Shown here: piece by piece, positions 1-64,000 of the stretch | Layout of the letters: the number at the start of each line of letters is the position of its first letter | Numbering within the stretch: the stretch's first letter is position 1 | Source of the DNA: a virus | Virus record (IMG/VR): IMGVR_UViG_3300012927_000004 | Reading direction: 5' to 3' (one strand) | Length of the DNA: 64,000 nt | The notes under the pieces: generated by a model | What the model was told of the DNA's origin: nothing | Seen by the model: only the letters and a program-made list of their open reading frames with translations | Databases searched by the model: none | Program-made: the position numbers and the translations under genes

Positions 1-50
1 ATTCGCCCATATTACCTGCATTGCTCCAAACTATATAGATGTAAAGTAAA

Positions 51-1745
51 TTAATAATTTACATCACTTTTAAGTGGAATATCTAGATAACCGACTTGAG
101 CTTCTTTACCAAGATCGCATTTGTTCTTAGGATAAGCTAAAGTACCGATAATCATTGTATTAAGACGACCTTTGCTTTCATGGGTTATTTGATGAAGCAG
201 TTGTTGTGAGATTCCTAGTCTTTGGAAGATTCCATGAATACTCCATCCGACTTGAGAATTCTTTAACCCAGGTTCTTTTCCTAAGAGCCCACGATAAATT
301 GCGTTAAATTCTAGTTCAGTTAAAGGTTTGGTTCTATTTAATTTAACCATCTCAGGGTTTTCACGGAAAGCTCGATTAATAGCTTTCACGACTTTGTAAA
401 TAACTTTTGGATATTTTCGTAATCTTGCTATTGCATCTTGAGTAATAAAATCAATATCCGTTACAACTGAGAAGCGAATGTGATATTGATTACGAAGCGT
501 CATCATAGCTGTTGATGAAATATTTAAACTACTATCTACAGTAATATGACTATAATTTTGTATGATATTGTTTTGATATAAATCCACATGAAAAATGGAT
601 TTATATGGTTGATTAAGATAAGGGTATTCTGATTCGATAAGGAATTGAAGAACATCATCATCTAGTACGACATCTCCCAATTCTTGGAGAGAAAGAATAC
701 TTGATTGATCAGTTTCAGTAATTTGTCCTAGTGCTTGAATAATACCTGCTGTAAAACGCATATAGCTTGCAGGTTTAAAATCATCGAATATTGGAATTTT
801 AATAACTCCATCTTCTGCTTTGATGCGATCCATATCGGTATCAGCTCTGAAGATTCTTAAAGCGCGCTGAGTTCTACTTGAATCAACTGTTGATCTTGCA
901 ATAGCGCGTGTCTCATCAGACGTAAAGCTGACAAATTCAAGAGGCATCTCTTGATTATGAACCATGATTGGATATCGAAGATGTGATCCAATTGGTTTAT
1001 CATAATTAAAACGATATGTAAATCCAATTGACCACATTCCACCTTCTTTCTCTTTGACAGGTTTTGTTGGAAGACCTTCAAACTCATAAATACCATAGAT
1101 TTCAGTTTGAGTTTCAGCAACTGCAAAAACAGAATCTTGACCTACAATATCACCCACAACTGTTAAACGAGGAGTGGTGTGAGTTTTAATATATTGATCA
1201 AATGTCTGACCATAAGGTGCTTGTGTTTCCCGTAAGGTATAGACTTGTTTGATAATGTCATAAAATTTCTTATGTAGATTATAGTGATATTGAACAGTAT
1301 GTACATTGATATCACGAAGACGTGCAACATTCATTCGAATCTCTTGAAGCCAGCGAGTGGCTTCTGTTTGACTCGGACAACTATAATTAAAAGTGACTGT
1401 CACGTTATGTTTAGCATAAACAGGTGATAGTATAAGTCCTAAAAGACGATCTTCTAAGATTGGAGTATATTCATTTCCATTGAAGAATGTTGGAGATATT
1501 TCTTCTCTATCGATTTCTTCCTCAACGGTAATTTCGTTCATTCGTTTACTGGTTGTGGCAACATAACGATCATCTTTACTATCAATCGTTCCACTAGACG
1601 TTGCAACTTTCTTATCATCATCAGGAAAGTAGATGATCGCATCCTTCATCTTAGTGATGTCTTGGACTTGTTTCACGACCGCTATTACAACCGGACGAAA
1701 AATACTTTGTTGCGTTTCGGGCAATGCGGTATGTATATTCGGCAT
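51..1745 (-). CDS. hypothetical protein (564 aa), virion/head-module context
   Basis: Long uninterrupted ORF in AT-rich DNA. No motif recognised. It sits next to the prohead protease / virion RNAP cluster. Confidence 0.6.
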   Translation of the reverse strand: MPNIHTALPETQQSIFRPVVIAVVKQVQDITKMKDAIIYFPDDDKKVATSSGTIDSKDDRYVATTSKRMNEITVEEEIDREEISPTFFNGNEYTPILEDRLLGLILSPVYAKHNVTVTFNYSCPSQTEATRWLQEIRMNVARLRDINVHTVQYHYNLHKKFYDIIKQVYTLRETQAPYGQTFDQYIKTHTTPRLTVVGDIVGQDSVFAVAETQTEIYGIYEFEGLPTKPVKEKEGGMWSIGFTYRFNYDKPIGSHLRYPIMVHNQEMPLEFVSFTSDETRAIARSTVDSSRTQRALRIFRADTDMDRIKAEDGVIKIPIFDDFKPASYMRFTAGIIQALGQITETDQSSILSLQELGDVVLDDDVLQFLIESEYPYLNQPYKSIFHVDLYQNNIIQNYSHITVDSSLNISSTAMMTLRNQYHIRFSVVTDIDFITQDAIARLRKYPKVIYKVVKAINRAFRENPEMVKLNRTKPLTELEFNAIYRGLLGKEPGLKNSQVGWSIHGIFQRLGISQQLLHQITHESKGRLNTMIIGTLAYPKNKCDLGKEAQVGYLDIPLKSDVNY

Positions 1746-1792
1746 GGTTTAGTTATCTCGTTGGTACCACAGAATCCCTCTTAGGAGTTAAG

Positions 1793-4700
1793 ATGCCTTC
1801 GCTTGTTGTTCCTCAAATCGAGTTGGATCGCCTGATTCAGTTAATATTGGATCATTACAAATTTCAATACGGAATCACCGTAACAGCCGACACGATTACT
1901 GCTTCATTCATTCAACCTCGTGTCGGTTGGATAACAGGTTTTGAAATCGTCAGTAATAGTGATTCAGATAATTTTAGTTGTCGTTTTTATATTAACTATA
2001 CTTCTGATTATAAATCAAATCTAGATCCTTTTCAGATTGAAGAAATCATTAACACATCTTATACATCCGGATTAGCGAATAATCGATATGTTTGCTATGC
2101 AGTTCTTCCCAGGACTCAGTTTCCAACACTATCTAAATATGTTTTTGTACCCGTAGACGACGGGGGTGGTGGAAGTCCAAGTACTTATACTGTAGGATTT
2201 CTACAAACAACCGGTAGTGTTGTTTCTGGTCAATCTCTTGACATCAATATTGGAATTGATAGCGCACCTTCTGCAATTGTTACAGCTCACTACGCTTCTG
2301 CTAACGGAACCGCTGTAGCATCAGTAGACTATGTCGCTCTTGATGGAACTACAACGTGGGATGTTAATGATGGCGTTCAGAAAACAATTACACTTTATAC
2401 TGGTGAACCCTATTATTATCATTGGGTAGCCGGATATGATACATCGCAATTCACACTTGTTGACAGTGCCGATGGTCTTATTTATAATGCGACGAATAAC
2501 GATACCCAAAATACTTACTATCCAAGTATTCGCACTTTCAATCTCGCACTACCATCAGTAGATCAAAACTATTATCACGAGTTCTTATTTGGGCCTAATG
2601 GATTCCAACAGCATATAACTATTGAAATCGATATCAATACGGTCGATGGTAGCGGAAATACGAGTAGCTCATTTTACGCAGCGTATTTACAATACAATAC
2701 AGGCACTAATGTATTTGATGCTCAAATCTATTCTACTTTTAATGGTCAAAATTTAACACCACCAAATCCAATTACGATGCCAGTTACCATTGGGTTCGAA
2801 ATAAATCATGATTCGGCAATTAAGTTCTTTATTAATGATACTTGGTATAATGTCGATGACTTCAGTTTCAATTCTGATGCTTCTCAGATCGCTTTCTCTG
2901 ATATGAGTTATCTATCTGGTTTGACAATTACGAGTGTTAATTTATTGATTACTTTTGATCTAACAACGAACGGTGGTGGATCAAATATCTTTGATATGAC
3001 TGCAAAGGTATCACCAAATCAAATCCATGTACCGTCAGATGCGATTAGTCCACCAGCTGGTTATATCGGAACGTCGGGTGGTACGCTAAGTCTCACGTTG
3101 AGTAATCCTAGCAGTAATGCTACAATTGGTACTACTACAGATAACATAACGATTTTAGATGCGAATGTTTGTTATCAGAAACTTATTGTGAATGATGATG
3201 AAACCGGATTTGATAATTCAACTGGTTCCATCATAACAGGTTATGGTGGTATTCATTATCTCTATACGAATGTGAATTGGAGTAATACTACATCAAGTTG
3301 TGGTGTTATTGCTGATCTTCGTTTAACTGCAACAAATGATCCAACTCAACTTGGTGTTACTGATTTTAGTCAGACGCCATTAACAGCAGCAGGAATTACT
3401 AACTTCCCAGTATTTCCAAACATCATGATCGATGATGTTCGAGAAGTTACTACGTTCTCATGGCCTAATGGTAAATTTCCAGTTTCTGGAAATTTTAGTT
3501 TTAATACAACCGATAATGATCTTCCTTATAATCTTACCCTTAATTCAGATGGTAGTTATGAGGTAAAATTCAGATTCAGATCTTTCCCAATCTCTGGTCA
3601 AAGTAACTTGATGTATAAGTTAATGGATTATAATAATACAGATACGAAGGGTTCACTTCCTAAACTTAATAAACCCAGTCTATTAATCCAGTCTTATGAC
3701 GGAACTAGTGCATACATCTTGATTTATTCAAACGATGTTTTATATGATCATACCGGTTCTGTAATTAACCAAGGTTATACTTTCACATATACACTAGACG
3801 GCTCTGATCCTAATAGTGGTGGGTCAACCATTTCTTCAGGTAGTCAATTCCAGACTGCAGCTACTCCTGGAACGATTGTAAAATTTAAAGCATCAGCTAC
3901 AGGGTTCACTGATAGTGACGTATCAACCTGTACTTTGAACTACTTTACTCGTGATCTTACTTTCCCTTATTTGACAAATAGTATTTCTGGGAATACAAAT
4001 AACATTTTCTATTTCAATGCAGATGGACCATTTACTGGGTATGAAAGTATTCTGATTACACTTACTGATCAGAATTCTAGTCCTGGATCTGACACAATGG
4101 TATATTCTTTTGATGGAGAAACATGGCATGATTATACAGCACCATTTAGTTTCCCTGTAGGATGGAAAACTCCAATTGGTAAGGCTGGTTTTCCATCCGT
4201 ATTTTACTATACCAAACAAGCAAATACACATACATCGAGTATTGCAAATCTTAATATCTTTATTGAATACCCCAGTCGTAATCTAACATTTGTTCCAAAT
4301 CAAAATGATACAAGTGTTAGTGTTGCCAACAAAACAGTAACACTTGTCAATACAATTCACAACAATACTGAATTAGTTCCTGTTGCATATTTCCAAACAC
4401 ATGCAACATGTACGGATGATTTTCGTTATATCGAAATGAAATGTACCAATCTTGTTGATCAAGATGGAATTCTTCAGATTCATTTTAATTCTGTTGGATT
4501 TGGTCAAGACGGACATGTTTATCCGACCAATTATAGTCCTGTTAGTGTTCCAGCTCTTGCTTGGACTGTGGGTGATACACTTTGTTTCTGGTATAATTAT
4601 CTTAATGGATCGTTCCAAGTAAGAGTTAATAATGGTGCTTGGCAGAACACATCACAAGAATTGTTTTACACAACGTATTCTGAATTCAATATGGGAATTC

Positions 4701-4822
4701 AATATTTTGAGTCCAACGGTCATTCGTTGAATGGAAGTGCTTTCCAGCTTCATTCATTAGCGTCTGAATTTGAATTCGCTATTCCCTCTAACACTCTTCC
4801 TACGGAAACTCTCACGCCATGA
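1793..4822 (+). CDS. large fibre/adhesin-like structural protein with a Calx-beta-like segment
   Basis: The ORF track gives 1724..4822. I prefer ATG 1793 ('MPSLVV') because 'taggag' precedes it and it removes the overlap with the divergent 51..1745 gene. 'VTAHYASANGTAVASVDYVALDGTTTWDVNDGVQKTITLY' (about 2276..2400) resembles the Calx-beta signature. The S/T/N/G-rich beta-type composition is typical of fibre or baseplate proteins. Confidence 0.5.
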   Translation: MPSLVVPQIELDRLIQLILDHYKFQYGITVTADTITASFIQPRVGWITGFEIVSNSDSDNFSCRFYINYTSDYKSNLDPFQIEEIINTSYTSGLANNRYVCYAVLPRTQFPTLSKYVFVPVDDGGGGSPSTYTVGFLQTTGSVVSGQSLDINIGIDSAPSAIVTAHYASANGTAVASVDYVALDGTTTWDVNDGVQKTITLYTGEPYYYHWVAGYDTSQFTLVDSADGLIYNATNNDTQNTYYPSIRTFNLALPSVDQNYYHEFLFGPNGFQQHITIEIDINTVDGSGNTSSSFYAAYLQYNTGTNVFDAQIYSTFNGQNLTPPNPITMPVTIGFEINHDSAIKFFINDTWYNVDDFSFNSDASQIAFSDMSYLSGLTITSVNLLITFDLTTNGGGSNIFDMTAKVSPNQIHVPSDAISPPAGYIGTSGGTLSLTLSNPSSNATIGTTTDNITILDANVCYQKLIVNDDETGFDNSTGSIITGYGGIHYLYTNVNWSNTTSSCGVIADLRLTATNDPTQLGVTDFSQTPLTAAGITNFPVFPNIMIDDVREVTTFSWPNGKFPVSGNFSFNTTDNDLPYNLTLNSDGSYEVKFRFRSFPISGQSNLMYKLMDYNNTDTKGSLPKLNKPSLLIQSYDGTSAYILIYSNDVLYDHTGSVINQGYTFTYTLDGSDPNSGGSTISSGSQFQTAATPGTIVKFKASATGFTDSDVSTCTLNYFTRDLTFPYLTNSISGNTNNIFYFNADGPFTGYESILITLTDQNSSPGSDTMVYSFDGETWHDYTAPFSFPVGWKTPIGKAGFPSVFYYTKQANTHTSSIANLNIFIEYPSRNLTFVPNQNDTSVSVANKTVTLVNTIHNNTELVPVAYFQTHATCTDDFRYIEMKCTNLVDQDGILQIHFNSVGFGQDGHVYPTNYSPVSVPALAWTVGDTLCFWYNYLNGSFQVRVNNGAWQNTSQELFYTTYSEFNMGIQYFESNGHSLNGSAFQLHSLASEFEFAIPSNTLPTETLTP

Positions 4823-5460
4823 TCGAAGTTCAAGTAATCACCTCTAGTCAAGACAATCAAGACTGGTACCAGAAATGTCTAACTGGACTTCAATCTCCTG
4901 TCGTGAATATCCATTATGGAGAGCTGGTTGAAGGAAATACAAGTGCAGCACGTATGGCGGTCTGGGATGCTTGTGGTGGCGATCTGTTAAGTTTTGCAGA
5001 TCCTGATGACATTCCGGTAGCGAATGCCTGGCAGAAGCTTCAGGATGCGTTAGACGCGAATCCTAAGGCCATGGGGGCATATACACTTGAACAAATCATC
5101 GGTGATGATGGATCACCACGAGGTAAGCCGATTAACAACCAGTATTTGGATGCTACACATTCCGTTCTGGTAGTTCATCATCTCCTGGTTGTTCGTCGTC
5201 CACTCTACGAATTAATTCGTCCTTATCTTCAAACGATCAATAGCGGATGCGAATGGTTCTTAGCTATTGCTGCATTAAAGAAAGGCGGTCTTATAAAGAT
5301 TCCAGAAGTGGGTTACTATTGGCGTCGACATGACGTACCAGGAATGTTTGCGGGGCCTGATCCAAATGGAAAGATTCGTAACTTAGCATCTAAGCTTGAT
5401 ACCACTATGAAACAACGAGATGATTTCATTAAGTGGCTTGACGCTCAATCTTCTCTTTAA
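4819..5460 (+). CDS. GT-A (family-2-like) glycosyltransferase candidate
   Basis: Its start overlaps the upstream stop as ATGA. 'GNTSAARMAVWDACGGDLLSFADPDD' resembles the GT2 'ARN.G...A.G..i.f.D.DD' (DxD) region. The DNA is visibly GC-richer than the flanks. Confidence 0.45.
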   Translation: MIEVQVITSSQDNQDWYQKCLTGLQSPVVNIHYGELVEGNTSAARMAVWDACGGDLLSFADPDDIPVANAWQKLQDALDANPKAMGAYTLEQIIGDDGSPRGKPINNQYLDATHSVLVVHHLLVVRRPLYELIRPYLQTINSGCEWFLAIAALKKGGLIKIPEVGYYWRRHDVPGMFAGPDPNGKIRNLASKLDTTMKQRDDFIKWLDAQSSL

Positions 5461-5468
5461 GACATAAT

Positions 5469-5507
5469 GACTATACACTCACTGGTTATTCCAGTGAGTG
5501 TATAGTC
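5469..5507. terminator. bidirectional hairpin terminator between convergent genes
   Basis: Perfect 17-bp inverted repeat 'gactatacactcactgg' / 'ccagtgagtgtatagtc' with a 5-nt loop. Confidence 0.7.
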
Positions 5508-5515
5508 TATGTTGT

Positions 5516-6805
5516 TTATGCTGTTTCAGATGTCTTGATATTATTAATAGACATTTCAATGTAACGTGTCATCGCACGAAGCCCACGGAAGGAATAGTAC
5601 GGAATTTCGAAATAGATTTCGTGGGTCAGTTGAATAATCGATGTAATAAAACGATTGATTAACCTGACATACTGTTTATTCTGAGGATCCTTCTTCATCA
5701 TACTCTGGATTGTTCTGGTGATCTGTGGAAGTATTTCATACAACTTTGCCATCACCTTGAAAACAGCAACGTCTTTGGACATGATGGATAATGATGTTTT
5801 GGCGAATGTTTTGGTTTCTTTGATCATCATAGCAATCTCACTAGGTTGAATTGCTGAGACCATACTAACAATTGATTTACCACGTTCGATATTCACCATA
5901 TCGAATTCGTATGCCGAACCATCGATAACAATCGTCACGTTACCAACATCCATGAAGTTATAACCAATAGTCGGACCAAATTTCCGAGTTTTATCAAAAA
6001 CACTATGTCCTTCATTGGTTTGAGGAAGTGATTTTAGTAGTTCTTCTTCAAACTTCATTAGTTCTTTGAAGATGGGTTCGAAATTATATTTTTCAGCTGT
6101 CAATTCTTTCAGAACCTTACTTGTCAAATCGATGGTTTTTTCAACCACAGTAAATGCTTTGGTTGAAAGTTTATTCGTGTTATCCATCAACTTCGAAGCA
6201 CTTTCTGCATTAGCGGTTGTTCCATCATACGTTAATTGACGTGCAATAGTGGAATCGTTAAATTCCGATTTCTTCATTGTACCTTTTGATTTACCTTCCA
6301 GCTTAATCTCAAGCTCATCCAGCATCTTGAGATACTTTTTGTAGACAGATACGTACGAATGGAAGAAATCGCTTATGTTATTCCAGATTCGTGTCAGGTG
6401 ATTGGCAATTCCTGTCCAGATTCTGGAAATACTATCCAAGATATTAGATTCCAGAGCCGCTTCTGTCATCGTCAAACGAGTGTCTGGATTTGCAAATCCT
6501 TCCATTGCCAATTTCTTGGCTGGCATGCCGAGACGAATTTGGATTGATTCCAACGTTACTCGAACAGCTTCTGCAGAATATTGATCAAGACCAACCTTGT
6601 CATCGATCGCACCCTGAACCACACCGGACAGATCACATAGTGTATCAATCGATTCTAGCGCAGCTTCGACGTTCAGATGGTCCTGAATCACTTCTTCAGC
6701 CAGGTGTTCAATTTGACCGATTGTTGTTTCCACTTCGACAAATGCATTTGGATCATCAGGCACATCAGCGATGATGGGTTCGTTCTCAAGAGCAAAAAGT
6801 TTCAT
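5516..6805 (-). CDS. hypothetical protein (429 aa), helical, downstream of prohead protease
   Basis: Long ORF with helix-rich, E/K/L-rich composition. An internal head or scaffold-like role is only a context guess. Confidence 0.55.
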   Translation of the reverse strand: MKLFALENEPIIADVPDDPNAFVEVETTIGQIEHLAEEVIQDHLNVEAALESIDTLCDLSGVVQGAIDDKVGLDQYSAEAVRVTLESIQIRLGMPAKKLAMEGFANPDTRLTMTEAALESNILDSISRIWTGIANHLTRIWNNISDFFHSYVSVYKKYLKMLDELEIKLEGKSKGTMKKSEFNDSTIARQLTYDGTTANAESASKLMDNTNKLSTKAFTVVEKTIDLTSKVLKELTAEKYNFEPIFKELMKFEEELLKSLPQTNEGHSVFDKTRKFGPTIGYNFMDVGNVTIVIDGSAYEFDMVNIERGKSIVSMVSAIQPSEIAMMIKETKTFAKTSLSIMSKDVAVFKVMAKLYEILPQITRTIQSMMKKDPQNKQYVRLINRFITSIIQLTHEIYFEIPYYSFRGLRAMTRYIEMSINNIKTSETA

Positions 6806-6842
6806 TGTTTAATCCTGGATTGGAATTGTTTTTTGATACAAC

Positions 6843-6876
6843 ACTCTTCATCTCTTTTGAATGAGAGATGAAGAGT
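6843..6876 (-). terminator. perfect 13-bp hairpin between protease gene and next gene (attenuator/processing site or terminator)
   Basis: 'actcttcatctct' / 'agagatgaagagt' with an 8-nt loop. No clear U-run follows on the minus strand, so its function is uncertain. Confidence 0.4.
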
Positions 6877-6888
6877 AGATATAACAGA

Positions 6889-7644
6889 TTACCATCTAGT
6901 ATAAAGAGGAATGATAGGAAGCTCAGAAACTGAAACTTTCCTGAGAGCATCGAGTGCAAGTTCACGTGTACTTTCCATCGCAACCAGTTCACGAGAGTCC
7001 ACGATACGACGGAGTTGTTTTTCTGTTACTTTTGTTTCAGAAACCGATTCAAGTGAAGGCGAATCCCATTTATTTGCCATGGTAATACCTTGCTCATTAA
7101 CTTGATCAAACGTTACGATCGTTGTTAGAACACGATAACACTGACCACGTTCATAATAATTATTGGTTAAACCACGAATTGAGAATCCAACATTTTCAGA
7201 TGGATTCAATAAAGATGCGGCAAGTGATGCACCGTGAGGACCAGACGGCTTGATTCGTGCCATAATAGCAACGAGTTTAGGATTCTTGAACTGTGGATTA
7301 CGACCACCAAATTCATAATCCAGACGAAGTTCCCGAATATGACAACAAACATTGGTTTCCTCAATCGTTAGAATACGTTCCAAATAAGAATCTTCTGATT
7401 GACCAGGTTGCTTTTTGGGATGACCCAATTCCGATTTAAGAACACCTTTATTAATGCGCCGCATCAGAATTGAAGAACTCTTAAAAAGATCTTCAGCGCC
7501 CTGCAGGGTGTAATACTCACCTGCGCTATTGAACGCATTCAAACCACCTACAGGGAACTCGTAATAACCATCTGAATCAGGTGTCAGAATTCCTTTCTTC
7601 CCTTGGGGGAGAAGACGAGTCGATGTAAAGCGAATCGATTTCAT
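6889..7644 (-). CDS. prohead (head maturation) protease, T4 gp21 / phiKZ gp175 type
   Basis: 'KSELGHP' and 'PSGPHGASLAASLLNPSENVGFSIRGL' line up with the T4 gp21 'GELNHP' (His) and 'GDHGPGDKLAANIRAGWIPGVSSRGLG' (Ser) catalytic blocks. Confidence 0.8.
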   Translation of the reverse strand: MKSIRFTSTRLLPQGKKGILTPDSDGYYEFPVGGLNAFNSAGEYYTLQGAEDLFKSSSILMRRINKGVLKSELGHPKKQPGQSEDSYLERILTIEETNVCCHIRELRLDYEFGGRNPQFKNPKLVAIMARIKPSGPHGASLAASLLNPSENVGFSIRGLTNNYYERGQCYRVLTTIVTFDQVNEQGITMANKWDSPSLESVSETKVTEKQLRRIVDSRELVAMESTRELALDALRKVSVSELPIIPLYTRW

Positions 7645-7646
7645 AA

Positions 7647-8366
7647 TTAGGCTCGTAAGATCTTTTCGATCTTTCCTGTTTTAGTTGAAGGATTTACAAT
7701 CGCTGAAACGATACCGTCGTGAAAATAAGCACCGGACAATTTACTGACCGTATTATTCACGGCGTATAAGACAGACTTCAACGAAATGAATTCGATCTTA
7801 TCCAAACCATAGTCATTAATATCTTTAGCAGTTTGTCTCAAAGACTTTGAACGCTCTTCAATCCGACGGGCGATAACGCCTACTAAGAACTCAATAGTCT
7901 GTGGAACTTTAGCGATTTTAGATCCAGCATGTTTATCGGCTGTATCAAAAATTGAACATAAGTCATCGACATTTGCCCACCAAGGAACCTTTCCTTTCAT
8001 AATAAATTCGTCTAATACGTTAAACGTCAACGTATCTTGACGTATCAATTTTAATGAACGAATAATAGGCGTATCGATATCAAAATGGAATTCATAATAC
8101 GATTCTTCTTCAATAGTCGCCATCGTTGTACGAGAAGGAGTTAAATCCATCAGTGAACAAACGTTCATTACAGTATAAACATCATCTTCGAAGAGTATTG
8201 GAAAGAATCCATAAACAGACGTGACATCTGTAATACTCCCCAGTCCAACATTCATCCATCGCTCAGGAACCTGTATACGGCAAGGTACTCGTGTGAGTAC
8301 CTTGCCGTCTTCTAATACAGTTAAACGATCGAGACAAATATTTTTGTCACGTTTGAATAAGGTCAT
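7647..8366 (-). CDS. hypothetical protein (239 aa)
   Basis: Long ORF. Its start shares 1 nt with the upstream gene's stop, and 2 nt separate it from the protease gene downstream. Confidence 0.6.
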   Translation of the reverse strand: MTLFKRDKNICLDRLTVLEDGKVLTRVPCRIQVPERWMNVGLGSITDVTSVYGFFPILFEDDVYTVMNVCSLMDLTPSRTTMATIEEESYYEFHFDIDTPIIRSLKLIRQDTLTFNVLDEFIMKGKVPWWANVDDLCSIFDTADKHAGSKIAKVPQTIEFLVGVIARRIEERSKSLRQTAKDINDYGLDKIEFISLKSVLYAVNNTVSKLSGAYFHDGIVSAIVNPSTKTGKIEKILRA

Positions 8367-9841
8367 TAAATCCTGACGATTTGAATCTGACCTTGGAGAT
8401 AATCGACGATATAATTGATCGTCGCAATGAACGCTGCTTCTTCGGGTGAGGTATTTTCACTCAATGTTCCGATCTCCTGCATGTCGTTCACAAACTTTTC
8501 GGCATAAGTAAAGTGATATTTATAACCAGCGATCAGTTTCTTTGCCATTGTCTGTACATCACAAAGTGTTTCTTTCCTCAGACCGTGGAGATATTTCTCC
8601 ACTTCTTTCTTGATATTATCATGACAAGAAGGATTCCTCAATAGGAACGATTGTTCCAGATCTTCTTGATAATCAGCTGTCATATATCGGCAGAACAGAT
8701 CATAATAGAACTTACGCAGACTTGCTGCTTTAGTGTATTCAAGACTTTCAAGATAAACCTGAACGTACTTCTTCCAGGTGTCTTGAAGCACGATAGCGTT
8801 CTTATCGATCTCACTAACCGAATAGAAACGCTTGGAACCCACCAGGATACCCATGATGATATCAGCATTACCACCAGCGGTTAACCAACGATCATACACT
8901 TCTGACGAAACTGTGATTTTCTTGTGGAACGTATCCACATAAGTAACCAGGATATCAGATTTGTTATTGTTACTGATACGACCCAGAGTATTAATTAACA
9001 CTGTTCCTGCATAAAACATATGTTCGAACAAACGATTCTTCACTGAAGCAGTTGATTCGTTCGTGATCATATCGGGCAGATGATTCGTGTAATAGTTAGC
9101 AATCAGAAAATAAGCTAACGACACATTAAGTCGAACATACATATCAGGAGAATTCATATCGTCTTGACTGACGAAAGAACCTTTATAGTTCCTATTCACG
9201 TTAGAGCTAGCAAAGAAACTATACCAGACAGAATCCAGATATTTGAACTGGTTGGTAACATACCAACTCGCTACTAAATTATCCAAAGCCGTATTGCTGG
9301 TCGAAGCGACTGTCAAGAAATCATCCGGAATACCCATGTCGAAATTTAACGTTGAGGTATTCGGATTAACTGTTTTCTTGTATTTGAATGTTTCCAGAAG
9401 ACTTAAGAAACCAGCTTCCTGAACAATATCGGGGATGCTAGTACGACAGATCTCGAGTTCAGAAGCTGCATTGGATCCACCCAGCATTTCCATGAAAGCT
9501 TGGGAATCTTTAGCAAATTCTATTGTACGAGGGACTACCGTGTTATGAATATAACTGATGTGAGCTTTGATACACCCCGTCAATTTCTCCACACTGGAGT
9601 CGAATGATGCCCCCCATATCACACCAAAATCACCAGCGCTATGGAATTCCAACATATCGCTGTAGAAGTTGAGGTTGTCATCATAATCGATAGGAGCTGG
9701 CACCGGTCGATCATTTTCAATCGGTGTCGAAAGTCCGACGAGTTCAGAAAGCACACTCGACATAGAAGGCTGAAGTAGGATACCCTTCTTCGCCAGATCT
9801 TCTGCAAATGCAGCAGCAGTATTAAACGAACGTCCAAGCAT
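8366..9841 (-). CDS. hypothetical protein (491 aa)
   Basis: Long ORF in the same operon-like run. No motif recognised. Confidence 0.6.
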   Translation of the reverse strand: MLGRSFNTAAAFAEDLAKKGILLQPSMSSVLSELVGLSTPIENDRPVPAPIDYDDNLNFYSDMLEFHSAGDFGVIWGASFDSSVEKLTGCIKAHISYIHNTVVPRTIEFAKDSQAFMEMLGGSNAASELEICRTSIPDIVQEAGFLSLLETFKYKKTVNPNTSTLNFDMGIPDDFLTVASTSNTALDNLVASWYVTNQFKYLDSVWYSFFASSNVNRNYKGSFVSQDDMNSPDMYVRLNVSLAYFLIANYYTNHLPDMITNESTASVKNRLFEHMFYAGTVLINTLGRISNNNKSDILVTYVDTFHKKITVSSEVYDRWLTAGGNADIIMGILVGSKRFYSVSEIDKNAIVLQDTWKKYVQVYLESLEYTKAASLRKFYYDLFCRYMTADYQEDLEQSFLLRNPSCHDNIKKEVEKYLHGLRKETLCDVQTMAKKLIAGYKYHFTYAEKFVNDMQEIGTLSENTSPEEAAFIATINYIVDYLQGQIQIVRI

Positions 9842-9852
9842 GTCAAATGTCC

Positions 9853-10050
9853 TTAAATAGAATCGATGATGTTGCTGGTGAGTTTGGACACAACAAGATG
9901 TTCAATCTTATCGCGAGTCAAAGATTCGTCATTCAGAGTCTTCGAAATATGTTGTTCGCTGATACCTGCAATGATGGCATGAGCGAGAGCGGTAGCATTT
10001 GACAACACGGTACCGTTTTGTTTGATAGCAGCGGCATTTGGGTTTTGCAT
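9853..10050 (-). CDS. small hypothetical protein (65 aa)
   Basis: The ORF track gives 9853..10098. I prefer ATG 10050 ('MQNPNAAAIK') because 'cacgagg' precedes it and it avoids overlapping the RNAP beta exon 2 stop. Confidence 0.45.
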   Translation of the reverse strand: MQNPNAAAIKQNGTVLSNATALAHAIIAGISEQHISKTLNDESLTRDKIEHLVVSKLTSNIIDSI

Positions 10051-10063
10051 TTGAACCTCGTGT

Positions 10064-11179
10064 TTATTCGTTATACAACTTGACCGCATTCTGAGCAAAC
10101 AATTTCAGAAGCGTAATGGTAGTACCCAGGATATAAGGAGACATCACATTACGAGCTGCGATGGACCGACATCCAAAAACCGCATCGATTTCTTCACCTG
10201 CTTCTGTATAAAGTTTGTAATCCATGACTTCTGAGTTAACACTTTTCATTTGATTCGCGAAAACCACCTTATCAGCAATTCCCATATTCATGTTAACAGT
10301 GATATAGAAACGAATCTCGGCTTTATTCAAACCAAGCGGCGTTCCTTCAACACGATAATCGTCAGTCACTTCCCCAGTAAACTTGGGTTTATGGGTGCTT
10401 TTAGCTTGTTCAGAAATGAATTGATCGCTAAGATCAGCTAATTTACGGAGAGAAGAACTCATCTGTTCCTTATCACCGTGATAGAAGACCTCTATACGAT
10501 CCACAATTCCGAAATAATTGGAACGAGGAGATTGCTTAGAAAGACCTTTCAGTGTCTCAATAGCGTTCTCACCAAACGTTCCGATTTGAGATGTTATTTC
10601 ATCTTCGACACTCATTAAAATGTCTTGTGGTTTAACAGTTTGAGAAGGTTTTACAACATGATGAATATTCTGTTCGAATGTCACCACAAAACTTCTCAAG
10701 TAAGTAACCCTAGTCTCAAGCTTCTCTGATAACTTTTTCGAAATAGAAGAAGCATCTTCATGAGTTTGTTTGGTTTCCCATAATACAGTTTTAGCTGTCA
10801 ATGAGTTTTTCATCACAAGTTGACCAGGATTCCAAACATCATATTCGAAATAAGAAATGTTATAAGCAATGGGATCTCCCTTCTTAAAGGACTCCCCTTC
10901 CTTAACAGATGCTTCGATATCAAACGGAAAGATCGATCCTTCAGATCGACCAAACTGACGTCCTAATTCAACACCGATCATTTTACCACTTTTGTATTGA
11001 ACAACAACACCTTTATCAGTTACCTTAGTAACAACACCATCCTCTTTTGCACAGTAAGCAAAAAGAGGATTTGTCCGTTGTGCAATAATCGATTCAAATC
11101 CAGTTCTTACAAAAGGTGGGTGATATCCTTTTGCTGGAATGCCGTGACTATTCTGAATTGAGATGAAATTGATACGATT
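10064..11179 (-). CDS. multisubunit RNAP beta-like subunit, exon 2 (371 codons)
   Basis: 'ISIQNSHGIPAKGYHPPFVRTGFESI..GVVTKVTDKGVVVQY' aligns with E. coli beta '[32 protein letters not shown]'. 'ADKVVFANQMKSVNSEV..IDAVFGCRSIAARNVMSPYILG' aligns with '[36 protein letters not shown]'. The frame stays open upstream of the annotated Met back to a TGA at about 11192..11194. Confidence 0.8.
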   Translation of the reverse strand, partial: NRINFISIQNSHGIPAKGYHPPFVRTGFESIIAQRTNPLFAYCAKEDGVVTKVTDKGVVVQYKSGKMIGVELGRQFGRSEGSIFPFDIEASVKEGESFKKGDPIAYNISYFEYDVWNPGQLVMKNSLTAKTVLWETKQTHEDASSISKKLSEKLETRVTYLRSFVVTFEQNIHHVVKPSQTVKPQDILMSVEDEITSQIGTFGENAIETLKGLSKQSPRSNYFGIVDRIEVFYHGDKEQMSSSLRKLADLSDQFISEQAKSTHKPKFTGEVTDDYRVEGTPLGLNKAEIRFYITVNMNMGIADKVVFANQMKSVNSEVMDYKLYTEAGEEIDAVFGCRSIAARNVMSPYILGTTITLLKLFAQNAVKLYNE

Positions 11180-11687
11180 CATCGAGAATATTCAAACAAA
11201 CTCGCTAGGTCTGTTTCGCGCCATTACGCGCAGCTTTAGGTCTCCCTAAAGTCTAGGTCATATCTTCACCCACAGCTTAACCTGGTTGGGTGCTTCCCAT
11301 TTCGGATCGCTTGATCCTACAGGCTGACAAAGCCCTGACCGTCGAACCTTCTCCATATCCGAAGACGTAGGAGCTTGGCTGCTGATTGTCTCTACTCCGG
11401 GCTTTTCCAACCCTGGCTTTGTCTTTCGACTCGCAGTGGTGACCGGATTTGACGAGATGTTCCAGCAATTAAAGAAGATTCAACTGTAGATTTCTCTACA
11501 GTCGGACTATAGTACGAATAGATGTATCCATCGGGATAAACACCTTTGTTATTGTTGGTTCTAAACCCCATGTTAAGTGTGGTTTTCTTGATATTGAATC
11601 AAGAAAAAATCAACAATAACAATTTACGTACGTTCAATCGTCGTGCATTGCACCCGCTGCTAAAAGAACAGCCGAACAGTGTCGATT
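11180..11687 (-). ncRNA. ORF-less group I-like self-splicing intron in the RNAP beta gene (boundaries predicted, +/- a few nt)
   Basis: - It splits the conserved beta 'ANR......MQRQAVP' block.
- R-like 'GGUUCGACGGUCAGG' (11334..11348) and S-like 'GAAGAUAUGACCUAGAC' (11251..11267) can form P7 (GGUCA/UGACC).
- P3 candidate CAAAGCC (11415..11421) / GGCUUUG (11328..11334) directly abuts P7.
- Several hairpins are GNRA-capped, for example 11483..11502 and 11232..11253.
- GC content is much higher than the surroundings.
- With these boundaries the 5' exon ends in U and the intron ends in G. Confidence 0.65.
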
Positions 11688-14600
11688 AGCATTTTGGACT
11701 TCCGCATCATGATTCTTAAGACCACGATGATTACGAAGATGAGGATCTGAAGAGGTATAGATATTAACACCCACATCAGAACTATCTACAGTTCCTTCAG
11801 AGATTACACCGACATCTTGAACATGAAAAGATCGAGAAGCTTTATTCATTCCATCAGAAGAACGACCGCCTTCTCCAACATAGGTTACACTTTCATCATT
11901 CTTAATGTCTTGAATCGGATTGATTTCAGGAACTAACATTACAGTTGGATCACTGTTGATAGCTGACCAGACCTTATAAGGACTGATATCAATCTTACTT
12001 CGACCTGCTATGTTCTTACTCCGGAACTGACGAATAGCTGCCGTCATTTCTTTATAGACAGCACCAGAGAAACGTTCATATCCTCGAATACGTGTATAGG
12101 AACCATCGTATTCTTTTGGATGTTGATATGACATTAACATTTCAGTAGCTTTCAAAAGTAATCCATCGAAAGTCACTGGTTCATTCATGTCTTTTAATAT
12201 TTCTTCAGTGATAGGATCGATGAAATAATCAAACAACATATCAATCTCACGAAGATAGATTGCACCTAGACCTTTACTGGTTAAGAGATTCATGTAGATA
12301 TCTTGATGTTCAAAATCCTTAACACTTGCCGATTTCGTCATCTTGGCATAATCTAAGAATCCAGCCAGTATCATTGTTGCAAAGTGATTTTTACGAGAGA
12401 AGATATAAACACCGTCATTAAACGGAATGGGATATTCATCTGGCGTAAGATTCAATCGTTTCTTTGGTTCAACAAAACGTGGTTTGACTTCCAATAAAGC
12501 TAGAAGTTTAGACCACCCCAATCGGTAACCTAAAATCACACCTACTGGCACATTTTTGCGAAAGATTGCTAATTCACTAAAACGAATAGGTGAGTTATGA
12601 GGATCCAAATTAAGAACTTTAAAGATATCCCCAAAAAGTTCTAATTTTCCTTCTTTTAAAATATAAAAGTCATTATTCATATCAACCCAAAGAAGTCCGT
12701 TATCCGGAGCATGTCCACACCACCGCATACCTTCTCTAGGAGATGACATCCTAATATTCTTACCGTTATCGCACATCAAAGAAAAGCCTCCTGCTTTAAA
12801 GGAGACGAAGCTTGTTGAAAGTAAACCGAAGATATAAGGTATCTTGGCATAAGAATCAAAGGTATTACCAGGTACTACATCTTTGATCCATTCACTACCT
12901 TCAAAAGAAGCCTTATTGATTTGCTTTAAGATCCAATCAGAAGTGCTATTTGCAATTTTACTTTCCGAAGAAACAAATGCTTTTCCATAGTAGCTATTCA
13001 GAGAGACTTCGTTCGGACTGATCTTACGAATCGGTAAGTCTGCACGATTCTTTCTAAGCATATAACGGTTACCCGCTACCTTAAACGAACCGTCATGTTC
13101 AACGACTGGAAGTTTAAACCAAATTGAAGAAGCAGTACCATTGATAGGTTTCAATTGTAGATTATGAATTTCTACATTTCCCATCACGGTATGTTCTTGA
13201 GTGATCTCATGTTTTTGAATAATGACACCACCCTTCTGAAGACCACCCACCATTTTAATAACATCATTCTTCATGTGTTCATCGATGTAATCACGAGTAT
13301 AACTCTGAAGTGTACTTTGAGTCATGCTCTTATCAATGATAGTTGGATGATCGGCTAACTGTGTCTCACTTGAATGAATGATCAGTTGTTCTGGATGGAT
13401 TTCAGTCTTTTGAGCTGTTAAATTACCACTACCATAAGGGTCTAACATCTTAATATAAGCATCGGCATCTTGAAGCGCTTTCTTATAAGAAGCAGCATTC
13501 AATGTTCCATCTTCTAATGCTTCGACCATTTTCTTCTTTAAGGCATTATTAGGTATTAATGCTGTATGAACTTCTTCATGAATATCTTCGTGGTTATAAA
13601 CTGTCGTAGGATGAACTTCTACAACTTCGTTATCTTTTAATGAAATACCACGCTTATGAAGATCAAAACGATTCTTTTGTTCCAGAATCTCCATATCGTC
13701 ATTCAGATTCTGGATGATATTATCGCTAAGTTCATCGATTGCATCGATAGATTTCAAAGGTTCTTGAAACTTCTTTTCTATAGGGGGGGTTATATTCTTT
13801 TGTTGAAAACTTTCGATCGGACCTTCGTCGATGTAATCGTGTTCATCATTATGATCTTCAATCTCTTCAACAGTTTCTTCTGTCTGAGGAATAGTTTCAG
13901 CTGCATCTTCAGGAATCGCAGAAGAAATAACCAATAGGTATTTAAGTAAAGCTCTAACCATGATCTTACGATCACGTTGTAAAGATACTTTAATCGTAGA
14001 GACGTTTTCATCACCTTTGATCCAACTATAAAAGTACGAAAGGTTCAAAGTGCTACAACGTCCATCTGCTAACATGAAAACCATGTTAATCTTCTTCAGT
14101 GCTTCAATAGGAATCAAATTGAAAACACTACGATCTCTCAACTCGTCTTTGATAAAATTAGACAAATGAAGAATCAAACGTTTCTCATGAGTATTAAATA
14201 AACGAGCTAACGTCATACCTTCTTTATCAGAATAATTCAACAACATGTTATAACTGGGGATATTAATGATTGGATCCAAAAGAACAAAATGTTGACGATT
14301 AGATTTTAATGCCAATGCACCAATATGTGACCAGAATGTTTTCTGATAACTCTCCCATTTCTGATATTCGGAAATGGGAGTATGAACATATCGATATGTG
14401 AATTTCAATGGATTGTAATCCACCACAATCATCGTACGTTCATCAATTTGTATGTCAGATGCTCGAGGAATATAACGAAACAGATTATGTTTCTTGATGA
14501 ATGGTAGAATAAAACGTTGTGGAACAAACGGAAGTGTTCTTGGATGCCCTTCCATTAAGTCACTGTGATAAACCAGTTCTAAAGGAAGACGTTTGCTATA

Positions 14601-14771
14601 TCCTTGAAAATAAGGTTTTGATGCATCTGGAAACATTTCATCATCTTGAGTGAAATGATGCAACATTGAATTACGAGGAAATCCTTTAAAGATTTGAAGA
14701 CGTGGAGATATCAGTTCGTTAAAACGACGTACTCCTGTCTCACGGTAAAATTGCGTATAAAGTTGTAACAT
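11688..14771 (-). CDS. multisubunit RNAP beta-like subunit, exon 1 (1028 codons; ORF track reads through to a stop at 11634 inside the intron)
   Basis: 'YVGEGGRSSDGMNKASRSFHVQDVGVISEGTVDSSDVGVNIYTSS' aligns with E. coli beta '[43 protein letters not shown]'. 'HDAEVQNANR' aligns with 'HDDANR'. Confidence 0.8.
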
Positions 14772-14794
14772 GCTATTCCTTAGGTAAATACGAT

Positions 14795-16435
14795 TTAAGA
14801 AAAGTTACCTAATACAAGATCGATGACGTCATTGCTAGAACTGAACGCAATTGATCCATCAACCGCAACGTAATAATCACGACTATTCAGGAGTTTCTTA
14901 AACTCCGCTTTTGAATCATCAATCATGTAACATGTTAATGAAGTTGTATCGCCATCATAATCACCACCAAGACGACCTAGGTGCTGACTAGCTGGACTTA
15001 ACGCATCAAAGAAGTAATCTTCCATCTTTGGATATTCTGGTGCGATCACACCTGTTCTCTTCCATTCGTCATCGAGTTCGTATTTAACGAGTCCTGTAAC
15101 TGTACTTTTTAAATAGTTGTAACTAGGATAAATACTTCCAAATCCAGTTACAGGATATCGAGTGATTGTACCGGGTGTTTCAGGTGCTATTTGAAAGACA
15201 GATAAATAGAAGAGTTCGGCATAAGTGATTGGATGAACATGTTCTTTCTTAAGGTTAACAGGAAGTTCATCGATGTTTGTAAGAAACCGATAAGTGTTAT
15301 CTGGTCCATTATAAATCAAACCTAGATAATAACCACTAATCATAATTGATTCATGACGTAGATCTTTGACTTTAAAACGATGGAACTGTTTTTCCAGTCC
15401 ATCATTCGTCATCCAGTCATCATAGAAACTTGGATCGATATTGACATTCACTGACTTAAGAGTTTTAGTAGAAATTAAGTTTGCTGGTGCATTTGGCCCT
15501 ACAAAGATCTTTGATAGATATCCATCACGAACGAGCTGAACTGCTTTCGGAAAGATTGATCGAAGAAATTGATACAGACCTACAACATGTTGAGTCGCTG
15601 ATACAAACTGCGGATCATCTCGATGTTTGACATTCTGAATATAAGGAGTGATGACATTTCGAGTTGAATTATCGATATGTCGAGCAACCCACTTTCCTTG
15701 GATCAGTTTACCTTTACCTTCCAGGATGTTAGTAATGTAATCGTAAATCTGATTCACAGCGATTTGAAGATTATATCGCATGTTATTCAAATATTCTTCA
15801 TTACTAGTAATAGAGACATTCTCGATCACATTGGAGAGTCCAATTACTTTTCGATAAAGATTATTAATCTCATCTTCAGTAGGCTTTCCATTGTCATCAA
15901 TTGTGTAATCTCGAAGACCTGCAGGAAGTACTAGCAATTTATCAAATAAAGGATTCTTGCGGTACTTCTCTACCAGTTTAATATTAAACGATCGTTTTGC
16001 AGAATCACGTTCAGTAAATTTCAAAACTGGAAAGTGATCTAAGAAGAATTTATAACCTGTTTCTCCATTGATCGGATCAGACTTTATAAAATCTTTAATT
16101 TGATGATCAAAGGTTGCGTATTCACGGCCAGAAATGATCTGGCCGTATAGTTCTTTAAGATCAGTAATTGCTTTGAAATAGACTGGATGAAAGATTGGAA
16201 TTTGAAGATTAACATATCCAAAGTTTCTTGAACGACGAGCATCTCCTACTTTACCAAAAGTTTCAGTAGAGTAAAGACCGTCTGGATGAAAGTTTTTGGT
16301 CATACCGGACGTAATGTCCATAACCGATATTCGTCTTAAATTCTTAACGCTTTCATTACCTGATAACAAAAGAAGCTCGATGTTAAAGGGTGGAAAGTTC
16401 TCTAGCATGTTTGTGATCCTTTGATGGTTGTTCAC
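14795..16435 (-). CDS. multisubunit RNAP beta'-like subunit, N-terminal fragment
   Basis: 'LGRLGGDYDGDTTSL' matches the universal beta' Mg-binding NADFDGD motif near the C-terminus of a 546-aa protein. This is the split beta' architecture of phiKZ-like phages. Confidence 0.85.
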   Translation of the reverse strand: MNNHQRITNMLENFPPFNIELLLLSGNESVKNLRRISVMDITSGMTKNFHPDGLYSTETFGKVGDARRSRNFGYVNLQIPIFHPVYFKAITDLKELYGQIISGREYATFDHQIKDFIKSDPINGETGYKFFLDHFPVLKFTERDSAKRSFNIKLVEKYRKNPLFDKLLVLPAGLRDYTIDDNGKPTEDEINNLYRKVIGLSNVIENVSITSNEEYLNNMRYNLQIAVNQIYDYITNILEGKGKLIQGKWVARHIDNSTRNVITPYIQNVKHRDDPQFVSATQHVVGLYQFLRSIFPKAVQLVRDGYLSKIFVGPNAPANLISTKTLKSVNVNIDPSFYDDWMTNDGLEKQFHRFKVKDLRHESIMISGYYLGLIYNGPDNTYRFLTNIDELPVNLKKEHVHPITYAELFYLSVFQIAPETPGTITRYPVTGFGSIYPSYNYLKSTVTGLVKYELDDEWKRTGVIAPEYPKMEDYFFDALSPASQHLGRLGGDYDGDTTSLTCYMIDDSKAEFKKLLNSRDYYVAVDGSIAFSSSNDVIDLVLGNFS

Positions 16436-16457
16436 CCTTTACTAGGGATAAATTTTA

Positions 16458-19400
16458 ATGGCTAAACAAAAGAAGAGTCGTATTGATAATGGAGATTTCA
16501 GGTTTGATAGTGAACTTGACTTCAATTTTGATGGTGGTTTCGATACTTTCGATACTAAGAAAGCAAGTAAGAAACGCAAACCTGTTCATGATGTTATACG
16601 TGGTACTGCTGATGCTACAAAGAGCAAACTAAAGTCAGGATCTTTCTGGAACGACTTTGCCAAGAAGGCATTACCAAAGTCTTATAGCATTATCACTGAT
16701 GAACTTAAGAAGTCAAGTGAAATTCTTTCGGAAACATATCGAGAATCAGCTCGTCTCTTAAAACCCGACTTAGCTCGTATTGGTCGGCAAGTTGATTCAT
16801 TGGTTCCTGAAGAATCTCGTCGAATCAAGAAATGGACCAATAAACTCAAATCGCATCAGGAACAGAATATTTCTGCATCTGCAGAAGCATTTCAAAATCA
16901 GGCTATTACTCAAGCTCAGACAGAAATCTTTGGTCGTATGCAAGATCATACCGATGCTAAGGAAGCTAGAGATCGTGCAGAACAGCGTGTCAAAGATAAG
17001 TTAGATGCCAAACGATTCTCTGCTAATGCAAATATTCTCGGTAATATTAACGAAGGTATTCAGAGATTGGCTTCGTATACAATGTCAGTGAACTCTTCTT
17101 ATCAGAAGAAATCATTAGAACTTCAGTATCGTTCTTATTTCGTTCAAGCTGAACTTTTAAAAACTACAACGAAATATAACGAACTCTTTAAAGCCTATTT
17201 TGAGGCCATCAAGGATAATACTGCACTTCCTGACTTTGTGAAGATTACAAAATCTGAACGTTTTAGAGAAATTGCTAGAACTAATATTTATTCAGGTATT
17301 CAGCAAGGTATCTCTGGAGGTTTTAAACGAGCAACAAAACGACTGGGTGGTTATGTTAGAGGAGCTGCTGGTCGTTTAGGTGATATAACAATGGGTCTGG
17401 ACTCTGTTGATATGTTAAGAGACCAGATGAAAACTGCAAAAGAAATGGGCATAGACGAGTCTATGCTTTATCATAGTTCAAATGGAATAGGTGGTGCTCT
17501 AATAGATTTCATTGCAAGCAAAGCAGGTAAGAAATTAGGGCGCTTTTTTCCACAAGGTGGGTTTGTCTCTCGTAATCTAGCACGAGGTGCAAGGTTTGTT
17601 AAAAACCCAACCCAAGGAATTGATAAACTTCAAAAATCAAAAGGCTATCAGAAATTCATAAATCAGAAAGGACCTATGGGTGACTTTGCTCGTTTTATGA
17701 ATATGTTTGTTAATGATTTTAAAACTCCTAAAGAAAATGCTAACTTAACCAAGGGTGGAGATTCTGCTGGACATATGACACCACACTTCTTCAGTCAAAA
17801 AGCTCATAAGTCTTTGACTGAAGTGATTCCTGGTTATTTGGCTCGTATTCTTCAAGAAACATCAGCGATCCGAATGGGCAGTCGTAATTTAGGACAATTG
17901 CCTACTTATGATTGGAGACGGGGTAGGTTTACAACATCAAGTAAACTTCAATCAAAAATTCGTACTGGACTTCTTGGAGTATCTTCAACAGGAGCAATGG
18001 ATTATAAACTGGACCAGGTTTCAAAAGCTTTTACTGGTAATGAATTAACAGGTGATCAATCTGTTCGTGTTAAACAGTTTATACACACGATCTCAGGCAA
18101 TCCTGAAATGGATTATAACTCCAATAAAGTATTTCGGAGTAAAGCATTTCTAACACTTCCTCGTGAAGATCGTCGAATGATTATTACACAGATGAAAAAG
18201 CATCGTGGTAGTCAAGAAGCCAAAAGTGTTATTACCAACGTAATGCGTGATGTTGGTGAAACACATAGTAATCAGATAGCTGCTGCTAAGAATATGATGC
18301 AACAGTTAATTCAAGAAGGTCATCAAGAAGAATTAATTCGTGCTAAATTAATTAGACCCAATAAACAAGGTGGGTATGATATTAATCTTCAGAAATATAA
18401 TCAACTTATTCAGTCTCGTGGAATTACAGCTAAAGGTATTGCTCCTAAGAAAGCAAGTGGTTGGATTATTCCAACGAATGAGAAAGGCGAGCATGAGAAT
18501 ATCGGAGATATAGAAGGTAAAATCTACGATACAAGTAAGAAACGTTATATGCATGATCCGAATTATACACCTGATCCGGACAAGAAACCGTTCATGACGT
18601 TTTCTGATCGTAATGCTAAAACTAATATCGGTAAAAACCGTCGTCGTGGAGTGTTAAGTCGACTGGCTCGATTGGCAACTTATAAATATCGTTACCGTGG
18701 TGGTAACGATAAGAATCAACACCAAGGATTTATGGCTCAGGAAGTCAATAAAACTTTTGGTGATAATGCTGCTCCTGGCGGGACTGCAGTTGACATGAGT
18801 TATATGACATCGATGAATACTGAAGGTATACAGGAACTTCATCGTGATCAACAGAAACAGATGAAAGATCCAACATCGATCGATCTGTTACGAGACATTA
18901 GTAAACGTCTTGGTGAATTAGGAGCTATCAGTAAGGTTGGTATGGGTATTGAACCTACTGGTGATTCAAAGAGTTTATTTGGCGATACCGCTAATCTTGC
19001 AAGTCGTTATATTCGTATTTTAGCAAGTAGAGGTGCAGCTGGAACTGGACGTGCTGGTCGTTTACTATTTGGAACTGCTGGTGCTATCGGTCGTCTTGTT
19101 CGTCGTCATGGTGGAGGATTACTCTCTAATGTCGGTGATCTTGCAGGAGAATATGGTCCGTCAGTAGCACATCAAGGCATATCTGGATTAGGTCGTGGTG
19201 GTCGATTCTTACTTGGAGCGACAGGCGGTCTTTTCGGTGCAGCTGGTGGTGTTGGACGTTTAACCAGAAGAGCACTTGGCCGTTATGCTAGACCAGCAAT
19301 ATCAAGTACTGCTGGGTTTATAGGTAATCATCTCTTTGACGGTTTAGGTCGAATGGGGGATTTCTTAACGGGTAGTGCTAAATTAGGAGGGCGTGCTCTT

Positions 19401-22400
19401 GGTGGTTTAGGAGGCGGTCTTCGTTCCATATTAGGAGGGTTCGGTTCAGGTAAAACGAACAAAACTCTTGAAAAGATACTTGGAATATTGAAGAAATGGG
19501 ATAAGCGAGGAATGGGTGGTGGTATGAGTGGAGCATCTCCCACAACAGCTGCCGCAGCTGCGATGGATAGTGACGATACATCATCAGTAGGAGGATCTGG
19601 ACAAGGTTTTGCTGCTATGGGAGCAGTTAGTTCCGGACTTCGCGGACTGCGTAATATTATCGGTGGTCCTAAAGCACAAGCTCTATTTGGACGGTTTAAA
19701 GGTCTGAAAGGTATTAAACGTTTAGGTGGTTTAGGAGGCGGACGTCTAGGCCGTTGGGGTGGTGGATTGATGAGTGGGCTAGGTTCCTTATTTGGAGCTG
19801 GAGCGTCCGATGAATCTCACGACCCATCGGACCCACAACAAGCTGCTACCAAATCACCCGGACTATTTTCTCGTCTTATGAATTCCGTTAAACGAGTCTC
19901 TACAGGTCCGGCCGCTGAACTTAATCCAGAGGGTGAAAAAGGACGTCGTGGAGGTGATTGGCGTACTCGTCTGGAAAATATGAAAGGTGGTTTAAATAAT
20001 CAAGGTCCTGCTATTATTGCGGGTCCAAGATACCAAGAAAATACTGGAGGTGGTATCTTCGGTTTACTTAAAGGTTTTACCAGTTTCTTAACAGGTAACT
20101 TAGGCAGTATCTTCAGTTTCGCTAGAGGAACGTTAGGTAAACTAGGCGGGGTTGGTGGACGACTTGCAGGTATGTTGGGTAAAACTCGTCTAGGAGCTGC
20201 TGCTGGTAATTTACTTGGAAAAGTAGGAGCCCCTGTTCGTTCAGTATTAGGACGAGTAGGCGCTAGATTAGGTCTTAGTGCGGCTGCTGATGCGGTAGGT
20301 GCTACAGCTGCAGAAGGTGCTGTTGCAGCAGGTGCTGAAGCAGTTGTAGGAGCGGGTGTAGCCGAAGCAGGTATTGGAATCGTGGGTGCTGGTTTAACAG
20401 CCTTAGGTGCGATCTTTGCTTCTCCTTTTGTCCTCGGTGCCTTAGCTGTTGGTGTAGTTGCTTATGGAGGTTATAAACTCTTTAAGTATTTAACTCGCGA
20501 CAATCTTGACGAGTTCCAGAAATTCCGGTTTATGCAATACGGCTTTGGAACTTCATCAACGGAAAGCTATAATCATAAACTAGCAAATTTGGAAAACTAT
20601 CTGTTAGATGGTAAAGTCGCTTATCAACCAGCGCCTGGTTCTACAGATAAAAAGGCTTATATCTTAGGTAAAAGTGTGGTTGCTGAAGAACTCTATAAAG
20701 TCTTTGATGTTGATCCTACTAATCGAGATCAAGTCTATCCATTCCAGATCTGGCTCAAAGGACGGTTCCTTCCGTTCTTCTTAAATACCATGACTGCATT
20801 GTATAATACAAATCAGAAAGTCAAATTAGATAAATTAGATAAATTGACTCCGGATGAGAAACTTAAATTCTTGAAGGCAGCACAGTTCGATGGTGGTCCT
20901 TATAACCTTCTTGATAGTCCTGTTCCGACAGAAGTCATTTCTCTCTCTTCTAATAAAGAGGCGGTGAATAAACAAGTTGAATTCTTAATCGGCTCGGCTT
21001 CGTATGACAAAAAGAAACAACATGCACAAGCAACGAATTTAACTAAGCAAGATAAAGCCATTCTTGCTAACAAAATGGCTGCTGAAACAGCAGCACAAAC
21101 TAAGAAAGTAACTCAAGACACGCTAAACGCAGCTAAAGACAAAGTCTATCAGACACGTTTAGATACCGTTACTCAAAACGGTAATCAGGTTTCCAATAAT
21201 GGTAAACTACCTAGTGTTGTTAATACTGAAGCTGAAGGTTCAGTATTAGGTAAAGGTTCTGGTGGTACCGCTCTTGATCCTAGTGCTGTAGGTGGCACAA
21301 AGGGTGGTACGTCTAACCTAACATTGGCAGCAGGTGCTATCTTAGATGGCAATGGTGCAATGAAGTATATCAAACTGAAAGATCAGTCAGTGACTTTCGA
21401 TGGCGTCAATCCATCTGTTCTTAAGAACTTTATGGGAATGGTTCAAGAGTATGGTGATGCCACAGGTAATAGTGTTCAAGTCAATTCTGCTTATCGTAGT
21501 CTTCAAGAACAGATTGCCGAATATCAAAAGAATCCAGGTAAAGCTGCAAGACCCGGTGGAAGCATGCATGGGTTTGGTTTAGCTTTAGATGTGAATTCTA
21601 AAGATGTCGATGCATTGGAAAAGATGGGTCTTATGCGCAAGTATGGATTTACTCGTCCAGTAGGAGGAGAAACTTGGCATATAGAACCAGCTGGTGTTCA
21701 AGAAAATATTGCATTAGCAAAATCAAATCCGAATATGGCAACTCAGATGACAGACGCTTCTTTACTTAAAGGTGGTGGTGGACTTGGCTCTATAGCTGGT
21801 AGTCCTATGGGTAAACGAGATCGTGATCTTCAAGTTGCTATTTTGAATGCGGATTCACAACCAGCGAATAATACAACTGCAGGTTCTGCAGCAGGTAAGT
21901 TATCAAATTTAACAACACCCGCTACTGTTCCTACTGCTGCTAATGATAAGACGTACAATGCGTCTTCAGCAGTTGCTAAATTAGGAAATCAAAACCTTGC
22001 TCCAATGACTAATACGACAGGTAATAAGTCATTGAACGTAGTCAAGAATAATCAATACACCATGGATGTTTCACCGAAAACTTCTTTCGATACTGAGAAA
22101 GGTTCTCCCAGTACTCAAGCGGGTGGAATGGGAAGTGATAATGCTGATGGTAGTAACTTTACCATGGATCGTGATGGTATCTTAAAAGCCATTGATGTTA
22201 ATGCTAAGAAAGCGGGTGTGGATGGTAAACATATGCAAGTAATTGCAGCAGTTGAATCAGGTCTTGATCCTCAAGCGCGTGCTTCTTCTACAGGAGCATC
22301 AGGATTATTCCAATTCGAAGCAAGTACTTGGAATGAATCCATGCGCAAGTATGGAAGTAAATACGGTTTATCAGGTAACGAGTCTCCTAGCAATATTGGA

Positions 22401-23159
22401 GCGAGTACCGTTCTGGCAGGCGAATATATGAAGTCGAACCTGCAAGCTGTTAAACAAGCTAATCCTCAAGCTGGAGTTGTTGATGCTTACCTTGCACATT
22501 TCTTAGGTGCAAGTGGAGCACGAACATTTCTACATTCAAATCCACAAGCGATCGGAGCACAAGTTTTCCCAGGACCTGCTAAACGTAATCCTGGCATCTT
22601 CTTTGAAGGTGGACGTGCTTTAACGATCGCAGAAATTTATACGAAGATTGGTAATCGTCTTGATACTGCCGCTAAGTCTTTTGGAATTAGTGGTGTAACG
22701 ATTTCTAAATCATTCCCTAATTTACCATCAGGTCGAACCGGAATGATACCCGCTGTAGCGATGAATCAAAGCGTTGTGGGAACTTCAGCTGCTGTGTTTA
22801 GAGCACCAGCTTCTCCTGCAACTGGCGATTACCAATCTTCTCAAGGAATGACACCTGTTTATCAGCCACCGAAACAGATCGCTGCATCTTCACCGGTTTA
22901 TACTTCTAATCGGAGAGATAGTGATCGTATTGAATCGGGTCCAACACCGTTGGATAACATGGTTATCATTGCAGGAAGTACTTTAAATATTCAACAGAAG
23001 TCGCTCGATACTATGATCGAGATCCGTGATTTAATTAAGACTTTCGTAAGTATGAAGTCTGGCTCATCAACATCACCGGTTATAGCTGCTCAACAACCGA
23101 GTAATGCTGACGTTATTCAGCCAATGATTAATACTTCTCGTACACGAAATGTAACTTAA
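16458..23159 (+). CDS. giant tail/ejection protein, phiKZ gp181-like (2233 aa): S74-like module + Gly-rich region + M15 peptidase + lytic transglycosylase
   Basis: - 'SDRNAKTNI..YKYRY..GFMAQEV' is an intramolecular-chaperone / S74-like block (about 18590..18860).
- Gly-rich repeats and a hydrophobic stretch span about 19030..20480.
- 'SAYRSLQEQ..GGSMHGFGLALD..ETWHIEP' is VanY/M15-like (about 21470..21690).
- 'AAVESGLDP..ASGLFQF..AYLAHFLG' is SLT-type (about 22234..22540).
- Its size and its position next to the virion RNAP genes match phiKZ gp181. Confidence 0.85.
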   Translation: MAKQKKSRIDNGDFRFDSELDFNFDGGFDTFDTKKASKKRKPVHDVIRGTADATKSKLKSGSFWNDFAKKALPKSYSIITDELKKSSEILSETYRESARLLKPDLARIGRQVDSLVPEESRRIKKWTNKLKSHQEQNISASAEAFQNQAITQAQTEIFGRMQDHTDAKEARDRAEQRVKDKLDAKRFSANANILGNINEGIQRLASYTMSVNSSYQKKSLELQYRSYFVQAELLKTTTKYNELFKAYFEAIKDNTALPDFVKITKSERFREIARTNIYSGIQQGISGGFKRATKRLGGYVRGAAGRLGDITMGLDSVDMLRDQMKTAKEMGIDESMLYHSSNGIGGALIDFIASKAGKKLGRFFPQGGFVSRNLARGARFVKNPTQGIDKLQKSKGYQKFINQKGPMGDFARFMNMFVNDFKTPKENANLTKGGDSAGHMTPHFFSQKAHKSLTEVIPGYLARILQETSAIRMGSRNLGQLPTYDWRRGRFTTSSKLQSKIRTGLLGVSSTGAMDYKLDQVSKAFTGNELTGDQSVRVKQFIHTISGNPEMDYNSNKVFRSKAFLTLPREDRRMIITQMKKHRGSQEAKSVITNVMRDVGETHSNQIAAAKNMMQQLIQEGHQEELIRAKLIRPNKQGGYDINLQKYNQLIQSRGITAKGIAPKKASGWIIPTNEKGEHENIGDIEGKIYDTSKKRYMHDPNYTPDPDKKPFMTFSDRNAKTNIGKNRRRGVLSRLARLATYKYRYRGGNDKNQHQGFMAQEVNKTFGDNAAPGGTAVDMSYMTSMNTEGIQELHRDQQKQMKDPTSIDLLRDISKRLGELGAISKVGMGIEPTGDSKSLFGDTANLASRYIRILASRGAAGTGRAGRLLFGTAGAIGRLVRRHGGGLLSNVGDLAGEYGPSVAHQGISGLGRGGRFLLGATGGLFGAAGGVGRLTRRALGRYARPAISSTAGFIGNHLFDGLGRMGDFLTGSAKLGGRALGGLGGGLRSILGGFGSGKTNKTLEKILGILKKWDKRGMGGGMSGASPTTAAAAAMDSDDTSSVGGSGQGFAAMGAVSSGLRGLRNIIGGPKAQALFGRFKGLKGIKRLGGLGGGRLGRWGGGLMSGLGSLFGAGASDESHDPSDPQQAATKSPGLFSRLMNSVKRVSTGPAAELNPEGEKGRRGGDWRTRLENMKGGLNNQGPAIIAGPRYQENTGGGIFGLLKGFTSFLTGNLGSIFSFARGTLGKLGGVGGRLAGMLGKTRLGAAAGNLLGKVGAPVRSVLGRVGARLGLSAAADAVGATAAEGAVAAGAEAVVGAGVAEAGIGIVGAGLTALGAIFASPFVLGALAVGVVAYGGYKLFKYLTRDNLDEFQKFRFMQYGFGTSSTESYNHKLANLENYLLDGKVAYQPAPGSTDKKAYILGKSVVAEELYKVFDVDPTNRDQVYPFQIWLKGRFLPFFLNTMTALYNTNQKVKLDKLDKLTPDEKLKFLKAAQFDGGPYNLLDSPVPTEVISLSSNKEAVNKQVEFLIGSASYDKKKQHAQATNLTKQDKAILANKMAAETAAQTKKVTQDTLNAAKDKVYQTRLDTVTQNGNQVSNNGKLPSVVNTEAEGSVLGKGSGGTALDPSAVGGTKGGTSNLTLAAGAILDGNGAMKYIKLKDQSVTFDGVNPSVLKNFMGMVQEYGDATGNSVQVNSAYRSLQEQIAEYQKNPGKAARPGGSMHGFGLALDVNSKDVDALEKMGLMRKYGFTRPVGGETWHIEPAGVQENIALAKSNPNMATQMTDASLLKGGGGLGSIAGSPMGKRDRDLQVAILNADSQPANNTTAGSAAGKLSNLTTPATVPTAANDKTYNASSAVAKLGNQNLAPMTNTTGNKSLNVVKNNQYTMDVSPKTSFDTEKGSPSTQAGGMGSDNADGSNFTMDRDGILKAIDVNAKKAGVDGKHMQVIAAVESGLDPQARASSTGASGLFQFEASTWNESMRKYGSKYGLSGNESPSNIGASTVLAGEYMKSNLQAVKQANPQAGVVDAYLAHFLGASGARTFLHSNPQAIGAQVFPGPAKRNPGIFFEGGRALTIAEIYTKIGNRLDTAAKSFGISGVTISKSFPNLPSGRTGMIPAVAMNQSVVGTSAAVFRAPASPATGDYQSSQGMTPVYQPPKQIAASSPVYTSNRRDSDRIESGPTPLDNMVIIAGSTLNIQQKSLDTMIEIRDLIKTFVSMKSGSSTSPVIAAQQPSNADVIQPMINTSRTRNVT

Positions 23160-23174
23160 TTGAATAATTAACAG

Positions 23175-23214
23175 AGATCGATCGCTCTTAGTGGGCGATC
23201 GATCTTTTTTTTTT
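23175..23214 (+). terminator. rho-independent terminator
   Basis: 11-bp stem 'agatcgatcgc' / 'gcgatcgatct' followed by T10. Confidence 0.8.
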
Positions 23215-23230
23215 ATTAAGGAGATACCTT

Positions 23231-25453
23231 TTGGCCGATACTTCTAGTAGCTCAGCAGCACCGCGTATCATTACAAATGAACAAGGGCAAATTGCACCAA
23301 CACAATCTCAGTATGCGTCTGGCATTGATCCTCTTTCTAATATCTTAGATAAGTCTTGGGTGCAAAATGCATTCATGATTTCTAATGCCGGATTTACTGA
23401 TCCTAACGATGTTGAAAATCGTTACTATAGTACAGCTAACATGAAATTCACAGATACGAGATTGGGAGGTAGTATAGGAATTAATCCACGTCCACAATTT
23501 TGTCAATACTCAGATATTCCAGTTGGTGGACGCTTAAAAGATGCTCGTAATACACCATCAATTCTTGATTTTAATGGTAATTACGGTATGGGTCGTCAAT
23601 ATAGTGAATTTATTGACGACGCTGCACAGCGAGTTTATATGACTTTCGGTGTTCCGCAATTCAATTCTCTCTTTCAATTCTTCTCAGCTGCTTATGAATC
23701 CAACCAAATGACACTGGCTCGTACTGGTCGAGCTAGTTCTATATTTTATACAGCAGGTCAGTTCGTAGGTGCTGGGGCATTGCTTTATGCATTTCCTCTA
23801 ATCTCAGTTGGGTTATTCTTAGGTAAACTTTATAACTTTTTTATAAGTAAACCTAAATCTAAATACTACAGTATGAAACCCACCATGTTCATGTATTGGA
23901 GTGCTGTTAATCAACTTGTTCAAGCCATGGCTATCAATCGTGGTATTCTTCCACGTATTTTAGCATCTGACGAAAAACAAAATATTGGCAGAGCTTATGT
24001 CTTAGATAATGACTTTCTTGCAGCACTTTCTGATCTTATGCCTGATGTATTTCGTGATGCTGGTTTAGGCAATTCCGATGATAAAGGAAGAGCTCCGTCA
24101 TTTGACGTATATGCTATTGCTACTAGAGCACAACGAGTAGCAAACCAATTACTTACCGAAGAATACAACAAACTAGACACGAGTGACGATATTCAACACG
24201 ATTTCTTAGGTTATGTTAAACAGACCATGACAGGAAATGGTGGACATTCAACAGCTATTACTAATAGTGATGGTAGTACCAGAATAGGTGCTACTCTTGA
24301 TAATTTTTCAAAGACAACTGTCTTACTTGAAAAGTTTTTTGAAACAATCACTAACATCGAAGCTTCTGTCAATACTTTTATGACTAATGATCTTGGCATA
24401 GGTATTGAAATTGATCCTCGTTCTGATACTGTTGCTAGTAAAAATAGTATTGGAGGTGATATAACAACTCCAAAACCAGGAGGTCAAGCAGAGGCTGTTG
24501 CAAACGGTCTTTTCTCTCAGATCGATGCACTTCAGCGAGATGGTGGATTATTTGCTACTTTCATTGTGGATTATACTGGCGCACAACAAGAAAGCTGGTC
24601 TAACTCAGCAACTGAATCTGAACTTCAACAGAAACTAAATGGAGCAGTATCTGGTTTCTCTGAAGCCCGATTTAGTCTTATGGAAGGAAATGTATTAGGA
24701 AGTGCTGTAGGAAGCGTTGTAGGTGCTGCCGCAAGCGCTGTAACAGACGCTCTATCTGGTGTAGCTTCTAAGATCACTGGTGGTCTCTCAGACACAATAC
24801 AAGGTCTTGCAGGTGCTGGCTATATAGATGTTCCTAAACACTGGAGTAGTTCATCTTTCCAGGGAACTCGTGCTAACTACACTATGCAATTAATCTCTCC
24901 TTATGGAAACCCTATTTCACAGTTGATGGCGATGGATATTCCACTTGCTATGCTAATGGTAGCAGCACTTCCACGCTCAACAGGTAAAGCTTCTTATACT
25001 GCACCATTTCTTTGTCAGTTATACGACAGAGGTCGGTGTCAGATTCGTTTAGGTATGATTGAAAGTCTTTCCTTTACACGAGGAACTTCGCATTTAGGGT
25101 TCTCCGATAATGGAAACGCAATGTGTATTGATGTTAACTTCAGTGTATTGGATCTTTCAAGCATTATGCACATGCCTATTTCATCAGGTTCTTTTGGTGG
25201 AATTGATATGACTATGGATGACGATAATATTTTGCAAGATTATCTTGCAGTAATTGCTGGTCAAAGTATTGAAAATCAAATCTATGCAATTCCGAAATTA
25301 AAGCTTAAAGCAGCTAAATTGATTATGAATGCATCTCGTCTAACTTCTCCAGCTTATTGGGGATTTGCTATGACTAATAATCCAGTTGCTCATCTCATGC
25401 AGGCATTTACTCGTCAAACTGCTGTACTTGATTTCTCTGGAGCGACACAGTAA
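23231..25453 (+). CDS. hypothetical virion-module protein (740 aa), TTG start
   Basis: TTG start with 'aaggag' 7 nt upstream. Long ORF containing a hydrophobic segment 'GAGALLYAFPLISVGLFLGKLY'. Confidence 0.6.
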   Translation: MADTSSSSAAPRIITNEQGQIAPTQSQYASGIDPLSNILDKSWVQNAFMISNAGFTDPNDVENRYYSTANMKFTDTRLGGSIGINPRPQFCQYSDIPVGGRLKDARNTPSILDFNGNYGMGRQYSEFIDDAAQRVYMTFGVPQFNSLFQFFSAAYESNQMTLARTGRASSIFYTAGQFVGAGALLYAFPLISVGLFLGKLYNFFISKPKSKYYSMKPTMFMYWSAVNQLVQAMAINRGILPRILASDEKQNIGRAYVLDNDFLAALSDLMPDVFRDAGLGNSDDKGRAPSFDVYAIATRAQRVANQLLTEEYNKLDTSDDIQHDFLGYVKQTMTGNGGHSTAITNSDGSTRIGATLDNFSKTTVLLEKFFETITNIEASVNTFMTNDLGIGIEIDPRSDTVASKNSIGGDITTPKPGGQAEAVANGLFSQIDALQRDGGLFATFIVDYTGAQQESWSNSATESELQQKLNGAVSGFSEARFSLMEGNVLGSAVGSVVGAAASAVTDALSGVASKITGGLSDTIQGLAGAGYIDVPKHWSSSSFQGTRANYTMQLISPYGNPISQLMAMDIPLAMLMVAALPRSTGKASYTAPFLCQLYDRGRCQIRLGMIESLSFTRGTSHLGFSDNGNAMCIDVNFSVLDLSSIMHMPISSGSFGGIDMTMDDDNILQDYLAVIAGQSIENQIYAIPKLKLKAAKLIMNASRLTSPAYWGFAMTNNPVAHLMQAFTRQTAVLDFSGATQ

Positions 25454-25460
25454 GACAACA

Positions 25461-25495
25461 CTACACACGACCTGAAATAATCAGGTCGTGTGTAG
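25461..25495. terminator. bidirectional hairpin terminator between convergent genes
   Basis: Perfect 15-bp stem 'ctacacacgacctga' / 'tcaggtcgtgtgtag' with loop 'aataa'. Confidence 0.7.
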
Positions 25496-25502
25496 AATTA
25501 TG

Positions 25503-26702
25503 TCAACAATTGAATTTAATACAACAGCTAGTTTGATTGGCCAACTGACGTAGATAACTAACCCCATTTGGATCATTCGCTATCATTGCTGCAATAACAC
25601 AATCTTCAGTTGTTCCAAAGGTGATAGTAAGATCACTTTCACTAAACGTATTATCAGCCACCATAGCAGATAATACTTCAGTAACATCAGACGAGACTGT
25701 TTGAATATGTTGAGTACTTGGAATTGCATCATAATCGCTAATATTCCAATTCGGATCTAACGCTATAATACTGTTGACTAATGCTGTACCTAAAGCTCCC
25801 ATGTTTTGTTCAGTAGAACCTGGCGGTAATGTAAACTGCGCCATAGTGTCTGTGATGATAGAAGGAGCGAAACTAATAGGGCTGTTGTCTGTTGTAATTA
25901 CAGCAGTAGCACCTATTGACATATCAATCACTGCAGTCGCATTGCCTTTCGTTGATTGTTCTGTCATGACGATACTGATAGCCCGTGCTAAAACATCAGG
26001 TGTCATATTTGGCGTATTACTTAATGCTTTCATTACACCCGTCATATTAGCATCATATCCTAAATTACCTAGAATAACAGTTTGACGAAGTAGCGCATTG
26101 TTATCAACAGATGTATGTGGATAATTACTATTCGATACTTTATCTATAGCTTTAACTAAAGTATCGTAATCATAAATAGGATTACCTACTGAAACGGGTT
26201 GTGAACATCCAGGAGGATTAGCAGCACCACTTGGAAGATGAACTGTAGGTCTATAGGGTTTACCTGTAGTAACATCTCCAAATAAATTCTTTCCATTATT
26301 AAGAACCCTCATATATCCTTGTACAACAGGATCATTCTTGAAGATTCCAGTTAATAAATTATTGATATCTTTAGATGAAAAACTATCGGTATTGAGAGTT
26401 GATTTTAAGATCCCTCTAACCTTACGAATAGCACTTTCAACTTTCAGAATCGTTGAAAGTGCTTTAGTTAATCCTAATGCTGATTCAACGCTATTTTTTG
26501 TTTTAACAACATCACTTATTAATGTACCAGCACTCATAGTTCTCGACATACTACTAATCGAGCTCAGTATTGATTTCGTAATTGCAGCAACGCTATTTGA
26601 TGCGCTATTTAAAATAACAGAGGGGTCACTCTGTTTGATTGACGTCATTGCGACGTTGAATTCTGTATCTAACGAATTAAATCGTACTGCCGGAATGGCC
26701 AT
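25503..26702 (-). CDS. hypothetical protein (399 aa), S/T/N-rich
   Basis: Long ORF. No motif recognised. Confidence 0.6.
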   Translation of the reverse strand: MAIPAVRFNSLDTEFNVAMTSIKQSDPSVILNSASNSVAAITKSILSSISSMSRTMSAGTLISDVVKTKNSVESALGLTKALSTILKVESAIRKVRGILKSTLNTDSFSSKDINNLLTGIFKNDPVVQGYMRVLNNGKNLFGDVTTGKPYRPTVHLPSGAANPPGCSQPVSVGNPIYDYDTLVKAIDKVSNSNYPHTSVDNNALLRQTVILGNLGYDANMTGVMKALSNTPNMTPDVLARAISIVMTEQSTKGNATAVIDMSIGATAVITTDNSPISFAPSIITDTMAQFTLPPGSTEQNMGALGTALVNSIIALDPNWNISDYDAIPSTQHIQTVSSDVTEVLSAMVADNTFSESDLTITFGTTEDCVIAAMIANDPNGVSYLRQLANQTSCCIKFNC

Positions 26703-26740
26703 TAAAATCTCCTATAACCATAGAATTCAATTAGAGACAT

Positions 26741-26780
26741 AAAAAAAAAAGAAGAGACCGGTGTTATCCGGTCTCTTCTT
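26741..26780 (-). terminator. rho-independent terminator of the 612-aa gene
   Basis: 13-bp stem 'aagaagagaccgg' / 'ccggtctcttctt'. The A10 run on the plus strand is a U-run after the hairpin on the minus strand. Confidence 0.75.
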
Positions 26781-26798
26781 ATAAACAACAGAGTGAAG

Positions 26799-28637
26799 TT
26801 ATCCTTCGATCAATTCACTCTCATTGACTACTGATACTTCCGTTGACATCGTGGTTGTGCCACTATCTTCCTGGAAGTTGGTATCGACTTCATCCTCATG
26901 GAGGAGACTGCTGTCCACGAGCGTTGCACCCGTGGTACCATCAACAACATCGACGAAGACGTTATCAGCACTACCTTCGACAAAGGTATTGCTATCGACC
27001 AAAACACCTTCCGTCGATTTGTCAGAAACGCCCTCGGTCTGCTTGTCGACATTCAGAGCGTAGCTGTGATCATCGGCAGACAGCTGTTGGGTGGGTTCAG
27101 GAATGATCTGACCACGGAACAACGTGAATGTATAGCCCTTGATATCGTACACCGGGTTCGCATTCAGCTCTTCCTCGTCAAACATCACACGTTCCTTGTT
27201 ATCGTCGTCGTGCGAACCTGTGCTGATACCAAAACACTTGACATTACCACTTAGGAACAACCCCGGCTGTTCATTCATCAGCATGATAAGGTTGAACGAC
27301 ACACCAAGCACAATGTACTTGTATTTGTCCGAATCCATCTGGTTACGAACAAGATCTTCTGCATCAACAACGAAAGGCGGCTTGACTCCGGTCTCGGTCA
27401 GAAGACTGTCGATCGGCTTGTACAACAGCACATCACGCTTCAGCTTAATGGTGTCACCACCTTCTGAATTTTCCATCACCACCTGTTTGTCACCTTCCCG
27501 ATCAATGTTCCGATCCATCAGCTTGAGCCACAGCGGAATGCTGTAGACTTCTATTTCACCGAGTACGCCTACCACAAACGTGTCCAACTTGATCAGGTTG
27601 TTTGTTTCGAAGCCATCGACAAAGGTCCGTTCGATAATCGGTGCTGCACGAATGACGTCATCACTTGTGATCAGACCCGCACGAAAAAGTTCCTGATGAT
27701 CGCTGATCTGCAATAGCGGAAGACTGACGTCGGCGACGACCGGACCAGTCTGAACCGCGATATCGTTGATCTTGACCGTACGACGGAACTGTTTGAGGAA
27801 CAGAATGTCGGTCGATTCGTTGATGCTGGGAACGAGGATCGTGTACTTCTGATCAGGCTTGAAGATGAAGATATCACGATCGCGCTTCGATGTCTTCGGA
27901 GTTTTCGATTCGTGAACCGGCTTCGACGTCGTTGGCTTCTTGCTTTCTTCACGAGTCTGCAGACGCCGCTTGGTGGATTCCGGAATCACCGGACGAATGG
28001 TTTCGTAGATGTCGGTCGGAGGATTGTTCGGATCATCGCACAGGAAACTGAAGTTCGGTTCCCTGCCTTCCTGAATGGCCTTCTGGATCTCCATGTAACC
28101 ATTCACAACCCAATCGTGATGCGCCGGACGAATCCGAACGCCCGTTTCGCCAGCACGATACATGTCGAACGGAAGTTCGTTCTCGTACATCTGCTGATTC
28201 AATTGCGTGCTGCAACGGATACGCTGATAAGCCGCATCCATGACGATCGCTTTGAGATGGGGAATCTTGCGCTGAGTCAACTGCTTGGTGAGACTCTGCA
28301 GTTCACGACCTACCGCAAAACGCAGACGATCCGAACGTTCTTCAGAACGGATGTAAGCCCAGAAGCCGCTGATCGTTGCGAAGTTCAGGAAGATGGGATG
28401 TTTGAAGTTCAACCGGTAGCTGAAGTCGAGCATTTTGCCGAGATTGGTCTCTGCGTAAAAGTCGATGTTGATGTGATCTTCACCATCACCCTTCCAGCTG
28501 TCAGCAGCTTTCCATACGCCTGTCTTCCCGTTGGTCTTGCGGACGACGAGATTATTGTTCCTCAGAGCGCCTGAAACGGCATCACCCATCGCGCTGTTGT
28601 GCTGACGGTCATAATTCTTGTTGTACTTCTTGGACAT
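26799..28637 (-). CDS. hypothetical protein (612 aa) in a GC-rich compositional island; basic linker, acidic C-terminus
   Basis: This is the longest ORF in a region where high GC creates many spurious alternative-frame ORFs. It has its own terminator. 'KKPTTSKPVHESKTPKTSKRDR' forms a basic linker, and the tail is D/E/T/S-rich. Confidence 0.7.
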   Translation of the reverse strand: MSKKYNKNYDRQHNSAMGDAVSGALRNNNLVVRKTNGKTGVWKAADSWKGDGEDHINIDFYAETNLGKMLDFSYRLNFKHPIFLNFATISGFWAYIRSEERSDRLRFAVGRELQSLTKQLTQRKIPHLKAIVMDAAYQRIRCSTQLNQQMYENELPFDMYRAGETGVRIRPAHHDWVVNGYMEIQKAIQEGREPNFSFLCDDPNNPPTDIYETIRPVIPESTKRRLQTREESKKPTTSKPVHESKTPKTSKRDRDIFIFKPDQKYTILVPSINESTDILFLKQFRRTVKINDIAVQTGPVVADVSLPLLQISDHQELFRAGLITSDDVIRAAPIIERTFVDGFETNNLIKLDTFVVGVLGEIEVYSIPLWLKLMDRNIDREGDKQVVMENSEGGDTIKLKRDVLLYKPIDSLLTETGVKPPFVVDAEDLVRNQMDSDKYKYIVLGVSFNLIMLMNEQPGLFLSGNVKCFGISTGSHDDDNKERVMFDEEELNANPVYDIKGYTFTLFRGQIIPEPTQQLSADDHSYALNVDKQTEGVSDKSTEGVLVDSNTFVEGSADNVFVDVVDGTTGATLVDSSLLHEDEVDTNFQEDSGTTTMSTEVSVVNESELIEG

Positions 28638-28676
28638 GATAGAATCCTTGAATTGTTAAAGAGAGAGAGAGAAAGA

Positions 28677-29216
28677 CTACCTGAGATCAGTCAGAGGTTT
28701 CTGACCTAAAACGGTTGCTCGAAACACCATGTTAAGCATAGACAAACTAACCAACCATGGGTTCTGCAAATAAACGGAACGAACATCTTCGAAACTTTGT
28801 GCGATGCTAGTCAAAACAGCTTCTATACCGGTATCCTGTCTATTTTTGGATGGCTCGGCTTTGCTAGTGAATGATGATTTGGCTAAGGTATTAATTAACC
28901 TTATAAAAACATCTTCACCGATTGGTGTGATTTCCAAAACAACACGTTCCAGTAATTCGAGATGGAAATCTCTTATGAAAGCATTACTAAAGATAACTTG
29001 ATTATTTCTCTCCACTGATTGAGGTAATGAAATTTGATACAAACGAAACGAGGTATAAAAGTCTCCTATGTATTTGCTTAGTTCTTCAACATCTCCTTCA
29101 AGAACGAAGGAACTGGTGATAGCATCAAAGATGTTAACGTAAACAGATTTAATCCGTTCATATTCTTCTAAATTTAATAAATTGATACTCGGTTGTTTTG
29201 TAGGTTCAATTGCCAT
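28677..29216 (-). CDS. hypothetical protein (179 aa)
   Basis: ORF length and tight operon spacing. Confidence 0.55.
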   Translation of the reverse strand: MAIEPTKQPSINLLNLEEYERIKSVYVNIFDAITSSFVLEGDVEELSKYIGDFYTSFRLYQISLPQSVERNNQVIFSNAFIRDFHLELLERVVLEITPIGEDVFIRLINTLAKSSFTSKAEPSKNRQDTGIEAVLTSIAQSFEDVRSVYLQNPWLVSLSMLNMVFRATVLGQKPLTDLR

Positions 29217-29224
29217 GAAAGAGA

Positions 29225-29914
29225 TTACCGGAATACCAACGTTTTCTGATGAGTGGAAATCAGTTTGTTTTCATACAACAAGTTCAGGTGGAAAATCATT
29301 TTATAAGTCCTCAAGAAAAGGATACCTTTTATAAAGATTTTCCAACTAATGTAATCTTTCAGAATTTCCCTCCTTAACGAACACTTCGTGGTATACTGGT
29401 CAACAGGTGTACTACCCGGTTTTGAAATCTTGACATAATGATCAAGATAGTCAGAGAATTGTTCATCATTAATTTTAAGCTCATCCAAGATCTGTCTTAG
29501 AAAAAGCTCCAACACGTTAGCATCCTTAGAATTAGCTGACTCATCTTTAACTAACTCATCAGAAATAGCGAACTCGTATTCATGGATTGTGGTTTTACTA
29601 TCATCCCTGAACATTGTCACTGACATGATAATATTAGTGACTTTTAAGAACTTTAACCCTTTGAGAAAAACTTTCCAGGTCATTGTTGGGTTTAATAATT
29701 CCCTACGAAATGCAGAACGTGATGTAGAAATTTCGGCAGTATTACTTGCTAATCCTTCTCTGATGATATATTTATCTAGCAGAGCTAAGAAACGGTTAGT
29801 ATCGATATGAAGATCTTTGAGGATGTCTCTAAAGTAACTTGATAAAATCGCGTCACTTCCACCACTACCGATCCTTTCACCATACTGAATTTCTGCGGAC
29901 TTCATATCAGACAT
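29225..29914 (-). CDS. hypothetical protein (229 aa) built from two tandem copies of a ~100-aa domain
   Basis: Repeat 1 'FRDILKDLHIDTNRFLALLDKY..RRELLNPTMTWKVFLKGLKFLKV' matches repeat 2 'FLRQILDELKINDEQFSDYLDHY..RREILKDYISWKIFIKGILFLRT'. Confidence 0.6.
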   Translation of the reverse strand: MSDMKSAEIQYGERIGSGGSDAILSSYFRDILKDLHIDTNRFLALLDKYIIREGLASNTAEISTSRSAFRRELLNPTMTWKVFLKGLKFLKVTNIIMSVTMFRDDSKTTIHEYEFAISDELVKDESANSKDANVLELFLRQILDELKINDEQFSDYLDHYVKISKPGSTPVDQYTTKCSLRREILKDYISWKIFIKGILFLRTYKMIFHLNLLYENKLISTHQKTLVFR

Positions 29915-29949
29915 TCGTATCGTCCCGTTTTAAACGTAGGTGTTCTCAA

Positions 29950-29982
29950 ATAGAGTATGTAGGGTTATTATTTTTTACGAAT
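29950..29982 (-). promoter_or_regulatory. promoter-like motif, family member f (plus strand 'atagagtatgtagggttattatttttt')
   Basis: Shares the 'AGAGTAT(A/G)T' core with five other sites. It lies about 39 nt upstream of the 29914 start codon. Confidence 0.45.
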
Positions 29983-29985
29983 GCT

Positions 29986-30504
29986 TTAACGGAGCTCAGA
30001 ATTTTTGATCGCATTCGTATTCGAATGATTAACATCGTATTGCGTTGCGATAATTAAACAATTAACGATGTCTTTTATTTGATTCAATACTGGACCTACA
30101 TGAAAAAGTGTTTTTCCTTGTAAGTTAGAATTATCAGCTTCAAATTTAATGTAGTTCTGAACGAGTTTTGTACTTCGTTCTTTGAAGACTTCTAATTCTG
30201 ATTTCAGATTCAAATAGTTATTATTGGAATCTACAAACCAATCTCTTAATTCAATTTCTATTAATGGATTGGAAAATAGTTGTGGATTGATTTCTTTTGA
30301 AATACTCAACCGATCATTGATTCTTCTCAAGAATTGGTTATACTCCTGAATTGATTGGAAAGGAGTTCTAATCCTTATTATATCTAAATTAGGTGAGAAG
30401 ACTCTAATCGCTCGCTCACTCCGAATCAATCCGATTCGTGTCAATAAAGTTTCATGAGAACTTTCAACTTTTATTACTCTCTTCTTTTGAAGGAAGCGAA
30501 ACAT
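29986..30504 (-). CDS. hypothetical protein (172 aa)
   Basis: The ORF track start is 30516. ATG 30504 is preceded by 'ggagg', so I prefer it. Confidence 0.55.
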   Translation of the reverse strand: MFRFLQKKRVIKVESSHETLLTRIGLIRSERAIRVFSPNLDIIRIRTPFQSIQEYNQFLRRINDRLSISKEINPQLFSNPLIEIELRDWFVDSNNNYLNLKSELEVFKERSTKLVQNYIKFEADNSNLQGKTLFHVGPVLNQIKDIVNCLIIATQYDVNHSNTNAIKNSELR

Positions 30505-30531
30505 TTCAACCTCCATCGTACCTGCTCAAAG

Positions 30532-30560
30532 AAAGTATGTATGATTGAAAATATCTGAAA
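30532..30560 (-). promoter_or_regulatory. promoter-like motif, family member b (plus strand 'gaaagtatgtatgattgaaaat')
   Basis: Near-identical to the 40094 copy ('aaagtatatgtgattgaaat'). It lies in a divergent intergenic region about 30 nt upstream of the minus-strand start. Confidence 0.45.
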
Positions 30561-30570
30561 AGGAATATGT

Positions 30571-30960
30571 ATGACCGACGCTAATGTTTTTACTCCGGAG
30601 GAAACGACGGAAGTTTTGGATGTCCAGAACGTTCGTAAAGCTCTGATCCGAGAGTTAACAGTGGACGGTAAACCACCAGCCCATACTTCTGACAAAGTGT
30701 TACTCCTTGGTTTACTTGATGGAGCTGATCGTTCTGTTTTCACTCGTGCTAAATTGAAAGCTGATCGAATGAAAGATGAGAATACTCAAAGTGTTCTCAA
30801 AGTAACTGCTGAATTGCTTCGCAGTATCAATACTCGAACCTATCGTCCAAATGCAAATATGGGTGATCGTATTCTGCCTGAATCAGTTGTTGAAAGAGAG
30901 TTCGTGCCTGGTGAATTGGATATCGGAATTGAACCTATCTCATTAGAGCAACAAATATAG
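30571..30960 (+). CDS. hypothetical protein (129 aa)
   Basis: ORF with 'aaaagga' upstream. A strong hairpin terminator follows it. Confidence 0.55.
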   Translation: MTDANVFTPEETTEVLDVQNVRKALIRELTVDGKPPAHTSDKVLLLGLLDGADRSVFTRAKLKADRMKDENTQSVLKVTAELLRSINTRTYRPNANMGDRILPESVVEREFVPGELDIGIEPISLEQQI

Positions 30961-30982
30961 ATTTAATGAAGAAAAAATACCA

Positions 30983-31020
30983 CTACATACCTATCCCTGA
31001 TAGTAGGGATAGGTATGTAG
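30983..31020. terminator. bidirectional hairpin terminator
   Basis: Perfect 16-bp stem 'ctacatacctatccct' / 'agggataggtatgtag'. Confidence 0.7.
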
Positions 31021-31034
31021 TAACGTTTATGTAT

Positions 31035-31748
31035 TTATTTTTTAATAGGTTTATTAACAGAAACGTTGGCTGAAAATAGTTTTGAAACCATAAGTTCCAA
31101 ATCAATAAAAGGTTTAGCTAACATTTCCATATAACGTTGTAATTCAAGCGCATTAATGGTTAGATCGTTTATATTCCTAATCAACAAAGGCCCGATCATT
31201 GTAACCATAGGACAAGAATTTTTCCGTAAATTATTATTTTTACTATGAGTTTCTAGCCATTCATAAGGATCATAAATTGCAATAACAGAAGTTTCTTGTT
31301 TTAAATATCCAGGACTTATATCTTCATATTTCATATATACGAATTCGATCTTTGTGATTTTTCCAGTTCGAATTTGAAGTCCTTTCTTCAATAACTCTTT
31401 TTCATCTTCTGTTAATTGATAAGGATAAAGATTAACAACAATACGAGGTTCTCGTAAGAAGGGTGTTTTGATATTTCCTTCATACGTACGTTGACAAAAA
31501 TCTCGTATGTAATTCACAATCGGTGTCATCATAGAAGCTTGAAGTGTGAGTTTATCACGATTCTTATAAAGCTCCTGGAATTTATTTTGATCAACACCTT
31601 TAAACACATCACGATCTCGAGTAAAATAACCACCTTTGATATAATCTTCAAGACGGTTTGGATCGATCCTCATTAATGTACCCATACGGGTATCGATGAT
31701 AGCATCAAGTTCTGTAAAGAAAACAGAAGGAAGTACTTTTTCAGCCAC
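31035..31748 (-). CDS. hypothetical protein (237 aa), GTG start
   Basis: Long ORF immediately downstream of the beta C-terminal fragment gene. Confidence 0.55.
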   Translation of the reverse strand: MAEKVLPSVFFTELDAIIDTRMGTLMRIDPNRLEDYIKGGYFTRDRDVFKGVDQNKFQELYKNRDKLTLQASMMTPIVNYIRDFCQRTYEGNIKTPFLREPRIVVNLYPYQLTEDEKELLKKGLQIRTGKITKIEFVYMKYEDISPGYLKQETSVIAIYDPYEWLETHSKNNNLRKNSCPMVTMIGPLLIRNINDLTINALELQRYMEMLAKPFIDLELMVSKLFSANVSVNKPIKK

Positions 31749-31763
31749 AACGTTCTAGTTTGA

Positions 31764-32438
31764 TCATAGATTATTACGAAGCATAGCTGCACTTAAAAAG
31801 GTACGAAGTGATGCTGTAGATTCTACTCCACCCTGATATTTATCCAAGGTAGCAAGATTCACCGAACCGTATCGTGACATCAACCCATTAAACGCAATAC
31901 GACTCTGAATATCACCTCCACGATGTTTCATCGCTTCAATCAAAGGCGCTTCCAGATTCATAGCAGATAAAACTTGAATTTCAGGTCCTGAAAGTGCAGC
32001 ACCTTTGGATTCACCTGTTACTTGACCTGTTAAAGAATCAACAACACGAGTGCTCTTAGGAACCTTGATTTTCTTATCAGAGGTTTGAGATAAACGACGA
32101 ACAGGTAAATCGATGACCATATATTCAATTGGAGTAAGATGGTCGGGAAGACCTTCTTTACCGATAACCATAATCTTTGTAAAGAAACTATGACCTATCT
32201 TATCACCTACTTCTAAATTGTTATCAAGACTGAGACCATCGTCAGTATGATTAGGAGAAATGATCATTAAAATCTCTTCTCCACTACTGAGTCTGTTCAT
32301 GAAACGATTAAACTCATCATCAGACATCGCTTTGAATCGTTTTTCATAAAGCTCACGATTCTGCTTGGACTTCGGAGTCAGACTCTCGATGCTATCGAGA
32401 ATAAACATTTCAACCTGTTTCCGTTTGTTAGCAGCCAT
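31764..32438 (-). CDS. multisubunit RNAP beta-like subunit, C-terminal fragment (224 aa)
   Basis: 'IEYMVIDLPVRRLSQTSDKKIKVPKSTRVVDSLTGQVTGESKGAALSGPEIQVLSAMNLEAPLIEAMKHRGGDIQSRIAFNGL' aligns with E. coli beta '[81 protein letters not shown]'. Confidence 0.7.
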   Translation of the reverse strand: MAANKRKQVEMFILDSIESLTPKSKQNRELYEKRFKAMSDDEFNRFMNRLSSGEEILMIISPNHTDDGLSLDNNLEVGDKIGHSFFTKIMVIGKEGLPDHLTPIEYMVIDLPVRRLSQTSDKKIKVPKSTRVVDSLTGQVTGESKGAALSGPEIQVLSAMNLEAPLIEAMKHRGGDIQSRIAFNGLMSRYGSVNLATLDKYQGGVESTASLRTFLSAAMLRNNL

Positions 32439-32454
32439 GATTGTCTCTCACTAA

Positions 32455-32826
32455 TTAAGGAATATAAATAGGAAGTTGATGTTGAAATACAAACGGAAGA
32501 ACGGTGTTAGTAAATAAACGCATCCAGTCTTCTTCCGAACCATTTGCAATCAAATGCAATCGAATTTCAATGGTGTCTATATTCAACATCATTAACTGTC
32601 GTGTCCAATAACGATTCAGCAGAAATCGCTGAATATGCGATTGTTTATCAACAGCCTCCATAATGATCGGGTCGTTATCAAACCCATTGATAGATTGGCC
32701 ATTAAACATACCACTTGCGACAAGTTGGTTTCGAACCAGTGTAACCAGATCAATATCTCCATCTTGACGAGGAGCACTGAAACGTTCGAATCCTTCTTTT
32801 AATAGTCCAACGTTAAGATCTTGCAT
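32455..32826 (-). CDS. hypothetical protein (123 aa)
   Basis: ORF in the operon upstream of the beta C-terminal fragment gene. Confidence 0.5.
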   Translation of the reverse strand: MQDLNVGLLKEGFERFSAPRQDGDIDLVTLVRNQLVASGMFNGQSINGFDNDPIIMEAVDKQSHIQRFLLNRYWTRQLMMLNIDTIEIRLHLIANGSEEDWMRLFTNTVLPFVFQHQLPIYIP

Positions 32827-32892
32827 GAGAATTCCTCAATATGCTCCAATGTTGATGTTTTACGTTTTCTAAATATTTAATATTCGTATTCA

Positions 32893-33567
32893 TTAACACG
32901 AACACGGAGCTGGATATGTACCTAACACCCACCCAGTATAAGTATTGATAACGCGATCGAAACAACCTTGTGGTGTTTGAATACGTTGTCGAAGAATACC
33001 ATCGCCAATGAAAACTTGACACATGACGATACCACTACCGAATTGAATTGGAATCAAACGAGGTTGTTCGTGATGTGTGTCACTAACCCATAAAGCATTT
33101 GTAGTATGTGGTTGTAATGCATTTTCAGAATCATGAAATGCATTACTTCCAATATCTGTTTTGCCGGATGTTAATACTGCAACATCTGACCATGCTACCC
33201 AACGATATTGAAATTGTTGCCAACCTGGACGTTTACCTCGAAGTAAAACATCTCCGGTATTGCAAACAGCCGATGAAATCTGAACACCTTCTTCCGTTGT
33301 GACAGAAGTGAAAATAGTTTTCTGTACACAATCGAAATTGATTTGCCATAATGAAGCTTGTACTTTGGCATCATCTACTCGACTGATAGGAACCCCCAGT
33401 TGCCACGACTCTATCGCTTTAATGACAGTAGGAATGGCTCCCATAAGAGAAATAGCGAGGGTTGGATAGATTAGAAACCATTGCCACCATCGATTGATCT
33501 TAGGTGTTGGGGCTGGACTCTCGGGAACAGGTGTCTCGGATACCACTTCAGTAACTGAATCGTTCAT
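32893..33567 (-). CDS. membrane-anchored hypothetical protein (224 aa), Cys-containing ectodomain
   Basis: N-proximal hydrophobic helix 'WWQWFLIYPTLAISLMGAIPTVI'. Its start overlaps the upstream gene's stop (ATGA type). Confidence 0.55.
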   Translation of the reverse strand: MNDSVTEVVSETPVPESPAPTPKINRWWQWFLIYPTLAISLMGAIPTVIKAIESWQLGVPISRVDDAKVQASLWQINFDCVQKTIFTSVTTEEGVQISSAVCNTGDVLLRGKRPGWQQFQYRWVAWSDVAVLTSGKTDIGSNAFHDSENALQPHTTNALWVSDTHHEQPRLIPIQFGSGIVMCQVFIGDGILRQRIQTPQGCFDRVINTYTGWVLGTYPAPCSC

Positions 33568-35033
33568 TTCCCTTTCCTCAAAAATTGCTTCTTAACGGTT
33601 TTGTGGTCGTCTTCCATCCAGTATGGACAATAGTTACCAGCTGACATTTCAAGCAAGTCTAATGAACTGAGATAGTAATCTCCAACACTTTCATTACTAT
33701 ATGTCCACCACCCTCGTGTGTTTTCAAGAATAAAATCAACGTCATAACCCTGTGCTTTAAGTCCAGTATAAAGTGCATCAGCTGTCATCAATTTCTCACC
33801 GATATAAGGTTTCTGAAACTGATACATCTGAGCCAGTTCTGAAGTGATATTCAAAGCACGACGTAGTTTTCTTGATTCATCGATCTTCTGTCGAACTGTT
33901 GTTCTTTGAAGTGTTTCTTCAGGAAATAGAAATAATCGATAGGTTCGATCGTTTCCATCAAATCCAAAAGATTCATAATCCTTCAGTAAGTTGAATTCAG
34001 TGAGAGAGGGCAGAACACCTTCCGACTGAGATACCACGATATCCAATTTGAACCCATTCGGACCCGCGTTACCACGGATGTGTTGGAGAGAAACAAGATT
34101 AAGGTCAGTATCACCAACCACTGCCTGACCTTGTAACTTAGGGAATTTTGGTGTTTTGTCATCTTTATTCCAAAGCAAACCACAATTTGTAACAAGCCAT
34201 AAATTGTGTTGTTGATAGAGAAACTGTCCAGTAACACCTTTAATCTTGGTGTCGGTATTCAGGAATTGAAGTTGCTTCTTAGGAGGGGCTTGACCTGGAC
34301 CTGATGACATGGTGTTATTAGCACCAATATGAGCTGTTGCCAGAATATAATGTTTAGAAGCTGCTCCTAGAGAAGGAAGTTCATGAAGCATTTGGGCTTT
34401 ACCTAAACCTTCTCTCATAAATAAATGAGAACCAGATGAATCACCGATATTGTTTTTATCCATTATATCAGCAGCTGCATTAATATGCATGGCAGAGATA
34501 CTATCTAACTCGCTGAAAGTTGGAACCAATTCTGTAGCACGTTTACCTTCTTTGTTATTGAAAGGTAAATTAACTTGGAACTGTTTAGCATTCTTTCGTT
34601 TGTCATGCATGAATTCGCGAAGCTTTGAGTACCACTCATCGGCTAAATAAGCAGATGAATCTGAAATAACCCAAGATCCTTCATCAATAAGATCGATATT
34701 ACTGAATTGAGGAAATTGACACATAAATTTCTTTAACCACTGAGTATGAATATTCGTTTCACTATCATACGTCGAACAAGAGGTTTCAGTAGCAGTCCAA
34801 ATTTTAGCCATCGCACTCAGGAGCTGATAATGTAAGATAGTAGACTTGTACATCTTACCAGGCCCAACAATGGCCGTTAATGGACCCAAACCACCCATCA
34901 GAACCCATTCACCGTAAATGCCACGAACCCAATATCCTGTTGGAATATCAAGTGTAGCGCCAATGTTAATCAACGTCTTATGCTGATCAATTGGTTTAAA
35001 CCCTGGCTTCAGAATCATTTTTATTTTTCTCAT
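33564..35033 (-). CDS. RecA-superfamily recombinase, T4 UvsX-like
   Basis: 'GGLGPLTAIVGPGKMYKSTILHYQLLSAM' matches T4 UvsX 'GGMQSGLLILAGPSKSFKSNFGLTMVSSY'. 'YDSETN' matches 'YDSEFG', 'FSELDSISAM' matches 'VFIDSLGNLA', and 'ILATAHIG' matches 'CIAINHTY'. Confidence 0.75.
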   Translation of the reverse strand: MRKIKMILKPGFKPIDQHKTLINIGATLDIPTGYWVRGIYGEWVLMGGLGPLTAIVGPGKMYKSTILHYQLLSAMAKIWTATETSCSTYDSETNIHTQWLKKFMCQFPQFSNIDLIDEGSWVISDSSAYLADEWYSKLREFMHDKRKNAKQFQVNLPFNNKEGKRATELVPTFSELDSISAMHINAAADIMDKNNIGDSSGSHLFMREGLGKAQMLHELPSLGAASKHYILATAHIGANNTMSSGPGQAPPKKQLQFLNTDTKIKGVTGQFLYQQHNLWLVTNCGLLWNKDDKTPKFPKLQGQAVVGDTDLNLVSLQHIRGNAGPNGFKLDIVVSQSEGVLPSLTEFNLLKDYESFGFDGNDRTYRLFLFPEETLQRTTVRQKIDESRKLRRALNITSELAQMYQFQKPYIGEKLMTADALYTGLKAQGYDVDFILENTRGWWTYSNESVGDYYLSSLDLLEMSAGNYCPYWMEDDHKTVKKQFLRKGK

Positions 35034-35116
35034 ATAAGCGAACCATGCGCTATTTGATGAGTAGCGTTATAGGTTTTTTAAACCTATTCATAAATTAAAA
35101 ACCAGGAATTATATCC

Positions 35117-35974
35117 ATGAAATTTTATAAGCTTGCTTTAGAGAATAGCGCAACTTGTTTTACGGAAGCGCAGTTCATGAATGAGCTAGCTCTTGAATCG
35201 ACGATGGCTACCAATGTCATTGACTTCTTTCGTAGAAGTCTTCCCATTATGACGAACGAGTTGAAAGACTACGTTAGTCATTTCAGAACACCGGATCAAG
35301 AGATCGATCTCACTGCAATCGATTCAAATTACGCAACATCCGAAAGACATAAACTTGAACGTTACTATACGAGTTGGAGGGAGGTTCTCGTTCAAGTTCC
35401 AGAAGGCTTTAAGAAGGGAGAGTTTCTTCCTTACGTTATGGCTCTCAACAGTATTGGTTCCAATCTGTTTGAACAAACTAACAAACTGATCTCGGAGTAT
35501 CGATTTGCTCTCTCGTCTATTATCAGCAATAAAGAACAGCGTACATCTCTTAAAGATCTTTCTTACAATTATGAAGGGATTACCTCCGCTCGATCCGAAT
35601 TGGAAGAAAGAATCGCTTCCTTCTTTGAGTCAACAACGACTTCTCGCTACAGACTTATCGACGTCCTCCCTCGATATTCCGATAGCAAAAGACTCATCGG
35701 AGAAACCAAACAACTCGCCAGACTCGTTAGCATCAAACAGTTAACGCAAATTAAAACACTTGTTAATGAGACTGTTAGTGTCTTGATGGTTTTAGAAAAT
35801 CAAATTACCAAAGGTGATATGAGTGATATTTCTCCACAAGTCGTGAAGAATATAGCTCAAGGCGCTTATGAACTGGCCAAATATATCGACAGTATAGCAG
35901 TCTTCTATTATGCAGGTGTTAGTATTATCACTTGCGTGAATCTTCTTTTTGATAAAATAAAAGATTTTGAATAA
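35117..35974 (+). CDS. hypothetical protein (285 aa)
   Basis: Long ORF, followed by a strong hairpin. Confidence 0.55.
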   Translation: MKFYKLALENSATCFTEAQFMNELALESTMATNVIDFFRRSLPIMTNELKDYVSHFRTPDQEIDLTAIDSNYATSERHKLERYYTSWREVLVQVPEGFKKGEFLPYVMALNSIGSNLFEQTNKLISEYRFALSSIISNKEQRTSLKDLSYNYEGITSARSELEERIASFFESTTTSRYRLIDVLPRYSDSKRLIGETKQLARLVSIKQLTQIKTLVNETVSVLMVLENQITKGDMSDISPQVVKNIAQGAYELAKYIDSIAVFYYAGVSIITCVNLLFDKIKDFE

Positions 35975-35984
35975 TTACACATCA

Positions 35985-36020
35985 CACTCCATACTCCTGG
36001 ATATCCAGGAGTATGGAGTG
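35985..36020. terminator. bidirectional hairpin terminator
   Basis: Near-perfect palindrome 'cactccatactcctgga ta tccaggagtatggagtg'. Confidence 0.7.
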
Positions 36021-36027
36021 TTATTAT

Positions 36028-36576
36028 TCAGATCAAACAGGAATTGAAACGTTTATTAAACAATTCAGTTAAACATTGCATCAAATCATTTTTGATGAAA
36101 GAAGTTGGTGCATATACAATCCATTCTGGTGTTTTACGAATGAAGAAGTTGCATATTTGTTCCAATTCTTTTTCATTGATTTCACAAACATCAAGATTAG
36201 TGACATCAATAACTTTGTCATCTAAAATGATTTGTTCTTTCAAGATGGATTTCCAAATCATATTTCGCATGAACTTAGGAATCCAATAACTTTGACCTTT
36301 ATAGGTCATTTTCAAAAGATTGTTAATCTTCTCGAACAAGATGAAATCAGGCTTATCTGTGAAACTAGTAAGCGCGATGATACTTGCAATATACAGAACC
36401 CGTTTCCACTTCCTTGGCATGTTAGGTGCAAATTCCGTTTTAAACCAATACGCAAGCCAACGCGTGATTGGATTCTGGATCGGTTCATTTAAGTACCGAT
36501 AAGCTCCAGAAATTTTTTCGGGAAATGTAGTCATTACGACAACTCCAAATTTGTAAAAGGAGGAAGAAGTACTCAT
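36028..36576 (-). CDS. hypothetical protein (182 aa)
   Basis: ORF length and operon position. Confidence 0.5.
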   Translation of the reverse strand: MSTSSSFYKFGVVVMTTFPEKISGAYRYLNEPIQNPITRWLAYWFKTEFAPNMPRKWKRVLYIASIIALTSFTDKPDFILFEKINNLLKMTYKGQSYWIPKFMRNMIWKSILKEQIILDDKVIDVTNLDVCEINEKELEQICNFFIRKTPEWIVYAPTSFIKNDLMQCLTELFNKRFNSCLI

Positions 36577-36597
36577 TTAATATTAGGATTTTTTTTT

Positions 36598-38088
36598 CTA
36601 GGAAGGAAGAACGATCTGATTGGCAAAGTAGTTAGACCATATTCCAACTCCGAAGTTTGATTGGATAATAGTCGAATATTTCATAATTCCTCCATCTATC
36701 CAGGTTAGAAGATAAATCATTGGAATTGCATCTTCCAAATATTTAAGATTGTTTCGTGGAAGACAATCAAATCCCAACATGTAAGGGACACGAACAGGTA
36801 TCATCTTTTCACGATGTTCAATTTCGATGTCTAACGAAAGGTTTTTAAATCCTACGATAAAATCAGGAAGTAGTTCATGTTTGATTTTACCTTTCTTATC
36901 TGTTGTGATATTGAAGAATTTGTCTGTAATATCGTGGACTGTGATCTTCATTGCACCAACTAACCAATGAAGATCAACGTCACGTTCTTTAAACCCTATT
37001 AACATTTCTTCAAGAAATGCAAAATGTTCCAACGCACGAAGTGAAAGCCCTGCAGGGTTCATTTCCAATGTCAGTGGTTTCTTATCCACTAAGTAAAGTG
37101 AAGCATCTCGCTTCTGACCATACATAGCGTAAGGACCGTATTTATATAGCCACGGATAGACCTGTTTGCTATAAACAGAATCCAGTTTCATTAACGCAAT
37201 AACGTTAATGCCGTTAGAATGTTGATATTGTTTCTTTTTGATTTCCTCAATAACTTGATCAGGTTCGTTAAGATAAATAACTGAATACCCCATTGAAGCA
37301 GAAGGTTTACCGATAATAAAATCAGTATCTGAGGAAATTGCGAGATGATAAATACCGGCTTGGTTATATTCTGGTAGTGAATTAAAATAAAGTCTAGAGA
37401 AAGCGATATAAGGATTACGATCTGGCTCAGATTTCCAATAACCTTTTGCTACAGATGTTTCGATTGAAGTAATGATTTTTCGTTCTTGACTATGGTTCAT
37501 ACCGATGCCTGCTAAGATATCGGCACGTTCATTACCCAAATGACCATCATGGCTTCTGATCCAATAAATTTGGATATCAACTCCAGTTTGACGGAGTGTT
37601 TTGAGAAGATTATAAGTCTTCTCTAACAATTCACGATTACCTACAGGTGAACCATCTGCTTTTAACCAATTGTTCTTTTCCCACCGTTTACACCATTCTG
37701 TCATTGAAGTTCTTAAATATTCGCTATCTGTATAAACACGAACAACTTGAAGTTTGTAATCTTCGAGAAACTTTAGAAGGTGATAAAGTCCTTGGATCTC
37801 AGCAACGTTATTCGTCATCAATTCAGAATGAGAACCAAAACCGTCTACGTATTCGGTTGGTATAACACATTGAGCATGTTGTGGAAGTTCGTGTGCGATA
37901 TTGACATAACCATGAGTGGTATGCTTAAATGATTCAACAACCACAGCTTTGCTGACCACCTCCTGATAAAAATAACCATGAATACCCCAGCCGATATAAC
38001 CAGGATTATGGGGTCTGCATGATCCATCTACGTAGAAGACACCCGATTGAGTTACAAGTTTGCTATGACTCTCTGTTGATTTACTCAT
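36598..38088 (-). CDS. RNase HI domain protein with ~290-aa C-terminal extension
   Basis: The DEDD set is readable: 'FYVDGSC', 'NNVAEIQGL', 'VYTDSEYL' and 'WIRSHDGHLGNERADILA'. The remaining ~290 aa have no recognisable motif. Confidence 0.85.
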   Translation of the reverse strand: MSKSTESHSKLVTQSGVFYVDGSCRPHNPGYIGWGIHGYFYQEVVSKAVVVESFKHTTHGYVNIAHELPQHAQCVIPTEYVDGFGSHSELMTNNVAEIQGLYHLLKFLEDYKLQVVRVYTDSEYLRTSMTEWCKRWEKNNWLKADGSPVGNRELLEKTYNLLKTLRQTGVDIQIYWIRSHDGHLGNERADILAGIGMNHSQERKIITSIETSVAKGYWKSEPDRNPYIAFSRLYFNSLPEYNQAGIYHLAISSDTDFIIGKPSASMGYSVIYLNEPDQVIEEIKKKQYQHSNGINVIALMKLDSVYSKQVYPWLYKYGPYAMYGQKRDASLYLVDKKPLTLEMNPAGLSLRALEHFAFLEEMLIGFKERDVDLHWLVGAMKITVHDITDKFFNITTDKKGKIKHELLPDFIVGFKNLSLDIEIEHREKMIPVRVPYMLGFDCLPRNNLKYLEDAIPMIYLLTWIDGGIMKYSTIIQSNFGVGIWSNYFANQIVLPS

Positions 38089-38408
38089 TACTGAATCGGT
38101 TTTGATGGCGGATGGAGTTCATTCTGACTAATTCCTGTAGGTGTCTGTGGTACAGCAGGAGGAGTACAAGTTTTCAATTGTTTTTCTTGCGTGATTATAA
38201 TCACTTCTTGTTCTTTAACTTTCTTGTAAAGAAAAAGTGTTCGATTACTTAAAAAGGAACTTAAAGAAATCAAACATACGAATAATAGAAAGATCGTAAA
38301 CTTCCGAGTATTAAAAGAACTGTGTTTAAAATCTGATTCTTCTTTATTATCAAAAAACAGATCTTTAAAGAAATCAACAATGATCGCTAGACGTGACCAA
38401 AAAGACAT
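38088..38408 (-). CDS. small membrane protein (106 aa)
   Basis: TM helix 'FTIFLLFVCLISLSSFL'. Its stop shares 1 nt with the RNase H start (TAATG). Confidence 0.55.
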   Translation of the reverse strand: MSFWSRLAIIVDFFKDLFFDNKEESDFKHSSFNTRKFTIFLLFVCLISLSSFLSNRTLFLYKKVKEQEVIIITQEKQLKTCTPPAVPQTPTGISQNELHPPSKPIQ

Positions 38409-38465
38409 TTATTTTTCCTCCTTCTAAATTGTCTGAGACACCATCTTCCATCTCGAGAAATCAAT

Positions 38466-39080
38466 ATGTCCAGTAGCGATAAATATATTCCTTCTATTGG
38501 TACCCGAGGTTATTACCAATTACTGACTCCCTTTGATACCCTTATCGGTACTAACGAACAATATACGCTTAAGTCTGTTCGTACTATTAGTGATTACATC
38601 GCAGCTAACGAAGATGTCAAAAATAACATTTATGTTGCTAATAGCATTAGTGATGCCTATCAAGCTGATTTTCAAAATGATATCGAGATTCTAGGTATTC
38701 AGTCGGAACGTGGTGCTTGGGTTTATGTTCCTATTACTTACGTGGAATGTTATCCAATTGTAAATGGTATACCGTACCGCACAGCGAGTATTGTATTACC
38801 ACTACAACCGATTCCAACCGATATTGATCTCACAAATCTTTTATCTCAGCTCAATCAAGTTGTCCTTGAATCGCTTGGTTTTAATGTAACACCAACGGTT
38901 GTAGAGACTTCTAAGGTTGTTCTGGTTTCAACCAGTGCTGATGCAACCTTGCAAACAGATCGTGCTGTCTATAGAACGATCACAACACCTTACAGTCAGA
39001 TTCTTCAATTGAATAACGATCTTACAATTGCGAATGACAAGGTTGCGGCCTTAGAAGAATATATTCTAGCGCATCCATAA
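38466..39080 (+). CDS. hypothetical protein (204 aa)
   Basis: ORF followed by a hairpin terminator. Confidence 0.55.
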   Translation: MSSSDKYIPSIGTRGYYQLLTPFDTLIGTNEQYTLKSVRTISDYIAANEDVKNNIYVANSISDAYQADFQNDIEILGIQSERGAWVYVPITYVECYPIVNGIPYRTASIVLPLQPIPTDIDLTNLLSQLNQVVLESLGFNVTPTVVETSKVVLVSTSADATLQTDRAVYRTITTPYSQILQLNNDLTIANDKVAALEEYILAHP

Positions 39081-39118
39081 TAAAATATATATGTTTCAAA
39101 TTGGAACAAAAAAAATAC

Positions 39119-39150
39119 ACATACCCACGGCATTGTAGCCGTGGGTATGT
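39119..39150. terminator. bidirectional hairpin terminator
   Basis: 13-bp stem 'acatacccacggc' / 'gccgtgggtatgt' preceded by A8. Confidence 0.7.
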
Positions 39151-39164
39151 TATGCTTTACAGAT

Positions 39165-39317
39165 TTACGCGTGAGCGTGTTCGCCGGGCGGCCGATTCGC
39201 TTCCTTGATCTGCTTCTTGTGCTTGCGATTGACCAGGCTGCGCCAGCCGTAGACGACGGCGGTACCGATAGCCACAATGGAAAGAGCTGCGACGGCACCG
39301 ATTGACTTGTCCGACAT
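39165..39317 (-). CDS. micro membrane protein (50 aa), GC-rich
   Basis: ATG 39317 is preceded by 'taaggag'. 'MSDKSIGAVAALSIVAIGTAVVYGW' is a TM helix followed by the basic 'RSLVNRKHKKQIKE'. By hand count the gene is about 59% GC, against a background well under 40%. Confidence 0.6.
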   Translation of the reverse strand: MSDKSIGAVAALSIVAIGTAVVYGWRSLVNRKHKKQIKEANRPPGEHAHA

Positions 39318-39349
39318 GTTGATTCTCCTTACTACGATGGGTGGTGATT

Positions 39350-39532
39350 TTACAACGATGATGTTTCCTGCATCGATGAAACTCTTTTGAGCGCCATCAA
39401 TTTCTTCCTTCTTATCCACTCCGCACGTTGCTTTTTGACGTTGCGAATTTTGAAGTAGTTGTACATAACAACGATTACACCAACAACAGCAGCACCTACA
39501 ACCGTGCTGTTAATATTGTCATTGTCTGTCAT
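39350..39532 (-). CDS. micro membrane protein (60 aa), same architecture as the 39165 gene
   Basis: 'aggag' RBS. 'STVVGAAVVGVIVVMYNYF' is a TM helix followed by the basic 'KIRNVKKQRAEWIRRKK'. Confidence 0.55.
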   Translation of the reverse strand: MTDNDNINSTVVGAAVVGVIVVMYNYFKIRNVKKQRAEWIRRKKLMALKRVSSMQETSSL

Positions 39533-39559
39533 ATTTGTCTCCTAACATACTACAATGAA

Positions 39560-40024
39560 TTATGCTTTTCTTGACTGAGAAGGAACGTTGGAATTATCGT
39601 CAATGGTTCCTTCAAATAGTTTTTGATATCGGCGAGCTGCTTCGATAACCTCATTAATCATATCGCCGATATTTTTGTAACTCTTATCGGGAGTACCGAG
39701 AAGAATTAATAGATCGGACTGATTGAGGGAAGCATAAGCTCTAATGGCTGCTTTGAAAGTAGCAGGGATGAACTTCGATATAGCCGTGTTGTAAATGATT
39801 CCTTCCCCAACAAGGAAGCGTTCATAAACCACTACAGTACCGAGAGGGGTTCCAACTAGCAGTATTTTACGATTTGACTTCTCGTCTAAACACTTATAAA
39901 CAACACCGGTTGGAACGGTGGTAGAGCACGCGTTGGTGAAATGTTCGCCGTCTCGCCAGTACTCCTGAAACTGGACAAGTTCGACATTTGAGCTGTCAAA
40001 CATCTGACTGAAACAATTGCTCAC
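39560..40024 (-). CDS. hypothetical protein (154 aa), GTG start in ORF track
   Basis: ORF length. The start codon is uncertain; an ATG lies 7 codons downstream. Confidence 0.5.
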   Translation of the reverse strand: MSNCFSQMFDSSNVELVQFQEYWRDGEHFTNACSTTVPTGVVYKCLDEKSNRKILLVGTPLGTVVVYERFLVGEGIIYNTAISKFIPATFKAAIRAYASLNQSDLLILLGTPDKSYKNIGDMINEVIEAARRYQKLFEGTIDDNSNVPSQSRKA

Positions 40025-40093
40025 AATGAATCTCCGTGAATCAGACCGGCACTTCGGATTGGGTTTATAAAGAAATCAGTATGATCTTCAGCT

Positions 40094-40125
40094 AAAGTAT
40101 ATGTGATTGAAATTTTTTCAAAAAG
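40094..40125 (-). promoter_or_regulatory. promoter-like motif, family member a (plus strand 'aaagtatatgtgattgaaatttttt')
   Basis: Conserved core shared with five other sites. It lies about 70 nt upstream of the 40024 start. Confidence 0.45.
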
Positions 40126-40181
40126 GAAAAAAAATATCACCAACCTTAACTGGTTGGTGATATATGTTTGTTTGAATTTTG

Positions 40182-40652
40182 TTATTGCAAATAAGAAGCT
40201 TGGCGCATATACTGTTGCAATAATCTGTTGACATCATACAAAGCCCTGCTGGGTCTTAAGTAAGTTGTCCGCATAGATCCAAGCAATTTCGATAGACTCT
40301 TTGCGACTTTCTTTACAAGTCGTGTAAATTGTTTCTGAAGAAGTTTGAGTTTGCTAACACTATCTTCTTTTTCACACTGAACCAAGAGAGTCTTCTGATT
40401 CAGTGACCGGGTAGATTTCATCATCTTCCTGATCATGATAGGTGCTTCATCGAAAAACCAAGAAAGTGAGTTGTCACCAATGCGTGAATGTCTGATCAAT
40501 GCCTTTTTATATACATCGATATTGCGCGAAGGTTCGAGAAATCCCATTGTGCGGATCAAACGACGACTAAAAACAACAATGTTCTCAGCCATTTCTTCAA
40601 ATTGGCTGAGAGATTCTTCGTAACTAGTCAATGTATCATTGGCGATGTTCAT
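40182..40652 (-). CDS. hypothetical protein (156 aa)
   Basis: ORF length. Helical, basic composition. Confidence 0.5.
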   Translation of the reverse strand: MNIANDTLTSYEESLSQFEEMAENIVVFSRRLIRTMGFLEPSRNIDVYKKALIRHSRIGDNSLSWFFDEAPIMIRKMMKSTRSLNQKTLLVQCEKEDSVSKLKLLQKQFTRLVKKVAKSLSKLLGSMRTTYLRPSRALYDVNRLLQQYMRQASYLQ

Positions 40653-40673
40653 AATTCCTCTAAGAATGATGTG

Positions 40674-40892
40674 TCAGTTGATTCTATCTTTCCTGACCTT
40701 CTGATTCGTGATGGCGGCAGCTTTATTGCGACAATTCATACACAATCCATCATACGCAACAGGATCGTGAGAAATAGCGCTTTCAGTACCATATGTGTAA
40801 CCTTCGACATGTCCGCAGGGAAAGCTGATGTTTGCAACAACCATTCCTGACGGTGTTTTGGAAAGCGTATAGGGGTTCATAACAAACCTCAT
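40674..40892 (-). CDS. small Cys-containing (zinc-ribbon-like) protein (68-72 aa)
   Basis: 'FPCGH..' and 'CMNCRNK' are spaced like a Zn ribbon. An alternative ATG at 40880 is preceded by 'gagg'. Confidence 0.45.
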   Translation of the reverse strand: MRFVMNPYTLSKTPSGMVVANISFPCGHVEGYTYGTESAISHDPVAYDGLCMNCRNKAAAITNQKVRKDRIN

Positions 40893-40914
40893 GAAAGTTG
40901 ATAGTGATAAATCT

Positions 40915-40950
40915 CAACTAGAGTATATGTTACTGAAATTGGTTAAGAAA
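40915..40950 (-). promoter_or_regulatory. promoter-like motif, family member d (plus strand 'caactagagtatatgttactgaaattggttaagaa')
   Basis: 22 nt are identical to the 63206 copy. It shares the 27-nt frame GAGTATAT..TTAAGAA with the 43345 and 63206 copies. It lies about 29 nt upstream of the start codon. Confidence 0.55.
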
Positions 40951-40951
40951 C

Positions 40952-40988
40952 AAAAAAAAATACTCCAAGGTGGTTAGCCTTGGAGTAT
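40952..40988 (-). terminator. rho-independent terminator of the helicase gene
   Basis: 11-bp stem 'atactccaagg' / 'ccttggagtat'. The A9 run on the plus strand is a U-run on the minus strand. Confidence 0.75.
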
Positions 40989-41002
40989 TTAATTGATATC
41001 AA

Positions 41003-43291
41003 TTACTTCCCGAACTTCTCAAGCAACTTGCTCACGTCAACACGACCCTTAAGGGGATTGTTTTGTGCAAGAGATTTCTTTTTTGAAATTTCTTCGATCC
41101 ATTCCGGTGTCTTGTTATAAACATCACACAAGTAGTCAATCAGTTTGTTCCTGATCACAAGTGCATCCTGTTCATTCCTTGTCCATTGTATTTCCACGCG
41201 ATCATTTTGCATCGCATAAAAATACAGATCTTCACCGGTTGTCGGGTGTGTACCAACCAGATGACGCTCAGGCTGAGGAACGGGTGTGAATGAATCGTAA
41301 TGCATACACCGGATGTATGGCTTCGAATAACTGGTGTACATGTTATCGATTTTGATATTGACCGCATCAGGATGATCAGGATCATACACCTCAACCGAAG
41401 AGATCACTACACCATTGAAAACTGTTTCAGTTGTCGACTTAACACCACATGAGTACGCCCAGTATGGCTTAAGACCCTTACGAGTTTCAACCAAATGCGG
41501 TGCTGCTCGCATCAGAACAGCTGCATCCACCTTACTGACCATCCGAAGGAGATTCAGTACCTTATTACCGAACCTGGTTTTGATTTCCAGATCGAAAGGT
41601 AATGCGATGACAAAATCAGAAAGACCGGTAAACACTGATTCCCGATTGAGCTGACGCCGTTTATCATCGTCACTACGACTGTATGAACCGTAATTCCTCT
41701 GATAAACGTGATTGACCATTCCTGCACAAACTGCTTCCAGAATGTTCTCCTTGGTACCTTCGCAGTCAACATCACGAACATAACGCCGTACTGCTTGTTC
41801 GATATTCCTGCGAGCTGTACGCGCCCGATAGAAAGCACCAATATGGATGCCAGCATAAGCCATCTCCGGCGGTCTCATTTGCTCAGCAGCATTGTACAAA
41901 TTCAACTGAGCGATAAGATCTGAATCCTTCTCGTTTTTGATGTAACCACGCCAAGCATAATTCTCCCGACCATCTTGGGTCTTCCTGGCGTTGAGTTCAC
42001 CGGTTTCCAGAATCGCAGCAATCGTAATGATGTCTTTGACAACACCCAAACTTTCTGCCGCGATCACCATACGAGCGTACGGAACCGAAATCGGAAGACG
42101 AGAAACACTTCGACCGATAGGTGTAACACGACCATTCTGATCCATGCAACCGAGTTTCTTCAGCTCCTCCTTGGTTTTGTGAATGAGAGCATGATCGGGT
42201 TCATGGAAGAATGCCAACTTCTCCATATCGAAACCGATATCCGCCAGTCTCAGAATGGTCTGATCCAGACGAACACGTTCGATTTCGGCTTTCGGAAACT
42301 CAAGCCGATCTTCACTAGCAACACACCAGTCGATGTAAATACCCGGTTTGGTTCGACCTGCACGACCTGCACGCTGCTTAGAATCAGCCAGAGAGATGGG
42401 TTTCAGATACAGACCTTCGACACCACCATCCAGCTCCAACCGACGTTCCAGACCGCTATCGACAACCGCATCGATATCGTCGATCGTGACACTGGTTTGA
42501 GCAACGTTGGTCGAGACGATGATCTTCGGCTTACCATAGTGTTGGAAACACTTTTTCTGTTCAGCTGAATCCAATTCACCATGGAGAGGAAGTACAACAA
42601 ACCGTCCTTGATGTTCCTCAAGTTCACCGATCAACTTCTCGATCTCCGCCTTACCTGGCTGAAACACCAGAATGTTGTGGCCGTTGTCAGCCAGATTGAC
42701 AACGTCTTGAAGGAGAGAAGTACCACACGGTGCTACGGTGACCGGAAAGAGACGGCCAGGAACATTGATCACCGGTGCGTCGTTGAAGAACTTCGAAAGC
42801 TTCTCGGCTTCAATCGTGGCACTCATCAGAACCATCTTGATGTCACGACCAGCGATGATTTGTTCTTTGACCCAAGCAATCAGAACCTCGATGTTCAGAT
42901 TCCATTCATGGACTTCATCGAGGACAAGGACGGTGCTTCCACGTGTCCTTCTGATGTTGAGTAGCTCGTTGACTAACTGCAAACCGTCAGTCACAAACAA
43001 ACACCGTGTTTCGTCGGATACGAACTTCTCTTGAGAGGTCTGGTATCCAACCACCTCACCAAGTTTTGTGCCCATTTCTTCAGCAACACGTTCAGCCAGT
43101 GTACGTGCCGCAAGACGACGGGGTTGGGTTACCACGACATTGTATCCTGCATCCAGCAGGTATTGCGGCACCTGCGTTGACTTACCGGCGCCAGTGGCGG
43201 CAGTAATGATGGTAACAGGATTTGCACTGTTTGAAACTGAATCAAGTATTTGATCGCGAAAATCAGCGATGGGAAGATGTACCGCATTCAC
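41003..43291 (-). CDS. DEAH/DEVH-box RNA/DNA helicase, HrpA/HrpB-like (762 aa), GTG start
   Basis: Motif I 'TAATGAGKSTQVPQ', II 'LDEVHE', III 'SATI', 'TNVAQTSVTIDDI..VVDSG', and VI 'QRAGRAGR'. GC content is elevated, as shown by the many spurious antisense ORFs. Confidence 0.9.
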   Translation of the reverse strand: MNAVHLPIADFRDQILDSVSNSANPVTIITAATGAGKSTQVPQYLLDAGYNVVVTQPRRLAARTLAERVAEEMGTKLGEVVGYQTSQEKFVSDETRCLFVTDGLQLVNELLNIRRTRGSTVLVLDEVHEWNLNIEVLIAWVKEQIIAGRDIKMVLMSATIEAEKLSKFFNDAPVINVPGRLFPVTVAPCGTSLLQDVVNLADNGHNILVFQPGKAEIEKLIGELEEHQGRFVVLPLHGELDSAEQKKCFQHYGKPKIIVSTNVAQTSVTIDDIDAVVDSGLERRLELDGGVEGLYLKPISLADSKQRAGRAGRTKPGIYIDWCVASEDRLEFPKAEIERVRLDQTILRLADIGFDMEKLAFFHEPDHALIHKTKEELKKLGCMDQNGRVTPIGRSVSRLPISVPYARMVIAAESLGVVKDIITIAAILETGELNARKTQDGRENYAWRGYIKNEKDSDLIAQLNLYNAAEQMRPPEMAYAGIHIGAFYRARTARRNIEQAVRRYVRDVDCEGTKENILEAVCAGMVNHVYQRNYGSYSRSDDDKRRQLNRESVFTGLSDFVIALPFDLEIKTRFGNKVLNLLRMVSKVDAAVLMRAAPHLVETRKGLKPYWAYSCGVKSTTETVFNGVVISSVEVYDPDHPDAVNIKIDNMYTSYSKPYIRCMHYDSFTPVPQPERHLVGTHPTTGEDLYFYAMQNDRVEIQWTRNEQDALVIRNKLIDYLCDVYNKTPEWIEEISKKKSLAQNNPLKGRVDVSKLLEKFGK

Positions 43292-43344
43292 CTGAACTTC
43301 TCCTTGTAACTTGGAAGGGATTAAATCCTACTAGGACTCAAATA

Positions 43345-43375
43345 AGAGTATATATGATTATAATTTTTTAAGAAA
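43345..43375 (-). promoter_or_regulatory. promoter-like motif, family member c (plus strand 'aagagtatatatgattataattttttaagaa')
   Basis: Same 27-nt frame as the 40915 and 63206 copies. It lies about 55 nt upstream of the helicase start. Confidence 0.5.
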
Positions 43376-43378
43376 AAT

Positions 43379-43406
43379 ATAGAGACCGGGAATTCCCGGT
43401 CTCTAT
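43379..43406 (-). terminator. hairpin terminator after the Rad50-like gene
   Basis: Perfect palindrome 'atagagaccggg aatt cccggtctctat'. The downstream sequence on the minus strand is T-rich. Confidence 0.7.
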
Positions 43407-43408
43407 AA

Positions 43409-45913
43409 TTAGGCTATAAATGTATTACTGTTCATCACTACACCATCAGGTACAATAATGTTTTCTGAACTGAGAACGGTTAAATCAACATTTCTCATAC
43501 CCGAATAATTTTGTTCATGATGACTCACTAAATAAATTTGAGGAACATCTGTGTTTAATGTCAAATTGGTTACAATTTGAAACGCAGCATTTCTATGATG
43601 ATGATCGAATGATGATCCAAACTCGTCTAATTGAAGAGGATAATTATTTAATCCTAAACAACGCATGGCTACAATACGAAATGCTAGATCAAAGATTTCA
43701 CATGTTGAAGCATTTGTTTCTCCCATTTTAATATCAGGAGCTTCAAATCGATGATCGAATCTGATAGGAAATTTATAATCAAGTTCAATTTCATCTTGAA
43801 TTGAAATAGGTAAAATCTCTAGAGGATATACCCAAATGTTCTTCACAAATTGGTTCATGCTAGAAACAAACCAATTAATAAATCCTGTTAGACCTTTTGC
43901 AATAAGTCCTGTAGAAGGAGATAAAGCTTGTTCAGCGATCTTTAAGAGTTTAATTTGTTCTTCATGTTCAACCATTTGTTGTTTGAGTTGAAGAAGTAGA
44001 TTTTGTTGTATATCGATTTTTGAAATACTTTGTTCTAATGAAACAAGTTCTTGTCTGAATATCGAAATTAATCGATTAAAATGTTCAACCTTTAAACTTT
44101 CTTGAAGCTGTTGAAAGTTTTGTTCTCGTTCAGATAAAAGAGTTTCAAGATCACTTGTAAAATTTCGAGTTGCTTTTAAAAGTTCAGATAACCGTTCTAA
44201 TACTCTTTGTTGTTCTTCTAATGAACGAATCTTTTCTTGAATCTGTGAAACTTTTAATTCATTCTCTTGAATAATGGCCTTCTCACGATCAAATTCAACT
44301 AGTGATTGTTGGTTAACTAAAACAATCATTTCTTGGATTCGTTTTAATTCTTTATAGGAAACATCTATTTTCATCAGAACAGGAATGTCTCTTAGAACGC
44401 CTTCTAAGACACGCTGACACTGTTTGGGTGTTAGACCTTCCCCTTCATTTAGAATGTCCCATAATACACTCAGGATAGGCCAGGAACGAACGATTTGACC
44501 ATAGCGTAAACGTAAGTCAAAAACTCGATCTATTTCTTTAATGAAGTATTGAAGTTTTGTTAATTCTTCAATAAAATTAGTTTGTTTATTTAGATTTTGT
44601 TCTATCGTTGTTTTAATAACATTGTACTGATCTTCATTGTAACCATGAATCCATTGATGATTACATTTAGGACATGTACGTTGATGGTTGAGTTTTGCAT
44701 CATCCATTTGTTCAATACGATGTTGATCTTGATTAATGTGGGTCTGAAGAACATTGATAGCGGCTTGAATATCCTGACTTTTTCTAACTGCATTCTCTCT
44801 TGTCTGACGAGAGAGATTACGATTGTCTTCAGGAAGCTGACTAAAGATCTCACTCAGATTGCTATAAACAGATTCAAAAGCAGATTTTATATCCGAAATG
44901 TTGACTCTAATGAAATCTTGGAACTGTAAGGAATGTTGTAACTCGAGTAGAATTTCTCCATAGCGTTTCTGTTCTTCCCGGAGCTCAGATGCTGATAAAT
45001 GGTTCGCTTCGTGCAAATTATCATACCGTCGATGTCCTTCTTCAAGAACTCGGTGGAGCTCATTAAGTTCTTTGCGCTCATGTATAGTCTCTATTTCTGT
45101 TTTATAGATCAACTGTTGAATTTGTTCTAAATTCAATTCTATTTGTATAACAGAACCATTCACTGTCTTATTGATCGAATGACGGACTTGTGATAATTTC
45201 TTATAGAGTTGTTCTAATTGACCTTCTTGACCAATTAGCTTTTTCTCCACATCACTTCTAAGTGCTGTAAGTCTAGGTTTAAGTTCTAGGAGTTGATGAA
45301 GGAGTTCTTGATAGAACTTTAACCGTTCTCTAATCTTTAAGATCTCTTCTTCAGAAAGGACCTTTGATAGTTCTGTTAGATAACGATTTTGACTAATATT
45401 AAGAGATCCTTGAAGATCTCTGATACGGGATTTTAGTTGTCCGTAATATTGAAAGGCAAATGTGTAGTCAGCTTGACTCAACAGAGTAAACCAAATACGT
45501 CTCTTACCAATATCCATTGTTGAAAATCGTGTCACACCATCGATTAATGATTGAATATCTTGCGTGATTCCAAACTCTTGTTTGATTAAAGTTCTGAAAT
45601 CGGTGACGGTAGTACCCTGGAAAATGTCGATACCATCTTTTATCAGTTGATACTTACCAGATTTACCGTCAAAACGATTAATGACCTGGTAACTCGAGTT
45701 CCTGTGTGTGAACTCAAGTAGTTTGTATCCATCTTTTTCATACTGTGTATGAAGACTGGGTAATGGAGTAATCTCTCTAAGTAAGGATGACTTACCACTT
45801 CCATTCATTCCTAGAATCAACTGAATGGTGTGTTTCGGTTCCAACCTAATCAATGAGATATTACTTAATTGTAAACGCTTGTAACCCTTTAACTCAATTT
45901 TACTGTATTCCAC
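43409..45913 (-). CDS. Rad50/SbcC-like SMC-type ATPase (834 aa), GTG start
   Basis: Walker A 'GMNGSGKSSLLREI', very long heptad-rich coiled coil, central 'CPKCNHQW' (CxxC zinc-hook position), C-terminal Walker B 'PLQLDEFGSSFD' and 'LVSHHEQ'. Confidence 0.8.
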   Translation of the reverse strand: MEYSKIELKGYKRLQLSNISLIRLEPKHTIQLILGMNGSGKSSLLREITPLPSLHTQYEKDGYKLLEFTHRNSSYQVINRFDGKSGKYQLIKDGIDIFQGTTVTDFRTLIKQEFGITQDIQSLIDGVTRFSTMDIGKRRIWFTLLSQADYTFAFQYYGQLKSRIRDLQGSLNISQNRYLTELSKVLSEEEILKIRERLKFYQELLHQLLELKPRLTALRSDVEKKLIGQEGQLEQLYKKLSQVRHSINKTVNGSVIQIELNLEQIQQLIYKTEIETIHERKELNELHRVLEEGHRRYDNLHEANHLSASELREEQKRYGEILLELQHSLQFQDFIRVNISDIKSAFESVYSNLSEIFSQLPEDNRNLSRQTRENAVRKSQDIQAAINVLQTHINQDQHRIEQMDDAKLNHQRTCPKCNHQWIHGYNEDQYNVIKTTIEQNLNKQTNFIEELTKLQYFIKEIDRVFDLRLRYGQIVRSWPILSVLWDILNEGEGLTPKQCQRVLEGVLRDIPVLMKIDVSYKELKRIQEMIVLVNQQSLVEFDREKAIIQENELKVSQIQEKIRSLEEQQRVLERLSELLKATRNFTSDLETLLSEREQNFQQLQESLKVEHFNRLISIFRQELVSLEQSISKIDIQQNLLLQLKQQMVEHEEQIKLLKIAEQALSPSTGLIAKGLTGFINWFVSSMNQFVKNIWVYPLEILPISIQDEIELDYKFPIRFDHRFEAPDIKMGETNASTCEIFDLAFRIVAMRCLGLNNYPLQLDEFGSSFDHHHRNAAFQIVTNLTLNTDVPQIYLVSHHEQNYSGMRNVDLTVLSSENIIVPDGVVMNSNTFIA

Positions 45914-45938
45914 TATTTTTCCCTAAAGGAAATTTGAA

Positions 45939-46874
45939 ATGAATCCGATGAACAGCGAAGGAAGCGGATTTCGCTTCTACTCGTTTGGTATCGTTGTTGA
46001 AGACAAAACTGATGACGGAGATTACATCAAAGTCACACCTATCGAAGAACTCCCTCTTGTAAAAGGTAAGCTTAGTGAAGCGGCTTTCAATTACGATGTA
46101 AGTGGAACTGACCATAAAGGTGTGAACGTTACTTCTAACATCAAAGGTGTTTCATACGTTATTGCGCAATGGGCACCACTTGAATGTAATAATCGCAATA
46201 CCGCTCCAAACGTTTATGAAAGTGAAACGGTTATGTTGTTAAAGTACGGTAGTACAGATGATGTCTTTTGGTGTGATTTATTTCGTGAACCCAAATTAAG
46301 ACGTCTTGAAAATGTCATTCATTCTTATTCGAATCTAGAAGAGAAAGGCACTGCCTATGATCAAGATTCGTCTTACTGGACACAGATTAGTACACGAGAT
46401 CAAGTTATTAAACTTCATACATCTAACAATAGAGATGAGAAAGTTGGATATGATATTACAATTGATACCGCTAATGGTACTTTTGAACTTTTAGATACTA
46501 ACACGAACAGAATGTTTCTCGATAGTGTCAATGGTGATTTCAAATTATTCACAACGAATAGTATTGAATTAGATTCGCAGATGATTAGAATCAATGGTCA
46601 GACTTATGTGAGAACTACTGGACCTGAAATTACTGAAACGGGTGATCATATTACCAATAATGGTAATCAATCTATTCAGTATACGTCTAGTGGAACTTGG
46701 GATGCTGATTCAGCTGCAACAATTAATCTCCATAAAACAACAGATGTTGATGGTGAACTCATCGCTACAGGTGATGTTACAGGAGCTGGTACTAGTCTTA
46801 ATACACACACTCACAAATACAATCCTGGTTCTGGTGGACCGACTGAAACACAACCCACAACACCTGGGAGTTAA
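45939..46874 (+). CDS. baseplate central spike / gpV-like protein candidate
   Basis: The N-terminus is OB-like ('FGIVVEDKTDDGDYIKVTPIEELP'). The C-terminus 'GDVTGAGTSLNTHTHKYNPGSGGPTETQP' resembles the H.H..G..T..P tail of P2 gpV / Mu gp45-type spikes. Confidence 0.5.
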   Translation: MNPMNSEGSGFRFYSFGIVVEDKTDDGDYIKVTPIEELPLVKGKLSEAAFNYDVSGTDHKGVNVTSNIKGVSYVIAQWAPLECNNRNTAPNVYESETVMLLKYGSTDDVFWCDLFREPKLRRLENVIHSYSNLEEKGTAYDQDSSYWTQISTRDQVIKLHTSNNRDEKVGYDITIDTANGTFELLDTNTNRMFLDSVNGDFKLFTTNSIELDSQMIRINGQTYVRTTGPEITETGDHITNNGNQSIQYTSSGTWDADSAATINLHKTTDVDGELIATGDVTGAGTSLNTHTHKYNPGSGGPTETQPTTPGS

Positions 46875-46877
46875 TCG

Positions 46878-48224
46878 ATGCAATATATTTATGTTTCAAC
46901 CAAGGTACTTAAATATGGTATCGATCATAACTGGTGTGATTATAAAAACGCCACACAACCAGTTAGTGAACTCATGGATCCATATCAGTATTTAACGGTT
47001 TATATTCAGATCAAACCAGCTACCGGAAGTGATTTAACACCATTCTGGATTACAGGACAGCAAATCTTTTCTATTATAGGTGCTGTAAACTCACTACTCA
47101 ATGCTGTTTTATCTCAGAATTTTGCAGATGATTATTTCACACCTTACACTAATCCACTTTTCACTGTTGATTCAATTGACTATATTCATTATAAAGATGC
47201 CCGTCAAGAAGAATATCAAATAGGTTTTAGTTGTGCTGGATTTTATACGTCCCCTAATACCTATCGCCCACCTGTTTATGATGATATTCCTACCGATACG
47301 TTATTGACTGATCTTCCCGATTTGATTATGGCGAAGCCTCGTTATGCTACCAATCTTTCTAAGATCGATAACACCTGTCTTGTTACTGTAAATGGTTTTG
47401 TTCATAATACAATACTTCCAGTAGATGAGAACGGTAATCTTATCACTCGTGAATTGATTTATATTAAAGATGGTGGTAAGACAGGAAATATAACAGGTTA
47501 TGTTAGAGTTAGTATTATCGACTTCGATGAAATAGGCGTTATTAAGAAGTTCCCTGTTTCTGAATTAACTGTCACTTCCACCGAAGAAGGTGGTGTCTTA
47601 TACGGTATTGTTAATATTAGTGGAATTACAGTTGATATTACAGACTCTCAACTGCTTCTATCACTCGGTGGATATCTTATTCCTTTAACGAATGATATAT
47701 TTACTAAAGTTGACGCTGGAACTGTTTCGTTGGATTTAACAAAAGTTAATATTGAAAAGAAAATTGTCGAGTCATCTTATTATCTTGATCTTTCTTCTCT
47801 AGGACTCAATACAACAGTTCCAAATGCTCTCCAGGTTGATTACACTCTCCTTCAGACAAACGCAGTCCTACAAGCTTATCTGAACCTCTCACAGACTTTC
47901 CTGATTGTAATTCCTAAGAAGAATATTACAACGTATGGAAGTTATTTCCGTCGTTACAAAGACAATAGAAAATTTGAAACTAATTATGTTCCAACTCAAT
48001 TACTTCAATCGAGTACAGGAAAATTAATTAATTATTGGAATACAGAAACAGTCAAAGATAAAAGATGTTATACTGAAGTTCATCTGGCTGATTTTATGCA
48101 AACAGTTGTTGTGACAACTTCAACATTATATCCATTAATGGAAATTGCCTATCCTGCTCTTCTTCCTAAGTATTACGATTTATTAGACTACTTCATTTCT
48201 ATCGGTTTTTTTGATGATCCATAA
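46878..48224 (+). CDS. hypothetical protein (448 aa), baseplate context
   Basis: It starts 3 nt after the spike-like gene and has a 'gggag' RBS. Confidence 0.55.
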   Translation: MQYIYVSTKVLKYGIDHNWCDYKNATQPVSELMDPYQYLTVYIQIKPATGSDLTPFWITGQQIFSIIGAVNSLLNAVLSQNFADDYFTPYTNPLFTVDSIDYIHYKDARQEEYQIGFSCAGFYTSPNTYRPPVYDDIPTDTLLTDLPDLIMAKPRYATNLSKIDNTCLVTVNGFVHNTILPVDENGNLITRELIYIKDGGKTGNITGYVRVSIIDFDEIGVIKKFPVSELTVTSTEEGGVLYGIVNISGITVDITDSQLLLSLGGYLIPLTNDIFTKVDAGTVSLDLTKVNIEKKIVESSYYLDLSSLGLNTTVPNALQVDYTLLQTNAVLQAYLNLSQTFLIVIPKKNITTYGSYFRRYKDNRKFETNYVPTQLLQSSTGKLINYWNTETVKDKRCYTEVHLADFMQTVVVTTSTLYPLMEIAYPALLPKYYDLLDYFISIGFFDDP

Positions 48225-48229
48225 TCACA

Positions 48230-48266
48230 AGTCACTACCTTCTACGTTAAGTAGAAGGTAGTGACT
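48230..48266. terminator. bidirectional hairpin terminator
   Basis: Perfect 16-bp stem 'agtcactaccttctac' / 'gtagaaggtagtgact'. Confidence 0.7.
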
Positions 48267-48267
48267 G

Positions 48268-48690
48268 TTATAGCCCAAATATGGCTTCAAAGAATTTCTC
48301 AATATCATCGATAACACTTCCATCTTGTTTCGGTGATATAAGGATAAAAAAGATATAGATTGTTGTAACGGCAACAAAGAATGAAATCATAATGATCATA
48401 CATTTTACTAACCAGGATTTGAGTTTAATCAACTCCATTTGGTTATATTCATCGATACTAAAATCGTCATCACTTTCTATTTGAACAGGAACAATGATAG
48501 GATGTCTTTCGATCTCAAGTAAACAAGGAAGTATTCCTTTAAGAAGAATAGCTTGATCAAGATCATTCAGGCGGTTATAGATCGCTAGAAGATTATTTTC
48601 AATATCGTCTTTATAAAACTCTTTTCCGATTTCATAAATTTTAAGAACAACTGCTTTAAGTCCGTTTTGTTCATCCACGGTTAGACTCAC
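48268..48690 (-). CDS. C-terminally membrane-anchored hypothetical protein (140 aa)
   Basis: TM helix 'CMIIMISFFVAVTTIYIFFILI' near the C-terminus. Confidence 0.5.
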   Translation of the reverse strand: MSLTVDEQNGLKAVVLKIYEIGKEFYKDDIENNLLAIYNRLNDLDQAILLKGILPCLLEIERHPIIVPVQIESDDDFSIDEYNQMELIKLKSWLVKCMIIMISFFVAVTTIYIFFILISPKQDGSVIDDIEKFFEAIFGL

Positions 48691-48716
48691 ATGCTCTTAC
48701 CCATGGAATAGGGTGT

Positions 48717-49382
48717 TTAAGCTGTAGGTTCTTCTGTTGGTAAACGCTTAATCGTATAATGGTTTTCCCAAAGATCTTTCACTAGAGCTTTTTGTTCTTC
48801 CGTCGCTGTTGGTTTATAAATCAAATCAGTCAGTTTGATAGGAAGTGTAGAGGTTTTGATTTTCAAATTGAAACTTTCAAGTTCTGGAAAGTGTTCATCA
48901 AGATAGGCAAGAAGAGGATCTACCTCTACATCAACCTTGACATATTCACAAATCTCACCACGAGTTTTGAAAATATCAATTTCAAATCCAAGGTTATCGA
49001 TTACGATCGGTGTCGGTTGTCCTTCGATTGTCAAAACGATAGAAGAGTTTTTGAAGTAATAACGCGTTTTGATAATCTTTTGTTCCATAATTTCAGAAAA
49101 TGTATTAAGGAACTCTTCATTAACAGGAACTGAATACTCTGTCGTATCAGTGATTTTCTCACCTTCAACATCTTGACCAGGATTCTTCCGCTTAGCGGTA
49201 AAGATATATTCAGAGGTCCCATCTGGAATTTTTGTTGTTTTACGAACACGGATTTTATTACCATCCATGAGCCTTGCTTCGAGTTGAACATGTTCTTCAG
49301 AATACTCAGCCTGAGACAAAGCATTATGATCTCCAATCTTAGCATAGAACGTCAGTTCTATTTCTGAATTTGCTTGTGACAT
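48717..49382 (-). CDS. CYTH-like (triphosphate tunnel metalloenzyme) domain protein candidate
   Basis: The ordered strand motifs 'EIELTFYAK', 'KIRVRKT', 'YIFTAKRK', 'TEYSVPV', 'IIKTRYYFK' and 'GFEIDIF...YVKVDVEV' mirror the CYTH pattern ExExK / RvR / ltlK / RxExE / KxRy / xExDxF..aEvE. Confidence 0.45.
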   Translation of the reverse strand: MSQANSEIELTFYAKIGDHNALSQAEYSEEHVQLEARLMDGNKIRVRKTTKIPDGTSEYIFTAKRKNPGQDVEGEKITDTTEYSVPVNEEFLNTFSEIMEQKIIKTRYYFKNSSIVLTIEGQPTPIVIDNLGFEIDIFKTRGEICEYVKVDVEVDPLLAYLDEHFPELESFNLKIKTSTLPIKLTDLIYKPTATEEQKALVKDLWENHYTIKRLPTEEPTA

Positions 49383-49384
49383 TA

Positions 49385-49771
49385 CTAATTTCCTTTGGCT
49401 GTTTTGACAGCAGCATCTGTGAGTTTATTCACACGATCCGTTTCTTCTTGATTCTTCTGTTTAATTAAAACACCGTTTTTAGCATCTTGATCAGCGATTT
49501 GTCCAAGTCGATAATTCAAGTCGCTTGTAGTCTTGAGAAGATCAGCAATATAATCAGAAAGCATCTGTGCTCGATCTTCAAACGAAGCATTTACATACGC
49601 GTCATGCTCAGGCGGAGATGGCGGAATAATAGGTGTGGTTAATGCCGCACCAACTGGAATGAAGACATAATCCGATTTCTGGATGATCTGTTTTTCAGTT
49701 ACACACCCATTCAGAACAATCACAAACATGGATGCAAGTAATGGTAAGAAAGGCCAGGTTTTGAATTTCAT
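49385..49771 (-). CDS. lipoprotein (128 aa), o-spanin-like candidate
   Basis: Signal peptide plus lipobox 'VIVLNGC'. The C-terminal part is helical. Confidence 0.5.
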   Translation of the reverse strand: MKFKTWPFLPLLASMFVIVLNGCVTEKQIIQKSDYVFIPVGAALTTPIIPPSPPEHDAYVNASFEDRAQMLSDYIADLLKTTSDLNYRLGQIADQDAKNGVLIKQKNQEETDRVNKLTDAAVKTAKGN

Positions 49772-49785
49772 GATATATTCTCACT

Positions 49786-50259
49786 TTATGCATTCATGGA
49801 CGAAATAGTTGTTGTACTTCCTGCCCAGTTTGGCGAACCAGAGTCAGATGAAGCAGTAGGTGCTGGTACAGGCTTCTGTGGATAATAACTTGCATAGATC
49901 GCTTCTATGTTAGAGATTTGAGCTTCACCAATTTGTTTCTCACGTTCAGGTTCTGCTAATGCTTTATTGCTGTTGATAACAGCAATCTTTTTATGAATAG
50001 TAACTTTGGCTGTTTTAGTAACAGCCGTAGTATCTGTTTGATGTTGTTGATCTGCTACAATAGCCGCATTGTTGTTTTCAACAATAGCTGGTGTAATGCT
50101 TGATTCGATTGGAGGTGATTCGATTACTGATACATCCGGTTTATGATGACTACACGAGTGTGAAAGTAGAAGGAAAGCAAAAAGAACTACAAACCCAAGG
50201 ATAAAGAGTCCTTTGGCACCCGTGAAAAACAATTTGATGGCTTCAAACGGAGGAAACAT
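49786..50259 (-). CDS. N-terminally membrane-anchored protein (157 aa), i-spanin-like candidate
   Basis: TM helix 'GLFILGFVVLFAFLLL' followed by a soluble domain. It lies immediately upstream of the lipoprotein gene. Confidence 0.45.
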   Translation of the reverse strand: MFPPFEAIKLFFTGAKGLFILGFVVLFAFLLLSHSCSHHKPDVSVIESPPIESSITPAIVENNNAAIVADQQHQTDTTAVTKTAKVTIHKKIAVINSNKALAEPEREKQIGEAQISNIEAIYASYYPQKPVPAPTASSDSGSPNWAGSTTTISSMNA

Positions 50260-50277
50260 TTTGTGCTCCTAAAAAGA

Positions 50278-50841
50278 TTAAAAACCTAATGCAATAGCAT
50301 AAGTTTGACCTACAGCAATTGCATCAACCGCATGTTCATCTAAGGTTTCGACTGGCGTAATAAGTTTTGATCGAAGATTATTATCTTGAGCCAAAGCTTC
50401 TCTCATCACCAACTTACCTGTTTGACCACTCCTCTTGAACGTTTGCTTAACTTGTTGAGGAGAATAACAAATAAAAGGGATATTGATGTTGTATTGATTT
50501 GTCTCCATCCGAAGTGCTGTAACTGTTTCGGTTAGAGAACCAAAAGCAGATGGCATCTTTGGATTATAGAAAGGACTTTCACAACAAATCAATATAGGAT
50601 TAACGCTATAAAGAACACTTCTAAAAGCGAGACAGAGTCTATGCATCTTAGCATTCCGTTCACTCTGGAATTCTTCTTGATATTCACTTTCAAATCGTAT
50701 CTTATTATTTATTAGGGTAAAAGCCTCGATCGATTGTAATCGATTATCAAATACTCTAAAGACCGAGATCCCACAAGTAGCTAATCCTGGATCGATACCG
50801 ATCCAGGAGTAGTTCCTAAAATACTCCGGTGGGACGATCAT
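50278..50841 (-). CDS. ruvC: RuvC-like Holliday junction resolvase
   Basis: 'WIGIDPGLATCGISV', 'CCESPFYN', 'YSPQQVKQT' and 'DEHAVDAIAVG' parallel E. coli RuvC 'LGIDPGSRVTGYGV', 'AIEQVF', 'YAARQVKQT' and 'DAADALAIAI'. Confidence 0.8.
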   Translation of the reverse strand: MIVPPEYFRNYSWIGIDPGLATCGISVFRVFDNRLQSIEAFTLINNKIRFESEYQEEFQSERNAKMHRLCLAFRSVLYSVNPILICCESPFYNPKMPSAFGSLTETVTALRMETNQYNINIPFICYSPQQVKQTFKRSGQTGKLVMREALAQDNNLRSKLITPVETLDEHAVDAIAVGQTYAIALGF

Positions 50842-50854
50842 GTTCCCAAAAGGA

Positions 50855-51700
50855 TTAAACTTGAACAGTCAAGAGAGGTTCGGAGTTCCCTACATCGAAT
50901 GTATATCGAATACCTTGACTCCAATCTGCAGATGGAAAGTTGGTCGACAAGTACGACATAACTTGTGTTGCGATACTTTCCGTATAGGTTGTTGAAATAC
51001 CCCCGGAGGTAACAGTAACTACTCTATCAACACCAGAGCACAAAGCAATCTCACTAATCACTGCATGGTTCTCATCACCATAGATGAGACTTGAAGCATT
51101 CAGAAGTTCCAGAACATCATTTGCGTCCAGAATGAATGGTAGCGATCCTGTTGCGCTGATATAGTTACCATTAGTAGTAACCGTTGTGCCAGATGAGAGT
51201 AGTGTTGGTGTAGGAGAAAGATTACTAGATCCTGGTGTAAAATCTGATATACTAACCGAACCATCGCTAGCTACATCACGATTCTGAAGCGCCATAGCGA
51301 TCGTTGAAAGATCCAAAATTTTACCGTAATAGGCAAAGTAATTCACACTACCTACCGTAATCAATTTTCGAAGTCGATAATTTTCTTGGATGGTAGAACT
51401 GATATCGGAGCTGATAGGTCGAACGATAAAAGGAAGTTCTTGAAAAAGCCCAGTGTCAGTTGGTTTGTGGTTATACGAAGTCGTATAAGTGAATCCATCA
51501 GCACCTGTTCCGACAGATAAACCTCCGATCCCTACCATCGCATATTTCAATTTCGGAATCTCTCCAGAATTGAGTGTTGCAGCAGCTTGGATATTCAACT
51601 TCTGATTGAGCGTACTATAAGGAAGTACCGTATAAGGTAAGTCCATTAGCATACACGCCTGAAGTAATGATTTCATAATGGTTGGAACGTTTCTTTCCAA
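50855..51700 (-). CDS. hypothetical structural-module protein (281 aa), TTG start
   Basis: TTG start with 'agaggg' 8 nt upstream. Beta-rich S/T/G composition. Confidence 0.55.
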   Translation of the reverse strand: MERNVPTIMKSLLQACMLMDLPYTVLPYSTLNQKLNIQAAATLNSGEIPKLKYAMVGIGGLSVGTGADGFTYTTSYNHKPTDTGLFQELPFIVRPISSDISSTIQENYRLRKLITVGSVNYFAYYGKILDLSTIAMALQNRDVASDGSVSISDFTPGSSNLSPTPTLLSSGTTVTTNGNYISATGSLPFILDANDVLELLNASSLIYGDENHAVISEIALCSGVDRVVTVTSGGISTTYTESIATQVMSYLSTNFPSADWSQGIRYTFDVGNSEPLLTVQV

Positions 51701-51717
51701 GACACAATCCCTCTAAT

Positions 51718-53097
51718 TTATATAACAGTTATGTAACTATATCCATCGATATGTTGAACACGTTGACAGTATCGATAAGAAGGTTGATAAATCTTTTCAT
51801 TTATTTTAAAAACAAACTTACCAGAAGCTCGGCATACTACACGACTGACCTTTGACCAAAGTGGTGGGTTAATACCAGATTTGATAGAAGATCTTACACG
51901 AACAAGATCACCTGTTCTGAATCCAAAGAAATATTTCTGTCTAGGTATATAAGCTTTAATAAAACCATATTGGTCAGGTATTGCTCTTTGATATCTACCT
52001 CTACCATTACATTTTATATGTAATGTTTTATGAATCCATCCATGTATTTTAACTATATAACCAATACAAATAGCATCTAGAGCATGAGTTTTGGGTATTT
52101 TAAAACGTAATCTATTAAATTTCGTTAACCCACCACTTCCAGTTTCAATTAATAAACCAGTTTTAATAAGTGCTAATCTAAGTTCATTTCGTATAGCGTT
52201 CATAACCGCCATATCTCGAAGAGGTTTTAATATTTGTTTCTTAAATTTATCTATCTTAATTTGATTAAAATTTAAGAACTCTTGATAACTTTTATTACCT
52301 TTAGTTTGATTACACTCTTTGCAAGCAAGAACTAAATTAATCAAACGATTAGATCCACCTCTACTACGAGGAATTACGTGATCTATTTGAAAACCTTTAG
52401 AACACCCATTTCCGCAGTAAGCACATTTATGATCGAATTTAAGTAATAAATATTCACGAAGTTCGTATCCTAATAATGTACCTTGTTGATACATTATGCC
52501 TTCTAAATGAGTATTTTGAGCCAGTTGTGTATCGAACTTAACATCCTCATAAACAATTTTAGTAATTGGAAACCATCGTCTAAGTCGATTAACCCAAGAC
52601 ATCGTGCTATCAATACGATGTTGGATAGAAGGAGGTAACCATCCTTGTGGTCTAGTACGATTTAAGAAACGAGCTTCACGATAACGTGTTTTACGCGAAC
52701 GCCTGTTACGGCGATGCATAGCTCGATTATAAAGTTTTAATTTAATAACACGGCCACGATGTTCTAATTCCATTAAACGAATAACTGTAATTTCGTTTGG
52801 TCTATCTTCACGCACGATAGCTAATCCGGTTGTTTTACTACCAGGATCAATTTTAATTTGTGTAGGTTGTAATTTACAATTGATTTGTGTTCGATCAAGT
52901 AATTGAATAATGAACGGTTCTCTACGAATTACCTTCGCACGACCTTTATCTAAAAGTTTCCTTGCACTTTTGCCACTACATGGCATTAGTGGTTTACCAT
53001 CACTTCCAATTACACTAACAAAAGTAATTGGTTTAACTTTTACTCGACCTGATTTTGAGATAACGATACGTCTTCCATTATTCTGTTTCTTTTCCAT
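51718..53097 (-). CDS. iscB: IscB, RNA-guided RuvC/HNH nuclease of the OMEGA family (459 aa from ATG 53097; ORF track extends to GTG 53175)
   Basis: These motifs appear in order: PLMP 'GKPLMPCSGKSARKLL'; RuvC-I 'IKIDPGSKTTGLAIV'; bridge helix 'HRRNRRSRKTRYREARFLNR' plus 'GWLPPS'; RuvC-II 'IVYEDVKFD'; HNH 'CAYCG..IDHVIPRSRGGSNRLINLVLACKECNQTKGN' (52297..52425); RuvC-III 'KTHALDAICIG'; and a C-terminal beta-rich ~100 aa. Confidence 0.88.
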   Translation of the reverse strand: MEKKQNNGRRIVISKSGRVKVKPITFVSVIGSDGKPLMPCSGKSARKLLDKGRAKVIRREPFIIQLLDRTQINCKLQPTQIKIDPGSKTTGLAIVREDRPNEITVIRLMELEHRGRVIKLKLYNRAMHRRNRRSRKTRYREARFLNRTRPQGWLPPSIQHRIDSTMSWVNRLRRWFPITKIVYEDVKFDTQLAQNTHLEGIMYQQGTLLGYELREYLLLKFDHKCAYCGNGCSKGFQIDHVIPRSRGGSNRLINLVLACKECNQTKGNKSYQEFLNFNQIKIDKFKKQILKPLRDMAVMNAIRNELRLALIKTGLLIETGSGGLTKFNRLRFKIPKTHALDAICIGYIVKIHGWIHKTLHIKCNGRGRYQRAIPDQYGFIKAYIPRQKYFFGFRTGDLVRVRSSIKSGINPPLWSKVSRVVCRASGKFVFKINEKIYQPSYRYCQRVQHIDGYSYITVI

Positions 53098-53358
53098 CAA
53101 AAATTCCAATAATCCCGTAAGGGACTTGTTAGTCACTCTCGCCAATGTTATCTTAAGTTGACTACTACTTATCACACTACTCCTATCTCACAGAGTTGTT
53201 TAATGATAAGACCATAGAGCTTGGAACTGAGTGGGCATTCCAAGATATGCATCAAAATAACGTAGTATTTTCATACTGAGGCTGATTCATCTAGTCTTAC
53301 AACTCACGTATTAAAGTGGAGTGGATGAACTTTTTTCCATTTTTAATGTTTTCCGAGG
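53098..53358 (-). ncRNA. candidate omega RNA (guide + scaffold) upstream of / overlapping the iscB 5' end
   Basis: A block of about 260 nt lies between the upstream gene's stop and the preferred iscB ATG, with no convincing coding function. It contains local stems, for example 53220..53244 (cttggaa/ttccaag) and 53113..53124 (tccc/ggga). IscB loci are known to encode their omega RNA at exactly this position. No covariance model was run. Confidence 0.45.
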
Positions 53359-55428
53359 TTAGCTAAGGTATTCGACAGTGACATCTTGCATAATCACACC
53401 AACAGGTAAACGAGCTGTGTTGGTGGTATAACTATCAGGAGTCCCATCACCTTGATTAATAGTTCCGTAGAAGATATTGGGTTCTAGTCGTGCTAGTGTA
53501 AGATCTGACTCACTGATGATTTCGATATACTGAATATTGTAACTGGTCAATGAACGCATAATTTTGATCATTGCTTGAGTAACATCTTTCTGATCAGACG
53601 AAGTATTAACTGAAATGCCTGTTCCAGCCTGATACAGATTGGTGATCAATTGAGGAAGATATTGACCAACAACCTCATACGAATCTAAGTTGTTCAAGTT
53701 TAAAAACTCACTTGCAGTAGTAGAAGAAGTTTCCAATTCCACTACAGTGTCTGCAAAAAGGTTGTATGCCATGTTCTTGACGTACCCTTTTGCAATTGGA
53801 TCTTGATGACTAGCGATCAAAGTATTTTGATTGATATAATTCAGATAAACATTTAGAATCAATGTATAAAATAGACTCGTGGTATTTGTAATAGTTAGTG
53901 GAACAAATCCAGCCATTAAAATTTGAGCATCAGTCAATAACAAATCACGATACGATTGATCAACTAAATCAATCAGAGTATTTGCTGAAATCAATGAACT
54001 TGTATTAACATGTTGTTGTGCTAAGAAGTTAGGAATTAAAGTAACGGGTTCGGGTGTTGTGATTGTGTTATATTTCACAAGTTGATTTAAGTCACTAGAA
54101 GGAATTCCTACAATTAAATCCTGGGCCATTCCTTGTGAGGTATAAGACAAAGATAAGTAATAGAGATACTCAAACGCAGCTTTGGCTGTTATCGTCTGCT
54201 GTGTACCTGTGCGAGGATTCTGGAATGTTACACTAGCAGTATAAAGACCTACTGCGGCCATATATCCCCAATGTGTAAGAATAAAATCATTAAAACTTAA
54301 TGTTGTTACATTGACCGTATCTTGAGTCTGTGTAATAACATCTTTAGTAATGACACGCGCTTGATTTTGATGTGAGATATCAAAGAGAACGTCGTTCAAT
54401 TTTGCATCGTAATAATCTGTGGTACCATATAGAACTGTCTTTTCTTTGTTAAACAGGTCTTGTGGTGTTAAAGTCTCAGTAGAAGGAACAATCTGAACAA
54501 CATTTAGTGGTTCAGATTCGATAATAGTATTTGGGGTATAATCGCTTTCGATTTGATTTGTTTGACGAACTGTATATCCAAACATCTGAATATTACGAGG
54601 ACTAAGGATATTAGTCATTAATTCTGAGAACTGACTATCATATCCCATATAACGTACTAAACGAGGTAAATTGCGATAAAGATACATCGCTTGTTTTTGC
54701 GTAAGGTAAGGATAATATTGATCCAGTCCCATATATCCTCGTAAGAACATTCTCACATGGAAAGAATGAGCTTCGTAAGTATTGCGACAAGCATCTCGAA
54801 GATTAAAAAGTTTTGGAAGAATAAAAAGAGACAAATTGGCATAAAATGCCATGAGATAATAACCATCTGTTAAGGAATAAGCATCAACATAAACACGTGC
54901 GGTATAGCGTTTAATTGCATCTTCCAAATTCTTAATTAAAGAATATTCGTTGGATTCAACCAAAGAAGTTTGATAACGAAGGATAGTTCCATCTTCTGCA
55001 TTAATGGCTGTGTTAATATTACAGGGCATTAGAATACCCATAATAACATCTTCTTGATTAGGATATTGGTTAACTAATGTCTGATAGTAACGTGTACCAA
55101 AAATATATTCAGCAGCGGTATTAGGACTTATTGCTAAATTTTCCTTGCTAAAAGTGATTGGTAGTAGAGTATCGAGTGACGTGATGGTCATCTGTGTATC
55201 GGTCGAATGATACTCACCTGAAAGATTAAGATAATATTTCCAGGTGGTTGGATCCGATAGGTTAACTGCAGACGTACCATATTCATTGATCAATGTTGTG
55301 TTTTGCGCATCAGCAGATTTACCTGATTTGATTCCTAATGTCCGAACCAGATTTAGATTTGCCTGGTAATAGTTTTGAATGAGCGGATCGTTGAGCGGAT
55401 CCGCTTCTCCCGTTATTGTATCCTTCAT
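53359..55428 (-). CDS. hypothetical structural-module protein (689 aa)
   Basis: Long ORF. No motif recognised. Confidence 0.6.
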   Translation of the reverse strand: MKDTITGEADPLNDPLIQNYYQANLNLVRTLGIKSGKSADAQNTTLINEYGTSAVNLSDPTTWKYYLNLSGEYHSTDTQMTITSLDTLLPITFSKENLAISPNTAAEYIFGTRYYQTLVNQYPNQEDVIMGILMPCNINTAINAEDGTILRYQTSLVESNEYSLIKNLEDAIKRYTARVYVDAYSLTDGYYLMAFYANLSLFILPKLFNLRDACRNTYEAHSFHVRMFLRGYMGLDQYYPYLTQKQAMYLYRNLPRLVRYMGYDSQFSELMTNILSPRNIQMFGYTVRQTNQIESDYTPNTIIESEPLNVVQIVPSTETLTPQDLFNKEKTVLYGTTDYYDAKLNDVLFDISHQNQARVITKDVITQTQDTVNVTTLSFNDFILTHWGYMAAVGLYTASVTFQNPRTGTQQTITAKAAFEYLYYLSLSYTSQGMAQDLIVGIPSSDLNQLVKYNTITTPEPVTLIPNFLAQQHVNTSSLISANTLIDLVDQSYRDLLLTDAQILMAGFVPLTITNTTSLFYTLILNVYLNYINQNTLIASHQDPIAKGYVKNMAYNLFADTVVELETSSTTASEFLNLNNLDSYEVVGQYLPQLITNLYQAGTGISVNTSSDQKDVTQAMIKIMRSLTSYNIQYIEIISESDLTLARLEPNIFYGTINQGDGTPDSYTTNTARLPVGVIMQDVTVEYLS

Positions 55429-55458
55429 TGACGAAATCTCCAGAATGAGGTCGTTTTC

Positions 55459-58215
55459 ATGTCCAATCCTAATAGGAATTTAGCAGGTACGAGCATTCCC
55501 AAACTGGGACTTGTGCGTACCAATCCTGAAGCAGCAGCTGTAATCAGTAAAGCTGTTAGAAACCACCTGCAGGCTCGTTTTGATGTATCAAAGCCGGCAA
55601 GTTTTTACAGTCTTAACACAGGTAAAATGCAGTCGATCTCAGATACTCAAAAGGATCGATTGAAAGAAAATGATAACATTCTGGATCTTTTTCCAGATAT
55701 CGTTCTGGCAGAACAAATTATCGTGAGCAGTATCTTGTCCCCCAAAGATATGTTCACTGATAACCTTATTTATCAAACAGTTGATACACTTCTTCCATCT
55801 CACATCCAAACGAGAATTAACGATATTATTCGTACTCATTTAGAAAGTTACTATGATATCAAGAGCGAGCTTCCAGAAATTCTCAGATCTGCTATCTTCC
55901 GTACAGGTTCGTATGTCTCTGCTGTCATTCCAGAAGCTGCAATCGATGAGATCATTAATGGTCGGAGTTATGCAACTGAATCTCATCGGAATCTAATTAA
56001 TGAGATAGTTGATTCAAACGGTCAATCAATCTCAATCGGTATTTTGGGATCTGGTATCAAAAAAGAAGGAGCTACTGCATTAGAAAGCTTCTTAAATAAT
56101 AATGCACCAACCTTTAAACATTCTAATGCAGTATCGTTAGAAGGTAAATTTGTTTTCTCCGATCAGATAAAAGAAGATAACAATTCAGGGAAACCAGAAG
56201 CTATATTTGAAGAAAATTCGACAACTGCAGCATTCCTTGAAATAACGGATAACTATCAGCTTATTAAGTTACCGAAATTACTGGAAGCTATTGCTGAACA
56301 ACGTATCAAACGTGCTATCAGAAACCCAATGTATAGCACGCATCAGCGAACAACTTCAGCTGAAATTGCGAGTGAGAGTTATGATGTTCATAATGTAAGT
56401 GATCCAAAGAAACTCAATAATGAAGAGTTTTCAAATCTTATCTATAAAAATAGCCGTCCTGAAGCACAGTTATTTACAATCTTTCCAAATAAGATCAGTC
56501 AGAAACGCCACTCTGTTGGTCGTCCACTTCGGATTAGAATTCCATCAGAAGCTGTCATTCCTGTTTATCCTCCTGGAGATCCTTCTAACCATCGTGGTTA
56601 TTTCGTAGTTGTTGATATCGATGGTAATTGGGTCACACGATCCAGTATAGATTCTTCAACTTCAGGTCTTCAATCATTAGCAGCTAATCAGAATCAAACG
56701 AATAACTTAACAGGTCTGATGCTTCAGAAGACTCATAAGACCTTAAGTGAAAGTCAAAAAGACATTCGAATTGATAACATGCTCGAGATCTATAGTTCTA
56801 TTGTTGAAAACGATATGATTACTCGATTGAAGAACGGTATTTACGGAACTCAACTTGAAATCGGTAAAGATAAAGAATGGGATCGTATCATGCTAGCTCG
56901 TGCATTAGCTGGTAAGATGACTCGACTTGTATATTTACCTGCTGAACTCATTACTTATTATGCGTTTGATTATCATCCAAACGGAATTGGTAAATCTTAT
57001 CTCGATCAAGTTAAAATGTTAACCAGTCTTCGTGCTGTTCTTCTCTTTAGTAAAGTGATGGCAGAAATGAAGAACGCAATCAATGTAACCAAGATCGATA
57101 TGACTTTGGATGCAGATGATCCAGATCCTCAGAAAACGATTGAGATCGCTTCTCACGACGTCATGAGAATGCGTGAGTCATTCTTCCCATTAGGTGTTAA
57201 CTCTCCTGTTGATCTTTTACAATGGATTCAACGAGCCGGTATGATGTTTACATTTAAAGGGCATCCTGGTCTTCCTGAAACATCATTTGATTTTAGTACA
57301 GCCAATCTACAACACCAAGTACCTGATTCTGCAACAAGTGACGATCTACGTAAACAAACCTTCATGACGTTTGGATTAACACCCGAACAAGTTGATGAAG
57401 GATTTAGCGCGCAATTCGCTACAACGATTATCAATCAGAACGCTCTATTTGCTAAGCGTATTGCATTACTGAGTGATAAAACAGCAGAGCATCTGACAAC
57501 TGATGTTAGAAATATATGTATTAACGATGCTCATATTCTTAAAGAGCTTATGAATGTTTTAGTAGAAGCTAAAGACGACGTGATCAAATATCTTAACGAT
57601 AATGATAAAGAAGAGTTTAATAAAGACCCTCATAAGTTCCTTCATTCTTTCATTGATATCATCATTGATAACATTTGGGTAGATTTACCTAAACCTAATG
57701 TTGGAAGTCAGGAAATTAAAGCTACAGATTTTAATAGTTATGCAGAGTTGCTGGATAAAGTACTTAACTCCTTTATTTCAAGCGAAGTCTTTAACTCTTC
57801 CTTCGATGGTGAAATTGCTTCTCATGCTGATGAGATCAAACAGTTCTGGAAACATCATCTACTTCGTAAGTGGGTTACTGATGAGGGATTCTTATCAGAT
57901 ATTTCCGAAATCTTTAAGCGTGATGAAGACGGTAATCCAAGTAATGATATTCTTGAACTCATGACTCAATACAAAGATGAAATTCTACTCTCTGCGATGA
58001 AGTTTATTAAGAAATCAAAAGAGACAGCAAAAGCAACTGATAAAGATCTTAATAATCTTGGTGTTGAACAAGGTCAACCCATTGAATCTTCTTCTGGTGG
58101 CACTGATGATTTCGGTACAGGAAGTGAATTCGATCTACCAACAGGCGATGAAGTTCCTGAAACTCCTGAAGAAGACGAGTCGGATAATAAACCGCCGGAA
58201 GTACCTGAAACGTAA
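55459..58215 (+). CDS. hypothetical large protein (918 aa) with strongly acidic C-terminal tail
   Basis: Long ORF ending in 'DDFGTGSEFDLPTGDEVPETPEEDESDNKPPEVPET'. Confidence 0.6.
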   Translation: MSNPNRNLAGTSIPKLGLVRTNPEAAAVISKAVRNHLQARFDVSKPASFYSLNTGKMQSISDTQKDRLKENDNILDLFPDIVLAEQIIVSSILSPKDMFTDNLIYQTVDTLLPSHIQTRINDIIRTHLESYYDIKSELPEILRSAIFRTGSYVSAVIPEAAIDEIINGRSYATESHRNLINEIVDSNGQSISIGILGSGIKKEGATALESFLNNNAPTFKHSNAVSLEGKFVFSDQIKEDNNSGKPEAIFEENSTTAAFLEITDNYQLIKLPKLLEAIAEQRIKRAIRNPMYSTHQRTTSAEIASESYDVHNVSDPKKLNNEEFSNLIYKNSRPEAQLFTIFPNKISQKRHSVGRPLRIRIPSEAVIPVYPPGDPSNHRGYFVVVDIDGNWVTRSSIDSSTSGLQSLAANQNQTNNLTGLMLQKTHKTLSESQKDIRIDNMLEIYSSIVENDMITRLKNGIYGTQLEIGKDKEWDRIMLARALAGKMTRLVYLPAELITYYAFDYHPNGIGKSYLDQVKMLTSLRAVLLFSKVMAEMKNAINVTKIDMTLDADDPDPQKTIEIASHDVMRMRESFFPLGVNSPVDLLQWIQRAGMMFTFKGHPGLPETSFDFSTANLQHQVPDSATSDDLRKQTFMTFGLTPEQVDEGFSAQFATTIINQNALFAKRIALLSDKTAEHLTTDVRNICINDAHILKELMNVLVEAKDDVIKYLNDNDKEEFNKDPHKFLHSFIDIIIDNIWVDLPKPNVGSQEIKATDFNSYAELLDKVLNSFISSEVFNSSFDGEIASHADEIKQFWKHHLLRKWVTDEGFLSDISEIFKRDEDGNPSNDILELMTQYKDEILLSAMKFIKKSKETAKATDKDLNNLGVEQGQPIESSSGGTDDFGTGSEFDLPTGDEVPETPEEDESDNKPPEVPET

Positions 58216-58230
58216 TCAAAAAAAAAATAC

Positions 58231-58263
58231 CACACTCCCTACGAGTTATTCGTAGGGAGTGTG
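58231..58263. terminator. bidirectional hairpin terminator
   Basis: Perfect 13-bp stem 'cacactccctacg' / 'cgtagggagtgtg', preceded by A9. Confidence 0.7.
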
Positions 58264-58270
58264 AATATGT

Positions 58271-59284
58271 TTATTGAATTGTTGTTGATGAAAGATATTG
58301 ATGAACGATTTTGTTTGGACTAATAATAGGTCCAGTAGTATCAATCGTAGTTGCAATAAGTGGTTGTTTTCTATCTGGACCAATCGTTTTAACAAATTCC
58401 AGAATTAAAAAAGGATGCTGGTCATGATTAGTAATGTCCGGTGGGTGAATAATGATTGAAAGAAATCCTCTTGGAACAACAGAAGGAGTTTTTGTATACA
58501 TTTCTTCAACTTCATCGAATTCACTTACCAAATGTTGATAAATTTTCTCTCGATAACTTGGCCATTGTTTTTCAATATCGTCTTTTGAAATTATAACTGG
58601 AACATGTTGGTTACCGATCCAATTTTGATACTGATAAATAAGTGATGGTTTCATGAGTTCATCACAAAACTTCATGTAGTAATCAACCATTTCTTGTTTC
58701 GTAAAGAAAACGATGGAACGATCGATTATACCAGATTCGTCAGGAATATCTTTATATAAAACCGGTACTATAGGTTCTATTTCAAACGTGAAAGAATAAC
58801 ATTGAGTAACGTGATGGTCATTACTGATTACATCAAGTCCTTCAACGAGATCTGGTGTCATGAAACTTTCAACAACCACAGCAGGTCTTAACCACGCTCT
58901 AGGATGGTTTATTTCTTCGATAGCAACTGAAACAACACACTGTGTATCGTTATCAGCCGTTATAGCAACTACCATTCCAATGCGAATACAAAATTTGGAA
59001 TCATCAGTTGTTTTATATTGCCCGATCTGCTGAATAACAAGAAGCATGATTCGCTTAATCATCAGTTCAGGATGAAATAAGATTTCTGCGATAAGTAATG
59101 GATATTCTTTAAAGAGTTCGATGGATTTAAACTCTTCCTGTCGCTCAATGAAATTAACTAACAGTTCCTTACAAAATGATTTGATGTCGTGCTTTGTGAT
59201 AACACATCTCATTTCAGCAGAATAAATAAGCTGATCTCTTAATGTGATTAACTCAATAGCAGGTTTCTGGACCTGTATAGTCAT
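58271..59284 (-). CDS. hypothetical protein (337 aa), third gene of a tight three-gene array
   Basis: ORF. It is separated from the upstream gene by 2 nt. Confidence 0.55.
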   Translation of the reverse strand: MTIQVQKPAIELITLRDQLIYSAEMRCVITKHDIKSFCKELLVNFIERQEEFKSIELFKEYPLLIAEILFHPELMIKRIMLLVIQQIGQYKTTDDSKFCIRIGMVVAITADNDTQCVVSVAIEEINHPRAWLRPAVVVESFMTPDLVEGLDVISNDHHVTQCYSFTFEIEPIVPVLYKDIPDESGIIDRSIVFFTKQEMVDYYMKFCDELMKPSLIYQYQNWIGNQHVPVIISKDDIEKQWPSYREKIYQHLVSEFDEVEEMYTKTPSVVPRGFLSIIIHPPDITNHDQHPFLILEFVKTIGPDRKQPLIATTIDTTGPIISPNKIVHQYLSSTTIQ

Positions 59285-59286
59285 CG

Positions 59287-60150
59287 TTAATTTCCATTTT
59301 CTTCAAATACTGGCTGTTCTGTAAGAAACTTGTACGAATGTAAAATATCGTTTCTTTTAACTTCTGTAGCTTTGTATTCCGGATGAGTAACATGTAGATA
59401 TGGAGTTGATGTTAGTTCGCGATCAACTCTGATATGAATACCCAAAGCGACGTTATTCTGTTCAGTGCCTGTATAACAAGCATCTAAGAATACGATTTGA
59501 CGTTCATTATCATCAGGATTTTCAATACGATGTTCGTAGAAGTCCGTAATGATATCATCAAGTTTTGCTTGTACCGATGAAAAATCTGCTTTCAGTTTTT
59601 GATTGGTAATGGCTTCAAATACCAAAGTCAAATGTTCGAAATACTGTTTAAGATTAGGTATTGCTTTATCGATATAAAACTTCTCAGAATCTTCGATCTC
59701 TTTATGTAAAACACGTAAATCAAATACAACATTAGAGATCATTGCTTTCTCATCGAACTTATGATTTTGAAAGACTTGGAATCCAATTGGCCAGATGGTT
59801 GTTAACTCATCCTTTTCATCAGTGTGCCAATGAATGGAATATTGAACATATTCCTTAATGAAATATTGTTGAGATTTAATACTCTCAGACATGATGGTAA
59901 TATAAATACGTGCTTGACCTTTAAAATCATTACGTGAGTCAATCTGGTAAAGTAGCATTTCTGCCAACTTTTCAGGATATACAATACGAACAGAACGCGA
60001 TAATGGAGACTGAGTTGTATACCGCGCGTAATAACGTTCGTGTATATCCTGAATAAAAGTGATGAGGTCATCAATATCTTCATCAGGTTTAATGTCTCGA
60101 TGAAAAATTACTTGTGTAAATTGGTCACCAGAACTAATAACAGGTATCAT
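59287..60150 (-). CDS. hypothetical protein (287 aa), second gene of the array
   Basis: ORF. It is separated from the upstream gene by 6 nt. Confidence 0.55.
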   Translation of the reverse strand: MIPVISSGDQFTQVIFHRDIKPDEDIDDLITFIQDIHERYYARYTTQSPLSRSVRIVYPEKLAEMLLYQIDSRNDFKGQARIYITIMSESIKSQQYFIKEYVQYSIHWHTDEKDELTTIWPIGFQVFQNHKFDEKAMISNVVFDLRVLHKEIEDSEKFYIDKAIPNLKQYFEHLTLVFEAITNQKLKADFSSVQAKLDDIITDFYEHRIENPDDNERQIVFLDACYTGTEQNNVALGIHIRVDRELTSTPYLHVTHPEYKATEVKRNDILHSYKFLTEQPVFEENGN

Positions 60151-60156
60151 CTTTAA

Positions 60157-61203
60157 TTATCCTTTGTTTTGTGATGAGAATATTTGTTCAATCAACCCAG
60201 TAGGCTGAACGATACTGATAGATTTTGGCGCATCTGGTGGTTTGACCAAACTTCCTTTCCAATAAACATCATAAGTACGATTGTCTTTTTCAATATTAGA
60301 AATAGGAATTAATGTTCCTGATGATGATAATTCACCTTCAATAATAATAGGATCCATTTTGGAATTATCAATATTGAGACGAACGTCCAGTATGATTTGC
60401 TGAGAAAGAATAACTTCTTTTGTCACATCGTCATCGTCTTTTAAATCTGACAATATGCGATTTTGGATTAATCTTTCAATAACATTTGTAACTTGTTGAC
60501 GAATACCGATATCATCATCAAGTTTAAAGAATGTCGGACTAATCAATTTGATATCAGATATTTTACCACCTTGTCTTAAGATGGCATTTTGATGCTGTTC
60601 CACTCTAGCACGAGCAAAACGATTGTAATTTTGTTCGATGAAGATCAGAAAGTTTTCAAGTGCTTCCGATGTTTTTATTTTATACATCGTTAGGTTATTC
60701 GTAAGTCTACTTATTGAATCACCCATTTCAACAACAAATAGAAAACGTGCAGTTTTCACATCGTTTCGTTGTTCATGTGAAACAAAAGAACTTCGAGTAG
60801 AGAAGAGATCTACGTTAAGATAGTTAACGTATTCGCGTTCAGGATATATGATCTGTACAGAAAATGTGATTGTCTGATTTCGATAAATAATGAGAAGACG
60901 AGCTTCACTCAGTTCTTTATCTATTTCACTATCAGCTTTTGTGATTGCTTCAATGAAAACATTAGCAACATCTTCTTCACTAACTGTCCAAGAACGCATC
61001 AAACTACATAACTGATGCGTTGTATATTCATCTTGAATAGTTTTGTAAGCATTCCGAACAAATACTTCTATATTTTCTTTCCATCGATCAGGTTCATTAA
61101 ACCTCAAATCTCCATTCTGACCGATACTGAATTCGAAAATAACAGTATGTGTTCGTGGAGTATCATTGAAAATGATTGGTTTTCGTTTTGAAAGATTTAA
61201 CAT
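60157..61203 (-). CDS. hypothetical protein (348 aa), first gene of the array
   Basis: ORF with a 'ggaggtgg' RBS. Confidence 0.55.
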   Translation of the reverse strand: MLNLSKRKPIIFNDTPRTHTVIFEFSIGQNGDLRFNEPDRWKENIEVFVRNAYKTIQDEYTTHQLCSLMRSWTVSEEDVANVFIEAITKADSEIDKELSEARLLIIYRNQTITFSVQIIYPEREYVNYLNVDLFSTRSSFVSHEQRNDVKTARFLFVVEMGDSISRLTNNLTMYKIKTSEALENFLIFIEQNYNRFARARVEQHQNAILRQGGKISDIKLISPTFFKLDDDIGIRQQVTNVIERLIQNRILSDLKDDDDVTKEVILSQQIILDVRLNIDNSKMDPIIIEGELSSSGTLIPISNIEKDNRTYDVYWKGSLVKPPDAPKSISIVQPTGLIEQIFSSQNKG

Positions 61204-61220
61204 ACCACCTCCTTAAAAAT

Positions 61221-61255
61221 CAAAAAATTTAAGACCCAGTTTCCCAGGTCTTAAA
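61221..61255 (-). terminator. probable rho-independent terminator of the 644-aa gene
   Basis: On the minus strand, 'aagacctgg gaaa ctgggtctt' forms a stem with two G-U pairs and a GAAA loop, followed by 'aaattttttgattttt'. Confidence 0.55.
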
Positions 61256-61273
61256 TTTAATCGTATTCAAATG

Positions 61274-63184
61274 TCAGATCGCTTTGATATACAACTCATT
61301 CTTACCCAACGTTTTGAACGCCTGATATCGAACACCATCTTTCGTGACAAAAATATGTCGTTCTACTTTGACGGTGTCAAAGAAATTGTTGGCATCACCA
61401 TCTAACAGAAGATCCTTCATGAGGTCATATAAAAGCTTATTGACATCGGGATGAAGGATGATTTTCTTATTCCCTTTAAGTTTCCCTGCCGGAATCTTTA
61501 GATCTACTCGATCAACCGGAATCAATGTCAGTGTATATGTGGATGGAATATATCCAACATATGTCCCATCTGGGCATGTTAGAATACCATCACTCTCCTT
61601 CAGGCATAGAGAGATTGTTTCACTCTTGAAACCCTGACAAACACTAGCATCAAAGAGTTTCAATTCTTCAGAACCATATGCTCCGAATTCTTGAAGAACA
61701 CAGATAGCAAGATCTGAATAATCTTCCATAAAACTTTCGATCCAGAGAGTTTCAGTTTCCAATGTTTCACGTAGAAACTGATTGACTTTCTTTGTGAGAA
61801 GATGATCGAGTTCTCTGATCAAACTCAGTGCATTGCTGAGTTCCTCTGAAGGAGTACTTCCTGAAAGATCAGATAGTGAGATCTGTAATTTGAGTGCAAG
61901 CTCCAATAAGGAATCGCATTTTGTCCAACGCGGTAGATAAGAACTGACATCGACCGATGAGACAATCAAATCAGGAATGAGCAGATACTTTCGATGGATT
62001 TCTGGTACTTCTGTTTTTGCGGTATCGAGTCGATACTGAGCAATTGCAGCACTAAGACTCAGATCAACTGCAATTCCTGGATGGATTTCATATTCCAATT
62101 CCGATCCGTCACCAACGATTTCTTTTACGGCCTCTTCATGTGTGATGGTATTGACGCCATTACCATGAGACATTTCGTGTTGCTGTCTATTCATTACGAC
62201 ACCCCCTGAATGAGTGGTTGAGTTGACTGGGCCTTTATTCAAAAAGGTTTCATCGGAAGTGATAAAAACATTTTGATCGTCTTCAAACAAAGCAATATCT
62301 GGAACATGACTTGGTTTTGAAGCTGTGCTATGACGAAAATATCGATCTTGACTGATATTTTCCATACGACTATCGGTCTTTGATAAAACCGGATTCAATG
62401 GTTCAGATTGACCAATATTGTAATCACGTGTTAAAGTTGGATCAGGACGTGATGAAAAACTTGTTACCACTTGTGGACCAGGTCGTGCAAATGCTGAACC
62501 AAGATGCCTCTGACCTTGTTGTAGATGCGGTGGAAGTTGTTGCATCGGAACAGACATTGGAATATGATGTCCAACTTGTGGGTATCCATTTTGAACTGGT
62601 ATAAATTGACCTGTCCGAGGATCCTGAATGTACATAGGTTGGTTAACAACCTGTGGCTGTTGCTGATAAACAGGTTGTTGATAAGGAGGATATTGAGGTT
62701 GCCCATTATAAGCTTGTCCATTATAGGACATTCTAGTCATCTCCGCTTTTAAGTTGTTAAATAGTCCAGCATTCTGACACGAAGCATCGTAATGTTGCGG
62801 TGAAATTACCGATTGTAACTCTGGAAAATCAAACACCAACTGAGAACTAAACAACGTCAAGATTTGATCAACAGTGGGGTCAACAAGAAATTGTGGTGAC
62901 GTCGCTGTTTTATTTAAGCTCATGATTAGGAAATCAACAGACCAACGAAAGACATCTTCGAAAGCTTGATTTCTCCAATTGTTGTAACTCAAGACGTTGA
63001 AACAAAACATTCTCATTGGGTTCTTACCGGCCTGTAAGACCGATTGATTAACAATTCTCAACGCAATATCTGGTAAAATATGATTGAGTTGAGGAATATT
63101 TACATCAGGGATAGGAGGTAATTGACTCTTATCGATCTGAAGTAAAGGTGATTCAGGTATATCGTATCTATATTGTAATGTCAC
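61274..63184 (-). CDS. hypothetical protein (636 aa from GTG 63184) with Q/P/Y-rich low-complexity segment
   Basis: The ORF track start is TTG 63208. GTG 63184 has 'aaggag' 6 nt upstream and leaves room for the conserved promoter-like motif, so I prefer it. The low-complexity segment spans about 62474..62731. Confidence 0.6.
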   Translation of the reverse strand: MTLQYRYDIPESPLLQIDKSQLPPIPDVNIPQLNHILPDIALRIVNQSVLQAGKNPMRMFCFNVLSYNNWRNQAFEDVFRWSVDFLIMSLNKTATSPQFLVDPTVDQILTLFSSQLVFDFPELQSVISPQHYDASCQNAGLFNNLKAEMTRMSYNGQAYNGQPQYPPYQQPVYQQQPQVVNQPMYIQDPRTGQFIPVQNGYPQVGHHIPMSVPMQQLPPHLQQGQRHLGSAFARPGPQVVTSFSSRPDPTLTRDYNIGQSEPLNPVLSKTDSRMENISQDRYFRHSTASKPSHVPDIALFEDDQNVFITSDETFLNKGPVNSTTHSGGVVMNRQQHEMSHGNGVNTITHEEAVKEIVGDGSELEYEIHPGIAVDLSLSAAIAQYRLDTAKTEVPEIHRKYLLIPDLIVSSVDVSSYLPRWTKCDSLLELALKLQISLSDLSGSTPSEELSNALSLIRELDHLLTKKVNQFLRETLETETLWIESFMEDYSDLAICVLQEFGAYGSEELKLFDASVCQGFKSETISLCLKESDGILTCPDGTYVGYIPSTYTLTLIPVDRVDLKIPAGKLKGNKKIILHPDVNKLLYDLMKDLLLDGDANNFFDTVKVERHIFVTKDGVRYQAFKTLGKNELYIKAI

Positions 63185-63205
63185 AAAAATCTCCTTTACT
63201 AACTT

Positions 63206-63240
63206 CAACTAGAGTATATGTTACTCTAGCGAATTAAGAA
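63206..63240 (-). promoter_or_regulatory. promoter-like motif, family member e (plus strand 'caactagagtatatgttactctagcgaattaagaa')
   Basis: 22 nt are identical to the 40915 copy. It shares the 27-nt frame GAGTATAT..TTAAGAA. It lies about 28 nt upstream of GTG 63184. Confidence 0.55.
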
Positions 63241-64000
63241 TTAATCTGATTCGTCATCGAGATCAGCTTCACTATAAATCTCAATTTCTTCAGGATCCAT
63301 ATCGTCGTCAGGTTCATCTTCAGGCTTTTCTACATCGAATTCTTCTTCACTAAGACTTAGATCTTCAGGATTAAAATTATTCGTACGGGTTAACATACTC
63401 TGAAGATTGGCAAGAACGTCCGTAAATTCAGGATTTGGAAGTAGAGTTCCTGTTTTACGATCGATGGTCACATATGGATTAATGCGCGTATTAGGCATCG
63501 GGTTTGATTTTGATAAGAACAAAACATTACCACCTTCGACCATACTTGCATCGATGTGATTGCTCTCATTCAACGTAACACGTTTTGATTTGCGTCTATA
63601 CCTTGACGACCCAGATTCTTGCTCTGTGATCTTAGAGGTTAGTTTGAAATACTTATGATCACCACAATAAGACACCGTCTCAACAATCATTTTGTCTTTA
63701 GTGATTCTGAAGATTGTGCGAGGTGTCATGATCTTATTAAAAGCTTCTGTAACACTCCTGATCGTAAGTGGTTTCTTCGATCTGGATTTACGAAGTTGAT
63801 AATTAACTTTGAAGATCTTAAATGCGATCTCAGCAAGCATATAGTAAAGAATCTCGACAGTCTTATTGAACATCGAATTTACATTGATTTGTCCACCTAG
63901 TAAGAGATTCGGAAAATCGATCATGATCTTTGCGATAAGATCATAAAAGTTTTCTACGTTCCAACCTATTTCTCTTAACTTGTCATGAACGATGATATCA
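63241..64000 (-). CDS. hypothetical protein with acidic C-terminus; 5' end probably beyond the window edge
   Basis: The ORF track starts at Met 63924, but the frame stays open with no stop to position 63999. The C-terminus is 'EEEFDVEKPEDEPDDDMDPEEIEIYSEADLDDESD'. Confidence 0.55.
   Translation of the reverse strand, partial: DIIVHDKLREIGWNVENFYDLIAKIMIDFPNLLLGGQINVNSMFNKTVEILYYMLAEIAFKIFKVNYQLRKSRSKKPLTIRSVTEAFNKIMTPRTIFRITKDKMIVETVSYCGDHKYFKLTSKITEQESGSSRYRRKSKRVTLNESNHIDASMVEGGNVLFLSKSNPMPNTRINPYVTIDRKTGTLLPNPEFTDVLANLQSMLTRTNNFNPEDLSLSEEEFDVEKPEDEPDDDMDPEEIEIYSEADLDDESD

Follow-up and report, generated by a model that had tools for sequence, protein, structure and literature searches.

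A group I intron of the PhiPA3 gp210 type, with an endonuclease remnant, in the virion RNA polymerase beta gene of a phiKZ-like phage

Results

Here we describe a group I intron of 454 nt at 11183..11636 on the minus strand of a 64-kb viral sequence (the window; all features below lie on its minus strand). The assignment is based on a match to Rfam RF00028, alignment with homologous introns, covariation, and the homology of the exon junctions. The intron is IA-like, has no intact ORF, and, judged from these comparisons, splits the RNA polymerase (RNAP) beta gene within the conserved ...HDD-ANR... block, as an earlier note on this DNA had proposed for an ORF-less group I intron. We put a probability of roughly 0.88 on the reading that ordinary guanosine-initiated self-splicing restores the essential gene, and that the intron, lacking an endonuclease, can no longer move by itself. 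No new mechanism follows from the finding; the intron is real, ordinary, and of the known PhiPA3-site kind.

The interrupted gene and its neighbors

Two consecutive ORFs, at 11634..14771 (1045 aa) and 10064..11182 (372 aa), had been read in the earlier note as one beta-like protein. This holds: both are homologous to phiKZ-like virion RNAP (vRNAP) beta, and the homology of the combined product to Thermus beta continues across the break. Searches with the beta ORFs (tblastn) returned 311 phage records, in 287 of which the query region is one uninterrupted stretch. The best matches are Burkholderia phage FLC9 (43%), Ralstonia RP12, and the phiKZ group, and the matched records are annotated as RNA polymerase beta subunit or as virion-associated beta/beta'-like protein, equivalent to phiKZ gp178. 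A Pfam search with both beta ORFs gave no matches, because the proteins are too divergent. Based on these homologies, the host gene is the beta subunit of a virion-packaged multisubunit RNA polymerase, the homolog of phiKZ gp178.

The surroundings are also those of phiKZ. A 546-aa ORF with a Pfam match to Rpb1 domain 1 adjoins the gene upstream, and downstream of it are 491-aa and 239-aa ORFs and the S80 prohead protease. This neighborhood matches the phiKZ gp175-gp180 block and keeps the phiKZ gene order of beta', beta, and S80 prohead protease. The beta homology and the gp175-gp180-like neighbors together indicate that the window comes from a phiKZ-like (chimallivirus-type) jumbo phage; no near-identical DNA was found among GenBank phages. 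The spacer between the two ORFs has a G+C content of 0.47-0.53, compared with approximately 0.35-0.42 on either side, in agreement with the GC-richness noted previously.

The main rival to splicing is a genuinely split gene, in which the ribozyme would be inactive or a relic and the 1045-aa and 372-aa parts would assemble as separate polypeptides. Beta and beta' are naturally split in such jumbo phages. Other jumbo-phage RNAP subunits are split as well, and the adjacent 546-aa ORF here matches Rpb1 domain 1 only. The stop directly after the Asp-Asp codons and the ATG at the start of exon 2 do create two stand-alone ORFs, two close relatives with an intron at the same site (L006 and L007) have no terminal G, and a long-read phiKZ transcriptome contained no spliced reads for the three predicted introns of that phage (PMC10914365). 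Against this, purifying selection on the ribozyme core is clear, and the compensatory changes include one in P7 that is private to the window. No Shine-Dalgarno sequence was found upstream of the ATG at 11182; the neighboring genes have AGGA or GGAG. In other same-site introns exon 2 opens without a start codon, with CCA, GCA, or GGA, and in about 60 of 80 relatives this segment, the most conserved, is part of one continuous protein. The split-subunit explanation is thus disfavored, and we regard it as improbable.

Splice junctions

Comparison with other genes shows where the predicted splice sites fall. Exon 1 (11637..14771, 1045 codons) is the gp178-like vRNAP beta gene up to ...LLAAGAMHDD, and its tail shares homology with the ends of exon 1 in relatives and with the phiKZ-type, FLC9, and L014 genes, which are uninterrupted. 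Exon 2 (10064..11182, 372 codons and a stop), assigned from the ORF list and its homologs, starts with MNRINFISIQ. The insertion point lies directly after the two conserved Asp codons of ...HDD/xNR... (E. coli beta D675; here and below, a slash marks the junction or its equivalent). Exon 1 ends at 11637, the intron opens with the UGA that stops the upstream ORF, and the last intron base is G 11183, just before the exon-2 ATG at 11182. With G at 11183, exon joining restores the frame, and the product of 1045 + 372 = 1417 aa (...GAMHDD/MNRINFISIQ...) is collinear with uninterrupted homologs and bacterial beta. The spliced junction is predicted to read ...CACGACGAU/AUGAAUCGU....

The exon-1 ORFs of nine relatives contain the same conserved segment, followed by Asp-Asp and a stop 0-15 codons on, in a tail of the pattern ...ALL......DD and then the stop. 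Their ends, each followed directly by a stop, include ...SAVLLAPGATHDD, ...SVVLMAAGAMHDD, ...SSALLAPAADRDDQ, and ...TAALLSVASDRDD, and exon 1 of PhiPA3 (gp211) ends ...TSALLAVGSMNDD/CYCLL... before its stop. In uninterrupted genes, the same position is read through. The phiKZ-type gp178 of phage KTN4 has ...LLSTSALLGVATEHDD/PKRINFISIQ, with the DD at residues 1071-1072; FLC9 gp40 has ...LLSPGSDKDD/AKRVNFVGIQ; and IMG/VR locus L014, the closest uninterrupted relative found (65% identical), has ...LLAPGVMHDD/MKRVVFVSIQ. All homologs have one residue between DD and (N/K)R. G 11183 is preferred over G 11180 because it keeps this single residue and also gives a PhiPA3-like UCUCG/AUGAA. Apart from those of L006 and L007, every same-site intron has a G directly before codon x of DD-x-(K/N)R.

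These positions differ from those of the earlier note, which had placed a 508-nt intron at 11180..11687 with the junction GCU/AAUCGA...GAUG/AAUCGU and a 1399-aa product, ...EVQNA-NRINF..., and had taken HCSAVLLAAGAMHDD for an out-of-context read-through tail. That junction preserves the reading frame and has both the U expected before the 5' site and the terminal G; a 7-bp pairing of AAAUGCU with GGUGUUU can be drawn inside the 508-nt version; and phmmer aligns QNANRINF with DDANRALMG of Thermus. However, HCSAVLLAAGAMHDD, the end of the upstream ORF, is conserved coding sequence in every relative, is read through in KTN4, FLC9, and L014, and has at its end the Asp-Asp that is universal in the bacterial beta motif HDD-ANR. 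The 1399-aa product would delete 17 conserved residues (HCSAVLLAAGAMHDD and the following Met), including the invariant DD. In alignment with Thermus beta, the corrected junction scores 34.1 bits (MHDD-MNRINF with EHDD-ANRALMG) versus 25.4 bits for the previous one. It also reproduces the intron-less DNA of L014: the ligated window exons read atgcacgacgat/ATGAATCG and the uninterrupted allele atgcatgacgat/ATGAAGCG, with ATGAA after the junction in both (atgcacgacgat/ATGAA in the window, atgcatgacgat/ATGAA in L014). The GGUGUUU partner sits in the endonuclease remnant described below and is absent from other ORF-less relatives, while P1 at the DD site is backed by covariation. Uninterrupted genes had been expected to read ...NANRINFIS..., but they read DD/PKRINF, DD/AKRVNF, and DD/MKRVVF.

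The comparative data therefore move the predicted 5' splice site 51 nt downstream, to a point after the GAU of the second Asp codon, and the 3' splice site 3 nt upstream. The cDNA with 454 nt removed is predicted to read ...GCAAUGCACGACGAU/AUGAAUCGUAUCAAU..., whereas the previous junction would give ...CAAAAUGCU/AAUCGUAUC.... A 5-nt repeat, AAUCG, had been noted at both proposed junctions and is indeed present there, but it is irrelevant to splicing; by our own rough estimate, the chance of a 5-nt match between two stretches of ~20 nt is about 1/4. On these comparisons of homologous sequences the 508-nt version is already refuted, and we give it next to no probability.

Ribozyme structure

Rfam model RF00028 (Intron_gpI) matches 11234..11523 with 60.4 bits (E 7.5e-13) over the full model, positions 1-253. 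This search had been suggested as a check on the intron, and the score exceeds the gathering score of 50 bits. At the homologous position in L001-L006 and L009 the model scores 68-90 bits, making the 60.4 bits of the window the lowest of the family. No further group I introns were detected in the 64-kb window with RF00028, even at E <= 0.05.

Using an unconstrained minimum-energy fold of 11470..11650 (z = -5.1), we recovered P1. Its 5' strand is GAU/UG at 11635..11639, with the splice-site U 11637 in a U.G wobble, and its 3' strand is the internal guide sequence UAGUC at 11505..11509. Exon GAU and guide GUC occur in 20 of 20 correctly scored same-site introns (21 listed); the P1 pairings of PhiPA3 and L006 were read by hand. 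P1 proper is short in the window, at 5 bp, and an internal loop separates it from an extension. This extension covaries among the introns, with GUACG pairing with CGUAC in the window, GACUGUA with UACAGUU in L005, AUGGAUA with UAUCCAU in L004, GGAAUA with UAUUCC in L057, and further variants in others. A P10 pairing was sought by eye, with nothing convincing seen.

We next considered the core in an alignment of 10 same-site introns (A2), comprising the window, HPP-Temi, PhiPA3, and seven metagenomic contigs. The introns align over their whole cores with a mean column identity of 58%. The structure scored consists of P2, P3, P4, the P5 extension, P6/P6a, P7, P7.1, P7.2, P8, P9, P9.1, and P9.2. 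Within it, 94.3% of alignment cells are paired, compared with 34-44% after the partners are shifted by 1-3 columns. Compensatory changes on both sides are seen in 59 of 81 pairs. In a shuffle control, none of 500 shuffled alignments reached any of the five measures. The core helices are paired at 100% (P3), 97% (P4), 100% (P6), 100% (P7), and 92% (P8).

The P2 hairpin (11481..11504) has a GAAA loop, is found in the fold, and covaries in 9 of 10 pairs. The R-like and S-like elements previously paired as P7 proved to be just that: the 5' strand GGUCA (11336..11340) pairs with UGACC (11256-11260), is 100% paired across the 10 homologs with three covarying pairs, and appears as GGUCA with UGACC, GACUA with UAGUC, and GAUCA with UGAUC, with the G-C pair 11340/11256 invariant in A2. 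The P3 of the earlier note (CAAAGCC with GGCUUUG) did not survive the comparison. It is paired at 67% versus 61.6% in shuffles, and its 3' strand coincides with the 5' half of the covarying P7.1. P3 is instead formed by the 5' strand CUUCUU (11472..11477) and GGGAAG (11293-11298), 100% paired with three covarying pairs. A three-way P8 had also been described; none was seen, and in the window P8 is a single extended hairpin at 11267-11292. The GNRA-capped hairpins were correctly recognized and correspond to P2 (GAAA), P5b (GAAA), and P9 (GAGA).

Between the P7 5' strand and the P3 3' strand are P7.1 (11321-11335; 100% paired, 4 of 4 pairs covarying) and P7.2 (11304-11317; 98% paired, 4 of 5 pairs covarying), an arrangement that assigns the intron to subgroup IA. 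By analogy with the classical phage introns, it may fall within IA2, not IA1. P9, P9.1, P9.2, and a 10-nt tail before the terminal G 11183 occupy 11184..11251, as supported by covariation.

At otherwise invariant core positions the window has five private changes, and the other nine introns have 0-8. Two of the five make up a compensated A-U to G-C replacement in P7; the others are the GAAA to GAGA loop change, an A-to-G change in J6/7, and one change in P5. As judged from the alignment, the ribozyme core shows no sign of decay, and purifying selection is clear. Guanosine-dependent self-splicing and catalytic activity in vivo are probable. A decaying relic in a pseudogene, with a non-functional beta from, for example, a defective or misassembled genome, would fit the family's lowest Rfam score and the apparent deletion of the endonuclease, but it is hardly credible given that each exon is a long, intact ORF with no frameshifts or stops seen and with 40-78% identity to relatives over its whole length, and that the phiKZ gene order and the invariant positions of the ribozyme are kept.

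The P1 loop and its endonuclease remnant

In many relatives the loop of the P1 extension holds an ORF of 268-345 aa (L002, L003, L004, L005, PhiPA3, and eight IMG/VR contigs). This ORF starts 20-70 nt past the 5' splice site and ends inside the P1 3' strand and P2. The five of these ORFs that we scanned contain HNH_3 with NUMOD1 or I-HmuI-like domains. The window intron has no intact endonuclease ORF, its longest ORF being 59 aa without a Pfam domain, and only ~110 nt are found at the endonuclease position. The absence of a homing endonuclease gene stated in the earlier note is correct as far as an intact gene is concerned, but a C-terminal remnant of about 30 codons is present.

The P1-loop insertion, at 11525..11622, combines stems with this HNH C-terminal remnant, which extends from ~11592 downwards. 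Frame 2 of intron nt 45-167 translates to IKKTTLNMGFRTNNNKGVYPDGYIYSYYSPTVE, and the frame of the remnant runs on as the 59-aa ORF at 11392..11571. The remnant matches the C-terminus of the L005 endonuclease (LKPTALNYRLKHAPEGKVYPDGFSYSYYSHVKE; tblastn E 5.6e-7), that of the L002 endonuclease, and residues 291-330 of PhiPA3 gp210 (tblastn E 4.6e-8). When only nt 1-112 were used, which lie upstream of the RNA-constrained core, the score was 48 compared with 29.3 +/- 3.4 (maximum 41) for shuffles, and 0 of 400 shuffles reached 48. Based on this similarity, the intron would once have carried an endonuclease gene and lost ~0.85-0.9 kb of it. The direction of change, loss rather than gain, is the one we infer.

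Two further observations concern the same bases. The protein similarity of the remnant partly overlaps RNA-constrained bases, which the test on nt 1-112 avoids. Frame 0 of the remnant bases resembles gp210 residues 55-72, and one of the two similarities must be fortuitous.

Also in the insertion, 11611-11622 pairs perfectly with 11546-11557 in a 12-bp stem, inside which 11598-11607 and 11583-11592 form a 10-bp hairpin. These would likely hold the P1 strands together.

Distribution and comparison with known introns

We surveyed the best 80 IMG/VR loci with an alignment query, which was needed since a single-protein query of IMG/VR found nothing; family introns were then located with an nhmmer profile. 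The beta gene is uninterrupted in ~60 of these 80 loci. Twelve have a family intron at the DD/ site, eight with an endonuclease gene and three without; the remaining locus, L077, has two tandem core matches and no long ORF. A homologous ORF-less intron is inserted 12 nt further on, at DDxKRV/NF, in 5 of the best 80 loci (3 distinct). The twelve same-site copies are those that the family HMM added from IMG/VR. Endonuclease-less introns account for about 8 of the ~20 same-site introns seen (~40%). The nearest relatives of the window (L002, L005, L006, and L007; 69-78% identical) all have the DD/ intron, which contains an endonuclease gene in two of the four. We also considered whether a split beta gene is general in the clade, as 94 short matches had suggested, and rejected this; these matches are a sampling artifact.

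The terminal position is a G in the window and an A in L006 and L007, both close ORF-less relatives, and neither of those two has an in-frame alternative 3' site. Not every copy of the lineage need therefore be splicing-competent. The homing cycle runs from invasion to fixation, endonuclease loss, and intron loss, and the sporadic occurrence of intact, deleted, and minimal forms is the pattern that it predicts.

The closest known system is the gp210 intron of PhiPA3, in the vRNAP beta gene gp211/gp209, which its describers called "putative" (Birkholz et al. 2024, Science; PMC11620839). Both introns are in gp178-homologous genes directly after the DD codons and share the 3' junction UCUCG/AUGAA. 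The ribozymes are homologous, alignable over the whole core, and share the P1-P2-P3...P9.2 layout, including P7.1 and P7.2. By these comparisons, the window intron belongs to the PhiPA3 gp210-type vRNAP-beta lineage. The two differ in the endonuclease: PhiPA3 has the 330-aa HNH enzyme gp210 in the P1 loop, and of this gene the window keeps no more than the ~30 C-terminal codons. The exon-1 ORF of PhiPA3 runs 15 codons into the intron, while that of the window stops at the first intron triplet, and the two host proteins are only ~40% identical.

Gp210 nicks the intron-less phiKZ gene, and the statement of the earlier note that such introns matter for inter-phage competition in this phage group agrees with that work (PMC11620839). 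It is to this endonuclease, missing from the window, that PhiPA3 owes its competitive edge. The intron-encoded homing endonuclease by which a mobile intron is recognized is not found intact in the window, and interference competition of the gp210 type could not be exercised from this copy.

Pseudomonas phage HPP-Temi (PP968062) and the metagenomic contigs L006, L007, L009, L017, L049, and L055 share the site, the ribozyme family, and the lack of an endonuclease gene. In these ORF-less relatives the P1 loop is minimal or short, from 6 to a few hundred nt, whereas the window keeps its remnant in a hairpin closed by 12 bp. No endonuclease remnant was noted on reading L006, L007, and L009. The HPP-Temi record splits the gene into two CDS, both labeled only "RNA polymerase beta subunit".

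Classical phage IA2 introns are those of T4 td, nrdB, and sunY and the SPO1/SP82 DNA polymerase intron with I-HmuI. The window intron resembles them in being phage-borne, in interrupting a highly conserved site of an essential nucleic-acid enzyme gene, and in having P7.1/P7.2. The I-HmuI-type HNH nicking endonuclease of its relatives is a further likeness. The classical introns differ in having DNA-metabolism host genes and an endonuclease in P6 or P8; here the host gene is RNAP beta, the endonuclease position is the P1 loop, and the endonuclease appears to be lost.

Discussion

In the reading that we favor, splicing would follow the standard group I pathway. The exon-end GAU and the first intron bases UG would pair with the guide UAGUC to form P1, in which the U.G wobble marks the splice site. 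The first attack, after U 11637, would come from an external guanosine, and the freed exon would then attack after the terminal G 11183. The two ORFs would be joined and encode one 1417-aa protein with ...GAMHDD-MNRINFISIQ... at the junction.

The ancestor would have been a mobile intron with an I-HmuI-like HNH nicking endonuclease gene in the P1 loop. Most of that gene may have been deleted, leaving its last ~30 codons closed by the 12-bp stem that keeps the P1 strands close. With the endonuclease gene deleted, splicing would still be possible, but the intron would no longer promote its own homing. The intron may thus represent the endonuclease-loss stage of the homing cycle.

A further suggestion concerns why such an intron is kept. 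Instead of being just a spent selfish element, the endonuclease-less intron could be retained since an occupied homing site blocks the gp210-type endonucleases of co-infecting chimalliviruses. By splitting their target, it would passively shield the virion RNAP gene. The phiKZ escape mutations, which map 2 nt from the intron insertion site, touch on this idea, which we consider unlikely on balance. If it were true, endonuclease-less same-site introns would be "resistant alleles" maintained by phage-phage warfare, and the remnant hairpin would keep P1 foldable after the deletion of the endonuclease.

For annotation, the two "beta" ORFs of the window should be joined into one product with the junction after DD, and the same applies to GenBank records such as that of HPP-Temi. 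More broadly, the PhiPA3 gp210 site is occupied in many uncultured phiKZ-like phages, with and without the endonuclease, and introns are also inserted at a second point, 12 nt from it. Such diversity is useful for the study of the homing cycle and of intron-mediated competition among nucleus-forming phages.

Group I introns in the beta-subunit gene and its operon

The site directly after the conserved Asp-Asp codons of the virion RNA polymerase beta gene (the DD| site) is also occupied in Pseudomonas phage HPP-Temi, where an ORF-less group I intron lies at 119660..120010 of PP968062.1 (locus L001; Rfam, 70.5 bits). The GenBank record leaves this intron unannotated and divides the beta gene into two CDS, each named "RNA polymerase beta subunit", and a 39-aa hypothetical protein. 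Homologous ORF-less introns occupy a second point 12 nt downstream, DDxKRV|NF, in five IMG/VR loci, three of them distinct (L015, L045 and L086-L088, at about 2200..2600 in each; nhmmer E 1e-37 to 8e-9). The motif is thus a hot-spot where introns have inserted at two or more points.

Additional Rfam-positive group I introns were found in the same operon of four relatives, at 977..1270 and 8155..8464 in L002, 1836..2149 and 8061..8363 in L006, 6426..6743 in L007, and 530..860 in L009. One of these extra positions is upstream of the beta gene, and the other is close to its 3' end and carries a 418-421-aa HNH/NUMOD ORF. Neither is present in the window, where exon 2, the downstream half of the beta gene, is uninterrupted. 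A protein search with the exon-2 ORF returned 94 matches of 207-434 aa, none of them full-length, and, as run, gives a biased view of how frequently the beta gene is split; both IMG/VR and GenBank hold many uninterrupted homologues of 1400-1500 aa.

Among introns that lack an ORF, those nearest to the window's copy are in L006 (5570..5892) and L007 (3888..4267, a copy scoring below the Rfam gathering score). Both end in A, not G (...CUAAGA|CAAAAU...), and neither has an in-frame 3' splice site ending in G. Either these introns may be spliced unconventionally or the beta subunit may be truly split, two options that are indistinguishable here.

Endonuclease remnant and probable spread of the ribozyme

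Intron nt 61-111 (window 11526..11576, minus strand) resemble gp210, the HNH homing endonuclease of the PhiPA3 intron, in two reading frames. Frame 0 resembles gp210 residues 55-72 (LTWGLEPTITKVFIPMD vs LTWGRHRLLAFVYIPFD) with a score of 44, above all 400 shuffles, and frame 2 resembles the gp210 C-terminus. At most one of these likenesses is ancestral.

Elsewhere, this jumbo-phage genome contains an IscB-type locus (51718..53330, minus strand), in which a HEARO/omega RNA (53128..53330) is directly followed by a 485-aa ORF (51718..53175). The RNA scores 100.3 bits with Rfam model RF02033, whose cut-off is 83, and the ORF has an RRXRR domain (E 2.9e-67) as well as an HNH domain.

The ribozyme core of the window's intron is 68-80% identical over 70-290 nt to introns elsewhere in phiKZ-like phages, such as phiKZ (NC_004629, 50213..50506) and PhiPA3 (116588..116762), and in unrelated phages, including the N4-like Pseudomonas phages PAP02, YH6 and LP14 and Escherichia phages Pollock and nepoznato. 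This sequence identity across loci and phages suggests that a single ribozyme lineage travels widely among phages.

Follow-up and report, generated by a model that had tools for sequence, protein, structure and literature searches.

The window analysed here, a 64-kb stretch of DNA, comes from a phage whose contig is 244,788 bp long and encodes multisubunit RNA polymerase (RNAP) subunits, phiKZ_IP and Peptidase_S80, in agreement with the original prediction of a phiKZ-like jumbo phage with its own RNAPs. On the minus strand, an open reading frame (ORF) for an IscB protein of 459 aa (51718..53097) and an omegaRNA scaffold (Rfam HEARO, RF02033; 53128..53330) lie between two virion genes of the same orientation. 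Upstream is a 689-aa virion-module gene (phrog_3222; 53359..55428) with its TAA stop at 53361-53359, and downstream is a 281-aa DUF7208 gene (50855..51700; Pfam DUF7208, 289 bits), which starts with TTG and reads MERNVPT. The iscB frame can also be read as 485 aa from a GTG (51718..53175). Because this GTG falls within the omegaRNA, we consider the ATG at 53097 to be the realistic start.

All IscB hallmarks listed in the original prediction were found in the order given there. From the N- to the C-terminus, the ORF presents the PLMP motif (KPLMPC), RuvC-I (IKIDPGSKTTG, with D84), the arginine-rich bridge helix (RRNRRSRKTRYREARF) and GWLPPS, RuvC-II (VYEDVKFD, with E184), an HNH domain (C..YC...DHVIPRSRGG...NL..AC..CN..KGN), RuvC-III (KTHALDA, with H338 and D341) and a C-terminal beta domain. 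The HNH residues are C225/C228, D239-H240, N254, C259/C262 and N263. In profile searches, the ORF matched Pfam RRXRR with 226 bits, Pfam HNH, and the NCBIfam guided_IscB equivalog NF040563 with 401 bits against a cut-off of 175 (E 3e-120), while a PDB sequence search returned TbaIscB (8e-41) and OgeuIscB (1e-30). The AF2 model (pLDDT 85, pTM 0.80) predicts the overall fold of IscB: the top ten Foldseek matches in the PDB were all IscB or IsrB complexes (best E 5.7e-24), the top IscB structures being 8csz, 9liq, 9k30 and 7xht (E 6e-24 to 4e-18). D84, E184, H338, D341, C225, C228, C262, H240, N254 and N263 do not vary among 61 homologues, of which at least 90% keep C259. Judged from sequence and model, the ORF is a bona fide IscB with the full RuvC D/E/H/D set and an HNH domain, and not an ordinary HNH homing endonuclease devoid of that set. 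Cas9, of which IscB is the ancestor, and Cas9d share the HNH-in-RuvC architecture and the bridge helix with this protein and gave weak profile matches over the HNH region; the window IscB has no REC lobe. Type II Cas9 was rejected on scores far below the cut-offs (Cas9d profile, 68.7 vs 375; TIGR01865, 39.1 vs 100), and no CRISPR array was found in the 64-kb window.

All 60 family-invariant residues are retained in the ORF. Of 121 near-invariant positions (conserved in at least 95%), six differ, mostly by I/L/V swaps, a number within the 0-9 departures seen across the family. The locus has the same sequence in two independent assemblies, and a JGI source likewise contains the protein. A single-protein scan of IMG/VR gave no close IscB relatives, and the best non-self protein match has 55% identity. 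The GC content of iscB is 33%, with codon usage close to that of the phage genes (RSCU r=0.90), whereas the iscB genes of relatives have 52-61% GC; GC and codon usage point to long residence in the AT-rich genome. The GC3 of iscB, at 16%, lies under the 25-33% of phage genes, possibly through mutational drift, and the ribosome-binding site (RBS) of iscB is weak. Both features would suit an inactive, stranded relic, immobile after the loss of its left end, without a remaining natural target to cut, and simply tolerated by a large genome. The unbroken 459 codons in 33%-GC DNA, the retained invariant residues and the agreement between assemblies argue against such a relic, which we regard as quite improbable.

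The omegaRNA bears on the same question. The structured RNA called for by the original prediction was found directly upstream, adjoining the 5' side of iscB on the same strand as a full-length HEARO match (model positions 1-211; 100.3 bits against a gathering threshold of 83, E 9e-21). With 100 bits, its score lies at the bottom of the family range of 100-165 and is the lowest among the relatives examined, as might be expected of a relic; the 5' hairpins contain several non-canonical pairs, and the MFE z-score is only -1. Covariation over 14 related omegaRNAs supports the structure, with compensatory changes in 31 of 40 predicted pairs. Against decay speaks the P1 stem, GTTCATC:GATGAAT here and GTCACCC:GGGTGAC in relatives, which has been maintained through compensatory changes. 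Past the Rfam model, a conserved 3' hairpin is predicted at 53111..53126 on the minus strand (AGTCCCTTACGGGATT), which aligns with GGCCCGTAAGGGCC of the relatives. When six omegaRNA loci were aligned, conservation began exactly at window position 53330, and the flanks 5' of it were unrelated and locus-specific. By this alignment, the omegaRNA-side (right-end) boundary is canonical, with the scaffold running from 53330 and the adjoining upstream flank supplying the guide. The predicted guide, TTAAAAATGGAAAAAA, occupies 53331..53346 on the minus strand, its length being taken by us as 16 nt, as carried over from characterised IscBs.

To place the element relative to its flanking genes, we compared the locus with relatives, in all of which the homologues of the 689-aa gene lie directly upstream of the DUF7208 gene. 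In six related phage loci, namely five metagenomic loci (L006-L010) from three lineages and Bacillus phage AgentSmith, the two genes are directly adjacent, 15-18 nt apart; the three metagenomic lineages have 57-65% aa identity in the 281-aa protein. Since the six loci hold the flanking genes adjacent, the block of iscB and omegaRNA is, by comparison, an insertion, and its presence varies among relatives. The block had been described as exactly filling the gap between the two genes. The span itself holds, as 51701..53358 (1,658 nt) extends from the TAA at 53359-61 to the TTG at 51700, but the leftmost 28 nt as read on the minus strand (53331-53358) are ancestral phage DNA. They consist of an ancestral 18-nt intergenic spacer, CCTCGGAAAACATTAAAA (53341..53358), of the same length class as the spacers of the empty-site relatives, and a relic of the ancestral DUF7208 start, ATGGAAAAAA (53331..53340; M-E-K plus 1 nt), which opens a 9-codon mini-ORF running into the omegaRNA. 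The orthologous DNA of this relic in L006 is ATGGAAAAGA. All nine of the closest DUF7208 relatives start with MEK and seven of them with MEKNVPT; the relatives are 274-287 aa long and cover 99% of the query. The reconstructed empty allele reads TAA-CCTCGGAAAACATTAAAA-ATGGAAAAAAACGTTCC... Because the flank consists of the spacer, start codon and opening codons that the DUF7208 gene originally had, the element landed 10 nt into that gene. Thus, the predicted insertion stands, whereas its position is not simply between two genes but inside the ancestral 281-aa gene, the start of which has been rebuilt.

The rebuilt start region reads TGTGTCTTGGAAAGAA. Between the iscB stop and the TTG lies a junction of 17 nt (51701..51717, minus strand) that carries a replacement RBS, AGAGGGA, at 51714-51708. 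As the new RBS and the TTG directly follow iscB, the DUF7208 gene survives the insertion. A target-site duplication was considered, but the flanking repeat TGGAAA(-/G)AAA(-/C)GTTC was not significant by shuffling (p=0.14), and the orthologous comparison was used instead.

The comparison of the flank also shows that the predicted guide, which spans -6..+10 of the ancestral DUF7208 start, derives from that start site. It matches the orthologous DUF7208 start of L006 at 14 of 16 positions, and this is the only site with a match of at least 14/16 in the 12.8 kb of that locus. One of the two mismatches adjoins the TAM side, and L006 is the only empty-site relative with a good guide match. The rebuilt start of the phage itself matches at 9/16 only. 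The bases after the target are ACGTAC or ACGTTC in the relatives and the rebuilt copy, whereas the elements of relatives have ATGA there. Within the 64-kb window, no second perfect guide match was found, and matches with up to three mismatches were at chance level (6 observed vs 3.9 expected). Exact 24-mer searches with the end of the 689-aa gene plus flank gave no other allele in metagenome_contigs or viral_contigs, and the only match from blastn of GenBank phages was one of 104 nt in AgentSmith. As these searches found no near-identical phage lacking the element, no perfect natural target is documented.

Whether the guide has instead been re-targeted away from its own insertion site, making IscB a domesticated weapon or regulator against host DNA or an unrelated competitor, can be judged from the same comparisons. 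Phages do domesticate TnpB-type proteins, for example as TldR regulators (10.1101/2023.11.30.569447), and the guide followed by ATRA matched 33 AT-rich viral contigs of IMG/VR, with a longer palindromic motif common to several of them. However, the ATRA suffix through which these contigs matched had been added by the analyst, the sequence is of low complexity, and none of the 33 contigs encodes homologues of the flanking genes. We judged the matches to be low complexity or motif coincidence in unrelated AT-rich contigs and rejected them as targets. Considering further that the guide is simply the ancestral flank and has its homologue in the DUF7208 start of the phage itself, and that the intact nuclease residues do not fit a dead regulator, we find a domesticated role of this kind very hard to credit.

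The other end of the element differs from that of its relatives. No left-end hairpin, inverted repeat or ATGA motif was found in the 17 nt between the iscB stop and the next start codon. The relatives have 76-113 nt 3' of iscB, with a hairpin of the CCTGAAGG type and GGTTTYC followed by ATGA, the exception being L011, with 40 nt and no hairpin; the hairpin-bearing left-end segment itself measures 80-113 nt in relatives. The elements of the Ralstonia phages, L012, L014 and L005 end before ATGA, whereas the junction in the window is followed by ACGTTC. The possibility that the left end lies concealed within the 3' part of iscB or within the junction was also considered and dropped, since the search for hairpins and inverted repeats was negative. 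These comparisons show that the left end is missing from the window copy, a loss that would also be expected of a relic. By eye only, GGATTGTGTCTTGG faintly resembles the left-end tip of L005, GGATTCTTGAGG; we make no claim from this. In addition, no Y1 TnpA, TnpB or other transposase was found by Pfam (E<=1e-3) among the 46 other ORFs of the 64-kb window, as had been predicted. With the left end absent, TnpA could no longer excise the window copy. An IStron was rejected as well: group I introns occur near iscB in some relatives, but the intron of this window is 40 kb away.

IscB elements were then sought in other viruses. A two-pattern scan of IMG/VR viral contigs gave at least 177 IscB-encoding stretches, with HEARO present in 19 of 20 sampled. 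IscB is likewise encoded by several deposited phages, among them an uncultured one of 484 kb that has HEARO. As tnpA is nearby in only ~1.5% of iscB genes (Meers et al., PMC10055086), IscB normally occurs solo, and the original view that a stand-alone IscB in a phiKZ-like phage is unusual was overstated. A close parallel to the window element comes from the Ralstonia phages Adzire, Simangalove and Claudette, whose IscBs, annotated as 'HNH endonuclease', have 46.5% aa identity over 88% of the protein and, as here, are phage-borne with HEARO upstream. In Simangalove, the element is a discrete 1,728-bp unit laid out as guide flank, element and ATGAG. It is missing from the sister phage Bakoly, which is 97-99% identical to Simangalove, and sits elsewhere in Claudette, whose backbone is unrelated, the identity shared between copies beginning at HEARO nt 1. 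By these alignments, the Ralstonia phages present a clean, canonical insertion polymorphism, and the IscB clade is mobile in phages. The complete Ralstonia unit has a 104-nt left end (hairpin CCTCGGCCTGAAGGCCGAGG), which the window copy lacks, and is a clean intergenic insertion before ATGAG without duplication, whereas the window copy interrupts a gene start.

A rival reading takes the window element for an ordinary, purely selfish, non-autonomous ISC transposon, which a TnpA of the host or phage placed in trans and can still move. Its IscB would be only 'restorative', cutting the donor joint again once the element has left, and would play no part in conflict between phages. In keeping with this, the right-end/omegaRNA boundary and the flank-derived guide of the window element are canonical, the Ralstonia insertions are canonical ones between N and ATGA without duplication, and ~98.5% of iscB genes have no tnpA nearby (PMC10055086). 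On the other hand, the window has no TnpA, and its 17 nt without hairpin or ATGA-like motif stand against the 76-113 nt of most relatives. Since the absence of the left end precludes excision, restorative homing would be left without a substrate. We therefore hold a still-mobile selfish transposon to be unlikely.

In comparison with the ISC elements of OgeuIscB, TbaIscB and GstIscB (Kapitonov 2016, Meers 2023; PMC10055086, PMC4810608), the window element has the same domain order and catalytic residues, a HEARO-type omegaRNA that directly precedes iscB on its strand, a right-end flank that supplies the guide and no tnpA in cis. Structure-based identity with solved IscBs is at most 22%, and the protein differs from characterised IscBs by a basic N-terminal extension of ~25 aa. 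The element further differs from characterised ISC elements in that it has no left-end hairpin/ATGA-type motif downstream, sits 10 nt inside an essential-looking virion gene with a rebuilt start, and is hosted by a jumbo phage that encodes RNA polymerases of its own. T4 Seg/Mob 'intronless homing' and PhiPA3 gp210 (PMC13565253, PMC11620839) offer a second comparison. In these systems, as here, a nuclease gene is wedged amid conserved genes and missing in relatives; as we predict here, the cognate sequence in relatives without the nuclease serves as the target and the carrier is protected by differences in the target sequence. In contrast with them, recognition by the window element would use a 16-nt RNA guide and not protein, and the target is split by the insertion itself.

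From the identity and intactness of the nuclease, its omegaRNA, the insertion polymorphism, the guide origin and the missing left end, we infer, with a probability of roughly 0.6, that the locus holds a stranded element of the IS200/IS605 family (ISC/OMEGA) that acts as an RNA-guided homing or competition nuclease. Counting against this reading are the two mismatches in L006, the ACGTAC or ACGTTC after the target in place of ATGA, the low HEARO score and MFE z-score, the weak iscB RBS and the failure of the searches to find a perfect target. Neither a terminator nor a sigma70-like promoter was found to separate the element from its flanking genes, and the structural operon has gaps of 2-26 nt, so that co-transcription with the flanking operon is plausible. 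An omegaRNA promoter of its own was rejected, as no sigma70-like site was seen and the recurrent intergenic motif of the window is absent there. The omegaRNA and iscB would thus be read through from the co-oriented late structural operon. The IscB-omegaRNA complex would recognise and cut the uninterrupted DUF7208 start (TTAAAAATGGAAAAAA plus an adjacent motif as the putative TAM) in co-infecting, element-less close relatives. Repair by recombination off the IscB-bearing genome would copy the element in, as in intronless-type homing, and/or the cut would handicap the competitor. The carrier would be immune to its own IscB because its guide match runs into the scaffold and its rebuilt start has diverged. 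Competition by an HNH homing endonuclease among nucleus-forming jumbo phages is a precedent (PMC11620839), and 'transposon non-restorative homing' into co-infecting phages has been put forward as a concept (PMC13565253). If a phage nucleus is formed, IscB would need to be imported to reach the phage DNA.

As a catalogue item the locus is ordinary, in that IscB and HEARO are common in viral contigs and sit unrecognised in deposited phage genomes. The new findings, drawn from sequence comparison, are the guide origin, the rebuilt DUF7208 start with its 9/16 match, and the absent left-end hairpin and ATGA. IscB/omegaRNA biology is known from bacterial transposons, in which the nuclease re-cuts the donor site after excision by TnpA. 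Although excision of the window copy is precluded, the copy is intact, and what its guide spells is the start of a gene conserved in related phages. It is thereby a concrete candidate from nature for 'non-restorative homing' from one co-infecting phage to another, so far theoretical in reviews. The guide, the candidate target and the self-protecting recoding are all defined, so the idea is directly testable. It also raises the question of how an RNA-guided nuclease made in the cytoplasm reaches the DNA of a possibly genome-shielding phage. More tentatively, and with considerable doubt, the IscB-omegaRNA, having lost its left end, might now serve phiKZ-like jumbo phages as a free-standing nuclease for RNA-guided homing or marker exclusion. 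Its guide would be hard-wired to the site where translation of an essential virion gene (DUF7208) begins in rivals, and its carrier would be shielded by a recoded start (new RBS, TTG, AAA->AGA). If so, it would stand as the RNA-guided equivalent of T4 Seg/Mob intronless homing and of the competition through PhiPA3 gp210, and might work within a shared phage nucleus.

The iscB ORF (51718..53175, minus strand) encodes 485 aa if read from a GTG. Since this GTG falls within the upstream RNA and the genes of relatives begin just past the last hairpin of that RNA, translation realistically starts at the ATG at 53097 (minus), giving 459 aa. All IscB motifs listed in the original prediction were found in the ORF in the same order, and the profile and structure searches that it had proposed both assigned the protein to IscB. 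The profile search returned Pfam RRXRR (226 bits), HNH and the NCBIfam equivalog 'RNA-guided endonuclease IscB' (401 bits; cut-off 175), while Cas9 and Cas9d models scored far under their own cut-offs. Sequence matches among solved structures were TbaIscB (8e-41), OgeuIscB (1e-30) and IsrB (6e-20), and the ten best PDB matches of an AlphaFold model, built on an alignment of 61 homologues (pLDDT 85, pTM 0.80), were complexes of IscB or IsrB with omegaRNA and DNA, the best at E 5.7e-24. The catalytic positions of RuvC (D84, E184, H338, D341) and HNH (H240, N254, N263) and the four HNH cysteines are invariant over the 61 sequences, except for C259, which is conserved in at least 90%. At near-invariant positions the protein differs at 6 of 121 (family range 0-9), four of the six being I/L/V swaps. 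Considering the retained catalytic residues and these few departures, the enzyme looks active rather than decayed, and an inert relic, as a rival explanation of the element, is opposed by the intact ORF and RNA. Residues 1-25 (53097-53023, minus) form a basic N-terminal extension of roughly 25 aa, MEKKQNNGRRIVISKSGRVKVKPIT, modelled at low confidence (pLDDT 46-64); most homologues are without it, and one (P0002) has a shorter, unrelated extension of about 13 aa.

The non-coding block noted upstream of the gene matches the Rfam omegaRNA model HEARO (RF02033), which identifies it as the IscB guide RNA. The full model aligns at 53128-53330 (minus) with 100.3 bits (gathering 83), which is low within the family, and a conserved hairpin past the model lies at 53126-53111 (minus). 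HEARO occupies the same position in the five closest metagenomic IscB loci, in 19 of the 20 loci sampled from IMG/VR and in a 484-kb phage already deposited. When 14 of these omegaRNAs were compared, compensatory changes were seen at 31 of 40 predicted pairs, and the first stem in the window is kept through double changes (GTTCATC:GATGAAT versus GTCACCC:GGGTGAC). Among the omegaRNA loci, conservation starts exactly at 53330, and the flanks upstream of it are unrelated. In the canonical layout, the omegaRNA reaches to the right end of the transposon, and the flank next to it serves as guide (Meers et al., PMC10055086); the boundary at 53330 matches this arrangement. By every feature that could be tested, the element belongs to the IscB/omegaRNA family.

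The host was confirmed as a phiKZ-like jumbo phage, as the window codes for multisubunit RNA-polymerase beta-type subunits, a phiKZ internal head protein, Peptidase_S80 and an Rpb1 domain, and the identical sequence occurs in a 244,788-bp metagenome contig and one further assembly. Virion proteins (phrog_3222, phrog_3004, DUF7208) flank the element. As predicted, no Y1 TnpA was found among the 46 other ORFs of the window, nor any TnpB, other HNH or transposase, and the 64-kb window contained no detectable CRISPR array. A group I intron (RF00028, 60.4 bits, gathering 50; 11234-11523, minus) interrupts an RNA-polymerase beta-type subunit gene, whose ORFs 11634-14771 and 10064-11182 match phrog_3148 positions 3-1050 and 1051-1422; the 451-nt gap between them holds no endonuclease ORF.

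Gene order is shared with empty-site loci in Bacillus phage AgentSmith and five metagenomic sequences (L006-L008, L009, L010), the latter representing the three closest available relative lineages by the 281-aa DUF7208 protein (65%, 57% and 58% identity, respectively). At all these loci the gap from the 689-aa homologue to the DUF7208 gene is just 15-18 nt, which shows the element to be an insertion. In AgentSmith, the closest deposited relative, gp73 (L001 12007-13134) is a 375-aa RRXRR protein located elsewhere in the genome. It is IsrB-like or degenerate, as its match is confined to the N-terminal half of the IscB model and falls short of the cut-off (123 bits versus 175), and no HEARO accompanies it at threshold.

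In minus-strand orientation, the left flank reads TAA-CCTCGGAAAACATTAAAA-ATGGAAAAAA and, across the junction, GTTCATCC..., that is, a stop codon, 18 nt (the normal spacer length) and ATG GAA AAA A. MEK opens all nine of the closest DUF7208 proteins, and seven of them start with MEKNVPT. The predicted 16-nt guide, TTAAAAATGGAAAAAA (53346-53331, minus), agrees at 14/16 positions with the orthologous site of the closest empty-site relative, TCAAAAATGGAAAAGA; no other site in that 12.8-kb locus, whichever strand is read, reaches 14/16. This match at the orthologous start indicates that the 28 nt to the left of the omegaRNA derive from ancestral phage sequence and that the element sits 10 nt into the ancestral DUF7208 gene; the block 51701-53358 fills the space between the two genes as first described, but these 28 nt do not belong to the insertion. 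A mini-ORF of 9 codons, MEKSSSTPL and a stop (53340-53311, minus), runs from the relic start codon and overlaps the guide and first omegaRNA stem; its translation could disturb omegaRNA folding. The present DUF7208 gene begins past iscB, with 17 nt containing a strong RBS, AGAGGGA, and then TTG GAA AGA AAC GTT... (MERNVPT), and relatives of 274-287 aa cover 99% of the 281-aa reading. The rebuilt start region agrees with the guide at just 9/16; it possibly arose by a short duplication of the target or by remodelling of an element end, and a generic repeat test for duplication at the element flanks was not significant (p=0.14).

Downstream of iscB, the elements of relatives have a further 76-113 nt with a hairpin (e.g. 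CCTCGGCCTGAAGGCCGAGG) and then GGTTTYC, and they stop right before ATGA. Deposited Ralstonia phages are the cleanest case: Simangalove carries a 1,728-bp unit, GTCAACC...GCAGACTG, the 97-99% identical Bakoly has the uninterrupted site, ...cccggacggtgt joined to atgagaaaaaag, and the unit recurs (98.8% identical) in the unrelated Claudette backbone directly before another atgagc. These units insert like ISC elements, between N and ATGA without duplication (PMC4810608). At the window junction downstream of iscB, we found no left-end segment, inverted repeat or ATGA, and the adjacent bases are ACGTTC, differing from the ATGA of the clade. A canonical transposon that is still mobile is opposed by the missing left end: TnpA could not excise the window copy, and a role in restoring the donor site after excision would have no substrate. 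The element departs from a complete ISC transposon in its left end and TAM.

Among phage-like loci with related elements, L005 and L014 are one contig (ENA ERZ15185861 NODE_17, 203,315 bp) with two IscB+HEARO copies, whose DNA is 81% identical over a stretch that begins inside the omegaRNA and ends about 34 nt short of the stop; the contig also has a TnpB (OrfB_IS605) gene, and L012 likewise combines IscB and TnpB. Left ends at L012 7394 and L014 7402 (also L005 ~9383) abut an ATGA in which the ATG serves as annotated start codon of the downstream gene, so relatives' IscB elements tend to sit between RBS and start codon. Three such contigs have group I introns at a distance of 0.5-2.6 kb upstream of the element (L011 4854-5206; L012 3354-3653, 3803-4097; L014 4436-4775), a linkage absent from the window. 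In L005, an 11-nt perfect direct repeat, CAAGATCTCAT (~7740-7750 and ~9357-9367; shuffle p=0.007), links guide flank and left-end region and may have been left behind by an earlier or tandem element.

The window iscB has a GC of 33% (GC3 16%) and a codon usage correlated with phage genes (r=0.90), compared with 52-61% GC in the nearest relatives' genes, and thus did not come recently from those lineages. The element shares the orientation of a late operon whose genes are closely packed, with gaps of 2-26 nt, and no terminator or sigma70-like promoter was found at its borders; read-through transcription would most simply account for both omegaRNA and iscB mRNA. A candidate phage promoter, the intergenic motif ATACTYTN(1-2)TTTGAG, precedes three window genes (29945-29958, 30525-30538, 43337-43351, all minus; 0.02 matches expected), with a looser copy before the gene that ends at 63208 and none near the element.

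We favour, as most likely, a stranded IscB-omegaRNA that behaves as a free-standing homing endonuclease, with cleavage and homing as predictions. Its target would be the uninterrupted DUF7208 start in co-infecting close relatives; after cleavage, recombination would copy the element into the cut relative, and/or that relative would be handicapped. The carrier would be protected because insertion parts the target from its adjacent motif and because the rebuilt start has diverged from the guide. Homing of this type into co-infecting phages is already a concept in the literature (PMC13565253), and jumbo-phage competition by nuclease was demonstrated for a protein-guided HNH enzyme (PMC11620839). 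Exact 24-mer searches of metagenome and viral contigs and blastn of GenBank phages found no perfect natural target. The weak points of the homing reading are this missing target, a TAM unlike the ATGA of the clade, the low HEARO score and, if a phage nucleus forms, access to phage DNA. A weapon re-targeted to other sequences is opposed by the guide, which is plain ancestral flank; the 33 IMG/VR contigs matching the guide with an added ATRA suffix are unrelated AT-rich sequences. By accident, this pattern also surfaced a palindromic motif, TTAAAAATGGAAAAAAATGAC.TTTTTT....AATATATAA, common to about a dozen of these contigs (within L096-L128; e.g. L096 12551-12590).

The original prediction regarded a stand-alone IscB in a phiKZ-like phage as unusual, which does not hold as stated: tnpA lies near only about 1.5% of iscB genes (PMC10055086), and viral IscB loci are many. 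In IMG/VR, 177 stretches encoding IscB were confirmed by a two-pattern scan, on contigs of up to 185 kb, and 89 GenBank phage records match the window IscB, among them Ralstonia, Microcoleus, Nodularia and Clostridium phages as well as an uncultured 484-kb phage that carries HEARO. HEARO is already listed in Silviavirus annotations (PMC13346280), and our literature search found no paper analysing IscB in jumbo phages or demonstrating phage-to-phage IscB homing. What is new is the exact insertion position, 10 nt into the original gene. Taken together, a guide that equals a gene start, a rebuilt start and a lost left end make this anatomy unusually informative, and RNA-guided homing in phages thereby becomes directly testable.

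Follow-up and report, generated by a model that had tools for sequence, protein, structure and literature searches.

Positions 53346..51691 (-) of the 64,000-nucleotide stretch of viral DNA analysed here (the window) probably carry an IscB/omega RNA mobile element that sits at the start of the gene for a DUF7208 protein in a phiKZ-like jumbo phage and that would home by cutting the insertion-free allele of this locus. The window is recognised as phiKZ-like jumbo phage DNA by its split multisubunit RNA polymerase beta genes and its phiKZ internal head protein. A group I intron is found (Rfam) in an RNA polymerase beta gene of the same window. The observations on which the reading is built are the family of the RNA, the intact motifs of the nuclease, the insertion, and the position of the guide together with its homology to empty sites. 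The features are compiled in Table 1.

Table 1. Coordinates of the iscB locus, its predicted guide and the flanking phage genes
Feature	Position	Strand	Basis
Conserved virion gene of 689 aa (PHROG 3222), upstream and co-oriented; likely read-through source	53359..55428	-	ORF, PHROG
Predicted guide, 16 nt, TTAAAAATGGAAAAAA; a longer guide would reach toward 53358	53331..53346	-	adjoins HEARO position 1 on its 5' side
Left repeat copy ATGGAAAAAA, putatively what is left of the ancestral DUF7208 start (start codon, codons 2-4); makes up the guide's 3' part	53331..53340	-	consensus of relatives
omega RNA scaffold	53128..53330	-	full-length match to HEARO RF02033; compensatory pairs
3'-terminal omega RNA hairpin	about 53111..53127	-	MFE fold; recurrence in L006, L007, L008
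iscB ORF, 459 aa from ATG 53097, stop 51720..51718	51718..53097	-	Pfam, structure matches, motifs
Candidate TAM if the element ends at the iscB stop (ATAAAT/ATTAGA), ATAAATTAGA	about 51721..51712	-	inference only
17-nt spacer ATTAGAGGGATTGTGTC between the iscB stop and TTG, with SD-like GAGGG at 51713..51709	51701..51717	-	sequence
Right repeat copy TTGGAAAGAA, present DUF7208 start (TTG, Lys3 -> Arg)	51691..51700	-	colinearity with relatives
Candidate TAM ACGTTC if the unit ends at 51691; relatives have AYGTWC here	51685..51690	-	inference only
DUF7208 gene, with the insertion site at its 5' end	50855..51700	-	Pfam PF23838 3.5e-86

The omega RNA and its nuclease

The non-coding stretch 5' of iscB is a genuine IscB omega RNA of the HEARO family. 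The covariance model of Rfam RF02033 matches 53128..53330 (-) along its whole length (model positions 1-211/211) with 100.3 bits and an E value of 1.7e-20, above the curated gathering score of 83. This bears out the original prediction that the iscB leader codes for an omega RNA, for which a covariance-model search had been proposed as a check. The match ends 30 nt before the iscB ATG on the same strand, and a Rfam scan of the 64-kb window yields no second HEARO match. The extent of the leader was also correctly described: after the TAA stop codon of the 689-aa ORF, at 53361..53359 (-), 183 nt lead to GTG 53175 and 261 nt to ATG 53097, with no ORF start on this strand between that stop and GTG 53175.

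The helices of the leader are common to four other phage iscB loci (L006, L007, L008 and L014), and compensatory changes are found in 34 of the 51 predicted pairs when their leaders are aligned with that of the window. Two local stems that had been pointed out earlier are both present in the minimum free energy (MFE) fold, at 53244..53220 and 53125..53110 (-), while the overall energy of the leader shows no excess stability over shuffled sequences (z = -0.46); as this value carries no signal, thermodynamic folding was dropped as evidence for or against the RNA. The first of these stems, 53244..53220, corresponds to the central hairpin conserved in HEARO. The second, 53125..53110, forms a terminal hairpin (GUCCC-UUAC-GGGAU) immediately past the end of the Rfam model, found at the equivalent place in L006, L007 and L008; in the other phage iscB leaders it reads GGUCCGUAAGGACU or GUCCCGUAAGGG. 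Its position agrees with the remark that RF02033 omits downstream structural elements of the omega RNA (PMC10055086). The first two small hairpins of the scaffold, in the transposon-end hairpin region, pair poorly in the HEARO alignment.

The ORF downstream of this RNA codes for a protein of the IscB family, whose members are defined by a PLMP region at the amino terminus, by a RuvC domain that is split and has an arginine-rich bridge helix, and by an HNH insertion. The protein of the window has the amino-terminal PLMP region, an RRXRR/RuvC domain (Pfam, 2.9e-67) and an inserted HNH domain (1e-13). It matches solved structures with E values from 6e-41 to 4e-30, among them TbaIscB (6e-41) and OgeuIscB (8e-31). 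In addition to KPLMPC, it retains the RuvC-I (IDPGS), RuvC-II (YEDVKF), HNH (IDHVIP/CKECN) and RuvC-III (HALDA) motifs. Its nearest IscB among 5.8 billion proteins is only 55% identical, and the tail after DGYSY is the shortest among the 14 homologues compared. An identity as CRISPR-Cas9 (type II) was discarded, the 459-aa protein being of IscB type and no CRISPR or tracrRNA family occurring among the Rfam matches of the window.

Three members of the IscB cluster are one protein with different start calls. The frame is open from GTG 53175, and some gene callers chose this codon (P0121, P0241), which would give an IscB amino-terminal extension in place of an RNA gene. There is next to no chance that this is so: the HEARO scaffold (53128..53330) encompasses GTG 53175, the alignment of ~7,000 homologues with the protein from ATG 53097 begins only at residue ~27, and the RRXRR domain starts at residue 53 of the 485-aa version. 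Position within the scaffold and absence from homologues thus mark the extension as RNA rather than protein, and GTG 53175 as no start codon, in line with the original prediction that it is non-coding. Note that an unusual, basic amino-terminal extension of 26 residues remains even when IscB starts at ATG 53097.

Insertion site and guide

The 689-aa protein encoded upstream has matches in about 290 phiKZ-like phages. The locus was compared with those of six relatives of 50-65% protein identity, L002, L003 (with L004 and L009), L005, L011, L012 and L013. In all six the homologue of the 689-aa gene is followed directly by the DUF7208 gene, without iscB, at a distance of 15-35 nt (17, 15, 35, 18, 19 and 16 nt, respectively). 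Between the same two genes iscB is therefore present or absent across the clade and, because the flanking genes adjoin without it in these relatives, the omega RNA and iscB are read as an insertion of ~1.6 kb. The expectation that the locus is an insertion missing from related phages was correct.

No insertion-free allele of the window phage, and no relative above 65% protein identity, is present in the collections searched. A DNA search of the phage collection for a close relative returned only a chance-level match of 104 nt, a protein-pattern scan of IMG/VR gave no matches, a degenerate DNA pattern for the DUF7208 start produced only chance matches in IMG/VR, and the scan of one metagenome found only an L003-type relative and one match of 33%. 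A Logan contig, one of two found by exact protein match, has the insertion too and over 14 kb does not differ from the window (100% identity). Identity profiles of the flanking genes give no signal of mosaicism (co-conversion) at this divergence. The G+C content of the element (33.7%) is phage-like or lower when compared to that of the window (38.2%); such a composition and the intact ORF argue for long residence under selection.

The rule by which the guide was located comes from a control in cultured Ralstonia phages, in which Adzire, Simangalove and Heva, with the element, were compared with Bakoly and Jenny, with an empty site (GenBank NC_054462, NC_054960, NC_054463). The unrelated phages Heva and Adzire share a 99%-identical IscB element whose first nucleotide coincides with HEARO model position 1. 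In the sister phage Bakoly the empty site reads ...AACGCCCGGACGGTGT then ATGA then GAAAAAAG, which corresponds to a guide match followed by the TAM ATGA. The comparison of Heva and Adzire with Bakoly identifies model position 1 as the element boundary, the flank directly 5' of it as the guide, and ATGA as the TAM of that element. Applied to the scaffold start at 53330, and with 16 nt taken as guide length since effective IscB guides have about 15-16 nt (PMC12660989), the rule assigns the guide of the window to 53346..53331. It thus abuts HEARO position 1 at the 5' edge of the leader, where it had been anticipated.

The origin that the original prediction gave to the guide is contradicted. It was proposed to be taken from, to abut or to overlap the 3' end and stop region of the 689-aa structural gene, an idea to which the lay-out of the locus lends something, as the guide lies within the 28 nt that separate the 689-aa stop codon from the scaffold and a guide of more than 28 nt would extend as far as the stop. 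Given a scaffold that begins at 53330, model position 1 as the boundary of the control element and guides of ~16 nt (PMC12660989), the guide begins 12 nt past that stop codon. It is also homologous to the DUF7208 start region of the relatives and not to the 689-aa gene. An origin in the latter is accordingly very improbable, and sequence homology indicates that the guide corresponds to the ancestral DUF7208 start region.

This homology is most evident in the last 10 nt of the guide (ATGGAAAAAA), which are the clade-consensus first 10 nt of DUF7208 (ATG GAA AAA A). The gene starts with (A/G)TGGAAAA(G/A)AA(C/T)GT in 6/6 relatives, and the probability of finding such a 10-mer by chance at a fixed position is ~1 in 10^5 by our own arithmetic from base composition. 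The full guide resembles the uninterrupted allele, as had been supposed, only in part: with L003, the nearest relative, it agrees at 14/16 positions of the homologous empty site, which is also its best match in the 10-kb locus, but with the other five relatives at 8-12/16, with mismatches at TAM-distal positions, a range that overlaps chance for an A-rich sequence. The guide is A-rich and of low complexity, and 12-13/16 matches arise by chance in 6-10 kb of related DNA. Within the window there is no other guide match with <2 mismatches, and the two matches with 2 mismatches are no more than chance would give.

The rebuilt gene start and the ends of the element

Sequence comparison indicates that DUF7208 now starts from a new Shine-Dalgarno (SD) and a TTG codon just 3' of iscB. 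The reading frame TTG GAA AGA AAC GTT CCA, translated as LERNVPTIMKSLLQ, is colinear with MEKNVPTI(M/I/L)KS of the relatives, and the spacer ATTAGAGGGATTGTGTC that precedes it is absent from the nearest relative L003. An imperfect direct repeat of 10 bp (8/10) consequently flanks the inserted DNA, with ATGGAAAAAA as its left and TTGGAAAGAA as its right copy. Deletion of 53330..51691 yields TAA + 18 nt + ATG GAA AAA AAC GTT CCA (MEKNVP), a canonical junction whose spacer is similar in length to those of the relatives.

Two positions were considered for the right boundary. The likelier is 51691: the inserted unit would then include a 27-nt tail with the SD, the start codon and codons 2-3, and the insertion point would be in codon 4. 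It is favoured because the left flank alone gives a normal junction like that of the nearest relative, whereas the SD and TTG on the right are unlike it. The reconstructed empty site reads ...TTAAAAATGGAAAAAA then ACGTTCCAACC. Alternatively, with a lower but appreciable probability, the element would end at the iscB stop codon, in which case the phage would already have had a spacer of 45 nt that contained the vestige of a start (ATG GAA AAA AAT TAG), and the empty site would be ...TTAAAAATGGAAAAAA then ATAAATTAGAGGG or ATTAGAGGG. The precedent of the family, as in the Ralstonia element, and a WRR-like TAM argue for this second boundary; its difficulty is a spacer that would exceed those of all relatives in length, and the need for an earlier duplication. 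Neither boundary corresponds to the textbook, since IS200/IS605 transposition makes no target duplication (PMC10055086). With the element ending at the iscB stop no duplication by insertion is needed, but the phage must previously have had a duplicated start region.

A second case hints that the arrangement recurs. At the jumbo-phage locus L006, a perfect 9-bp repeat, CAAGATCTC, abuts model position 1 and recurs 44-52 nt past the iscB stop; the probability of such a repeat by chance is about 5e-4 per locus. The other phage IscB loci checked, L007, L008, L014 and L015, have no flanking repeat, and an empty site of the L006 locus was not found in IMG/VR. Two origins of the repeat were rejected. 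Fill-in of a staggered IscB cut predicts a left copy that ends 3 nt short of the TAM-proximal end, a geometry that does not fit, and use of a second, outer TAM by TnpA is at odds with the difference between the two candidate motifs.

The locus does not at present have the marks of a TnpA-mobilisable IS200/IS605 element. Similar subterminal hairpins at both ends are lacking, with none near the iscB 3' end, and alignment of the element ends is no better than that of shuffled sequences in inverted or direct orientation (p 0.09 and 0.42). A terminal-inverted-repeat-like alignment of the ends and a continuation of the direct repeat into the scaffold (GTTCATCCA vs GTTCCAACCA) were dropped as not significant. 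No Y1_Tnp (TnpA) is found among the 23 non-overlapped window ORFs of 95-250 aa, and both neighbours of the insertion are conserved phage genes. The element may hence no longer transpose and might be inactive. Note that tnpA lies near only about 1.5% of iscB genes and is missing at about 98% of loci (PMC10055086).

Homing, its alternatives and related systems

The omega RNA of IscB combines a transposon-end scaffold with a guide encoded outside the element, and its synthesis requires transcription from outside the element, upstream genes being preferentially co-oriented (PMC10055086). The co-oriented 689-aa gene, 28 nt away and with neither a promoter-like nor a terminator-like site in the interval to the scaffold, fits this published read-through model (PMC10055086). 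Transcription running out of the 689-aa gene would yield an RNA whose first ~16 nt (53346..53331) are flanking phage sequence and whose next ~220 nt (53330..about 53111) are the omega RNA scaffold. IscB made from ATG 53097 would bind this RNA and the complex would cut DNA in which TTAAAAATGGAAAAAA is followed by the TAM, an arrangement predicted to be exclusive to insertion-free genomes. In such genomes the target would span the spacer with the ribosome site, the start codon ATG and codons 2-4 of DUF7208. When carrier and insertion-free phage infect one cell, repair of the cut genome on the carrier template would copy the element (homing), or else the cut genome would be lost; between genomes too diverged for repair the break would eliminate the competitor. 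The carrier itself would be safe as its target adjoins the scaffold and its DUF7208 start is rebuilt 3' of iscB with a new SD, TTG and a recoded codon 3. This working start (TGTGTCTTGGAAAGAA then ACGTTCC) matches the guide at only 9/16 positions, with a mismatch 3 nt from the TAM side. We infer the expression and processing of the RNA, the TAM, the cleavage, the access to phage DNA and the repair-mediated copying.

The intact 459-codon ORF, the full-length scaffold above threshold and a guide matching the empty-site region speak for homing. Against it stands that a perfect natural target was not seen in the collections searched, where relatives are all of <=65% protein identity, and that the match between guide and empty site is partial and to distant relatives only (14/16 in L003; 10/10 TAM-proximal positions against the clade consensus). 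The same gap feeds an alternative that is unlikely but has to be taken seriously, namely that the locus is the remnant of a non-autonomous IS200/IS605 (ISC) insertion, immobile and with no targets left, carried as a passenger whose guide is a chance flank and whose RNA and protein have no current role. It accounts for the lack of TnpA next to iscB or among the window ORFs of 95-250 aa, for transposon-end hairpins that pair poorly in the 5' scaffold, and for an IscB carboxyl terminus that is truncated relative to homologues, so that the left-end hairpin of the Ralstonia element is missing. The two assemblies with readable DNA each have the insertion and show 100% identity over 14 kb, and an insertion-free target was not observed in the collections searched. 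A remnant is harder to reconcile with an ORF of 459 codons that is intact with all catalytic motifs kept, and with a scaffold that exceeds the Rfam gathering threshold over its full length. The fully phage-like base composition implies that the element is not recent, yet it is undecayed, and related jumbo-phage contigs retain one or two copies of iscB plus HEARO.

A further alternative, which we consider rather improbable, is that the system serves exclusion and not spread, its guide hitting the start codon and codons 2-4 of DUF7208, the most conserved part of an essential gene, in co-infecting phiKZ-like phages that are too diverged to repair the break. The 10 TAM-proximal nt of the guide do fall on a near-invariant sequence in six relatives of 50-65% protein identity, and the carrier copy differs at exactly 2/10 positions (TTG, AGA), both unique in the clade. 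The group I intron in the RNA polymerase gene of the window was also counted in its favour, selfish DNA being common in this genome. On the other side, TAM-distal positions of the guide mismatch in 5/6 relatives (8-12/16 match), two unique changes in 10 nt are unremarkable (p about 0.3 by our own estimate) and both TAM sequences are candidates. Ordinary homing would have the same side effect, and the data do not separate the two. Homing into insertion-free alleles is the reading retained here.

The closest described systems are the IscB elements of the IS200/IS605 family such as ISGst5 of Geobacillus stearothermophilus (Meers et al., PMC10055086). They share with the window element an IscB with RuvC and HNH domains, a HEARO-type scaffold directly 5' on the same strand, a guide taken from the DNA just outside the end and expected to match the insertion-free site, a co-oriented upstream gene for read-through and, as usual, the absence of tnpA. 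That the guide comes from the flank and is directed at the empty site is, according to published work, generally the case for IscB and TnpB of IS200/IS605 (PMC10055086) and hence is not new. The presence of IscB in viral contigs is also on record, a viral or prophage origin having been assigned to >16% of the fragments that encode HEARO (PMC9755519). The window element differs by its host, a phiKZ-like jumbo phage instead of a bacterial chromosome, by its position in the first codons of a conserved gene that is rebuilt with a new SD and TTG, by the imperfect direct repeat of 10 bp, and by end hairpins that are weak or missing. The host, the insertion in first codons with a rebuilt start and the flanking repeat are its unusual traits.

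The Ralstonia phage element is likewise a phage-borne iscB with a HEARO leader (its IscB is 46% identical to that of the window), a guide formed by the 5' flank and a sister phage with the uninterrupted site. It is, in contrast, intergenic, ends at the iscB stop codon without a flanking repeat and has clear GC-rich hairpins at both ends, GGCCTGAAGGCC. Its occurrence in two unrelated phage genera suggests that it probably is a recent arrival from the host, while the window element is rich in AT, lacks a left-end hairpin that can be recognised and is without a close copy in databases.

In bacterial chromosomes and plasmids, RNA-guided homing that depends on IscB or TnpB has been demonstrated. 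Among phiKZ-like phages, competition by an intron-encoded endonuclease is reported to act from PhiPA3 against PhiKZ, the enzyme being, reportedly, a protein-guided HNH endonuclease inside a self-splicing intron. In both that system and the window element, a phiKZ-like phage has a selfish nuclease by which a relative in the same cell could be inactivated or converted; the window gene, however, is kept intact by a rebuilt translation start and not by splicing. The free-standing homing endonucleases seg/mob of T-even phages, whose intronless homing and marker exclusion have been reviewed (PMC13565253), also have their nuclease gene between two conserved phage genes. Analogous in function only, they too are expected to cleave the corresponding allele when a relative co-infects and to be copied by repair, the carrier being protected by site differences. 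The difference lies in target recognition, which in the window element would depend on an RNA guide of ~16 nt plus TAM and not on protein. A 2026 review lists 'transposon non-restorative homing' between co-infecting phages as theoretical (PMC13565253).

The rebuilt start and the flanking repeat point to a mode of insertion that textbook IS200/IS605 transposition does not explain, and with a phiKZ-like host it would also have to be explained how a DNA nuclease gains access to the genome of the phage. A practical gain is one more compact, AT-rich IscB/omega RNA pair. The window locus has a predicted guide, an essential gene as target and an empty site that can be reconstructed; together with the Adzire/Bakoly pair it offers natural substrates to test phage homing. 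A more tentative extension of the homing model, doubtful at this stage, is that the omega RNA, iscB and the 27-nt 'repair kit' (SD, TTG and recoded codons 2-3) form a self-sufficient RNA-guided homing unit rather than a plain IS. If true, such a cassette would sit within codons 1-4 of an essential gene of the virion region and leave it active, its guide being aimed at the ancestral start-codon region of insertion-free or competing phages. This would be a third way to spare a host gene, besides splicing (introns, inteins) and an intergenic position, and would amount to RNA-guided super-Mendelian inheritance or interference competition between jumbo phages.

Ends of the IscB protein and neighbouring genes

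The conserved VxVIGxDGKPLMPC of the window IscB comes after a basic extension of 26 residues, which is absent from most homologues and has a shorter form in P0122, the nearest of them. The tail that follows DGYSY at the carboxyl terminus has 4 residues and is the shortest among the 14 homologues compared. Downstream of iscB, the automatic gene calls of the Logan contig, whose DNA is 100% identical to the window over 14 kb, start the DUF7208 gene at a downstream ATG (265 aa) and overlook the TTG at window 51700 (-), from which the product is colinear with the conserved amino terminus MEKNVPTI of the relatives. The next gene codes for a small RuvC-like protein and is kept in the same place in the relatives. 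It may be by chance that a phage Holliday-junction resolvase adjoins the putative homing site.

Features of the window and of comparison loci (L006 and L007, jumbo-phage-like contig ENA ERZ15185861 NODE_17, 203,315 nt; L015, Ralstonia phage Adzire)
Feature	Location	Strand	Remarks
Basic N-terminal extension of IscB (MEKKQNNGRRIVISKSGRVKVKPITF)	window 53020..53097	-	iscB codons 1-26
RuvC-like protein gene	window 50278..50841	-	Pfam RuvC 3.3e-06
Group I intron	window 11234..11523	-	Rfam RF00028, 60.4 bits
Perfect 9-bp direct repeat CAAGATCTC	L006 3741..3749 and 5358..5366		
TnpB gene	L006 88..1440		
Group I intron	L007 2436..2775		
Solo left-end copy of Ralstonia IscB element	L015 1300..1350		51 nt

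Boundaries of iscB elements in other phages

An IscB element of 1.73 kb, 99% identical between the Ralstonia phages Heva and Adzire, occurs in two phage genera (Cimandefvirus and Bakolyvirus), and its empty site, with the TAM ATGA, is found in Bakoly and Jenny. The end of this element falls within the iscB stop codon (TG|A), and Adzire also carries a solo copy of the left end. The GenBank label of the Ralstonia phage iscB is “HNH endonuclease”, nothing more. In L006 one copy of the perfect repeat adjoins HEARO position 1 while the other lies 44-52 nt past the iscB stop; this repeat resembles the imperfect 10-bp repeat of the window in its arrangement. Repeats of this type are not expected from IS200/IS605 elements (PMC10055086).

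Other selfish elements in the phage group

Two window ORFs, 10064..11182 and 11634..14771, are separated by a 451-nt gap that holds a group I intron, and their matches in PHROG 3148, the RNA polymerase beta subunit, cover two successive segments (3-1050 and 1051-1424). The locus thus has the look of a phiKZ-type RNA polymerase gene split by a group I intron, with no endonuclease ORF within the intron. ERZ15185861 NODE_17, which codes for a homologue of the 689-aa virion protein of the window (34% identity), carries two copies of iscB plus HEARO (82% nucleotide identity over 1.47 kb) together with a TnpB gene and a group I intron. This phage group is dense in selfish elements.
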